A DNA stretch of 64,000 bases, from contig OZ287749.1 in the NCBI GenBank assembly GCA_965649765.1, positions 40,548,001 through 40,612,000 on the forward strand, in the 5' to 3' direction. The notes beneath the pieces were generated by a model, which was not told the DNA's origin, ran no database searches, and saw nothing but the letters and a program-made list of their open reading frames with translations. A program made the translations under genes and the position numbers. Positions 1-64,000 of the stretch are shown one piece after another. Numbering within the stretch: position 1 is the first letter of the stretch; every line of letters begins with the position of its first letter. The stretch is from Bispira polyomma (taxonomy: Eukaryota).

Positions 1-3000
1 GTCTTTTTTAAGACAACTCTTGTTTTGAGACACAGAATTGATTCCATTTTTTTTAAGGTCAAGGTATTGTTAACCAAGATAACCAACACTAAGATCAGAC
101 CATGACATTACACACATACTCATTCTTCTAATTAGGTTGGATTTTCTCTGACAGTTGGTTCATCAGCTCTTGTCCTAACTAAAACCATGCCCTCTTAGTA
201 CAGGGAATAACAATACCCTGAATTAATGAAAATGGGTTTAAAATGTAGCAAATAAAAAACTTTATAACTACAGGTTTATGTATTTCAATTCTACTTTTGT
301 ACATACAGTATACTTAAAACATCATACATTATGGCCATTACAGGTGGACAACAAGTCACAAAAATACCCTAAACAGAAATCCTTAAAAGAGAATTAGCCC
401 AAGTGTGTAGAAAACATGTAGTGCATATAGTTAATGGATCTTGTCATAATGAACTTTCATAGAAACATCTATTATATCTTTATGTATTTTACCATGTCAC
501 AAAAAACAAAAAAAATGCACATCCAAATATAAAGTCTCTTTCTTAACAATCAAGCCCCCAGCATTGTTCAAATGTTTTTGTCTTAAATGGGAAAAAAGAA
601 CCTCATATTTGTGTGGGATGCTCTTTGGCTGGTTAAAAATGTCTGCCAGACAAAGCATCCAGTCAACTAAAGACATATTTATATCGTCAATGCCTTTCTT
701 TATCAAGAAAGCCAGAGAGACAGAAGATAGGAAAGATAGGAATCTCTTTCTTTACAGATAAAATAAGAAAAGAACTCTGAATTGTCAAATGACTGATTGT
801 CAGGTTTGAAATAATCAGACTTCGGACATTTAGCGAGGCCCATGTTTAACCCTTCTAGTGGTAAGGGGACAAGCCCACAAAGGCTATGTCAAGGATTCTT
901 TTATTGAATATACGAGATATATCTACAAAGAATGTGACCATAAACTCCCACCTTGAAATTCTTAGAGACTTAAGAAGCAAGCTTATGTTTATGAAACTTC
1001 TATTTGACAAAAAATTACATTCCCCAAAAGAATTAAAAAATGAATGTAGAAAAGTTGTATAATGATAAACTTGGGTGAAAATGGGTGAATATGCCAGAGT
1101 AAGGTGAACCTTATAGTAGACTTAAAAGTTTTTTAAACAAAGATCCTTTGATTAATTTGGTCTTCATTTAAAACTGCCACAGCTGACTTAAGAGTCCCTC
1201 ATTGTCACTTGAAATAAGTAAGAAGGTTAGGACAACTACCGGTAATTGCAATCAAAACTATTGTTTATATTCTTTTCGCTTTTCATCAAAATGAATACAT
1301 AAAAAAATGCTAAAATCGTCCATTTCCGTTATAAAACTTTTTGAAACGTGACCAAACTTAATGTAACTTAATGATCTTACCATTAGTACCCGTGAATCAT
1401 AAGGTTTATTAATAGTGTGCAACTAATCATGCAGACCCCACATTGAGCTAATATCTGTCACCAAATGTTCATATCCCAACATGTCAAGTTCCACTTTTTA
1501 ATTCAGTTCATATAAACTGGAAAAAAACATTGCACACCGGTTATTAAAGTTTTCATTTCCTTTTTTTTAAATTCTAGAATTACTATGAATGTTACTAATC
1601 ATAACTGTCAAGTCGCATTTGCTTTCTGGGCTGTTTTTTGTTTAAAGAGAAGCATTAGCTACTTCAGTCTTAGCTTGAGCATGGGGGGAGGCCATTGTAA
1701 TAACCAATAAATATTGCCAGCAATCAATTGATTTAAATACTATGCTTGGCTGCAGCGGTCTCCAGTTTTGACAACCCTGACTGGTGGGTAATTAAGCCAC
1801 AGTATCTAAGTTAAATTTATCTGTTCCATATTCGCCTGTAATGAAGTCCCCCTTTTTAAAACTTGAAAAAGTTAAAAAATAGAACACCTTTGTGCAGGTG
1901 ATGTCTTTGTGCACAAGAATAGTCTTTGATGAAAAAAATCCTGGTTACACTTCATTTTATATTTGTCTTGTAAATTGTGTGAAAATCATAAAACATTTAC
2001 GTTTGTTATAGTTAAAAATTCAACATTAATAATTGATCATCCTAGCTATATAGTTCACTGTGGTTTCCACCAACAATGGCTAAAGGTTTTACTAATGTAT
2101 TCTTAAATCTCAGATTTTTTAAGATGAATGAGCTAAAAATATGAATTAAATATCTACATTTACAAAAATTCACAAACTTTTTTTTCACACATACCATATC
2201 TATTGAAAAAGTACCCTTCTAACCTGTAGTTTCAAGAGAATGGAACACTGTTTACATTCAAAAAATACTTGGCAGTACCAATGATATTTGGGGCAGAATA
2301 AGGCCAGTTTACTGTATTATGTTCTATGGTGTGCATGTCTCCAAAAAAGCAGGTGTTTCAGTGAAGCCATGACAAGTCAGATGTGGAGACAGATTATTGA
2401 GTTATTGTGCATATGAATGTGTTGTAACAGGATTAATCAACTCAGGCTAACTTTATTAAAATATAAAATAACCTTGATAAGGTCTTTCAGCAATTGACTT
2501 CAATCAACTAAAACCTCTAAAAATGAACAAGCTGGTGAAATAGACATGCATTTATCCCCTGGATATTTCTCTCATTGAGGTAACTCTGCAGTAGTCTTGT
2601 ATAATGATATGGATAGTTCATAATCAATAATACAATGAGCATTTTTGAGTTTGATGTTTAATGAAAATTTCTGTGGACTTATGTTTGGGATACTGAACAG
2701 TTGAGTACTAAACAGTGATTGTGTGTACATCACAAATGGTAAACTCTTGGATAAACAGAAGTATTAAGGTGCATAGAATTTCTACCTTGTCTACTCTACA
2801 ATGACTTAAGGTATGTCAGTCTTATGTTAGATTTAAATACTCAAGGTTTTCGGTCAAATTAGGTTGACCATCATATGTTGATTATGAATATTTAATAGGC
2901 AAAACATTCACCATTTATACAATGGATTTCAGCAAATTTCAGCAAATATCATGATTACAAAGGCTTACTTTGTCCCTAAAACTGAACCGAATTTTCAACA

Positions 3001-6000
3001 AGAACTCAGCCAATAAATCCATCAAGAAGATGTAAGTAATTGCTATACTGTATGAAAGATCATATGACATGCATAAGACACATAATGATCACAAGTTCCT
3101 GTGGTGTTGTTAAACATTTACTTGGTAAATATAGTACTTTTGTTTTCAATTTTGGTGGGAAACTCTCAGTTTAAGTACCATTTCAGTCGTTCTTTCACAT
3201 TGTGGTTAAAAATCATCTCAAACCAATATTATTACATGAAAGAGACATATGATATATTATACATACATGTATATTTAAATCAGAAAAAAACAAAATTTGG
3301 ATGTTTTACGTCAAAGATACAGATGAGTTAGTATCAATTCATATCCAGGAAGCGGCTAAGAATAAAACTTCCCACGAACGCAGATCCTCTGTAGGTTCAG
3401 AAGGTGCAGGAACTCTGCATGAATGAAATTAAAATGTCATCTACCAATAATTGCATATTCCCCGATATAAGTTTCAGTTATCCCTTTGTTTAAGCGTACT
3501 TAAACTTTACTAAATTGATTCCTAACACCCTTAATAACTCTGGTTACCTGCAACACACAGTCTGTCATAATTGATTTGTACTCGATTAAATGCTGCACTT
3601 AGACAGCTGTGAACTATATAGAGAGTCCTGCATCCTGCATCTATGACAATGTACATCACCAACAATATTACAACAGGTTCATCATTTTGTTCATCTTATA
3701 AATTTTTCAGCAATTTGAGGTGGAAATTAAAAAAAAGACCATATATACACAAAAGGAACTATAAATGTACGTCTTTCTTGAAAAACCAGTGGTATTCAAT
3801 TTACAACGGAATCCAACTAAAAAAAATGGCATCAGTTGATATACCCCTTGTTTACAGCCTAAAAGATTTGACTGAAATATTATTGTCAAAAGATTAAATT
3901 AAAAATCGAATCATAATGGTGGATATCTCTATGCTTTAATGATCATTTGTGGGACATACAAACTTTTTCCAATAACTAGTTTTGGTGTCACAGGCCTCAG
4001 AAGATTAAATTAGGCCAAGGTTATAATTCTAAGGTCAAAACTCAAACATATGTCAGACTACATATTAAGGCACATCTCTACATCCTGTAATAAATAAATA
4101 TCTGTACCAAATATAAACTTGACACATATAATGTCATATAGTCACAATGCAAAGCATCGGAAAATTAGGTCATCTCCAGAAATATCAAATTGTGCTGAAG
4201 AAGGCTTTCTCTACAATAATTTGTTTAGTAAAAGCTTAAACATACCACCTCAGTCCTATGTCAGCTATTTTCATGGACTTTGGTTAAAATATGGAGGCTG
4301 GCTTTCAAGTAGCCTTTCCAGACCTTCTAGGTTGTGCAGAAGTCTAAACAATAAAGACCTTAAAAGATTACAGTGCATTCCTGAGCCTTAAATATAAAGA
4401 AATAGCCCACTTAAATTACACCTGTGTTTGTTTTCCAGATAACGACAGACATTATATTTAACATTAGAAAAACAAAGAAACATTTCCTGTATTTGCTAAC
4501 AATTAGAGGTAGCGCTTCCGCTGACTGAATCCCCTTTAAAAAGCAGGCTTACTTCATGTAACATAGACTTTTCTTTTTTTAACACAGAAGAGACATTTTA
4601 GTACAAACAGTAATACATTATTTGTGAGAATGGAAATCCATTCATAAATGTGAATATTCAGATAACAGAGCTTCAATCTAGTGGATCTTGTTTGATCTCT
4701 AAAAGATGGGTGTGTGTGCACTGATTCCTTCCTCAGTTTCTATGTAATGGAGTAGTGTATTTGTGAGTAGATCACATATAAAATGCAGATGTCCATGTAG
4801 AGCACATCGCTTGTCAAGCAAACTTTATGAACAAATTCATCTTTTTATATATTTTTATCAGGCACAGTCTGATATTGATTTCATTCTAAAAAGGGGACGG
4901 CAATGTTGGAAATATGCAACGCCTTCATGGATTGGTTGGAAATAATTGACCCGGCGAGCCAGATATTGCCTTCATGTTGAAAATAATATGCAAGGCTTTC
5001 ATGGATTGGCTAGAAGTAGACTTGTGAAAGTCACGCTGTGCGCCGTTGTCTTTACTAAATGACAACTCTTGCTTACACTTGGTAACATCCAGCAAAAATA
5101 ATCTAAACTTACACAAAATCATTGTTTCATGGGTTAAAATGTTTTTGACCACTTCCTTAACAAGTATGAAATTTTCACTAAGTAATGTACATATATTTGT
5201 AACATTGCAGTGTAAATGCCGGGATTAAATAAATTTAGTTAAAATATACACCTCGACAAGGCTACTGGTTTGGGAAAAAACATCAATTTATAAACAATTG
5301 CGGTTTTATAACAAAAAATAGAGAGCCCAACACAGTCATTTCTAGAACAGGTAAAGTGAAAGATATTCAACTCATCAGCCGAATTAGATCATTCAACAAA
5401 CAATAAATCCAATTTTCCCACGGTCTGTGAGGTATTTTTAGTGATAACATCATATCAGTGGCTAACAAGATAATATTAAGTCATTCAGATCAATGTCTCC
5501 TAATAAATTGTCTTTATATGTTTCTTGACAACAGACTATATATAGTTTTCATGACTTATCATTTCCAATTACAACACCAGTAACTTTCTTGATTTATTAC
5601 AATTTACAATATTCTAGAATGTTACTACTGTAGGTTTTAAAAGGATCACTGAAAACATAATTTTAAGTTGCTTCACTTTTTCACAGATTAATACATACAA
5701 TGCCATGTTGATTATTGCATGGATTACATACACAGAGCACTTCAGTTTAAGGGTCCTCTGTACATATGAAAAGCTTTCATGTCTTGTGCTGACAAGATTT
5801 AAGGTATTCAAGATTAGACAGTTAAAGCATTCTGAATCAGCAATGATCTACCAGAGGTCATAATTTATTTGAGAATGATCTCAAGTCCAAATAAAGGTTT
5901 TAATTTCCTGCGTCTCCAATTGTATACTTGTAAAAGATAAGGAGATAAAAATCCAGATTCAGCAAATTAATTAGGTTTTTTTACAGTAACAGAAATCAAT

Positions 6001-6108
6001 TATTAAATACAGAACTCCACATTGACGTATCTATACAAAGAGCTGCCTTTTTAAAAATAAACATTTGAGCAAATAATTCAACAATTCTCTACGGTCTTCA
6101 ATCCTCAA

Positions 6109-6395
6109 TTAACCCTTTCGCCACCGACGGAAAGTAATTCTACTACACTGTGGGAAAATACTTTGACCCACTTTTATGACGTCACAAAAAACATTTTTGC
6201 AATAACTGATTACATCACAAATTAAAACGTCTCTTTACGTTGGAGGCACTGTACCACATAAAATTTTATATCTGTGTACTGAGAGAGCTGTACGATATAT
6301 TATATATAGTCGACTGCTGGCCGACTGACATGTCACTGGCGCATAGAAACAGCCAACGACTCAAAGCCGACGGATAAAGTTGTCAATGGGGTTAA
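6109..6395. mobile_element. Possible piggyBac-type non-autonomous element
   Basis: TTAA|CCCTTTCGCCA ... TGTCAATGGGG|TTAA: TTAA flanks, CCC/GGG termini, CpG-rich interior; the TIR match is weak. Confidence 0.4.
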
Positions 6396-9300
6396 ACATT
6401 TTTGCATCCATCCAGACAAATTGCAAAATTTATAAAAAACAATTCAAAATAGAGCCTTGAAAAATCTAAAACTAAGATCAACAAGGTCAACTCACTGGTA
6501 CGATTCATCATATACCGGTATATTATATATACATGTACCTCTATTAGCCAATTTATTGACTCTTCCAAACTTGCTTTCTGACAGAAAATATCAGTGACAA
6601 ACATTCCTGACTCATCCTTACTCTGGAAAACTTATGCCTAATTCATATTTAAGTGAATCTGAATACATCTATACAGATCTGTCAACCAAAATTTGGTAGA
6701 TTTTATCTCTAAAACATATCACACTGAGCCGTAAATCAATCAGTATCATGTTAAGTAGGCTATGTCCATGACACGTTAGGAGATTTGGCCAAGAAATCCA
6801 TCTAGAAATTAGAAAACAGAACCCTAGATTTTTTATATGGCTGGTATATTTGGATCTGGAGATCTTTGAGAATGCTAATCATATACCTTTGCTTATAATA
6901 CTAAGAGATTCATATATTTGAACTTGACCTACTGTGAATCAACCATAAGTCTCATAAAATTTAGTAAATAAGATAGATATAAGATAAGATGCAGAGACAA
7001 AGCTAACATAGGGGCAAATAACCACTCAATGGCGGATATAGAAGGTTAAGGTCATGATTTAACCTTTACCTGAACTTTACCTTAAAATTATAACCTTAAT
7101 GTTTTTAGTCTAAGTTTTGTCTTTTACATATTTGAGGCAGATGATTCTCTACATTTCTTGCTTTACAATCATTTCACGTGACTTTTACATAAGAAAATAG
7201 ATGTCTGTACCATTATCCATGTATATTTGTGTACTTTTAGCAAAGATGGTATTATTTCTCTAAATGGTTTGTCACAAAAGACTATTGTCAATGGCACTTT
7301 GCACAGAGTTCTGTAAAATATTTATCACTTTCTAGGACATAATGACCAGTACGAAAACACAATCAATTCCATAGCCCTTTATTAATATTACTCTGTTGAC
7401 TCAAACGCAGAAATAAAACCAGACAGTGTTTAGAAATGGCTCAGCTCAGTCAAATAACTTGTTAAAAGACATGGGCCAATAATCTCAACACTCAAGGCCC
7501 AGGTGCAAACAAACGTCACACAAAGTTTTGTAATGTCCTTGTTAATCTTTTAGGATGTTATACTCATTACTCATATAGGCAAGTGGTTAGGTGCATAGTG
7601 CACAGTAGATAGATTACATGTACTATGCATCTAAGCAACATCTCGGTAAACCTAAATACTGTGAAGGTTATATTTGGAGACAAATAGCTCATGGTGGGTA
7701 TCATAGATAAGCCGAGTCAGCAGACATCATGATCTGACCACCTATTGACCTTTTCTTGACCAATGACCTTTCTTCCAATGGCCAGGGAAAGTTTATGTAC
7801 AAAATTATTATTATTATTAGAGGTCCTAGGTAGTTTGTCTTTAGTTTTGCTAATCATCCAGCAATTGTTGGGGGTTGCATATGTTATTAATAATAAAACA
7901 TCATAAATGACAATGATGACATCTGTCATATCTTCAAAGTTGCCTGTTATTTACTTCTACAACTTGCCTCGCAAGTATAACTTAAGGTATTTTGTATTGT
8001 ATTAATGACAATATTTGTCACAACTTCTTGCTGCATGGTAATTACATATAGGATCTGATAAAAATGAAGTGTCATCCATATAAATATAGATCTAACCAAA
8101 ATAACAAATTCATAAAGCCATTGACTTTAACAAATTTAACAAAGTATATAAGTATGGTAAAGAATTAATTTTCAAATGACAACACACTGTTACACACAAG
8201 AAGAAAGTTTAAAGTAAACAGTCAGATTTTTTTATCTTAATAAAGAAAGACTAGTACATTGCTAAACATTGCAAGGACAATACCAAACAACAGTTAATGA
8301 CCAACTCACCTTTTGATCAAGGTTTTGTGATAATATTTTTAATCATAATTCATACATGATTCACTTGATCACTCCTGGGGGGATATACTGTACATACATT
8401 ATACACACTGGTACCAAAATAACATTATCCCATCACTGAGAGTTTCATCAGAAATTTCTCTTTGATCAAATGTTTTGGTATATTTGAGTACCATGTGAGA
8501 AGACCTCTCCCTTGTTTTGATTAATAAGGACATGTAAAACTAATTGACTTTGGCTTACTATATTGCTGGTCACTTAAATGCATTAACATTTAGTTTTTAT
8601 GGTTTAGAAGAACCTCTGTTATGTTGGGAAAGCATGATTTTTTAAATTTTACAAAACAGTACAGTCACAGAACATTATGAAAGTGAGAAATTTAGAATAA
8701 ATTAACTAGAATATTTAATAATAGTTTTAAATAATAGAAGTTGTTCAAGAAAATGCTATTATTACAACAATAATTCCTTTAGATCCCTGCTTGCCTTTAC
8801 TCAAGTAAAGTCACAAGGTTAAGTCAACTAATCATTATATCAGAGAAGCCAAAACCAAATATTTGTATGAAATATGAACTTCCTTCAACATGCAGTTTCT
8901 GAGATATGATATGCACAATGTTTTAAAGTCAAAAATGACTGATGCTCATCACCCTTGGACAAGTTTGTAAACTAAATATGAACTTCCTGTGACAAATAAT
9001 TACTGATATATAGTTTGGTAAGATTTGTAAGGTCATGATACCAAACTCAAGTGTCAACAGGAGGTCAAACCATGATATTGAACAACTGTGCGATTCTTGA
9101 ACTTCCCATGCAGCTTCTGACTAGTGACTGAGATATATTGGAATGTCTAAGGTATGGGCTTTGTGTAATGAACTTCTATACTATAGTTTTTGATGCCAGG
9201 TTCTATAATTTTACAAAAAATCAGCTGCAATGATTTGGTAAGTTTGAGGAAGGTCAAAGTTCACCAAAGGAAAGATGTTTTTAATGTAATGAATGTTTGC

Positions 9301-12300
9301 AGTAAATGTTGTCATTTGGAGAGACTCTTTAGTTTTGCTGTGTGAATTAGCCTGGGCTTCACCTGAACACATGGAATATAATCAAACTACATCTGAATTT
9401 GGTAAAGCCATTTGTTAGTGCTTTGTTTTAAACATATGCCAATATGAATAACGAGAATGCAGGCAAGGTGGGTCATCTTGTTTTTCAGCTTAAGGCTAAA
9501 AGTGTCCCCCAATAAGATGGTATCTACAAACATTTCCCTCAGAGTATTAAGTCCACATCTCCACATAATTGCAAATCGTACATGGCACAGTGAAAATGGT
9601 AGTTGTGGAGACTTGGACTAATTCTCAAAATCTTTCAACTTGTGTCGCTGGTGGCTGGTGGTGTAATCGTACATATTCTAATATATGCTTCATTTCAAAA
9701 TACACATACCATAAATATATGAAGTGAACCAGAATAGTATCTTCATTTAACCACAATCTATTTTGGTAAAAATTTGCAGAAGTCTGATGAGAAAAAGGTA
9801 GAAAACCTAAATCACATTACCAGAATGTTGTTTCTTTGAAATGTTGTTTAAAAAAAATGAAATAAACAATCTATCTCTGAGATTTTGTTATTTTGATTTC
9901 TTGAAACAAACTAAATACAATACATACAAGAATTCATATGTCTTTTTACCATTTCTATGTAAACCTTTTTTATCTCAAATAACCACATCTTTACAACACA
10001 AATATCGGGGTTTTTTTCTTTACACAAGGTTCGTACTTTGCCTCATTATACCACCTTATTATGCGTACATGGGTCTTCATGAGAACGATAGTGTTTGGGG
10101 GGAAAAACCAGTCCAGTATCCAAAATAAATACTTGTATGCCATTTGTTTGTCCCTCAATTCTGTCACTTTCCCACGCCACTGTAGGTCAACATATAAGGA
10201 AGCAGAAGTTCTGAAGTATGACATAATCTAAACTTAAGTCTGGTGCAATGATTTGTGTTGGTTCTACCACTTGTGGTTTTCGCTGTATACTATAACTAAG
10301 CAAGCTATTTATCTCTTTTAAACAAACACTGGATGCTTAACACTTGGTCCTATGCATGCAAAAAGACAGGTTTTGTGGTGGAATAAATTATCATTTTGAT
10401 CATTTATAATAAATATATCATACAATATGTTACACTGAAAAGAGTGCAAATGTACATGTACTGTTTGGCTTATTTTGGAGTGTTTGTATGTTCTGCACTA
10501 TAATAATAATACTACTAAAGACAAACACATTATATCAGTTCAGAAAGCAACTGTATAGTTTTTAAAATGCAACTGTAGCATGGATTGTCATGTAGTGAAA
10601 ATATTGATGATTAAAAATTAAACTAGACAGTAAAAAATCTATTATCTGTTATCTGACCCTTTTGGGTCACATTTATTCTGTGCTTTGACAAAAACATTGC
10701 AATATCTCTCTTATGACAACTCTGGTTTACAGTACCCCCTGAATTCTGACTGCTAGTACCATTGACAGACATACCTGTATTATCATTAAAAAACACATAA
10801 AAGACCCACTGAAACTACTACTTCATAATCAGCAGTGTAGTGTTACACCCTAGTTAATTGATGACTCAAATCCCACAACATCAAAGGCCTTAGCAAAGTC
10901 CATGAATAAGGTCATTCCTCTTTTAGCCTCACCAGCCAAATTAGTGCTTCCACCGAGACTCTTTGTAGTTGACCTGTCCCCATATGCTACTGCAGAAAAA
11001 GTACTGACGTCATGTTGGCACTGGACATTGCATGAACGGCGCCTAGCTCTTTAATCCAGGCATCTAAATGATGCAGTTCAAGGAGAGATCTGCTATACTT
11101 CATGACTGTAAAAATCAGTTATTACTGATACAGTACTTAGTTACGGGTAACATATTGTACTAGGTGTATATAGCCAGACTTGTATCGCAGTAATTTAATT
11201 TACTTTTATAGCTAAAAGGTGTTGAATTTCAATCTTCTAAAAACTATAACAAAGTTTTGCTACATATGCTGTCCCATGGTGAAGTGGTTAGAAAATTAGT
11301 CTGATTATCAGAAGGTCCCCTGTTCTACTTCTGGTAACAACATATAATGGCCATTAGGGGATAACATCCTTGGCCCATATGTAAACACGCCATTGCCTAG
11401 TGATGGCAACCAATTCAGTAATTATAAGGATCATAACTAATGGTATATCAATTTTGATATGCTTTTTAAAAGATGCTTGGCACCAATAAGGGACTTACAA
11501 ATCCATGATATAAACACAATACAACACACTAACAAAGCATGCTGCAGGCGGATTTACAGCCCGGTGTAAATCAATCAAAACCAAAAATTCTGCTAACTGA
11601 TTCTAAACAACAGAATTGTATACACATGTGTGCACCTTCCAGTTTTTTGAGGCCATATACTGACTGAAGATGTTCCCTATGTACAGTAAATATAAAGATG
11701 CTGATAAACTTTCAGATTACAGTTAGCATAAATGTGTAGTATTTGACCTTGTCATTATTTTCACAATATATTAATAAATTAACATAAAGAAATATATACT
11801 CAGTCTCAATTTAATTAGAACATGACTTTCAACTCTAGAATTTGTGTTATTGGAAAACATCGATGCAAACAAAAGCACAATGATATGCTATTGTCATCTA
11901 TTCTCTTTAAGAAAACATTAAAATCTACTTCCAAATTATGGGTTGAACCATTCAAAAACATGTGAAAGATTCTTATGCCAAACAAATAGTTTGCACTCAC
12001 TATTTTTGCATACACTTGTTGTTTTTATTCAAATTCTAGAACTCATTATGTTCTTTAATGTATTCAAAAAAGTGTAAAAAAACTGGTTAATTACACGGAA
12101 GCGTTATCATTATTGGTATTGCATGCTGCCAATAGGCCAGTAGATATATAGAACTGCGCTCTATTCATATATTTCTCCCACACTTTATCTTGTCCAGGTA
12201 ATGTGGACTGTGCACCCTATAAGTGGTTACCTTCTATTGTATTATATTGATATTTATACCCAGTGCCATATTTAGCTTGTTCGGGGTTTCAAAGCACTAA

Positions 12301-12379
12301 TTAACCATTCTTGACTGCCTAAGTTCAGCCAACCAATTACTGTCATTCAGACTAAAAGCAGAGGCATGAAGGTAGCCAT

Positions 12380-12566
12380 TCTTCAACATCCCCAAGGTTC
12401 TTCAGCCTACCACGGGTTACTGGATCCAGTGACAGAGGACCGCCATTTAAAGTGGTCATCCAAGCCATTATGTATCTGCCTTTACCTGGTCGCCCGAAGT
12501 TGGAATCGAATTTGGATCCTCTGCGTTCCTAAGCACGTGTTACCCACTAGGCCACAGTGGCAGACA
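12380..12566 (-). mobile_element. tRNA-derived SINE, same family as 40228-40428
   Basis: Reverse complement reads CTGCCACTGTGGCCTAGTGGGTAA...TTCGATTCC...GACCAGGTAAAGGCAGATACATAATGGCTTGGATGACCACTTTAAATGGCGGTCCTCTGTCA. Confidence 0.75.
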
Positions 12567-12614
12567 GGCAGGGGAGAATGTGAATTATGGTTATAATAAG
12601 CGTGTGCTTTAATA

Positions 12615-12862
12615 TGACTAGCCTCTCGTCTCTGAAAACAGTGGGATCAGGATCAAATCCCACTGCTTTCTTCATGTGGGAAAGTTTATTAAGTCGGTGG
12701 TTTCTAGTTCAAATAGTACCGGTTGTTTTTGTTGTGTTCAAATGACAGGAATATAAATATGAATACAACAACTGGTTTTCTACTTCAATAAATCTGGCTG
12801 TCAAAATATGCCCAAACATGTTGAACGTGACTTTAAAACTCAAGTCAATTCAAAATTCAAAT
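12615..12862 (+). mobile_element. Degenerate SINE resembling molluscan RUDI-type elements
   Basis: GTCGGTGGTTTCT ... GGTTTTCTACTTCAATAAATCTGGCTGTCAAAATAT ... TGTTGAACGTGACTTTAAAAC plus a short-repeat tail. Family assignment is from recalled consensus only. Confidence 0.4.
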
Positions 12863-15860
12863 AGGCAGATGATTGGAAAACTGTATTTTCTGCAGTAACA
12901 ACTAAAAATCCCAAAACATTTCATCCAGTTAACCACGTAAGCCCACAAACTCAATACAATTAATGTACTTACAGATTTAGTTCACTGGCACTATATTATA
13001 TACATGCACATGTATGTATATATTATTTAAGTGGATACATAATTGAGGAAGGTCACTATAAACAGGTATAACTTTTTCCTAAGCAGCCACAAGTTTTTCC
13101 CGTCATATCCTATTTTCATCTGTAACTGTCACCTGAACAGACAGAAATAACAGGAGGAGAGGGGGGAAAAAATAAGCCACAAAGAAACCGGATTTGAGAA
13201 AACGTATCAAAGAATCAATAGTTCTCTTAATAATTCATCTGCTAGACTACAAAAGATTTATGAAAAAATCATTCATAATTAAAGATATATGTCACTGACT
13301 ATGTGTGATTAATGACAGGCAAGTCACAAAGATAATTCTTGTGATTGCACTCGCTCAACTGAATTATTTAAGCTGGCGTCCCACATAGGTGACAAAAATG
13401 CACGACAATGTTGTGATCATTTGTTAGGGATTGTCTCCATTGTTCATGTGCAGTCGCTGGGAACAATAAAAGGGGCCCTGCAATGCCATTGGTCTGAGAC
13501 AGAATTGCGACACCCTGCAGATACAGATGGGACAATGATGAGACTACAATGAAACAGTATTGAGACAATGATAGGATAACCGTATGACAAATGGCGATTT
13601 TCGGTTGTTGCATGATGGTAATAAAGCCACTGTGAGACATTAATGCAAGTTTTGTATGATATTGTCGCATCATTTATTGTCTTGGTTTGTGGCCTAGCCA
13701 ATTCGTCTATATGGGTTAGGGCCTTTACCTGAGTGTTACTGATGGTTTGTACCTTAAAAAAACACAAATACATTAATAATCTAGGGATTGGGATCTACAT
13801 TTGCAATCTACTTGTTGGTTTCATCAGTTATTTAGTAGTCCTGTAGTTGCTATGTAAACCATAGCTGCTTTATTATTACTTTATTTCTCTGCCCTACAAT
13901 TGACATTACATTAAATTATACTAACTTATTACTTTGTAGTTGTCATGTCTTACAGTTTTTAAAAGCATTTACAACTATAACTTCAACCAATCCAATTAAG
14001 CTTCTGCTTTATATACCTGATAACTGAGATCCGATACCACTAAGCAGAAACAGATCTTTTTTCTTCTTCTTAAGTTATGTACAAAGTGTTTTCATGTAGC
14101 CACACTGATGGCCATTGATGACATATCATACTGTTTCTAGGGTAGGGAAAGGTTAAGTTTTAGGAATATATAATATGACACATACTGCAATCTGCTTCTT
14201 AAATTGGTCCAAAAATCTACTACTACACAGAAACCTATAACTGATATATGAATATTGCTACCAAGAATGAACCTACAGTTGTGAATAAATCTTAAAATAT
14301 ATACACTGAACAAGAATGATATGGCATTTAGGTCAAAACTCCAAGGATAAAGGTCATGTTGAGATCACACCATGACCTTGCACACTTACAACTGCTGCTA
14401 CTGCTGGTTTCTATACATAACATGTTGATAACAATAGAACCACAAGAAACGTTTAAGCTTGCTACACGACTAGCTCTGGCTTCAACCTGTCCTTTGTCTC
14501 AGCCACCTCAAAATTAAGATTGAGTAAATATTGTTTGGCTGAGGACAATGGTAAGTCAAATCACCTGTGTAGAGCATGAGCTCCAGGGGCTGTATCCACA
14601 AACATTCTTACAATACAATTCTTAGAATTTTCTTGGTGTCAGCCAATTAGATTCCTTGAAACAAATCAAATTTTTTTGGACAAAAATTTAAGAATAAGAA
14701 TCAGAACAACAAAGGGCAACATCAAACAAAAACACTGCCAAACACAAATTTCCTTAAGTAATAAGTAATAATATTGGTATAAAGTATTCTTACTTCACCT
14801 TAAATTTAGCTTCTCATTAATTCATTACAATAGTTCTCTTTAATTGCATGTGAACATCCATGAAATTCTTTAACAACGTCAAATGGCTAAGACTGGAGGA
14901 AGCCAACTTTTTGCTTCTCAGTAAAGATTGATACCTCCATATAGCTCTCAGCCATCAATTAAATGTCATATATACACATGTATATGATTTAATAGATTTT
15001 ATTAGGTCTTCTTTACGTTAGTTTGGTCTATTCCTTTAGAAATGAAGACACATTCAGAGGGATACACTAGGTGGGGGTTTTTTCTCAGATATTCTCTTTG
15101 CACATCTGATTCATTATTCAACTATAAATGCCACTAACTGACTGACTGCACATGTCTGCTTTTAAACCAATTAGAATGAAGGTAACAACCAATACCTCTG
15201 ATATTTACAACTCCTTAAGGTTCTACTGAACTTATCTACAAAATGCAGAATTCTATTAGGGGGTCGACAATTTGGCAGTACACAAAAAGGAGCAAATTTT
15301 TTTTCAAAATTTACAGGCTCCCTTTTTTCCCCAGACAGCACACCATAGGTTGCTGTCTTTAGCTATATCTAAGAGACAATAACATCAAACTGTGACACCT
15401 TTGTTTCTATGTATATACTTAAGGACTGCACATACAAACCTCGCTTCTCATAACCAAACCAGTTGAAGAATAATATACAGAGGCTCTGTTATTGATGCTG
15501 CCAATATTTCAAGATCTATAACATGGCAACATGTGTCCACAGGCTACTCGAGACAAAATGGCCTCTCATTTATATATATATAGACGCTCACACACAGAAA
15601 CACGTAAAAATGGAGGAACTGTTATATATACATACAACATGTCTCTTGTTGCAGAGTACATTATGAGCGTCTGTTTATAACTGTACTTTATGTATGTAGA
15701 TGTGTCTAATAGAACTTTGCATGTGCAGAGGGCAGCACTGACACTTGTTACTCATTTTGTAAATCATTTCATTTACAGATTATTTAATACTTCAGGAGTA
15801 GAAATCAACTTAAAAGTCAATTCAAATGTATTTCAGTGGAGTTTAAACTTGTAAAACAAA

Positions 15861-15943
15861 CTAAATAAGGTGGAATAGAAGAAGTTTAAATCGAATACTA
15901 CCTAAATAAGGTGGAATACAAAAAAATTAAAATCGAATACTAC
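15861..15943. repeat. 41-bp tandem duplication (CTAAATAAGGTGGAATA...AAATCGAATACTAC)
   Basis: Two adjacent copies. Confidence 0.75.
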
Positions 15944-30021: not shown

Positions 30022-30221
30022 NNNNNNNNNNNNNNNNNNNNNNNNNNNNNNNNNNNNNNNNNNNNNNNNNNNNNNNNNNNNNNNNNNNNNNNNNNNNNNN
30101 NNNNNNNNNNNNNNNNNNNNNNNNNNNNNNNNNNNNNNNNNNNNNNNNNNNNNNNNNNNNNNNNNNNNNNNNNNNNNNNNNNNNNNNNNNNNNNNNNNNN
30201 NNNNNNNNNNNNNNNNNNNNN
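30022..30221. other. Assembly gap (200 N)
   Basis: Run of N, followed by two copies of a 22-bp unit (TTATGTATAAATGTACCCAAAC) at ~30240-30285. Confidence 1.
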
Positions 30222-33200
30222 CAGAAATACTGACAAAAGTTATGTATAAATGTACCCAAACTTATGTATAAATGTACCCAAACTTTCGTGTAAAAATGCA
30301 ACACTTGTTGGTTACTTCCGGGAGGAGAAGTATCATAGTTAATCAATCAATGTATCTTCTAAATTACTCCCTACCCCCCACACACATAGATAGACTCTCA
30401 CCACAGACATCCAGATAGACAACAGGAATTCTCCAGAATCCCATCCCTAGTCTTACCGTAGTCTCTAGTATTCTGTGAAGGCAAGAGATGGAGCAGCTGA
30501 CCTGAATAACACAATGTTGTATTGTATTGCCTGTATAAGGCATTTTTCACATGTCTTTTTGATGCCAGTAGCATCTTCTAAACCACAACATCAGCATCGA
30601 TGAACAAATAATTCTAATTATTACATGCTGTAATCTGAATACATGACCATTACCATCAGTAGGGAACCACATGTTGACATCTTGTCCAAGTATCATCTAA
30701 TGACTATAATAGTGTTAGAATTTCTACTAGTAATTGAACCAGTGACCGTCTGATTACTAGACCTACTCGGTAATTCACTGGGCCTGATAATATGTTCTTC
30801 GAATCTTACAATTTCTTATCGTTCTTATTCGAGGAGGTATGTTCTTAGTATCTGAGGGATCTAGTGCTGGCAAGAAAACATGATCTTTTACTTATAAGAG
30901 TACTTTATGATAGCATAATACTTGTACATACATGTATTTAAACATTTAATTGTTTCAAATTAAATGAGATTTCCTGGCAAACTTTTGAGCCTTATACAAG
31001 GCTATATATATCCCCCCCCCCCAACCTCTATCCTCCTAGTAATAAAGACTGGTGTGTAAGGATATACCAGCTGTGAGGAGAGTTTCCTTATTACCAGGAA
31101 GGATCTAAAAGCCCTCATCATGCCTTTCTAATTTACACCTAATTTGTGAGATAACAGCAGATTTAGCTTATCATAACACCACACTGAGTACGTGTAGTAG
31201 TTGCTCTGGTCAGAACACCAAGGGTGGTGGTGGCTGTGGATAGGCAGATAAAGACCCACACACTTGCTGTGGACTGGAACCTTCAAATTTGAAGGTGATT
31301 ACTTAAATGAAATCCCTCTTCCATCCCAAATCAATTCTCCATGGGTCACCAATTATACAGGTCACGTGTCCGGGGTTTTAAATTATAGAGACAGGAAGAT
31401 ACTATGAGTACGTCATTGGATCGTCGACCATCCACCACCATCTCCACGCTTTTATAACTATCATGTCTTTGTGTCGTGGTATATCAATACAATACGTCTC
31501 TTATACATAGGTCTTATTTATTACCCCAATCGCCGCTTTGAATGTGTCACGAATAAATCTGTGACGAAAAGTAGCCCTACGTGTCGAAACGTATCGAAAT
31601 GTTTTTTAGAAACGTTTGTATACGTGAGGATCCGTAGCTCCGTCACAATAGTTTTCAACTGTTCAGAAATACTACCACAGATCTGCCATTCGCGGTGTGT
31701 TTAGGAGGGTTTTTTCGTCACTTATTAGTGTCAAACGGATAACACAAACGTGACTTAAATTTTTTGATTTTAAAATGTGACGTCTGAGGGAAATCAACAG
31801 ACGAATCGGCCAGTTTTATCTGTTCTTTCTTCGAACTCCACAAATAGCACATAGAAGACGTCTCATAACTAAAGACCAACACGTAGAACCTTGATCCTTG
31901 ACTATCAGATTATTATGTCAGATGCAATTCTATCCCCAATTCATTTAGTATGTTGTCCCATCTGCTTGTTGTTTAAGACGTGATTAGCTCTGATTTGCAG
32001 AATCTGAGTTGTTTGAACTGTTGTCCATAATGTTCTCATATAGTGGTAACCACACCGGCCAGGTGATAATAAGGTTTCTAAACCCAAAATAGGTACACAA
32101 AAATGCGTGTATTTCGGTGGGTCCTCTCTGTAGGGAGAGTTAGACAAGGGTTTTGTTATTTTATTTAAAGGGGGAAAGTGACCTGGCTAATTAGCTGTAT
32201 GTCAAGGTCAGTTCTGGATTAAACTAGAAATATACCTATAATTCTACCATGAATAGCGAAAGTATTTTCTGGGGTAATAGATTGGTTGAGGTATCTATAT
32301 AAATGTAAACAACTACCCTAAAAGTTTTGTTTACATTTACTTTGGAGATTAAAACATCAAATCAAGAGTGTTACTTAAACACGTTATAGACGTAACAACC
32401 TGAAACACCTGCATTTGCTTTACGTTTTCAATTTATCTCCAAAACAAAACAAAAAAGTTTAAGAAATACTACAGTTAAATATAGCATGTTATAACGCTTT
32501 TTGAAGATGCCTCTCTGTATTGTTGTCTGGTTTTCCAATCTGTGCAAAGGATTTGGACAGATGTGTTAATAAGAGCAATGTAAACATTTCCAACAAAAAA
32601 AAAAACTCACTAAAAAATTTCCTTGTCGCGTGTGGCCAACAGTATGTCAGTTCATTAACTTTTGCATAAGAAACTCTAGTTACATATATATACACGTTAC
32701 ATACTACACACACACACATGCTATTATATTTGTCTAAAAAGTGGAAAGATGAATTCTACCATTCGTGTAAAACTGTCAAAGGGGGTGTCAAACCGCGCGC
32801 TTATTTAAAATGTTATTCAAAAATGCAGGAAATGAACCCTGGCTTTTTGTCAGCTTGCCAGAAGTTGGGGTGGGGGGGGGGGGGGGGGGTGTATACATGT
32901 ATATGTGAGTATAAAGTTTGTTGTCTGTGCCCGCCTTCTATAATGGATATGGCACGCGACAGACGTATTCCCGCCAAAAGAAAAACCAAACACTTTTTGT
33001 TGGACTGAAGTGGCTTTTAAATCAATCTTCTGTTGATTTTGTCGTATTTTTGTAGTAAGGCGGGAGTATTGTGTAGGTGGGACAGAGTGGGGTGGTAAAT
33101 AGTAAAGGTTTTTGTCAATGAGCTAATAATATATACACACCAAGGGGATTTGTGTTGAAAATAGGTTTTAACCCAACTGTAGTTATTATAATACTCAAGG

Positions 33201-34499
33201 TTATGTGACTTGTGGTTTTTATCTGCTGAAAATAGTTCTTATTATCAAGCTTGGAATTGTCTGACAAAAGCTCTCAATAAAATTAACATTAAAATGCTAT
33301 ATCAATTTCATCTTCTGTTTTAAACCACCTCAGCCTGCATAACAGATTTCCCCATAACGGCCGTGGTACAAGTAATTGAGTGTATAGATTTGCTTACAAG
33401 TCTTTACTGTTGGTGAAGCACTGTATGACTGCATTTTAAACAGTTCCTATTCCATTAAAAAGGTGTCAGCACTAGTGTTTTTATAACTGCCAGCTTCTTT
33501 ATTTTATCCCAAATGTAAATCCACACAGAGATATAGAGTAAAAGTCATAATGCCCTCATTGAAGGACCTTGCACAAGGTCTACTGAGTGTATGAACTGAT
33601 TTGTAATCGGTGAACGTGTTGAAAGCATATTGGCTATAATTTCATTGTTTGCTAAACCCAGTAAATTGATCATAAACCATATGTCCAAAAGAAGCTCCCC
33701 TACTTAAATCTTTTAGACTCCTAAACACGTGGATGTTTATCTCGTTTCTTCTAAATTTATTTTTATCAGAAATCTTTTTGGCAGCTCTATAGAATTATCT
33801 ATCATTTAGTTTAATAAGAGTCAATATATCAACTCAGTTAAGTACCCTTCAAATTAGATCTGCTTGTTGAAAAAACTCCTGTAGTACGCCAAATATAAGT
33901 ATCCTATAAAAGGCAATTACTAAATAATATAAAATATATACTTTTTAAACTCTGTACTGATATCTTAAAAACAAACCACAACTTAGCTTATTACATGCAC
34001 TGTATTAGGTTACGATTGTGTTAATGTGTGTTTATAATATGCCATTTTTCTCTGCGAGTCACTGACACTTAAGGTCACCTTAACATGTGTTTTATCTATC
34101 TGATAAACAGGGTGATTCCCGTCTAAAAGTAGCAAGTCCCCTTTTTAAAGAAAAAGGGCTTGATACTGTCATAAATCATTGGAAGGCTCTTCATAAGTTA
34201 AATGTAAAATTGCTGCTTCCAATAATAAGTGGGGAAAATAGCTAGTCATTTAATTAACATAAAGCGTGGCTGGTTTGACCCCGAGGGGGGTAATGGCATA
34301 TATATATTTGGGGTGATGGGGAGGGGGTATGATAGAGGGGGAGGGGGTTACTTACAAATGTGCCCATGTGGACAGATATCTGGTGTGGGGAGACTGGCAT
34401 ATGCCATTTTGTTTGCGCGCGAGAGAGACTCTTCAGAAAGGGAGGGCACAGCAGAAAGGCTTCATTATATTCCAGCTCAATGGCCGGCAGACCTTAAAA

Positions 34500-34560
34500 A
34501 ACAGACCAGCTGGGAGTTGGTATAAAAAGGTCCTGTGGCACGCGACTTCTCTCAGAGGCT
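34500..34560 (+). promoter_or_regulatory. Candidate Delta core promoter: E-box CAGCTG (34507-34512), TATA box TATAAAA (34521-34527), class-C bHLH repressor site TGGCACGCGAC (34536-34546)
   Basis: Motifs read directly, in a locally GC/CpG-richer patch ~780 bp upstream of the ATG. The TSS is not verified. Confidence 0.5.
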
Positions 34561-35035
34561 AAAAGCGAGGTACACAGGGTTGGACGTGTGTGAGGAGATT
34601 GGTACAACGATTTGCTAGTACATGAGTAACAGGGTCTCTAAAGTATCATTGAAACTTGGGAGTGTGTGGAGACTGGTATCTAAAGTATAGATATCAGTAG
34701 TTATCACGACAAAAGGATAGATATATAATAAATATATATACACTACTTGGTTTACTAGGGTGGTGTTATTAATTAATAAAGCCTAAAACTGAAAAAGCCT
34801 TACTAGAGTTTGAATACACATGGATTTGGAAGTACTCAATCACTTAGTACTATATTGCATAAAGAATTAAGATACAATACTATAGCAACTTGGACTAAAG
34901 TCACATAAATAATTGCTGTTTCACTAATTTAAAAACTATATTACTTGGGCATGTTGTTTTGTGACTGTGTTAGTAATTATTTATTCTTGTCAATCAATCC
35001 AGGGGCCGTGAAACCTGATCAAATCGAGTAGTAGA

Positions 35036-35063
35036 GTGGGCGGAGCCTAAAGCAGTCACGTGA
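35036..35063 (+). promoter_or_regulatory. GC box (GTGGGCGGAG) plus palindromic E-box TCACGTGA; possible alternative/proximal promoter element
   Basis: Motifs at 35036-35045 and 35056-35063, ~250 bp upstream of the ATG. Confidence 0.3.
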
Positions 35064-35299
35064 AGCTGGCCTCGTTTGATGAGCAGTTTGAGAAAACAGC
35101 AACCGACTGTGTTGTGTGTATGTGTGTGAGAGCTTTATTGACGACCGTGAAAATACACTACTTCTACACACACATACTCATTGAACAGAAGAGAGAAAGT
35201 AGTGCGGTGTATTACTACAACTTTTACACCTATAAACATCAGTGCTCATACACTCTGGATAATGTAGTGTCTTTAAAAGTTCCCATCTCTTTTTGAGCC

Positions 35300-35362
35300 A
35301 TGGGTCCTATGATGCAGTTGTTGGGACTGTTGTGGATAACATTTCTCATCTGTCCTTTTCAG
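35300..35362 (+). CDS. Delta: Delta coding exon 1 (signal peptide [21 protein letters not shown])
   Basis: Strong Kozak context GCCATGG; hydrophobic leader; donor CAG|GTAATT in phase 0, matching exon 2. Confidence 0.85.
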
Positions 35363-38300
35363 GTAATTAACATATATATTATCTATATTGAATATGGTTT
35401 TATAACGAGGAACGAAAACATTGTATATATGTGGTTTTCTAAATTTCCTGGTTTGCAAATGTTTTGTAAATTGAATATAATGCCTAATGTAAATATTATT
35501 CCTGATTTTAAATTTTTTTAAAGCTAGTAAATATGACGGCTTATAATGTAATAGAATTTTGAGTGACATATCTGACTTAAAATTGAGAAGCCAACATTGT
35601 TTTAAAATTAACCAAGTACAGTATCACTGATATATATGTATTAGTGTTAATTCTCAGGGTGAATTTAATGACAAAAAGGGGTGCAGGCAAGTATTTGGGA
35701 CTAGATCCTGTAGTTGCCATGTACAGTACAGTAGGTCTGTTCTAACTAAAAAGTACAGTCGATAGATTATAGAAGGTGATTTTATTCAGGAAGCCTTTAG
35801 TTTGTGCTGATGATAGTGTGCTGATGATAACGTATATTCTCCTAATCTGTTTTTGCAGGTAGTACTTGGTTCAGGAGCTTTCGAGTTGAAGCTCAATTCA
35901 TTCATTAATCAGTTTGGATTAAACGATGAGGAGAATTGCTGCAGTGGCGTGAAGGATCATGATGGCCAGTGCACACAAAAGTGCCGTACTTTTTTTAAGA
36001 TCTGCCTCAAGCAATACCAGTCTCGTATCACGGATAGTACGTGTACCTTCGGAAGTGTTACAACACCTGTGATAGCCGAAAATTCATTCACCTTTACGGA
36101 TACCATCAATAATCCAAAGTTCAACATCAGTCCGATAAAGTTTAACTTTGCTTGGCCTGTGAGTACATACATATTATATATATATATAACTTGTTTGTAT
36201 TTATAATGTGTGTATGTGTGTCTATGCATCTTTTATAAGGCTGTCAGTACAGTAAGTTTAAGGGAGTATGTACGATTTGTGCTGATAGCAAAAGCTCAAA
36301 TATTGTACAGTAAGTTTAAGGGAGTAAGTTCCGACTCGTAATGAAATAAAAAACTCGAAGACAGAGGGACAAACTAAAACCTCTATTATCTGAACATGGT
36401 GGTGGAGAGTACAGGAGCAACATTTTTGTTTGGATAATTGAAGGTTTTACACAATAGAAGAGGCTATTTTACTATAAAACAACAGGAAATTTGGCAAAAT
36501 GAAAGCGTGTGTTCACAAAAATTGAATAATCGGATAATAGAACGTCGTTTAATTAGAGATTCTACGACATATAATAACCCTATTAACATTTTAGTTAAAT
36601 TTGTTCTATTGTTGTTTCATAAAAAAGAGTGTTGCAGTAAGGAATGCATATAGGGAGGGGTATGGCAGTCATTAGTTTTGTATTTCAGCATTTATTTGAA
36701 CTGATGCAGCCTTTTGACAAAACACTGCTAGTTTGTGATATTGGAATTTGGACAATAATATTGCAATAGGGAGGGAAGTTCTGTAAGTTCAACCCTGTTT
36801 GATAGTACAGTGCTCTACTATATTACAGATGTTTCTATTATTTACTGAGCACATTACCACATGATTGTAATACTGTACACTGCGTTTGATAGGGGAGAGG
36901 AGTGTGAGTGGAGGGGGGGGGGGGAGGGGGTTGTATGCACTGTGCAAACTAGAGGATAATTGCCCTGCATATTGACATCAAATATGCGGCAAAAATAAAA
37001 ATGACGTAAAATGAAACTAAGCATTGATAGGTTTGAATAAAAATTGAGGAAAAATAATCGATGTTGGAAGTGTGTTGAGAGTTAGTTGTAGTGTGTGTGT
37101 ATGTGTATGCTTGGAGATCACTAACTGCCAGCTGCAGTTCTAAAAACGAAATGTACACAGATTTGGAACTGTTTCCCTTGAAAATTTGGCATGACGCCAA
37201 CAGGCGATTTTAGGGGGGTGTAAACAATGTGCAGTTTTCTTGAAAAAATTGGTAGGTAAACTTCGAAGAGACCAATGTCACACTTTAAAAAAGTGCTGCT
37301 CAATTTACATCGAGTTACTTTTTGAAAGGACAAGAGCTGTTTGAAGTTTCGGAAGAAAACTGATTGGTTATGGTACAGGCACTCTGGGCCACATATATAA
37401 AGCCTACTTCCCAAGGTCACTTTGATTCAGTAATTAGGACCAACCATACAATTCCAGGATAGCTGTACTGTATAGGATATGAGAGAGTAATTATTGTTGA
37501 CACTAGAAAGGTCACCTGTTATAAGGCTCACTCTCTGATAACTAATTTGGGCCACTGGGAGTCATCAACATGACATAAATTATGTATCAGTTCATGAGAA
37601 AACAGCAGTTTGTAATGAGCTTCTGAGGTAAACTCAATGCCCCTGATAAAGTCCTAAATACTTATCATCAGGTTTGTCAGACACATCAATTTTTTGTCCA
37701 CCAGATAATGATGGGCGGAGGTTTTTATCATTTGTGATGTTCATAACCTGTCACTGACAGATTTCTAACCTCCCTCCCCAGGAGTATAAGGGGCTAGGGT
37801 GAGTAACTTTAAAAAACAGCGAAACCTTCGTTATCCAATTTAATTTTCTGAACACATTTTTACTCTCTCAAAATTAAATGTCCCTATCATTTTATATCCA
37901 TACACAATCTTGCACGTCCAACATGTTTGGATAATAGAAGTTGTACTGGTCATACCATGTCATACCTAGAGATAGAAGAAGTTGTCGCATATAGATATGA
38001 ACACACAGAGATAGCTGGGTATTAGTTTTAGCAAATAAACTGGCCAGTATTTAGTTAGCAAATGGTAGCCGATTCTCTGATACACATGGGAGAATACGTT
38101 TAATTGTGACCAAAACTGTATAAAATGTCAAAGGTTAATACTTAATGGTGAGGTGATGGTTTCTTCCACTATTCGAATATATTTATCAAAAAAAAAAAAA
38201 AAAACTACAGTAGAAGAGTGGATGCAGGGTGTTGGGTTGGGAGAATGCAGGGTCCCCAGTAGTGGGCTGTCTTTTTCAATGAGAAAAATATCTCCACTAT

Positions 38301-41300
38301 AAGACGGGGTGGGGTTAAGGGTGGGGGTGTACTAGTCCACCCTGTGGTGTGTGTCTGCCTTTACGCAACAACTCATCTGAAAAGATTGTCCTGGGAACAA
38401 ACTGAAATAAGAGTTTTCTCTGCACTGGACCCCTTTTTATGTGTGTGTGTGTGTATTAGATGTGTATAGAGAGTGTGTTGTATGGGTAAAACGACAGATG
38501 GTCCCAGAGAGTATATGCATAATACCTGTGTAATGAAGAAGGGGATTATAGTGAATCATTTATTAAACTGCAGTGGCAATATATAGGTTTTTTTCAACGA
38601 TATGCAACAGAAAAGTCCTCACAATGAAAAAATACATGTATATCGAATTTATATATAAAAATTGTTCACGGTAGTTTTTTTCCCCAGGTTCGGTAACACA
38701 GTAAAGAGGAAGAAGACAAAAGTCTTATGAATGAAAGCATGGAAAGAACATTGGTTTCTATGTAAAATACCCTGTACCAATTCGAGACTGGTTTAAAGAG
38801 GAATTATTTTGATGTAATATTTATGAAATATTATCTTCATTTTTCATTTTGAATAAAATTAATGTGTACTTTTTTTCTGGTATCGGAAAATATAACTTGC
38901 TGTATGTATTAGTTTAATATTGCAGAGGTATCTGTCCGCACACACAAATACATGTGTACAGTATACAGATCCAATATAATGATGTTATTATAAGAGATGT
39001 ACAGTAGAACCTCTATTATCCAAACTGCTATTATCTGAATATTCAATTTCCACTCTCTCAAATTTATGTTTTCATCATGTTTCATACTAAACTGCCTCTT
39101 TTATTTTATAAACCTTTATTATCCAAACAAATCTTGCTCTTCCAACATGTTTGATAATAGACGTGCTACTATATTTTTAAATAAAGTCTTTAGAAGACCT
39201 AGTAATATTCAGTATTGACCAGAATTCCAATGACTACGTACCGGTATTTTTGTGTACTGACTAACCTTTGTTTTGTCTTTCAGGGGACCTTTACCTTGAT
39301 CATAGAAGCATGGCATGACCTCAGCAATGTTGACCCCACTCAAGGTAAATAACTTAAATGCTCCCCCAAACCTTTATTTAGAACATAATATTGTCTTTCT
39401 AGATATATGGAATCACAAAGTATTTGTGGAAATTTTAGCGGTAAAAAAATTGACTAATATTTTTAAGGAATTCACCATCCAAGGTCAATATTTAAAATAG
39501 CTAAAATTAATTCCATTTGTGTAGTTTCTGTTATGAAATTCTGTTTTAACTGTATCACCTAAAATTTGGGGTATGTAGAAGTTATAGTGCACACTTTTCA
39601 CAGGATTTACACTGATTACCTGTATCTACAGCAACCAATGAGCCCAACTCACCTTAAAGGGGGGACGGAAGGCTTAGTAGTTAAAGCACCCACCATTTCA
39701 ATTAATGAAGTTATACACTGCTCTATTAAACTAACAGCTCCCAAGTTGTGGTAATCAGGGAGTTTCTGTGCCTACTAATGTGCATTGATTTACATGCGAG
39801 TTAATCTAAATCTAACTCGATCATCATCGGACATTAGAGCCAGGAGGGGGTGGGAGGGCTTATGGGTCTATCGTAATATAACAAAGGTCTTTACCACCTT
39901 TGTATTACATGGCCTTTTTCCTCCCACACAGTGAGACGGGAGATGAGAGAAAGCTAGTAACACTGATGAAATCGTGATAATTACAGGGAATTATTGGATT
40001 TCCAGAGAAATCACATCTCTGAAATACCTTGGCTATTTAAGCCGATGGAAGTCAACAACATAAAACACCTGCATTGTCTGTGCAATGTTATTCTCTTAAC
40101 GGTTAAGTAAGGGATAAGGGTAAGGTGAGGTGGGGAGAATGTCAGTTACTAAATATAGTAATACTGGGGCTTATGTTTTTACATTCTGCAGTTATATAAC
40201 AACCCGTTGGGGCGTGTCAGTGACTTCTCTGCCACTATGGCCTAGTGGGGTAATAGCACGATAGTTTAGGAGCACAGAGGTCCTGAGTTCAATTCTAGCC
40301 TGGGGTGACCAGGTATAGGTAGATACATAGTGGTTCGGATGGCCATTTCAAGTGGCGGTCATCTGTCATGATTTGGTCCTCTCCCCAGTCGCAGACTTAA
40401 AAATCCTAAGCGACGTTGATAAAATGGTCGTTCCCAAGTCTGTCTCTTCAGTTGAGGGGACTGATAGTTAACTGATACTGGTTAGCAGTCAGGAAAAGGT
40501 TTATACCATTTGAATAAACTACAGTACAATGATATGCTTTATTGTATATAGGTACACATAAGTCTTGAGTAAGGTTGTTCGATGTTAAGCATTGTTTGCT
40601 CAGTAAATGAGTTTTGTACACTGGTTACCTAAGCTTTGTACCTAAGCTTCCATCCAATTAAACCTTCCCCTTTGGTTCCAGAATTTTGTGATAGTGGTGA
40701 TAGATTCATGTGTTTCCTTGATAAAAGTCAGTACACATGTACTTATCAACACCAGGTTGAAATGAGAGATGAGGTTATTATTATCAAAGCCTGCCAAGCA
40801 ATGTGCTGGCCACACTTTGTACTGCTATTTATTATTGGCTTCTAAACAATCTGCTGAAATATCTACTGGAAATTTGACCGTGGATTTGTCCATAAGAACA
40901 AAAGAAAACTCAGTCATTTTCTCAGCTGTTGATTTGTAAGTGTGAGGCTCTGCTTTTTTTGGTATTGGGTTAACGTCTGTAGCAGCTAGCTTCCGATAAA
41001 TGGATTCATTGTGCACTAATACAAGACCTGACTATGTAATAGTGCATTAATATATTGGAATAATAATAGTACTCAAGAAAATCCTTGTTAAGTGTAGAAT
41101 ATATGCATTTGTTCTTGCCAGTATTTCACATTATTTGATGTTGCTAAAAAGATCTGCATATTGTTTTTGTTGATAGGATTGTTATTAATTTTTCACTGAA
41201 AACAACCATATATTTGCTTCTGAATCAGTACAAAGAGAGTAAACGAATTTACAATCTCTGTGGATTTACAAGCTTATCAAGAAACAATCAGATAAGTAAT

Positions 41301-44300
41301 ACTGAGTCAACAAGTAGCTATTCATTGTAAAATCTCAAGATATAACTATGGAGTAAGATGGACTAGCTAGCGTTTTGCTTTCCTCTCTATAAAAGTTAGA
41401 TAAGATGTACTGAACCAGAATCAACCAAAAAATAAACTGAACAATTGTTCTAAATACAAGTTAAGTATACTATATACACTCTGAATTCAACCCAGGGAAA
41501 TTATAGGGAAAAAAATCATGCAAGAATGCAGCTTTTGCACCAGAATATATCTGTAAAAGTTGAATGAGTTTATTAATATTAAAGTGGAGGGTTTATAACG
41601 TGTACTCTGTATCCCCTTCTCCCCCCTCCCAGCCCTTTGTGACCACCATAGCCTCAGTGTGTTACCATGAATAAATGCTCAGGTGATAAGGAGCTGATAA
41701 TTCCATAAAGAAAACAATCAGGTATTTTCGTTCCCACAGTGATAGGACCCTCCCAGAAAAAACATTTAGTTCAGCATGCACTGAGTAGGTTTTTTTCCAG
41801 TGGTATAAGTGTTGTACTGGTCCTAACCAAATCCCTGCATTTTTTAAACTGCATGCACATCGGGAAAACAAACAGCGGACAACTGAGCCACATTCAGGTG
41901 TCGCTGGCACTCAGCCACTATATTACAGTATAACGTAAACTTATCGGTTGATGGCTGCCAAAAATTAACACCCTTCCCAGAGGACAAGGCCTCTTTCAGA
42001 TTTGTAATGCTTGTAAACAAGATCGAATGTAGTTAATTGTTGTTATAAATTTAAATACAAATACAAAAAAAAATACAAAATAAATTTGAATGGTTCCTTT
42101 TTGTGAAGTAGATAAAATTGAGTTTAATGGATGGCTGTATGTCTTTTGGCACGATCAAGGTTTTGCAAAATAACCGCCATTGGACTTCCATTTAATAGTT
42201 TACAGTGCTTAGAACTTCCTGGCGTCTGTTCCTGCAGTTAAGATATTTATACAAAGTGATAAGTAAATCAGGATTTTTAAAGCCAAATAAAGCAAGTCAG
42301 TGTGAGTGTAGTGTTTGGATGTGTAAGTGACACCTTCAAATTTTCTGTGCAACTGTGTGTATTGTTTTAATGTATGTTCTGAGTACTGGCAAAACCAAGG
42401 TGCGAAGAGTGAATACTTAACCTTGTTATTAAACAGTGTTAATTGTGTGAGATGTATAGATTGAGAAATCTTTAGTACAATGTCATGTGACCTGTGGGAA
42501 CTCAGCATGTGTTATGCAGAGAAATGTCCAGGGTTTATCTTAAGCTAACAGGTTTTTATGTACCAAAAAAACAACCTTAATGAGGCTGTATTTAGAATTA
42601 AAGTGGGCCCAACTTAGTTAGACATAGTAAATGGACAGATTTCCATCATTATACATGTATTACCTTATTGTTATGGCTAAATACACAAATTATATAAAAT
42701 ACTGATGTTATTAATATTGCTTATAAGATAATTGTGGAGAGAAGTTTACACAAGCTTTTTGGCACATACTTGACACACTTTGAGTATAATTTTAAACAGT
42801 CAGCTGATTAACAGGGTTGACTTTAAATTAAAAAACCTTTGTTACACTACATATTTCTCTCCATGTAAAGGGCAAATTGAGTTAACTAGGCAATAACTAT
42901 AACAGGCTGTACAATTGTACATATGTATTAAAAACTTTTATTTCAAAGAATGTTAGTAGTTTTTTAAACTTCACTGTATTTTAAAACCTTTATATTGTGT
43001 TCAAATTTACACTCAACCAGCACCAGTAACTGTCATTCCCCTAGTTGAAGAGGGAGACTTGTGGATGGCGTTGTTTAGCCTGGCATTGGGATTTAGGGTA
43101 ACAATACAAATTTCATTAGATACTTTGGGACTTGTGTTCGTGGCTCATCCCATCTCCCTTTAATTCTGGCTATATTATGTTCATAATCTTATGATACTCT
43201 TTCTAATTACACAGGCAGTCCCAGAGAACTAATCAGTCAACTAGCGACGCAGCGCTCTGTGGTAGTTGGGGAGACTTGGCAGAATGACAGTTATACAAAC
43301 CACACACGGCTGGAGTACAGCTATAGGGTGGTGTGTGACACCAATTACTACGGATCAGAGTGTGCTGACCACTGCAAAGCAAGGGACGACAAGTTTGGGC
43401 ATTACACCTGTGGTCTAGATGGGACCAAAGTCTGCTTAGATGGCTGGAAGGGCACTTACTGCGACAAAGGTAGTTATATATACATTGTATACACAACAAA
43501 GGTAGTTATATATACATTGTATACATGACAAAGGTAGTTAGATATATATTGTATACACAACAAAGGTAGTTAGATATACTTTGTATACAGTAGACTGCCA
43601 GTATAACAATTAAGTCAAATGTCTGGTGTGAACATTCAAAAATACTAGTTGTAAGGTGAAAGTAGAAATTAGGCATAGGTAGAACCTAATGCTATAGGTA
43701 CTTCACATCATTGACTGCCAAGTACATGACACAACACTGCAGGGGATGACACAACACAACAGTCAAAATCACATCAAACATCACACAACACTACACAATC
43801 TATATAAATATTAAAGAAAGTGCAATGCCCGTTCAATATGAACTTAAATAATCAATACCAAACTATACATGTTTAAACTGTAGCATAAGGCCACAAAGAA
43901 TGTGAAGTGAGACTTGTCACCACACACAAAACTGTCTTAAGGTCAGCTTTGAAGCAGGAGGGACAGAGAAACAAACTACATCACCATGGTGTGTGTGTAC
44001 ACCTGTATGCAAAAAATCACCTTTTTGGCTAGAAAATTCATTGAGGAAAAAATAATAGAAAATACTCTTTTAAAGTTGTGACCAGTAGTTCTTGTCTGCA
44101 GACATTAGTGACACAACATCCTGATGTCACAGTACTTGCACTACATACATATATATCTATACAGCTGTGTGTGTACATTATATAGAATTATAGTCAGAGA
44201 TCTTATATATAATATGTATGAGTCTCTTGTCATCTGCCCTCAAGGCCTGTACGTAATGAAACTTACACTATAAGGTTCTCTGTACACACACAACCAACAT

Positions 44301-47300
44301 CTGTCACTGGTGTTGACATTTCTCAACAAGTAGAATGAAGTACCCTATGTAAATACCAACCAAAACCCAAAGGCAGATGTGGCCATCTCCATAGTATAGT
44401 TAGGTGTGTGGTAGAATAATGAACAAACCTTCACCCCACCCAACAAAATACACTTACTATTAGTCTTATTGAAGAAATATTACTAATACGGTAACTGAAA
44501 AACATACTTAAAAGTTTTTGCAGAAAATTTCATTAGAAAACAAAACATACAGACATTAATTATCATTCTCTAAACTTGTAAGGTGTTGTGATAGAAAATG
44601 GGGGTGATTCTGTTAATATGAGGTTATCTCATGTTTAAAGTTTTGAGACTCCTACTAAGTACATTTGAACCCTGTTAAGTAGAAGCCTTTTCAAAAACTC
44701 TACACTAACCCCATAGTGGTAATCCTATTTCTTTGTGCACTGCGTCTTTACATGTGCTCAGAAATGAACATATTAATAAGAGATGTAACCATTATAACTC
44801 GTGTGTTGACTGATGTAATTACTATATTCAATGTATAAAGTAATATGTTTTAAACCATGAATGAAAAGTGCTTTATAAAGAAATAAAATAGGTTCAAATT
44901 AAAGGTGGTTGTTAATACTTTTAATGCATATATAAATGAATCTGAATTTGAATTTCACCTAGGCAGATTTTAAATCCGCCTAGGCGAAATTAAAATTCAA
45001 CTAGACAAACTTGGAAAATTTTAATTCTGCCTAGGCAAGATTAAAATTTTGATTTTGCCTAGGCCAGATTAGAATTTTAATCTTGCCTAGACGGATTTAA
45101 TTTGGCCTGTGATATATATGCATTTACTGACTGTTCTTTACACTGTTGATTCACTTTCTCTGTCTCCTGTATATTCCAGCATTATGTCTGCCTGGCTGTC
45201 ATCCTGAGCATGGGTCATGCGACCAGCCCAACGAGTGCAAGTAAGTTCTTAGCAATATGAGTGACATTGATTGTAACTTAAACTTTACAAGGCTGCATCT
45301 CTCAAGCTGAATTGAGGACATGTAGTTGATGTTTGTTCTGTAGATTTGTGTAAAATTAACACTGGTTCCTTGGTACAATTCTGATCCCCAGTGTTTATAT
45401 CAGCTTGTTACTCTCACCGAAAAGATTATTGGTAAAATTTTAGGGATGAGAAATTTTATGTAGATATGAAAAGCATGAGATTTCAACTGCCCAGATTCTT
45501 ACAAATAAGACTAATGACAACGAGACCAAACCCCAAACCTTTCATTTTGTGCTGTGTTAAAGTTTGAACTGGTGTAAGTGATATGAACTCACTCACAAAG
45601 TGACGCAATGATCCTGTTAAAGGGTCCAGGAAGAGACCAAAAAAAAGAGACAGCAGATCAAAAAAGACTTGGTTGTGAGTGTTAGACAATATCGTTCTTT
45701 TCTTTCCCCATGCTAACCGTCTGGGGGAAGGAGACAAGTTAAAGTTGACACAACTGGGCTTTCTGGTGTCATTTGTCATATCAATAGCCTTAAAGCTGAA
45801 TTAATGGATGAAAGAGTGAAGGGGGGGGGGGGGGCGGGGTTACCCTTTTGTGGTTTAGATGGACACTCCATAGTTTGAGTGCTTCATTCACAAAGCTTAA
45901 ACCACAACTATGTGATTTGTTGCACGACAACATGTGCTCTTGGGGGCCGGGGAAAAAGACATAGACTTTAGATTGTTACCCCTCTCCACCTCAAATTCTC
46001 CCCCACCACCACTTCTCTGTCTTAAAAAAGGCTTTTACAGACTAGGTCTGGCACAACGTGATGTGACAGTACAAGTAATTTACGACAACTGTCCGATGCA
46101 ACTAGTGTATGTGTACATCAAAAGTGACACACTATATATTGATGAGGACTATCAGACACATTCAAATCATAGTCACATATAGTCATTTTCTTGTGTGATA
46201 ACTCTTTATCCATTACAACGAGCGATGGCGACGGGGAAAAATAGAAATGTTTTTAAATTAAGGTAAACCACCTTGCATCGTAAACTGCCGAGTCACTTCG
46301 TGGTTGGTGTGTATTTTACTATTGTTTTAATTTTTCGTTTCACACGTCACGTTTATCTTGGTCTGCAAAGAGGTTTACTCCTGCGACATTTGTGTACCTT
46401 TTACTCGCTGACAGTCTCAGTGGAGCTTTTCATGACAGCGGAGTCTCTTTGTTATTCACCTATTCAAAGACTTACCAGTACAATGTGTCTGGGGTTGTTC
46501 CCATGCTGCATGTTTGAGTTGGCGCGCGTGTGTGTGTACATATCTCTGGCCATGCCAGACACACTGTACAGTCAATGATGTATGGGGGCTTGGTCTACCT
46601 TTTGAAAAGAAACCAGTGGCTGGCATGAATTTTTTATTGGCCTCACAACTATATACATCTTACTAAAAAAAATTTATTTCCCATCTGTTAGTTAATTACT
46701 ATTCGGCAATCAAGCATAGGAGAGAGTTCCGGCTTTTCAAAAAAAATGGGCCTTTGATATGCAATCATATGGGGTGGGAACATCTAATAACTGAACGTGC
46801 TGAGAGGGCAGGGAAAAAGTTTGGATAATAGAAGGTTTATAACGTTGAAGAAATATTTCTCTATAAAAATAAATAGAAAAAAAAAGAGTTCATAAAATCA
46901 CCCGAGTACATGTGTACTATATTCTGATTGTTTGTTTGTTACAGGTGTAACCTTGGTTACCAGGGCACTCAGTGTGACCAATATGTATGTACTATATTCT
47001 GATTGTTTGTTTGTTACAGGTGTAACCTTGGTTACCAGGGCACTCAGTGTGACCAGTGTATTCCCTATCCTGGTTGTCAACATGGCAGTTGTACAGAACC
47101 CTGGAAGTGTGACTGTGAACCAGGCTGGGGTGGCATCTACTGTAACCAAGGTAACTACAGTAAAACTGCACTTTATCCTAGAGTGTGCATCTGAATAAAT
47201 GTCAACGTTAAAATGATTGTATCTGAAAGTCATTACAATGGTTGATGCAAAGTATTAGGAAAACAAATTACCCTCGTATTAAACACAGAATATGAATTGA

Positions 47301-50300
47301 TTCATTTAACACTTAAAGGCCCTTTGCAGTATACTTGTAAAGCTAACCTTTTTTTATTAATTGATAAATAAGAAGTATTAGTAAATGACTAAGTATGTAA
47401 CATATGTGTCACAGTAAGTTTGAAAGTCAGATCTGTGGCCGTATTCGCAAATATTCTTAAATTGCAATTCTCAGAATTTCCTTATAGTTTTAACTAATGA
47501 GATTCTTTAAAACAATTTTTTTTAGACAATTTTTTTGATTGAGACAAAAATTAATACTAGTCCAGACGAACGTGTGTTAATTATTTATCTCTAATGGCAA
47601 ATTAATAAAATATAAGAACTTAACGTTTACTTTATGGTAAAGGAACCAGTTAGAAACAGTTCCTCTTCTATTACATAATAGATTACGTAACATGAGAATG
47701 TACTCAGTTGTCATAGCAACAGTACTTTTGTCTGCAACATAAATCTATTGTTGTTTGTTTTTTATCTTAGAGGAGAAAAACTGTAATAAAACTTATGGAT
47801 TAATGAGAGTTTCCATGCATACAGAGCATCCACTTTTCTGTTATAAATATTTGGCAATTTATTTATCGAGTTTGATCACAGTATTAAGTGCTTGCTATTG
47901 TTTTTCATCATAGCTTTCAAAACAAATTTTTGTCCAATTTCTTTTTTTGTCGGCAGTGAAAGCAGTTTTACATCACCAGTTCAATGATGACGCCAGTTGA
48001 TTTCAATGGTCTTTGCCTTGATACATCAAATACTTTACTAAATAACCTCACTACTCTCTCAATAAAATATAATTGCTTCTTTTTTACAGTAAAGCGATGG
48101 CACAATATGTTTTTGTATATTAAACAATTTTAAATTATAAACATTCTTCTCTTTCTGAGTGGTCATTTCTTTCGAGAAATGAATGAGAGTTAATCAAAGA
48201 CTGTACTAACTTACTGTAAGAATCATAGTGTGTGACCAGTAATCCTTAAAGCAGAAAGCTTGACGCACCCATGAAAAGAGCATTTGTCTCTATTTTTGCC
48301 TGCTCAACCAATAGAAAGGGCTTTCTAAATAGAAAAAGTGTTTTTCAGTCTCTGACATTTTTTGGGGGGGGCATAATGTTTTTTATCTTTCACAGACAGC
48401 TTTTTTTTCTTCATCTCCAGTTTAATAATTAAGTGAAAAAGAATATGTGAAAATCATGTTTTTTTATGTCTTTACTAAAGGAGGTAAGGACCAGTTGGAG
48501 GTAGGAGAGTAGTGATTTTAGATAAAGGAGACAATGCAGAAATTTCTTTGCTTCTTTAAAAGGATAATATCAAGAGTTTTATGGCCGTAGGCTTCTAAAG
48601 TTACCGTTTTTTCACTTGAGTAACTTGGTGTCACTGTAATTTGAAACTATCACGTTTGATGTTTAAAGCAAAAATCGAAGTAGAAGGACTACAGTGGTTG
48701 GGTCGCTAAAATCAAATGCATGTAGTAAACAGACAGCTAGACTACCACATTTCACTGATACAGTTCTGTTTTTAAAGTAGGTTAGTCAGCTGTACTCAAT
48801 CGTATACAAATCAGATAGAAAGGTTGGGAACGTTCTCCTGAAAGTACTACAGTAGAACCTCTATTATCCAAACTTCTATTATCCCAATATTTACTTTCCT
48901 AAATTTAGATTTTCCTATTGTTTTATATTAAAATGCCTCTTCTATTTGATAAACCTGCTATATAATCTGAACAAAATGGTGCTATTGCAAGAGGTTTGGC
49001 AGAAAATGATGTTTTGCTGTACTAAATTGTAAGACTAAGTATACTGTAGAGTACTTGTGATTTTCCTTTGAAGACATTCATATCTAGTCAGCATTCTATT
49101 CAGCCTGTGGTGTACCCTCTTTCCAGATTTAAACTACTGTACCCACCACTCTCCCTGTGAGCACGGTGCCGAGTGTCGTAACACGGGTCACGGATCCTAC
49201 AGCTGTGAGTGTCTACCTGGCTACTCCGGCACCAACTGTGAGATCACCATCACGGACTGTGTTCACCATCATCCTTGCTCTAATGGAGGCACCTGTATGG
49301 TAAGTATCTACATCATTCACACCTAGTTGAAGGAAAAGATCAACTCATAATCAGATCAAATGTGGTGAAAAAAGATTAACTGTTTTAGATCAGCTTAGGT
49401 TGGTATCCACAAAACATCTAGGTTTTTTTTTATTATCAAATAATGGATTAACTTTGATCGAGCCAACTTGGTGAATTAAATTTGGATCAGAAAGTATCAC
49501 GTATGGCTGACATGAGATGTTTAAAGGAAGAAGAAGAATACAAAAAACAGATCAAATATATGATATTTCTAATCTTGATTTATGAATACCGATTTGATCC
49601 AAGGATCACTTGAAACCCTTTTTCTCAAATATGATCTGGTTTTGATCTGATTTGATCTGTATTTGTTAATACTGCCCCTGGCCAGAAATACACTTGGGGG
49701 AAACATTTAAGCTGTAATAAAATGGTACAATTTCTATTGGGGGCGTTGTATTATATACCTGTATTTATACCTGGGTTATTATTATTCCCAAATTACAAAA
49801 TAACATTGTTTACCAAAATCTTGTTATACTTTAAACTACATTGTTTTACTGTGGGAAACTACTTAACTAGATATAAGAAACACATTCTGGAGGAAAGCGA
49901 TCTCGGCCGTTTTAGTCGCTTGTTGTCCCAGTGGTCACATTGGTTGTTGTATTTCTTTCAGCCAGTAACTGAGGACAAGTACACATGCCAGTGTCCTCCA
50001 GGCTTTCAAGGTCCTCACTGTGAGTTTAGTTTCTCCTCATGTGAGGAGAACCCATGTCAACACAGCGGGTCGTGTAGTTCCCTACAGGAGGGCAGTGTGG
50101 GGTATGAGTGTACCTGTTTGGAGGGGTACACAGGAATCAACTGTGAATCGGAGATAGACGACTGTACGCCAAACCCTTGTAGTAACAGTAAGTACAAGTC
50201 TTTAGATTAGTCAAGTACAAGTCTGTGGATTAGTCAAGTACAATTCTTTGGATTAGTCAAAATACGATTCTTTGGATTAGTCGAAGTACAATTCTTTGGA

Positions 50301-53300
50301 TTAGTCAAGTACAATTCTTTGGATTAGTCGAAATATGATTCTTTGGATTAGTCGAAGTACAATTCTTTGGATTAGTCAAGTACAATTCTTTGGATTAGTC
50401 ATGCAAAGTTTCAGTTATATTTACAACATGTATTTGTAATTCTTTACTGTAAAGCACGTAATGTACGTTTATTTTTATGCGTTTTTATGCATTTTGAGTG
50501 CGAGAAATAAATAAATAAAATAATTAATAAAGAGTAAAAACATTTTGTGAAATCTTCACATATTAGGTGTCACCCGTCTCAAAGTAGCTTAATTCTATAA
50601 TTCACAAGACAGAGTGTGGCCCATATGCTGGAACCTTATTCTCAAAATAAAACAGTGCGGCACATTAATTTTTACTGAATATCTGCAGTACTCGCAGTAT
50701 TCCTTGAGATTTAGTGTTAATAATCAGTTTATATAAAAAAAATTGCATTCATACGCCATACATGGCCGCGCACCCAATCCAGTCAATTCTTGAATCATTC
50801 CCTTAAAAAATAAAGATGTCTCTTTTTCTCTCTTAGATGGAAGGTGTGTAGATGAAAGAAACGGTTTCCGCTGTGTGTGTCCGTCTGGTTTTACTGGGGA
50901 CAGGTGCGAAGTTAACGAGAACGATTGCCATCACAACCCGTGTTTAAACGGAGCCTCGTGCATTGACGACGTCAACGAGTTTAGGTGTCGCTGTATGCCC
51001 GGCTACCAGGGAAATCTGTGCGAGGTGAACATCAACGATTGCGACGGCTACATCTGTGCCAATGGAGGCACGTGCCACGACCTGGAGAACGACTTCATCT
51101 GCAACTGCCCGCCAGGATTTGGGGGTAAAGATTGCCGTGAGAACATCGACGAGTGTGCCCAGGGGCCCTGTCAAAATGGTGGACAGTGCAAGGATCTGGT
51201 CAACGACTTCAATTGTACCTGTCAGAACGGATACCACGGTAAAATGTGCCAGTTCCTAAAGGGCCAGACCGCCTACCCACCTCCTCTGTACAACGGTGGT
51301 AGTAATACTGCTACTACAGCAACCACCACCATTACAGGGGATAGTCGTACTACAGACGCGCATCACGGGGGACAAGTGAGTGGCAATAAACAGGAAGTAC
51401 GGGACCAGTCCGTCATGGGTCTACAATTAACAGTGTACATCTGTGTCGGGGTGGGCATCCCTTGCATCATTATCATTGGAATATTAGCGTTTTTGTTGTT
51501 CCGGAGGCGCAGGAAGAGACACGCGGAGAGCAGCAGCACTAGTACTAGTAACGTTCAGAAGGAAAATGAACGCAACGAGATAGCAAATATGAACAATAAG
51601 GCGAAAAGCATAGACACAGACTCAAGGGTGCTGCCGCCCGGGAGTGTCAGTTTAAAAATTACTAACGAAGAACAAAGTTCTTCAAGAACTTTAAACATCA
51701 ACAAAAACAATTTAAACATTGAGAGTCAAGTGAGTAATAAACTCTATCCAAAAGAACTCAATGTGAGTCAAAATAAAGACTATAGGCATTTAAATAAATC
51801 TAGAGAGCCGAAGGAGACGCATTCTTCTTCACATTCTAGTAAAATATTAGACTGTAATAAATTGGTTGCCCAGCAACAGGGAAGTCCGCACCAGACACCC
51901 TACTTTACATCTATGGAGTCTCCATGTGGCAGCAGTAGTAGTGAAAAAAGGTAAATATAGAAAAACTCTTTGAAACAAGAACCAGTGTAGAAGTGGAATT
52001 TCTCTCTTAACCAAGATCCAATTTAATGGTGTCAACATTCAAAAATATTGTTGCAGGCGATATGTTATACTGACGTATGACGTCAGTATGACATGATCGT
52101 ATGCTTTAGTTTGAGGATCGTCTGATATGTGTCGACCAGTAGATCTCAGAAGTGGTTGGGGTTTGTGGTCTGGTATTTAGGTAGAATGACCTGTTCCGCT
52201 TCTTGTTTTAAATTGAGGTATAAAAGTGGAGGTTAACCATTAGTAGAACCAAATCCTGTAGATGTTGAACATTTGACTTATACAGAGTCTACTGTACAGT
52301 CAAAACCCGTTTAAATAGAACTCTGTTTAGTCAAATTTATAGTCACTAAACTCCTGAAGCCTTATCTTTCAAAGTGTACCCAATTAAGTGGAAATTCTGC
52401 TGAAGTAGAGGCATTTGTTTTGGTCCCCTGATGTTCTACCTCAAAAGGGGTTGCAATGGTGTACTTCTTTAGTCCAAACCAACAAGTATATGATTCCTAA
52501 CCAACAAGTAAATCAATATATCCAGGTATGGTTTATGGGATGTAATAAAAATGTAATTTTCTTGACAAATAAAGAATGCAGGGTAGTTAAAATGTTACAG
52601 AACCTCTATTACGCGAATATTTGATTTTTTTGAATGAATTTCGACTCTCCCAATATTTCATAAACTTTCTATTATTCGAACAAAATTTCCTCTTCCAACA
52701 TGTTCAGATAATAGAGGTTCCACATTAGTAATAATAATATGATAAAAATAACCCAGATGATGTGACAAAAACAGGTAATGCAAGTTTTTGTGAAGTGTTC
52801 AAATATAACCCCAGGAGTACTTGTCAAGAGTGTAAACTTCATTTTGGACACTGTGAACCTATTTCTGTACTTCCTCTATCGACAATCAATTTCTTCCCTA
52901 GAAAGAAACATCTTCCCTTTGAACTATTTTCCCCACCATGTACATCTTATTCCCATGACACAATGATCACATGCTATATTAGACTATAATAAGATTATTG
53001 TCGCATCTCTAGAAGTTTCAATCTGAACCCACTTTAGTAGAAGATCAGACTGATTGCCTTGGTGTGAAGTTTGCGCCATATGTTCTGTTTCTTACCTGGC
53101 TTGTTATAAAAGGGACCTTGAGTGTGACTTCCACAGATCAATACATTGATCGGGAAATTTTTCAAACAATGGCATAAAAACTAGACATGTTATTATGCAA
53201 AGAGGCCTGGTGTGAGGGACAAAGTATGTTTTCTCACATAGCTCCAATTGGGGGAGAGGGGTGGGGTGTGTGTGTAAACATGAATGAAGGGTGTACCGAT

Positions 53301-54639
53301 TTGTCATTCGTATTCATCCACAAATGTCACCAGTGCTTTTTTCACTGCCAATCTAATGTTATAATATGAGGACAAGCTTAGACTTAGTCTAAAGATCTAC
53401 AGAGAGATAAAGCTCTAGAGAGTATAGTACCGTGGTAGATATAGGTGTCATCATTACAGTTATAATATGAGAACAAGCTTAGACTTAGTCTAAGGATCTA
53501 TAAAGAGATAAAGCTCTAGAGAGTATAGTACCAGGGTAGATATAGGTGTCAACATAACATTTATAATATGAGAACAAGTTTAATTTTAGTCTCAGAATTT
53601 ATAGAGAGATAAAGCTCTAGAGAGTATAGTACCGGGATAGATATAGGTGTCATCATCACAGTTATAATTTGAGAACAAGCTTAGTTAGACTTAGTCTAAG
53701 GATCTATAGATAGATAAAACTCTAGAGAGTATAGTACCGGAGTAGATATAGGTGTCATCGTCACAGTTATCAATAGAAATGTGTAGTCTCCAGAAGACAT
53801 CAATAAAACTTTACTTACTTTTACAGCACTGAATTGTCTGTGAAAACTTATAGGAGAGAATTTTCCTCTCAATTACTTCATTCTCCCTTCGAGGTGCTGT
53901 ATGCCATTGTGGTGTGGTGTAAATCTTTTTTTTTTATTATTATTCCTTCCAGACAAATGCAATCATTAGCTAACTTTAAGTGTTATTGATTGATTCTGAG
54001 CAGTTTCATTGGTAGTGAGTTGTTCCTAATATCAGTCGTTTTCTTCTGTTTGTAAATCACAAACTAGAATAGAAATGAGCTACTTTGAAGACGGGTTTGA
54101 CATGTGTTTTAACAACCAATTGGGGGAAAAAACAGTAACTACTCGCTAATGCCTTGTTCATATTAAGCTAAATTTTTGAATATTCTACAACTTAAATTCT
54201 GTTACTTTATCTTGCTACATTAGGCTATAGGTACGATAAATCTGTGTGGAAATTGGTAATAAAAAATGTTCATCTTTTATAAGGCCAGAATAGTCGGATC
54301 CAGTTTTCACATTTGATTTAGTGTGTGAATGCTTATTGTACGTCTCTTTATACTTAAGGATCTGTATATTTGGATCTGTAAATAAATATTTGGGCATACA
54401 GGCCCCATTTATTAAGATTTTTCTGGGCCAGTACAGGCATATTGTAATCCGGTCCCCCAAAAGCATATAACTAATGGCTGTGTTTCATCTCTTGTCTTTT
54501 CAGTGACCAGCCCCATGTCGACAATGTCCACGTAGTCAAGCCTTCAAATAAGGACTTGTGTTCCAGTTCCATTTACTATGTGGAAAATCGGCCCCAGATG
54601 CAGCAGTATACAGAAGGTGTTTTAGCAACGGAGGTGTAG
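35300..54639 (+). CDS. Delta: Delta (Notch ligand, DSL family); 10 coding exons: join(35300..35362,35859..36158,39284..39344,43215..43469,45180..45240,47020..47150,49127..49299,49962..50187,50837..51950,54504..54639), 839 aa
   Basis: Manual splicing gives one open frame (63+300+61+255+61+131+173+226+1114+136=2520 nt), all introns GT..AG with phases 0,0,1,1,2,1,0,1,2. Product has MNNL (SGAFELKL...[13 protein letters not shown]...[15 protein letters not shown]), DSL, 9 EGF repeats, TM and terminal ATEV. No vWC/cysteine-rich domain, so Delta rather than Serrate/Jagged. Confidence 0.95.
35859..36158 (+). CDS. Delta: Delta exon 2 (N-terminal C2/MNNL domain)
   Basis: Acceptor TTTTGCAG|; translates [17 protein letters not shown]...CCSG...[13 protein letters not shown]...[11 protein letters not shown]...FNFAWP; donor CCT|GTGAGT. 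Confidence 0.95.
39000..39173. mobile_element. MITE family A copy in Delta intron 2
   Basis: TA|CAGTAGAACCTCTATTATCCAAAC ... GATAATAGACGTGCTACTATA. More degraded copies lie at ~36376-36570 and ~37820-37948. Confidence 0.75.
39284..39344 (+). CDS. Delta: Delta exon 3 ([20 protein letters not shown])
   Basis: Branch-point-like CTGACTAAC, pyrimidine tract, CAG|; hallmark GTF.LIIEAWH motif; donor AAG|GTAAAT. Not in the ORF track in this frame. Confidence 0.95.
40228..40428 (+). mobile_element. tRNA-derived SINE (Delta intron 3)
   Basis: A box TGGCCTAGTGG (40238-40248), B box GAGTTCAATTC (40285-40295); the body aligns with the reverse complement of 12380-12566. Confidence 0.75.
43215..43469 (+). 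CDS. Delta: Delta exon 4 (end of C2 domain + DSL domain)
   Basis: [24 protein letters not shown]...[51 protein letters not shown]; donor AAAG|GTAGTT. Confidence 0.95.
43465..43590 (+). repeat. 32-bp tandem repeat x4 that includes the exon 4 splice donor
   Basis: Unit CAAAG|GTAGTTATATATACATTGTATACACAA at 43465, 43497, 43529, 43561. Confidence 0.95.
44923..45124. repeat. Palindromic CCTAGG-unit array bounded by a 12-bp perfect inverted repeat (foldback/MITE-like)
   Basis: AATGCATATATA (44923-44934) / TATATATGCATT (45113-45124) enclose ~6 GCCTAGGC-like palindromes spaced 21-30 bp apart. Confidence 0.65.
45180..45240 (+). CDS. Delta: Delta exon 5 (first part of EGF1)
   Basis: [20 protein letters not shown](K); acceptor TTCCAG|, donor |GTAAGT; candidate branch point TACTGAC at 45125-45131. 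Confidence 0.95.
46913..47055 (+). repeat. Tandem duplication (68 bp identical, 75-bp period) spanning the exon 6 acceptor
   Basis: TGTACTATATTCTGATTGTTTGTTTGTTACAG|GTGTAACCTTGGTTACCAGGGCACTCAGTGTGACCA at 46913 and 46988. Confidence 0.95.
47020..47150 (+). CDS. Delta: Delta exon 6 (end of EGF1 + EGF2)
   Basis: [43 protein letters not shown]; acceptor TTACAG|, donor AAG|GTAACT. Confidence 0.93.
48848..49021. mobile_element. MITE family A copy in Delta intron 6
   Basis: TA|CAGTAGAACCTCTATTATCCAAAC; the right TIR is degenerate (...GTTTTGCTG|TA). Confidence 0.7.
49127..49299 (+). CDS. Delta: Delta exon 7 (EGF3 + start of EGF4)
   Basis: [58 protein letters not shown]; TTCCAG| ... ATG|GTAAGT. 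Confidence 0.95.
49962..50187 (+). CDS. Delta: Delta exon 8 (EGF4 end, EGF5, start of EGF6)
   Basis: [22 protein letters not shown]...[12 protein letters not shown]; TTTCAG| ... ACA|GTAAGT. Confidence 0.93.
50190..50400 (+). repeat. 23-24-bp minisatellite x9 starting inside the exon 8 donor
   Basis: Unit AAGTACAATTCTTTGGATTAGTC; copies 4-6 and 7-9 form a ~71-bp higher-order repeat. Confidence 0.95.
50837..51950 (+). CDS. Delta: Delta exon 9 (EGF6-9, stalk, TM, most of intracellular domain)
   Basis: EGF repeats with Ca-binding-type consensus, Thr-rich linker, [25 protein letters not shown] (~51433-51501) followed by RRRRKR; donor AAG|GTAAAT. Confidence 0.95.
52596..52723. mobile_element. MITE family A copy in Delta intron 9
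   Basis: AGAACCTCTATTA ... ACATGTTCAGATAATAGAGGTTCCAC. Confidence 0.65.
53358..53770. repeat. ~101-bp tandem repeat x4 in Delta intron 9
   Basis: Units start at 53358, 53459, 53560, 53661 (GTTATAATATGAGAACAAGCTTAGACTTAGTCTAA...GATATAGGTGTCA). Confidence 0.95.
54504..54639 (+). CDS. Delta: Delta exon 10 (C-terminus ...[10 protein letters not shown])
   Basis: Acceptor CTTTTCAG|, phase 2 fits exon 9; [48 protein letters not shown], ending in the ATEV PDZ-binding motif known from vertebrate DLL1/DLL4. Confidence 0.92.
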
Positions 54640-54829
54640 TCTTCTCCTGTCTGAGCAGCTTACAGTTTCTATTTTAAAACAAAAAAAATGTGTCCACAAT
54701 GGTTTGAAAGTAGTAAATATATTAGATTAGTTTTTACAGAAAAGCGTATGATCTATAATACATAGACTGTTGCAAATGTAGAGTTATTATTTATTTGTAG
54801 TTGTAGATTTGTACAAGTTTTTGGATGTA

Positions 54830-54835
54830 AATAAA
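54830..54835 (+). terminator. First candidate polyadenylation signal AATAAA of Delta
   Basis: ~190 nt after the stop, followed by T/GT-rich sequence. Further AATAAA occur at 55709 and 56291, so the true 3' end is uncertain. Confidence 0.4.
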
Positions 54836-57236
54836 GTTTTTAAGTTAAGCAAGTGCCTTGCTCGCCTTTTTGTATTGCAATGTGTATATATAGTAAAAAC
54901 AATTGGCATAATCATTCAACATATGCATTTATAAAGTCTTTGTAGGTAGCTTTTATTGTGAGGTGAGAAAGTTTAAATTCAAACTTGTTTTAACAAACTT
55001 AACACTTTTTTTGTACATGATATTGATTCTGCTATAAATTTTACCTTAAAAGTTAGACATTGCAGCTAACAAAGTTTGTTTTCGTGTTTCTTAATGCTTC
55101 TTCAGTTGTAATACAGGTTTTTCAACCGTCAAAAAAGCAAAAGATGTACCTACATTTAAAAACTTAAAAACTTATTTACTCCTTTTATTGTGAGGTGGGT
55201 GCGAATAGAATTAAGATCACCATACTTTAGTACAATGTAAAATAATTGGTCTAATGCAACTACAGTTGAACTGTTTTAAGTTAAATCTCAAGGAACTGGG
55301 CGAAATACATTTACTTTACAAGGATTTCTACTAAGGAGTGTAGATATTAACAGAGTCGTCCTTTGTGGGGACTACATACTTTTCTCCAAATATAAGAGAA
55401 GTTGAATTAACAAAGTTCTACTTAAAGCTGTTCAAATGCAGCACAAAAAAACTCTAAACTTTTGGTAAAATGTTTAGAACACATGTTACTCCTATATCTT
55501 GAAGTTAAACTTTCTCATTGTGTCATCAGCATACTGTTGTTTCTTCTGTGCTTGCTACAGCTGTTCTATGGGCTTGGAGCCTGCTAGATTTCTACTGATC
55601 GTAGTTTTATTACACTGGGCACACGCATCCAGTAATATTGTGTGCTTGGTAGCTTTAAGATATGTTCTCAGTATATATATATATGTTTATACATAAAGTC
55701 ATCACTTGAATAAAACATAGCTATGTGTGTGACATTTAGCTACGTAAATCTAAAACTAACACCAACGTAAATCTAAAACTAACACCAAACAAAATTGTTA
55801 TTAAATGTGAAATTTGGTTGTGTGGTACATTTCAAGTACACAGGTTCACATTAAAATTGTAATCAGGACTTGAATGTTTGACCATTAGTTAAATTTGATG
55901 TTTGGTTTATATCTGTGTTATTTATAACTGCAAAATATATTGTCTAATAAGATTACTAGAATGTTAAAATAAACCTCTTTTTATTTTTCGAAAGTGAAAT
56001 AGAAATATTCTTCATGGTAGTCATTGCATGTTAGTATTTATACTAACTTAATAAAAAATTTACATTAGTATTAGTATTTTAGTAAGTTATTGGTTAATTC
56101 TGTAAGTTAAAATATATGAATGTAATTTTTGTTAATAGATTGCATAGTTCTGTTAAAATGCATATATTTATTATATGTTTGTAAAGGCTTTGTTAAGTCA
56201 GTTTCTGGCTATTTATATCTGTTACTTATATATATATAATATATATAGATACTGTATATATAAATGATTGCCTTTTAATGGCTAAGGGGGAATAAAACAA
56301 GTTCCTAGATCTATAAGATATAGGAAACTTTCAAACTGTTTCGAAATACTTATAAAAAGATAGTCATAAATGTTGAACTGAAGATACTTGAAATACTCTA
56401 AATGCATAATAGATAATTGTTCTCTCATTATATTAAAATGTGAATTTATTAGTACCAGTGTGGGTTAGATATGTGGTTTTCAATTAAGCTGTAACTTATT
56501 CCTAATATCAAATACAGTGGTAATTAAATTTTATCTTTGACAAGACCACCACCATTAGGTACACTAAAGATTTGTGATGCCTGGTAAAAAACTTACCAAA
56601 GTACATTTACCACTTTAATAAGACCACTTATCTGGACGGGGAAAAAATTGTAATGAACATTTCCAGAGCTTAGGCGTAGATTTGTAGTAAAATTGTGTGG
56701 AGATAAATCTTTAATTAAAGTTGGGAGAAAAAGTAATACATTGTTAAAGTCAAGGTCATATCCATTGGGTATCGCACTAAAATATCACACATCTCCTGCG
56801 AACATTTCTCAGAAAATGATTGGAAACAGCATCACCAGATAATCAAATAATTCCAAAAAAAGAAGAAAAACTTAAATATTGTACAATATTTTGAAAATTT
56901 GAAATGTTCTTGTAACACTGTCTTATATTGCTTTGTTACTTTATACTACAGGGATAGTTGTATTGCAGTTCAGGTAATGCATTGAAATAAGTCAAAGGTT
57001 AAATAAAAATTACTAAATATCACAATAGCAGAACATACTTATTTTTTGGTTCGCCTGTTACTTAAAACTTTAGGTCATACAAGTTCTGGTTTGCATTTCC
57101 TGAACTGTTAACTTAAGCCACTTAAAATCTAGACAAGATCTCAGAGCTTGACACTGCGAAGTATTAGCCATATGTATCATCAGTTGTACTGTTCTGTGTA
57201 AATCGTTTTACATAACAAACAATATGGACGTAATTA

Positions 57237-57385
57237 TACAGTAGAACCTCTATTGTCCGAACATGTTGAGACAGCTAGATCTTGTTGGAATAATAGAAGG
57301 TTCATCAAATAGAAAATGTCTTTAATATAGAATTGGTAGAATATTTGGATCACAGTAGTTTGGATAAAAAAGAGGTTTTACTGTA
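57237..57385. mobile_element. MITE family A copy
   Basis: TA|CAGTAGAACCTCTATTGTCCGAAC ... GTTTGGATAAAAAAGAGGTTTTACTG|TA. Confidence 0.8.
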
Positions 57386-58284
57386 AAAGAATGTTTTGTA
57401 ACAAGATAAAAATACCCTCAACAAACATTAAAGTTCCTCAAATGAAGTCAAAATACCATATGAACTATTAAGTGACAAATATTTTGTGAATGTAAAAATA
57501 CCTCTCCAAAGTCAAATATTCTCCGAGCTAGAGAGGTTCTTTAATAATCTAACGTGTAGCTTGTTACATATATCCCAACTTTGATAGTAAAACACGATCA
57601 TATATTATTTTACCGTTAGTTTACCACAACCAGCTGCCCATATTTGACCTGCTAGTTGGATGGTGTTCTATTTATGGCCAGTTTTCTCTTGACATCAGAA
57701 ATCCCAACAATGTCATTTTGTAGATATGTCAGTTTTAAACTAGTAATAGATACAGTAAATAAATGAGAACCAGCAAGGCAGCAATTTCTACCTGTATATA
57801 ATATATGGTAACCGGAGGGTTACTATTTGCAGCAGAGAGGGAGTATATATATATATATCTGACATATATGTATATATAGTCTACTCATAGCTATAGAATG
57901 TGGTGGTAAAGTAGCCACATGCCATGTGTTCATTGTTACAAGTAAAGCGGTGTGTGTTTTTTTGTTGTGTATTTAGAAATGTGCCCCATTCTCATACATG
58001 CTGCACTCTCTCGCTTATTATATAATTGGCCTTATATGTAACAGTTGAATGTGTTGATGTACAGCTATCGATTGATAGTTACAAAGGTTATATGTACATG
58101 TGTATGTTAATATCTAGGCTGAAATGCAAAACTGTTTTAATTTGACAAAACAGGTAAACTTAAAAGGTAAAATAAAATACTCCAATTAAACAATATTGCC
58201 TATTTATGAAGTAACGTCAACATGGTTTCAACTGCCACACTTGATGGTTCATTTGTCTCAGATGATCCAATCAATGCCGACATG

Positions 58285-58560
58285 TTTGTTTACTTTAAAT
58301 TTGAAAAAAAAGACAGAAGATAGTTGTGCAGTGTTTAACGAAGCAAATTATTAAAGCTGGTAAGATTTTACCAAATTTGAATAATCATATTTGAGTTGCT
58401 TTGTTTAAAATTTGGACGAAGTCACTAACTGGTTTGTTTGTGTACTTTAAATTTAAAAAAAGGACGAAAATTTGTTCAATAAAGAAAATTATTAAAGCTG
58501 GTAAATTTTTGAATAAGTTAGAATAATCCCACTTGACTTTGCTTTGTTAAAATTTTGACT
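58285..58560. repeat. Diverged ~155-bp direct duplication
   Basis: TACTTTAAATTT...ATTATTAAAGCTGGTAA...AATAATC...TTGCTTTGTT..AAATT occurs twice. Confidence 0.7.
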
Positions 58561-59719
58561 ATGGCACTAAGTAGTATGTTTGAGACCCAGTAAACAATGC
58601 AGTGAGGGCTGAATTAGTGCATTGTCTTAGTTTTGTCTCTAAAGTGTTACTGTGCAATAGTTGTCCAGGTGACAATATTACTAAATACTGTATGGTGCTA
58701 TATAATATTTACATATGTATCAGTATATATATATATATATGCATGTTTTGTAATTTGATAACATTAAAAATTTGGTACAAAACTCACTACGGAAGCTGTT
58801 TGTATACTGGTACTGTACATCACATATCAATGGGGTGAGACTATTATGTTATCTAATTGGATTGTTATGAAAACTACGGATATCTGTTCATCTTGCTATG
58901 GTTTAGAAATTGTTGTGAATATATTTTATAAATATAAAAATTAAACACATATTTGTTTGGACAGAAATGTAATTTAGATCTTTGACGCACCCAAGTTTTT
59001 TGCAATTTTTCTCAACAAATGTGAAATGGACTAGTTTTGCGATTACCCAATAAACCTAAAACTGAAGGTGATTAGTGTGGAATTTTTTAAAACGTCAGTG
59101 TGTTTGTGTATGGGGCACATTTCCCAGAATGCTTATATATATATAAATATATATTTATGTAAATGTAGTCATTTATCATTCTGCCGTTGTGTGGATATGA
59201 ATATATTTGAAAGTCTGTGATCATGAATGTGTACATATTTGTGTAAATTCCAATGTATAAATAACTGTATATATTATTATAATCTGTTATTTCCACAACA
59301 TGATTGATTAAAATAAAAACAAATTTAAGAGTCACAATATTTTAGTTCTAAAGTTTTTGTTACGATCCCCACCCCTCACTGCCAATAGGCCAAGTGGTGT
59401 CCTGTAATCTTGTCATCAGAAGGACCCAGGTTGGATACTACTTAAATCAGAATACTGACAAGGAGGGAGATTAAATGCAAAATACAAGTTTGGTCTGCAA
59501 CATTTGTAATAATACTTGAGGTTTGAAGATAAATCACCCCAAGCTATTTTAATTGGCTCAAGGTCAAATCATTATCAATTCTAGGTCTTGTGTAGTTCTT
59601 CTTCCTACTCATTTGGTCAATATCTGCGACTAGTTTTGGGTTTGGTCTGTTAAACTAACAAAAACAAATTCACCAGTGTCACACACTGACACTAGAAGCA
59701 GCAACTCAATATGTAAAGC

Positions 59720-59835
59720 AACTGGATTAATATTAGGGGTCATGGCCAAACACACGGCCCAACTTGGATTAATATTTGGGTCATGGCTAAACACATGGCA
59801 CAACTGTATTAATATTGGGGTCAATGCCAAACACT
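59720..59835. repeat. Degenerate ~41-bp tandem repeat x3 (ATTAATATTxGGGTCATGGCxAAACAC)
   Basis: Three spaced copies seen directly. Confidence 0.65.
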
Positions 59836-60807
59836 CCGCACACTTGAAAGAAAGGCAGAATTTTGGCGAGTGAAAAAACTGTCGGCAAATTGATCTCATG
59901 GTGCTTACTAAATCTTTCAGGCAGTAGGACTTTGTGTATTAGAATAGAACAGTTTGAAAGAAAGGAGATGTGTTATGTTAGCAATGTTGCAGACTGAGCA
60001 AGTTTGTCAGTGCAATTTTAGGTTGAGAGTGGGAACCTAATATAACCATGTTTTTGTGAGCAAGACTGCTTCTGTCTGGAAGTGGTCTTGGGTTACAGGC
60101 TAATTTGGTAAAGCTATATAATATTGTTGGCAACACCGACTGAGTTGGACCTTAATCCAGGACTTCTCCAGTAACGACTGTGAGGGTGTGGTCACTGCTG
60201 CAAGTACGATTCTATCACAGTAGCTGAAACAGTTCAAACAAACCTGGCTTTATTACACTGTCATTTGTTTCCTTTCCTCTCTGGCATCAACTCCTTATTA
60301 ACCTTCAACACTAGTATCTGGATAATTAAGTGGCTGGACCTTCTTACTTTTATGAATACATACATCCGATTGGTATTATTAAATTTATGCAGATTTTGTT
60401 CTTGGTAGAAAGGGTGGTTCTTGCAATACCTGATGCATCTGTGAGACAGATTTTGGACCAGTATTCATGGTTATCGAGTTGCACGAGTGTAACCTTGTAA
60501 ATTCACAGCAAAATAAAGATGACGTGTCTTCAGTATCTTAACCCTAACTGGCCTTTGGATGCAGTGTGATAAAAGAAAGAAAAAACTAAATTGTACTGGA
60601 ATAAAATTAAAAAAAGGCTCCTACAGTACACCTTGGATACCACTCTCCACCATCGAATAGTTGCATCTTGCTACAACAGGTCTAGGTCATGTTATCCAAC
60701 CTGTAGGCTACTGTTTTTGTATGGGTACTAAATTTTAGTTAAAAAGTTTTTTTTTACAAATAAATGTCATTAGATTTATCTGCCAATACAGTGGAATTGG
60801 TATCGTA

Positions 60808-60975
60808 TATAATCGAACCTCTATTATCCGAACTTCTAATATTTGACTATTCAGTCTTCCAAATTTCCATTTCCCCCATTGATTTATACTAAAATGTCTG
60901 TTATATTTTACGAACATTCTATTATCTGAACAAACTCTTCCTCCCCCAACATGTTCGGATAATAGAGGTTCCATA
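60808..60975. mobile_element. MITE family A copy
   Basis: GAACCTCTATTATCCGAAC ... GTTCGGATAATAGAGGTTC, a perfect 19-bp inverted repeat. Confidence 0.8.
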
Positions 60976-61824
60976 AAGTTCTATATATTCCAACTATTCA
61001 ACTTTTTTTGTTGTTCAAAATTAAATCTTTAAATTTGGGTTTATGAACTAGTATATTCCTTATTTTTGAAGACTGTTTCAATAAAATATGTTCTATTTAA
61101 TTATGGCACGAAGTTGAAGCTATAATTTCCATGTCTTGTGTCAGAGGGATAAAACATCATATAAGACATCATCCATGTTTAATCTTGCATCACTGTAAAC
61201 TCCTTTCATGAATATCATGACAGAAAAAGATTACACAATACAATGTACAGAAAGGGCCCAGATGATCACTTCTGCAGCCTCTGCATGTGGGTGAATGACA
61301 CATTTGTATCAGCTTGTATCAATGCAGACAAAAAACAAACACCACACATATGGAAGTGTCCATGTGTAAAATAAGGTACTATACAAGTTACTTCCAAGCC
61401 GAGTACACCACCACACTGGTAAGACTTTACAAGTGCTGAAAAAGGTCTGTGCCATACCTTGGGTATTGTTGTGGTTTTACTAGGCTCCGGTTTTGCCTTT
61501 ATTAATAATCTACATGTGTTGCATGCACAGACAGAACTCGTGCAGCTGCATGGACATCTTACAGTATTATTTTGAGCCTTGGTACCAAACTATTACTCCT
61601 TTTACTTTAATCAGAAAGTCCAGTATTGAGATGCTACTTTCTGTACTGACATTGTTAAAAAAAATTAAAGTCTAGATTGTTTAGGTGGTATTTGATCTCT
61701 TCAGTCACATGATATGGGACGTTTGTATTCCACATGGTTTGTTATTCACAAATTTGTAGCAGTATACAGGTATATAGTAGATATGTTTATGAAGAGGACA
61801 TTTAGAGACACACCTTTAACCTGT

Positions 61825-62022
61825 GGCCGTATTCTTTAATCATCTCCGTATTTCTGATCAGAGGGAGGACGCACATAAGCAGACTGCATATTTTAATTCA
61901 GCGCCGAAAGTTCTATTAAACTGAATTGTGTCAACAAGTACAGGTTATTTCTATGTACAAGACTTACAAATAGGCCTCACTACTTGAGTTGGGTCTTACG
62001 TTTGCTGTGGGAATACAGGCCC
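61825..62022 (+). mobile_element. MITE with GGCCGTATTC...GAATACAGGCC termini (possibly PIF/Harbinger-type)
   Basis: TIR read directly; an oppositely oriented copy at 63738-63965 shares GACTGCATATTTTAATTCAGCGCCGAAAG. Elements with similar ends start at ~14586 and ~47437. Confidence 0.6.
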
Positions 62023-63119
62023 TGGATTTTTAAAAGGGTTTACTGTATTTCAAATTAGTGAAACTGTAGTTTTATTTAAGTATATCGTCTCAACAATTTT
62101 CCTATTTCAAAAGGCATGCTTCAATTTTTCTGATTTAAGCGGAAATATTACAAAAGTATCTTATTTGGCCTAATATTACAACAAAATAAAATAATATTGT
62201 CGATTCCAAGATGTATGGAGACAAGAAAACAACACTTTCAAGTCATTGCATAAGCTCTTTATTATGATATGAAAAATGCATACATAATTTACAAAGTACA
62301 TGTATAAGACAAAAATCAGTACATTGGACAAATTTGATTGAAATCTGTATAAATGAGACTTTACTGTATAATTATGTACATACCATTAACAAAAGTTGAT
62401 AAAAGTATAGAGCCATGAGGATTCTCTGCAGATAGTGTAGTTAGAAACATGTCAGAACAATAGAGGAGCCAGACAGAGCTCCAGAACACAAACCACACTA
62501 CGTCCTTAACAAGCAAGTTAAACCTTGTTAAGTAGAACATCTAGGCACCACACAAAATATTTCTACTCAGCACGATTTCCAGTTGACAGGGCAAGGTTTA
62601 GTGGAAAAGGTCTGGTTAAGGCCACAAATTCTCTTCTATTCAATAGGGAATTTGACTTATCAGAGTTCTACTTAAAGGGGTTTGACTGTATTTACAAATA
62701 ACTTTATTTACAAAATGCAAACTTAGCCCTTGTACTCATGTATGGACAGTACAAACAGACATAAACATCTAACACAAACAACCACGTTATATACACAAGA
62801 TACAACTTGCAGAGACATAACTAAATATATTACTTTAAATAAATACTTCCTGGATAGTGTGTAGTGCATATGCAGAAAAGAATATCTTAAATGCACACAA
62901 CATCAGATATACAATATTCCGTTCTGGGGAGATTGCACCATCTAATTCTTTTGAAGCCCCAACATTTGATTTAATCGTATTATTACTACATTTCATTTGA
63001 ACATCTATATTTAGATTAAACGTTTTTTTCTGCAGAAACTGTCAGGGCCCATTCTCACCAGGCAGAAAGTTCACCACACATTATGTGGGACATAGGCCCA
63101 AGATTTTGTCATCTGCTAT

Positions 63120-63429
63120 TGTATAGGACCTCCATTACTTGACCATGTTAGGAAAGTGTTCAGATAATAGAAGGTTCATCAAATAGAAGAGCCATTTTAG
63201 TACAGTAGAACCTTGATGATCCGAACATGTTGGGAGAGCAAATAGCAGAAGCATTTCTGTATAAAACAGTGGAAAACATAAAATAAAATCTTTGGATTTT
63301 AGACGTTTGTTTTATAGAGATCTACTGTATTTAAAGCAATAGCAAAATATAAATTTGGGAGAATGACCACAAGTTCATAAAATTGAATATTTGTAAAAAA
63401 AAAGTTTGGATAATAGAGGTTCTACTGTA
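63120..63429. mobile_element. Nested MITE family A copies (inner 63201-63329 inside outer ~63120-63429)
   Basis: Inner TA|CAGTAGAACC...TCTACTG|TA. Outer halves align to the 57237 copy (ATAATAGAAGGTTCATCAAATAGAA) and end GGATAATAGAGGTTCTACTG|TA. Confidence 0.65.
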
Positions 63430-63737
63430 TTTAGTGTAGAGTTTTTAACACTGTAAAACACTGGATGACAAATAGAGATACTATACCTTTGTACTTAAAA
63501 TACTAATCTGTACTGAATATTGTGAGAATGAAAGAGACAATTTCTCTCCAGGACAACATGCTAAAATCTACTAGATCTTGTCCAACATTTTCCTACAACC
63601 CAAAATCCTAATTGAGTAACTGAAATTGTACAATTATAGAGAGGATACTGTGTGACCCAAACTTTCATGCTACCACCTTCTATGGTTTCTAAAATAAACA
63701 CTCCTGACATATCCTTCAATCATTAACACAAGAGCCT

Positions 63738-63965
63738 GGGCCTATATTCTCCAAAGAAACTCGAGCTTACCTCAAATAAAGACTATGTCGAAGTACCTCT
63801 GTACAGAAAGAACCTACTTGAGGCCATATATTTTAGAAGAGCTTTCAGCGCCGAATTCAAATATGCAGTCAGATTTGACATGCCCTCATGCTAGCCCGAA
63901 TTATGGAGGCTTTAAATTCAAGCTTCAGTCTGTGTTGAGCTTAAGAGTATGAGGAGAATACAACC
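63738..63965 (-). mobile_element. Inverted copy of the 61825-62022 MITE
   Basis: CTTTCAGCGCCGAATTCAAATATGCAGTC is the approximate reverse complement of 61882-61910. Confidence 0.55.
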
Positions 63966-64000
63966 AGAGTAACTTAAGATTCCCCAAATAGGCCTTGAAG

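What the first reader, a model, noticed from the sequence alone, without database searches (positions are those of the whole stretch)
43465..50400. Tandem duplications sit on three of Delta's splice junctions
Seen: three unrelated tandem repeats each begin at or span an exon-intron boundary (exon 4 donor x4, exon 6 acceptor x2, exon 8 donor x9). A small GTGCTGATGATA duplication also lies ~30-55 nt before the exon 2 acceptor. The only other multi-copy array in the ~17 kb of introns is the 101-bp repeat in intron 9. Inference: either a lineage-specific mutational process expands sequence at splice junctions, or repeat-encoded decoy splice sites act as a copy-number-tunable control on a dosage-sensitive gene (Delta haploinsufficiency is established in Drosophila).
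Basis: partly seen in the sequence, partly recalled or inferred. Interest (0 to 1): 0.7.

Follow-up and report, generated by a model that had tools for sequence, protein, structure and literature searches.

The report
Exon-edge "mirage" minisatellites, genome-wide
The repeats at this animal's Delta splice junctions are real but not special to Delta: about one in eleven splice junctions sampled across its genome carries such a repeat, a type known from lancelets, and they likely pile up because repeats touching an exon survive and grow, not because they tune the gene.

Summary
The repeats are real: read-derived contigs reproduce them. Two of the three copy a splice site (exon 4 donor x4, exon 6 acceptor x2); the exon 8 array starts at +3 and copies no donor. 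This is the amphioxus "mirage" repeat type, which this scan has met before in this genome (PAICS) and in others.

In 30 dynein and myosin genes modelled by homology, 125 of 1,362 junctions are spanned, so Delta's 2 of 18 is ordinary (P=0.49). Array outer ends are 3.5-fold denser in exon edges than deep in introns (gene bootstrap 2.5-4.6). The excess lies in expanded arrays (5+ copies, 7-fold); two-copy arrays show none (1.0). Edge-adjacent arrays without a splice-site copy are expanded too, and decoy GT/AG are not significantly conserved. Plain base coverage at junctions is not enriched.

Best reading: duplications arise anywhere but persist and grow at exon edges; splicing likely ignores decoys, with NMD as safety net (stop-free in-frame decoys 6 of 95, 15-18% expected). 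A Delta dosage dial is unsupported. No RNA was available.

The parts
43215..43469 (+). Delta exon 4 (DSL domain); authentic donor after 43469
43464..43589 (+). Donor mirage: 32-bp unit x3.9 (6 exonic + 26 intronic bases); decoy donors after 43501, 43533, 43565, each predicted to give a premature stop (aa 302, 245, 245)
45015..45090 (.).
45180..45240 (+). Delta exon 5
46913..47055 (+). Acceptor mirage: period 75, two 68-nt identical copies (32 intronic + 36 exonic bases); decoy acceptor before 46945 scores equal to the authentic one and is predicted to give an in-frame stop at aa 265
47020..47150 (+). Delta exon 6 (authentic acceptor before 47020)
49127..49299 (+). Delta exon 7
49962..50187 (+). 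Delta exon 8; authentic donor after 50187
50190..50401 (+). Edge-adjacent minisatellite: 23/24-bp unit x9 starting at +3 of intron 8; no exon sequence, no donor copy; one match in the genome search (itself)
35803..35829 (+). 14-bp two-copy duplication about 30-55 nt upstream of the exon 2 acceptor
53358..53775 (+). 101-bp x4.1 array inside intron 9
35300..54639 (+). Delta coding span, 10 exons, 839 aa

Best explanation
Two of Delta's three repeats are 'mirage' minisatellites that copy an exon edge with its splice site into the intron, the pattern recurs at about 9% of junctions modelled elsewhere in this genome, and it likely arises because ordinary tandem duplications persist and expand when they touch an exon. 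Shown: two-copy duplications are evenly spread, arrays of five or more copies are about sevenfold denser at exon edges, and none lies wholly inside an internal exon. Inferred: short duplications form anywhere by slippage or break repair; selection keeps only those whose extra copies fall in the intron; an array pinned to an exon cannot be deleted whole and keeps an intact template unit, so unequal exchange has time to grow it (exchange seeded in the conserved exon may add to this). Inferred: the spliceosome picks the exon-proximal copy by position, and rare decoy use mostly meets a premature stop and NMD. The Delta arrays would then be tolerated passengers, not a dosage control.
For: Recurrence: 125 of 1,362 junctions spanned in 30 genes (82 donors, 43 acceptors; dynein 87 of 866, myosin 38 of 496). 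Outer ends 1.48/kb at exon -60..-4 (90 in 60,649 bp), 0.76/kb at intron +4..+60 (46 in 60,888), 0.42/kb deeper (531 in 1.26 Mb); P=9e-5 and 2e-21. Strict junctions: ratio 3.5, gene bootstrap 2.5-4.6. TRF-free 20-mer test: 61 of 535 at donors against 16 of 441 at +300. By copy number: 5+ copies 0.88, 0.40, 0.23, 0.20, 0.13/kb from exon edge to deep intron; under 2.6 copies 0.19, 0.15, 0.34, 0.17, 0.19 (interaction P=5e-9). Arrays shared with other loci show no excess (6 of 81, 9.4 expected); private ones do (113 of 350, 18.3 expected). Edge-adjacent arrays without a junction copy: median 6.0 copies (n=22) against 2.6 far away (n=231), P=0.003. Selection filter: 0 arrays inside internal exons; intronic part under 15 nt in 4 of 30 acceptor units but 23 of 65 donor units (lengths differ, P=0.005); nearest decoy in-frame and stop-free in 6 of 95 against 15-18% simulated (P=0.008, 0.001). 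Best decoy scores at least as well as the true site in 57 of 66 donors and 23 of 29 acceptors, so sequence alone cannot choose. Turnover: three near-identical myosin copies differ at one array by 12, 24, 16.8 units, and two mirages are called in one copy only. Precedent for silent decoys: PMC3087553 and PMC3902484 (passages), PMC1557585 (abstract).
Against: Base coverage is not enriched: 51 of 433 donors (12%) and 36 of 433 acceptors (8%) are spanned while arrays cover 15.8% of intron bases; the excess appears only when array ends are counted. Per-gene sign test is weak (20 up, 9 down, P=0.06) and genes differ strongly (0 of 82 to 14 of 74 junctions, P=6e-7). The growth-or-survival step is not shown: the polarity test was inconclusive (P=0.17). 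Decoy GT diversity is nominally lower than matched bases (0.083 vs 0.109, 52 arrays, P=0.18), no donor array lost all decoys (0 of 65), and complete loss is rarer than at codon positions 1-2 (1 of 185 vs 44 of 1,780, P=0.12), which leaves room for weak selection. Junctions come from my own protein-to-genome alignment, two gene families only, with no RNA; the null models are my own.
Confidence: 0.65

Rival explanations
1. Recombination-driven growth: allelic exchange or conversion starts in the conserved exon and misaligns in the adjacent repeat, so exon edges actively amplify arrays instead of only sheltering them.
For: Per-gene rate rises toward chromosome ends (rho -0.42 with distance, P=0.02), with exon GC (0.42) and with interior array density (0.55) in 30 genes; the excess grows with copy number (odds ratio 1.6, 4.5, 8.2, 30); the exon-side unit is as homogeneous as inner units (0.910 vs 0.908).
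Against: Polarity does not differ significantly from interior arrays (P=0.17); the correlations are uncorrected and also fit a regional effect on all arrays; read contigs of 0.8-1.9 kb without differences suggest low heterozygosity at Delta in these samples.
Confidence: 0.2
2. Functional decoys: the extra splice sites are kept because they send a copy-number-dependent share of transcripts to NMD or recruit U1 snRNP.
For: All four Delta decoys would give premature stops; donors outnumber acceptors 82 to 43; arrays that include the junction are about twice as dense as those just inside the intron; nominal, non-significant decoy GT conservation; stop-free in-frame decoys are depleted, implying some use; human repeats can alter splicing (PMC10078293, passages).
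Against: Delta is at background rate (P=0.49); dyneins and myosins carry the same arrays; arrays without a splice-site copy are expanded too; decoy AG diversity equals controls (0.104 vs 0.118, P=0.65); the donor excess is also explained by harsher filtering of acceptor duplications.
Confidence: 0.07
3. Splice junctions are mutational hot spots where duplications are born more often (R-loops, nucleosome or methylation boundaries, GC step).
For: Overall excess of array ends at junctions; donor units are biased to exon sequence (41 of 65 more than half exonic, P=0.002); two-copy arrays 15 spanning against 9.7 expected.
Against: Two-copy array density is flat (ratio 1.0); unit GC accounts for only about 1.2-fold (my arithmetic from the GC bins).
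Confidence: 0.06
4. Artefact of assembly, of repeat calling or of my gene models.
For: No RNA check of junctions; one apparent both-junction array was a misaligned acceptor.
Against: Delta arrays are in read contigs; units are about 88% identical, unlike assembly echoes; the result holds with strict junctions, without TRF and in both families; two internal controls are flat.
Confidence: 0.02

Closest known systems
Amphioxus 'mirage' minisatellites (Adh3, globins BflGb6 and BflGb9, PGBD5, troponin C). Seen: passages of PMC3087553 and PMC3902484; the original Adh3 paper was not held
   Same: Tandem copies of an exon-intron boundary, on donor or acceptor side, units of tens to about 160 bp, most keeping GT or AG, unstable in copy number; origin stated there as unclear
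   Different: Described from a few lancelet genes; here counted in 30 genes of a probable mollusc, with a copy-number dependence, flat internal controls and signs of a selection filter. Correct splicing was shown there by RT-PCR and is untested here
Human F7 intron 7 37-bp VNTR (PMC1557585, abstract and outline)
   Same: First unit spans the donor; identical downstream pseudo-sites, as at Delta exon 4
   Different: Single locus; use of the most upstream site shown by experiment there, only inferred here
Human splicing-associated tandem repeats, spl-TRs (PMC10078293, passages)
   Different: Defined by genotype-RNA association, which could not be tested here; the examples read act through protein binding or spacing
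Intron gain by tandem genomic duplication (Rogers model, as described in PMC3087553 passages; PMC4974935 search listing only)
   Same: Duplicated splice signals are raw material for new introns
   Different: Mirages here sit on existing introns: 44 of 290 positions shared between paralogs against 50 of 245 unique ones (P=0.14); the one both-junction candidate was an alignment error

Membership tests
Mirage minisatellite | Tandem unit spans an exon-intron boundary | tested here: met
   Exon 4 donor array (6 exonic bases) and exon 6 acceptor duplication (36 exonic bases)
Mirage minisatellite (exon 8 array only) | Tandem unit spans an exon-intron boundary | tested here: not met
   Starts at +3, no exon bases, no donor copy; filed as an edge-adjacent minisatellite, not a mirage
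Mirage minisatellite | Extra copies lie in the intron and keep splice signals | tested here: met
   3 of 3 decoy donors and the decoy acceptor score equal to the true sites; elsewhere 65 of 65 donor and 29 of 30 acceptor arrays keep at least one intact decoy
Mirage minisatellite | Unit made on the spot from the host gene, about 10-160 bp | tested here: met
   Units 32 and 75 bp contain Delta exon sequence; 117 of 123 spanning arrays share no sequence with the other sampled regions
Mirage minisatellite | Copy-number instability | tested here: inconclusive
   No variation at Delta exon 4 or 6 in 2 samples; variation between three recent myosin copies
Mirage minisatellite | Normal splicing is undisturbed | not testable with these tools
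   No RNA run was listed; only protein collinearity
Splicing-regulatory tandem repeat (spl-TR) | Repeat length associates with splice-site use | not testable with these tools
   Needs genotypes with RNA
Splicing-regulatory decoy array | Decoy GT/AG conserved beyond neutral expectation | tested here: inconclusive
   GT 0.083 vs 0.109 (P=0.18), AG 0.104 vs 0.118 (P=0.65)
Delta (DSL ligand) | MNNL, DSL and EGF domains, no VWC domain before the membrane segment, PDZ-type end | tested here: met
   Pfam hits on exons 2, 4, 9 with no VWC hit on exon 9; ATEV end shared with P0391. That this architecture separates Delta from Serrate is recalled knowledge

The most novel reading that the evidence does not exclude
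Exon edges act as genome-wide minisatellite amplifiers in marine invertebrates: duplications form evenly, but exon-seeded unequal exchange actively grows those pinned to an exon, so that over half of the longest intronic arrays sampled (39 of 73 with 12+ copies) start inside an exon edge; about one junction in eleven is then a natural test of how the spliceosome chooses among equal sites by position, with NMD deciding which duplications survive.
Probability: 0.3. Interest if true: 0.7.

Novelty: new member of a known kind. Interest (0 to 1): 0.45.

Why it matters
For Delta itself this is ordinary. The wider result bears on a small open question: mirages are described from a few lancelet genes with their origin called unclear (PMC3087553). 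The counts here separate birth from growth (two-copy arrays flat, 5+ copy arrays sevenfold enriched) and show signs of filtering by branch-point geometry and by NMD. My 8 literature searches (open-access full text only) returned no genome-wide count of this kind. With about 9% of sampled junctions carrying decoys of similar strength, this genome would allow a large test of position-based splice-site choice. In practice such arrays can mislead gene prediction, as one did here.

Tried and rejected
No RNA holder was listed, so there is no evidence on decoy use. The Delta exon 9 homologue search was crowded out by EGF-repeat proteins; the region-limited search gave 1 hit, so the clade (probable mollusc; dynein best hits gastropods at 68-70%) is only indicated. 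The polarity test was inconclusive. Raw decoy GT conservation (0.93 vs 0.81) was set aside as evidence of function once decoys were compared among themselves; it is expected when the true site cannot mutate. Intron gain: the 1 both-junction array was a misplaced acceptor. GC content as the main cause: about 1.2-fold only. Transposon origin of the exon 8 array: 1 match, itself (that search skips simple repeats, so weak). An array seen before a myosin exon in L088 ends 50 nt short of the modelled acceptor and was not counted. Rows left out: 6 of 19 dynein loci and 2 myosin loci were not fetched; 2 of 19 myosin genes dropped as near-identical copies; 146 of 681 introns failed the quality filter for the profile tests; arrays with period under 10 (under 15 in copy-class tests) excluded; unit analyses used 95 of 123 spanning arrays. 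PMC6823432, PMC12783039 and PMC6905558 (passages) had no junction-spanning arrays in the passages shown; PMC2812944 (outline) and PMC5663052 (listing) were not used as evidence. No supplements were read.
Full report
1. The gene. The window holds a 10-exon Delta, 35300-54639, 839 aa ending ATEV. Exons 2, 4 and 9 match MNNL, DSL and EGF families. The joined protein is collinear with a bivalve protein, P0391, 47% over 759 aa, with no insertion at the junctions in question. With dynein best hits in gastropods (68-70%), the animal is probably a mollusc; this is indicated, not shown. The genome is 1.035 Gb in 75 contigs.

2. The observation. TRF finds the three arrays. The exon 4 array (32 bp x3.9) copies 6 exon bases and the donor; all four donors score alike. 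The exon 6 duplication (period 75) copies 32 intronic and 36 exonic bases, so both acceptors have the same context. The exon 8 array (23 bp x9) starts at +3 and copies no donor. Use of any of the four decoys is predicted to give a premature stop, at aa 302, 245, 245 or 265. Read-derived contigs of 3 runs (at most 2 samples, 1 study) reproduce the exon 4 array in one piece and the exon 6 duplication with a junction contig and a double-depth repeat contig.

3. Out-of-sample test. I located dynein heavy chain and myosin genes in the genome, fetched 13 and 19 of them, and placed introns with my own protein-profile spliced aligner; in the one gene inspected, the 36 junctions looked like normal splice sites. 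After dropping 2 near-identical myosin copies, 30 genes gave 681 introns, 535 passing a quality filter. TRF arrays of period 10 or more span 125 of 1,362 junctions (82 donors, 43 acceptors; 123 arrays). At that rate Delta's 2 of 18 has P=0.49, and 3 of 18 spanned or within 30 nt has P=0.33.

4. Is the background above chance? By base coverage, no: in dyneins 12% of donors and 8% of acceptors are spanned while arrays cover 15.8% of intron bases. By array ends, yes: 85 of 307 dynein arrays span a junction against 30-43 expected under two nulls. Outer ends lie at 1.48/kb in the last 60 exon bases, 0.76/kb just inside the intron and 0.42/kb deeper. With 331 strict introns the ratio is 3.5, gene bootstrap 2.5-4.6, though the per-gene sign test is only 20 to 9, P=0.06. 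A TRF-free test agrees. I take ends as the fairer measure, since an array's outer end marks where it began (inference).

5. Birth or growth? Arrays under 2.6 copies are evenly spread (exon edge to deep intron ratio 1.0); arrays of 5 or more copies are 7.0-fold denser at the edge and fall off with distance (interaction P=5e-9). Odds ratios climb 1.6, 4.5, 8.2, 30 across copy classes; 39 of 73 arrays with 12 or more copies span a junction. Arrays shared with other loci show no excess. Arrays within 30 nt of a junction but without a junction copy, like Delta's exon 8 array, are also expanded (median 6.0, n=22, against 2.6, n=231). So closeness to an exon, more than possession of a decoy, goes with expansion. 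Three recent myosin copies show fast turnover.

6. Selection on decoys. No array lies wholly in an internal exon; acceptor units carry longer intronic parts than donor units, as expected if the branch point must be copied along (established splicing knowledge). The nearest decoy is in frame and stop-free in 6 of 95 cases against 17.6% simulated, or 15.1% allowing 10% decay, suggesting occasional decoy use and an NMD safety net (inference). Decoy GT and AG match the true site better than other bases do, but among decoys their diversity is not significantly lower than matched bases, which is what a fixed true site and drifting copies would give; weak conservation is not excluded. Donors with mirages are slightly stronger than others (4.8 vs 4.1, P=0.014).

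7. Mechanism. Shown: even spread of two-copy arrays, edge excess of expanded arrays, the two selection signatures. Inferred: ordinary duplication, survival only when extra copies fall in the intron, longer life and growth when pinned to an exon, position-based choice of the true site. Whether exon edges only shelter arrays or actively grow them is open: rates correlate with chromosome-end distance, exon GC and local array density, but the polarity test was inconclusive.

8. What is known. Tandem repeats across exon-intron boundaries are the amphioxus mirages, reported not to disturb splicing and of unclear origin (PMC3087553, PMC3902484, passages); human F7 intron 7 is a tested donor case where the upstream site wins (PMC1557585, abstract). 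I reached the mirage reading, before the look-ups. This scan has unchecked notes of the same type in this genome (PAICS acceptors) and in urchin, annelid and other genomes; my counts show donors, not acceptors, are the commoner side here. Eight searches of open full text returned no genome-wide count; subscription papers and the original Adh3 paper were not seen.

9. Verdict. Observation partly confirmed; general process supported in amended form; Delta dosage dial unsupported. New member of a known kind, interest 0.45, carried by the genome-wide birth-versus-growth result and not by Delta. Limits: no RNA, two gene families, my own gene models and nulls.

Noticed in passing
window 46945-47019: The 7 non-matching bases between the two exon 6 copies create a donor-like GTATGT 40 nt after the decoy acceptor and 35 nt before the true acceptor: a proto-intron layout, probably too short to splice and frameshifting if used.
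   Followed up: partly
window 53827-54000: An acceptor-like site about 50 nt after the 101-bp array opens a frame continuing exon 9 for over 50 codons; a possible alternative exon, with only a weak donor nearby.
   Followed up: partly
L102-L107, L110-L112 (G000 C11, C8, C13): One myosin gene lies in three copies on three chromosomes (coding 99.85% identical between two of them, long aligned stretches 98.6-98.9%); arrays differ in copy number between the copies.
   Followed up: partly
window 48846-48935, 46810-46845, 44900-45100: Short dispersed repeats at very high read depth (bins up to 94,597 against about 15 for unique sequence in X1), probably miniature transposons; similar motifs recur in several Delta introns.
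   Followed up: no
L052-L057 (G000 C5): This dynein gene has 0 of 82 junctions spanned and low exon GC (0.41); genes with low exon GC tend to lack mirages.
   Followed up: partly
L064-L069 (G000 C1): A donor-anchored array of about 158 copies of a 41-bp unit makes up 6.4 of a 6.8-kb dynein intron (low-quality junction call).
   Followed up: no
window 44839-44844: All three runs lack one base here relative to the window: a likely assembly error or allele.
   Followed up: no
window about 30020-30230: A run of N (assembly gap or masked stretch) upstream of Delta.
   Followed up: no
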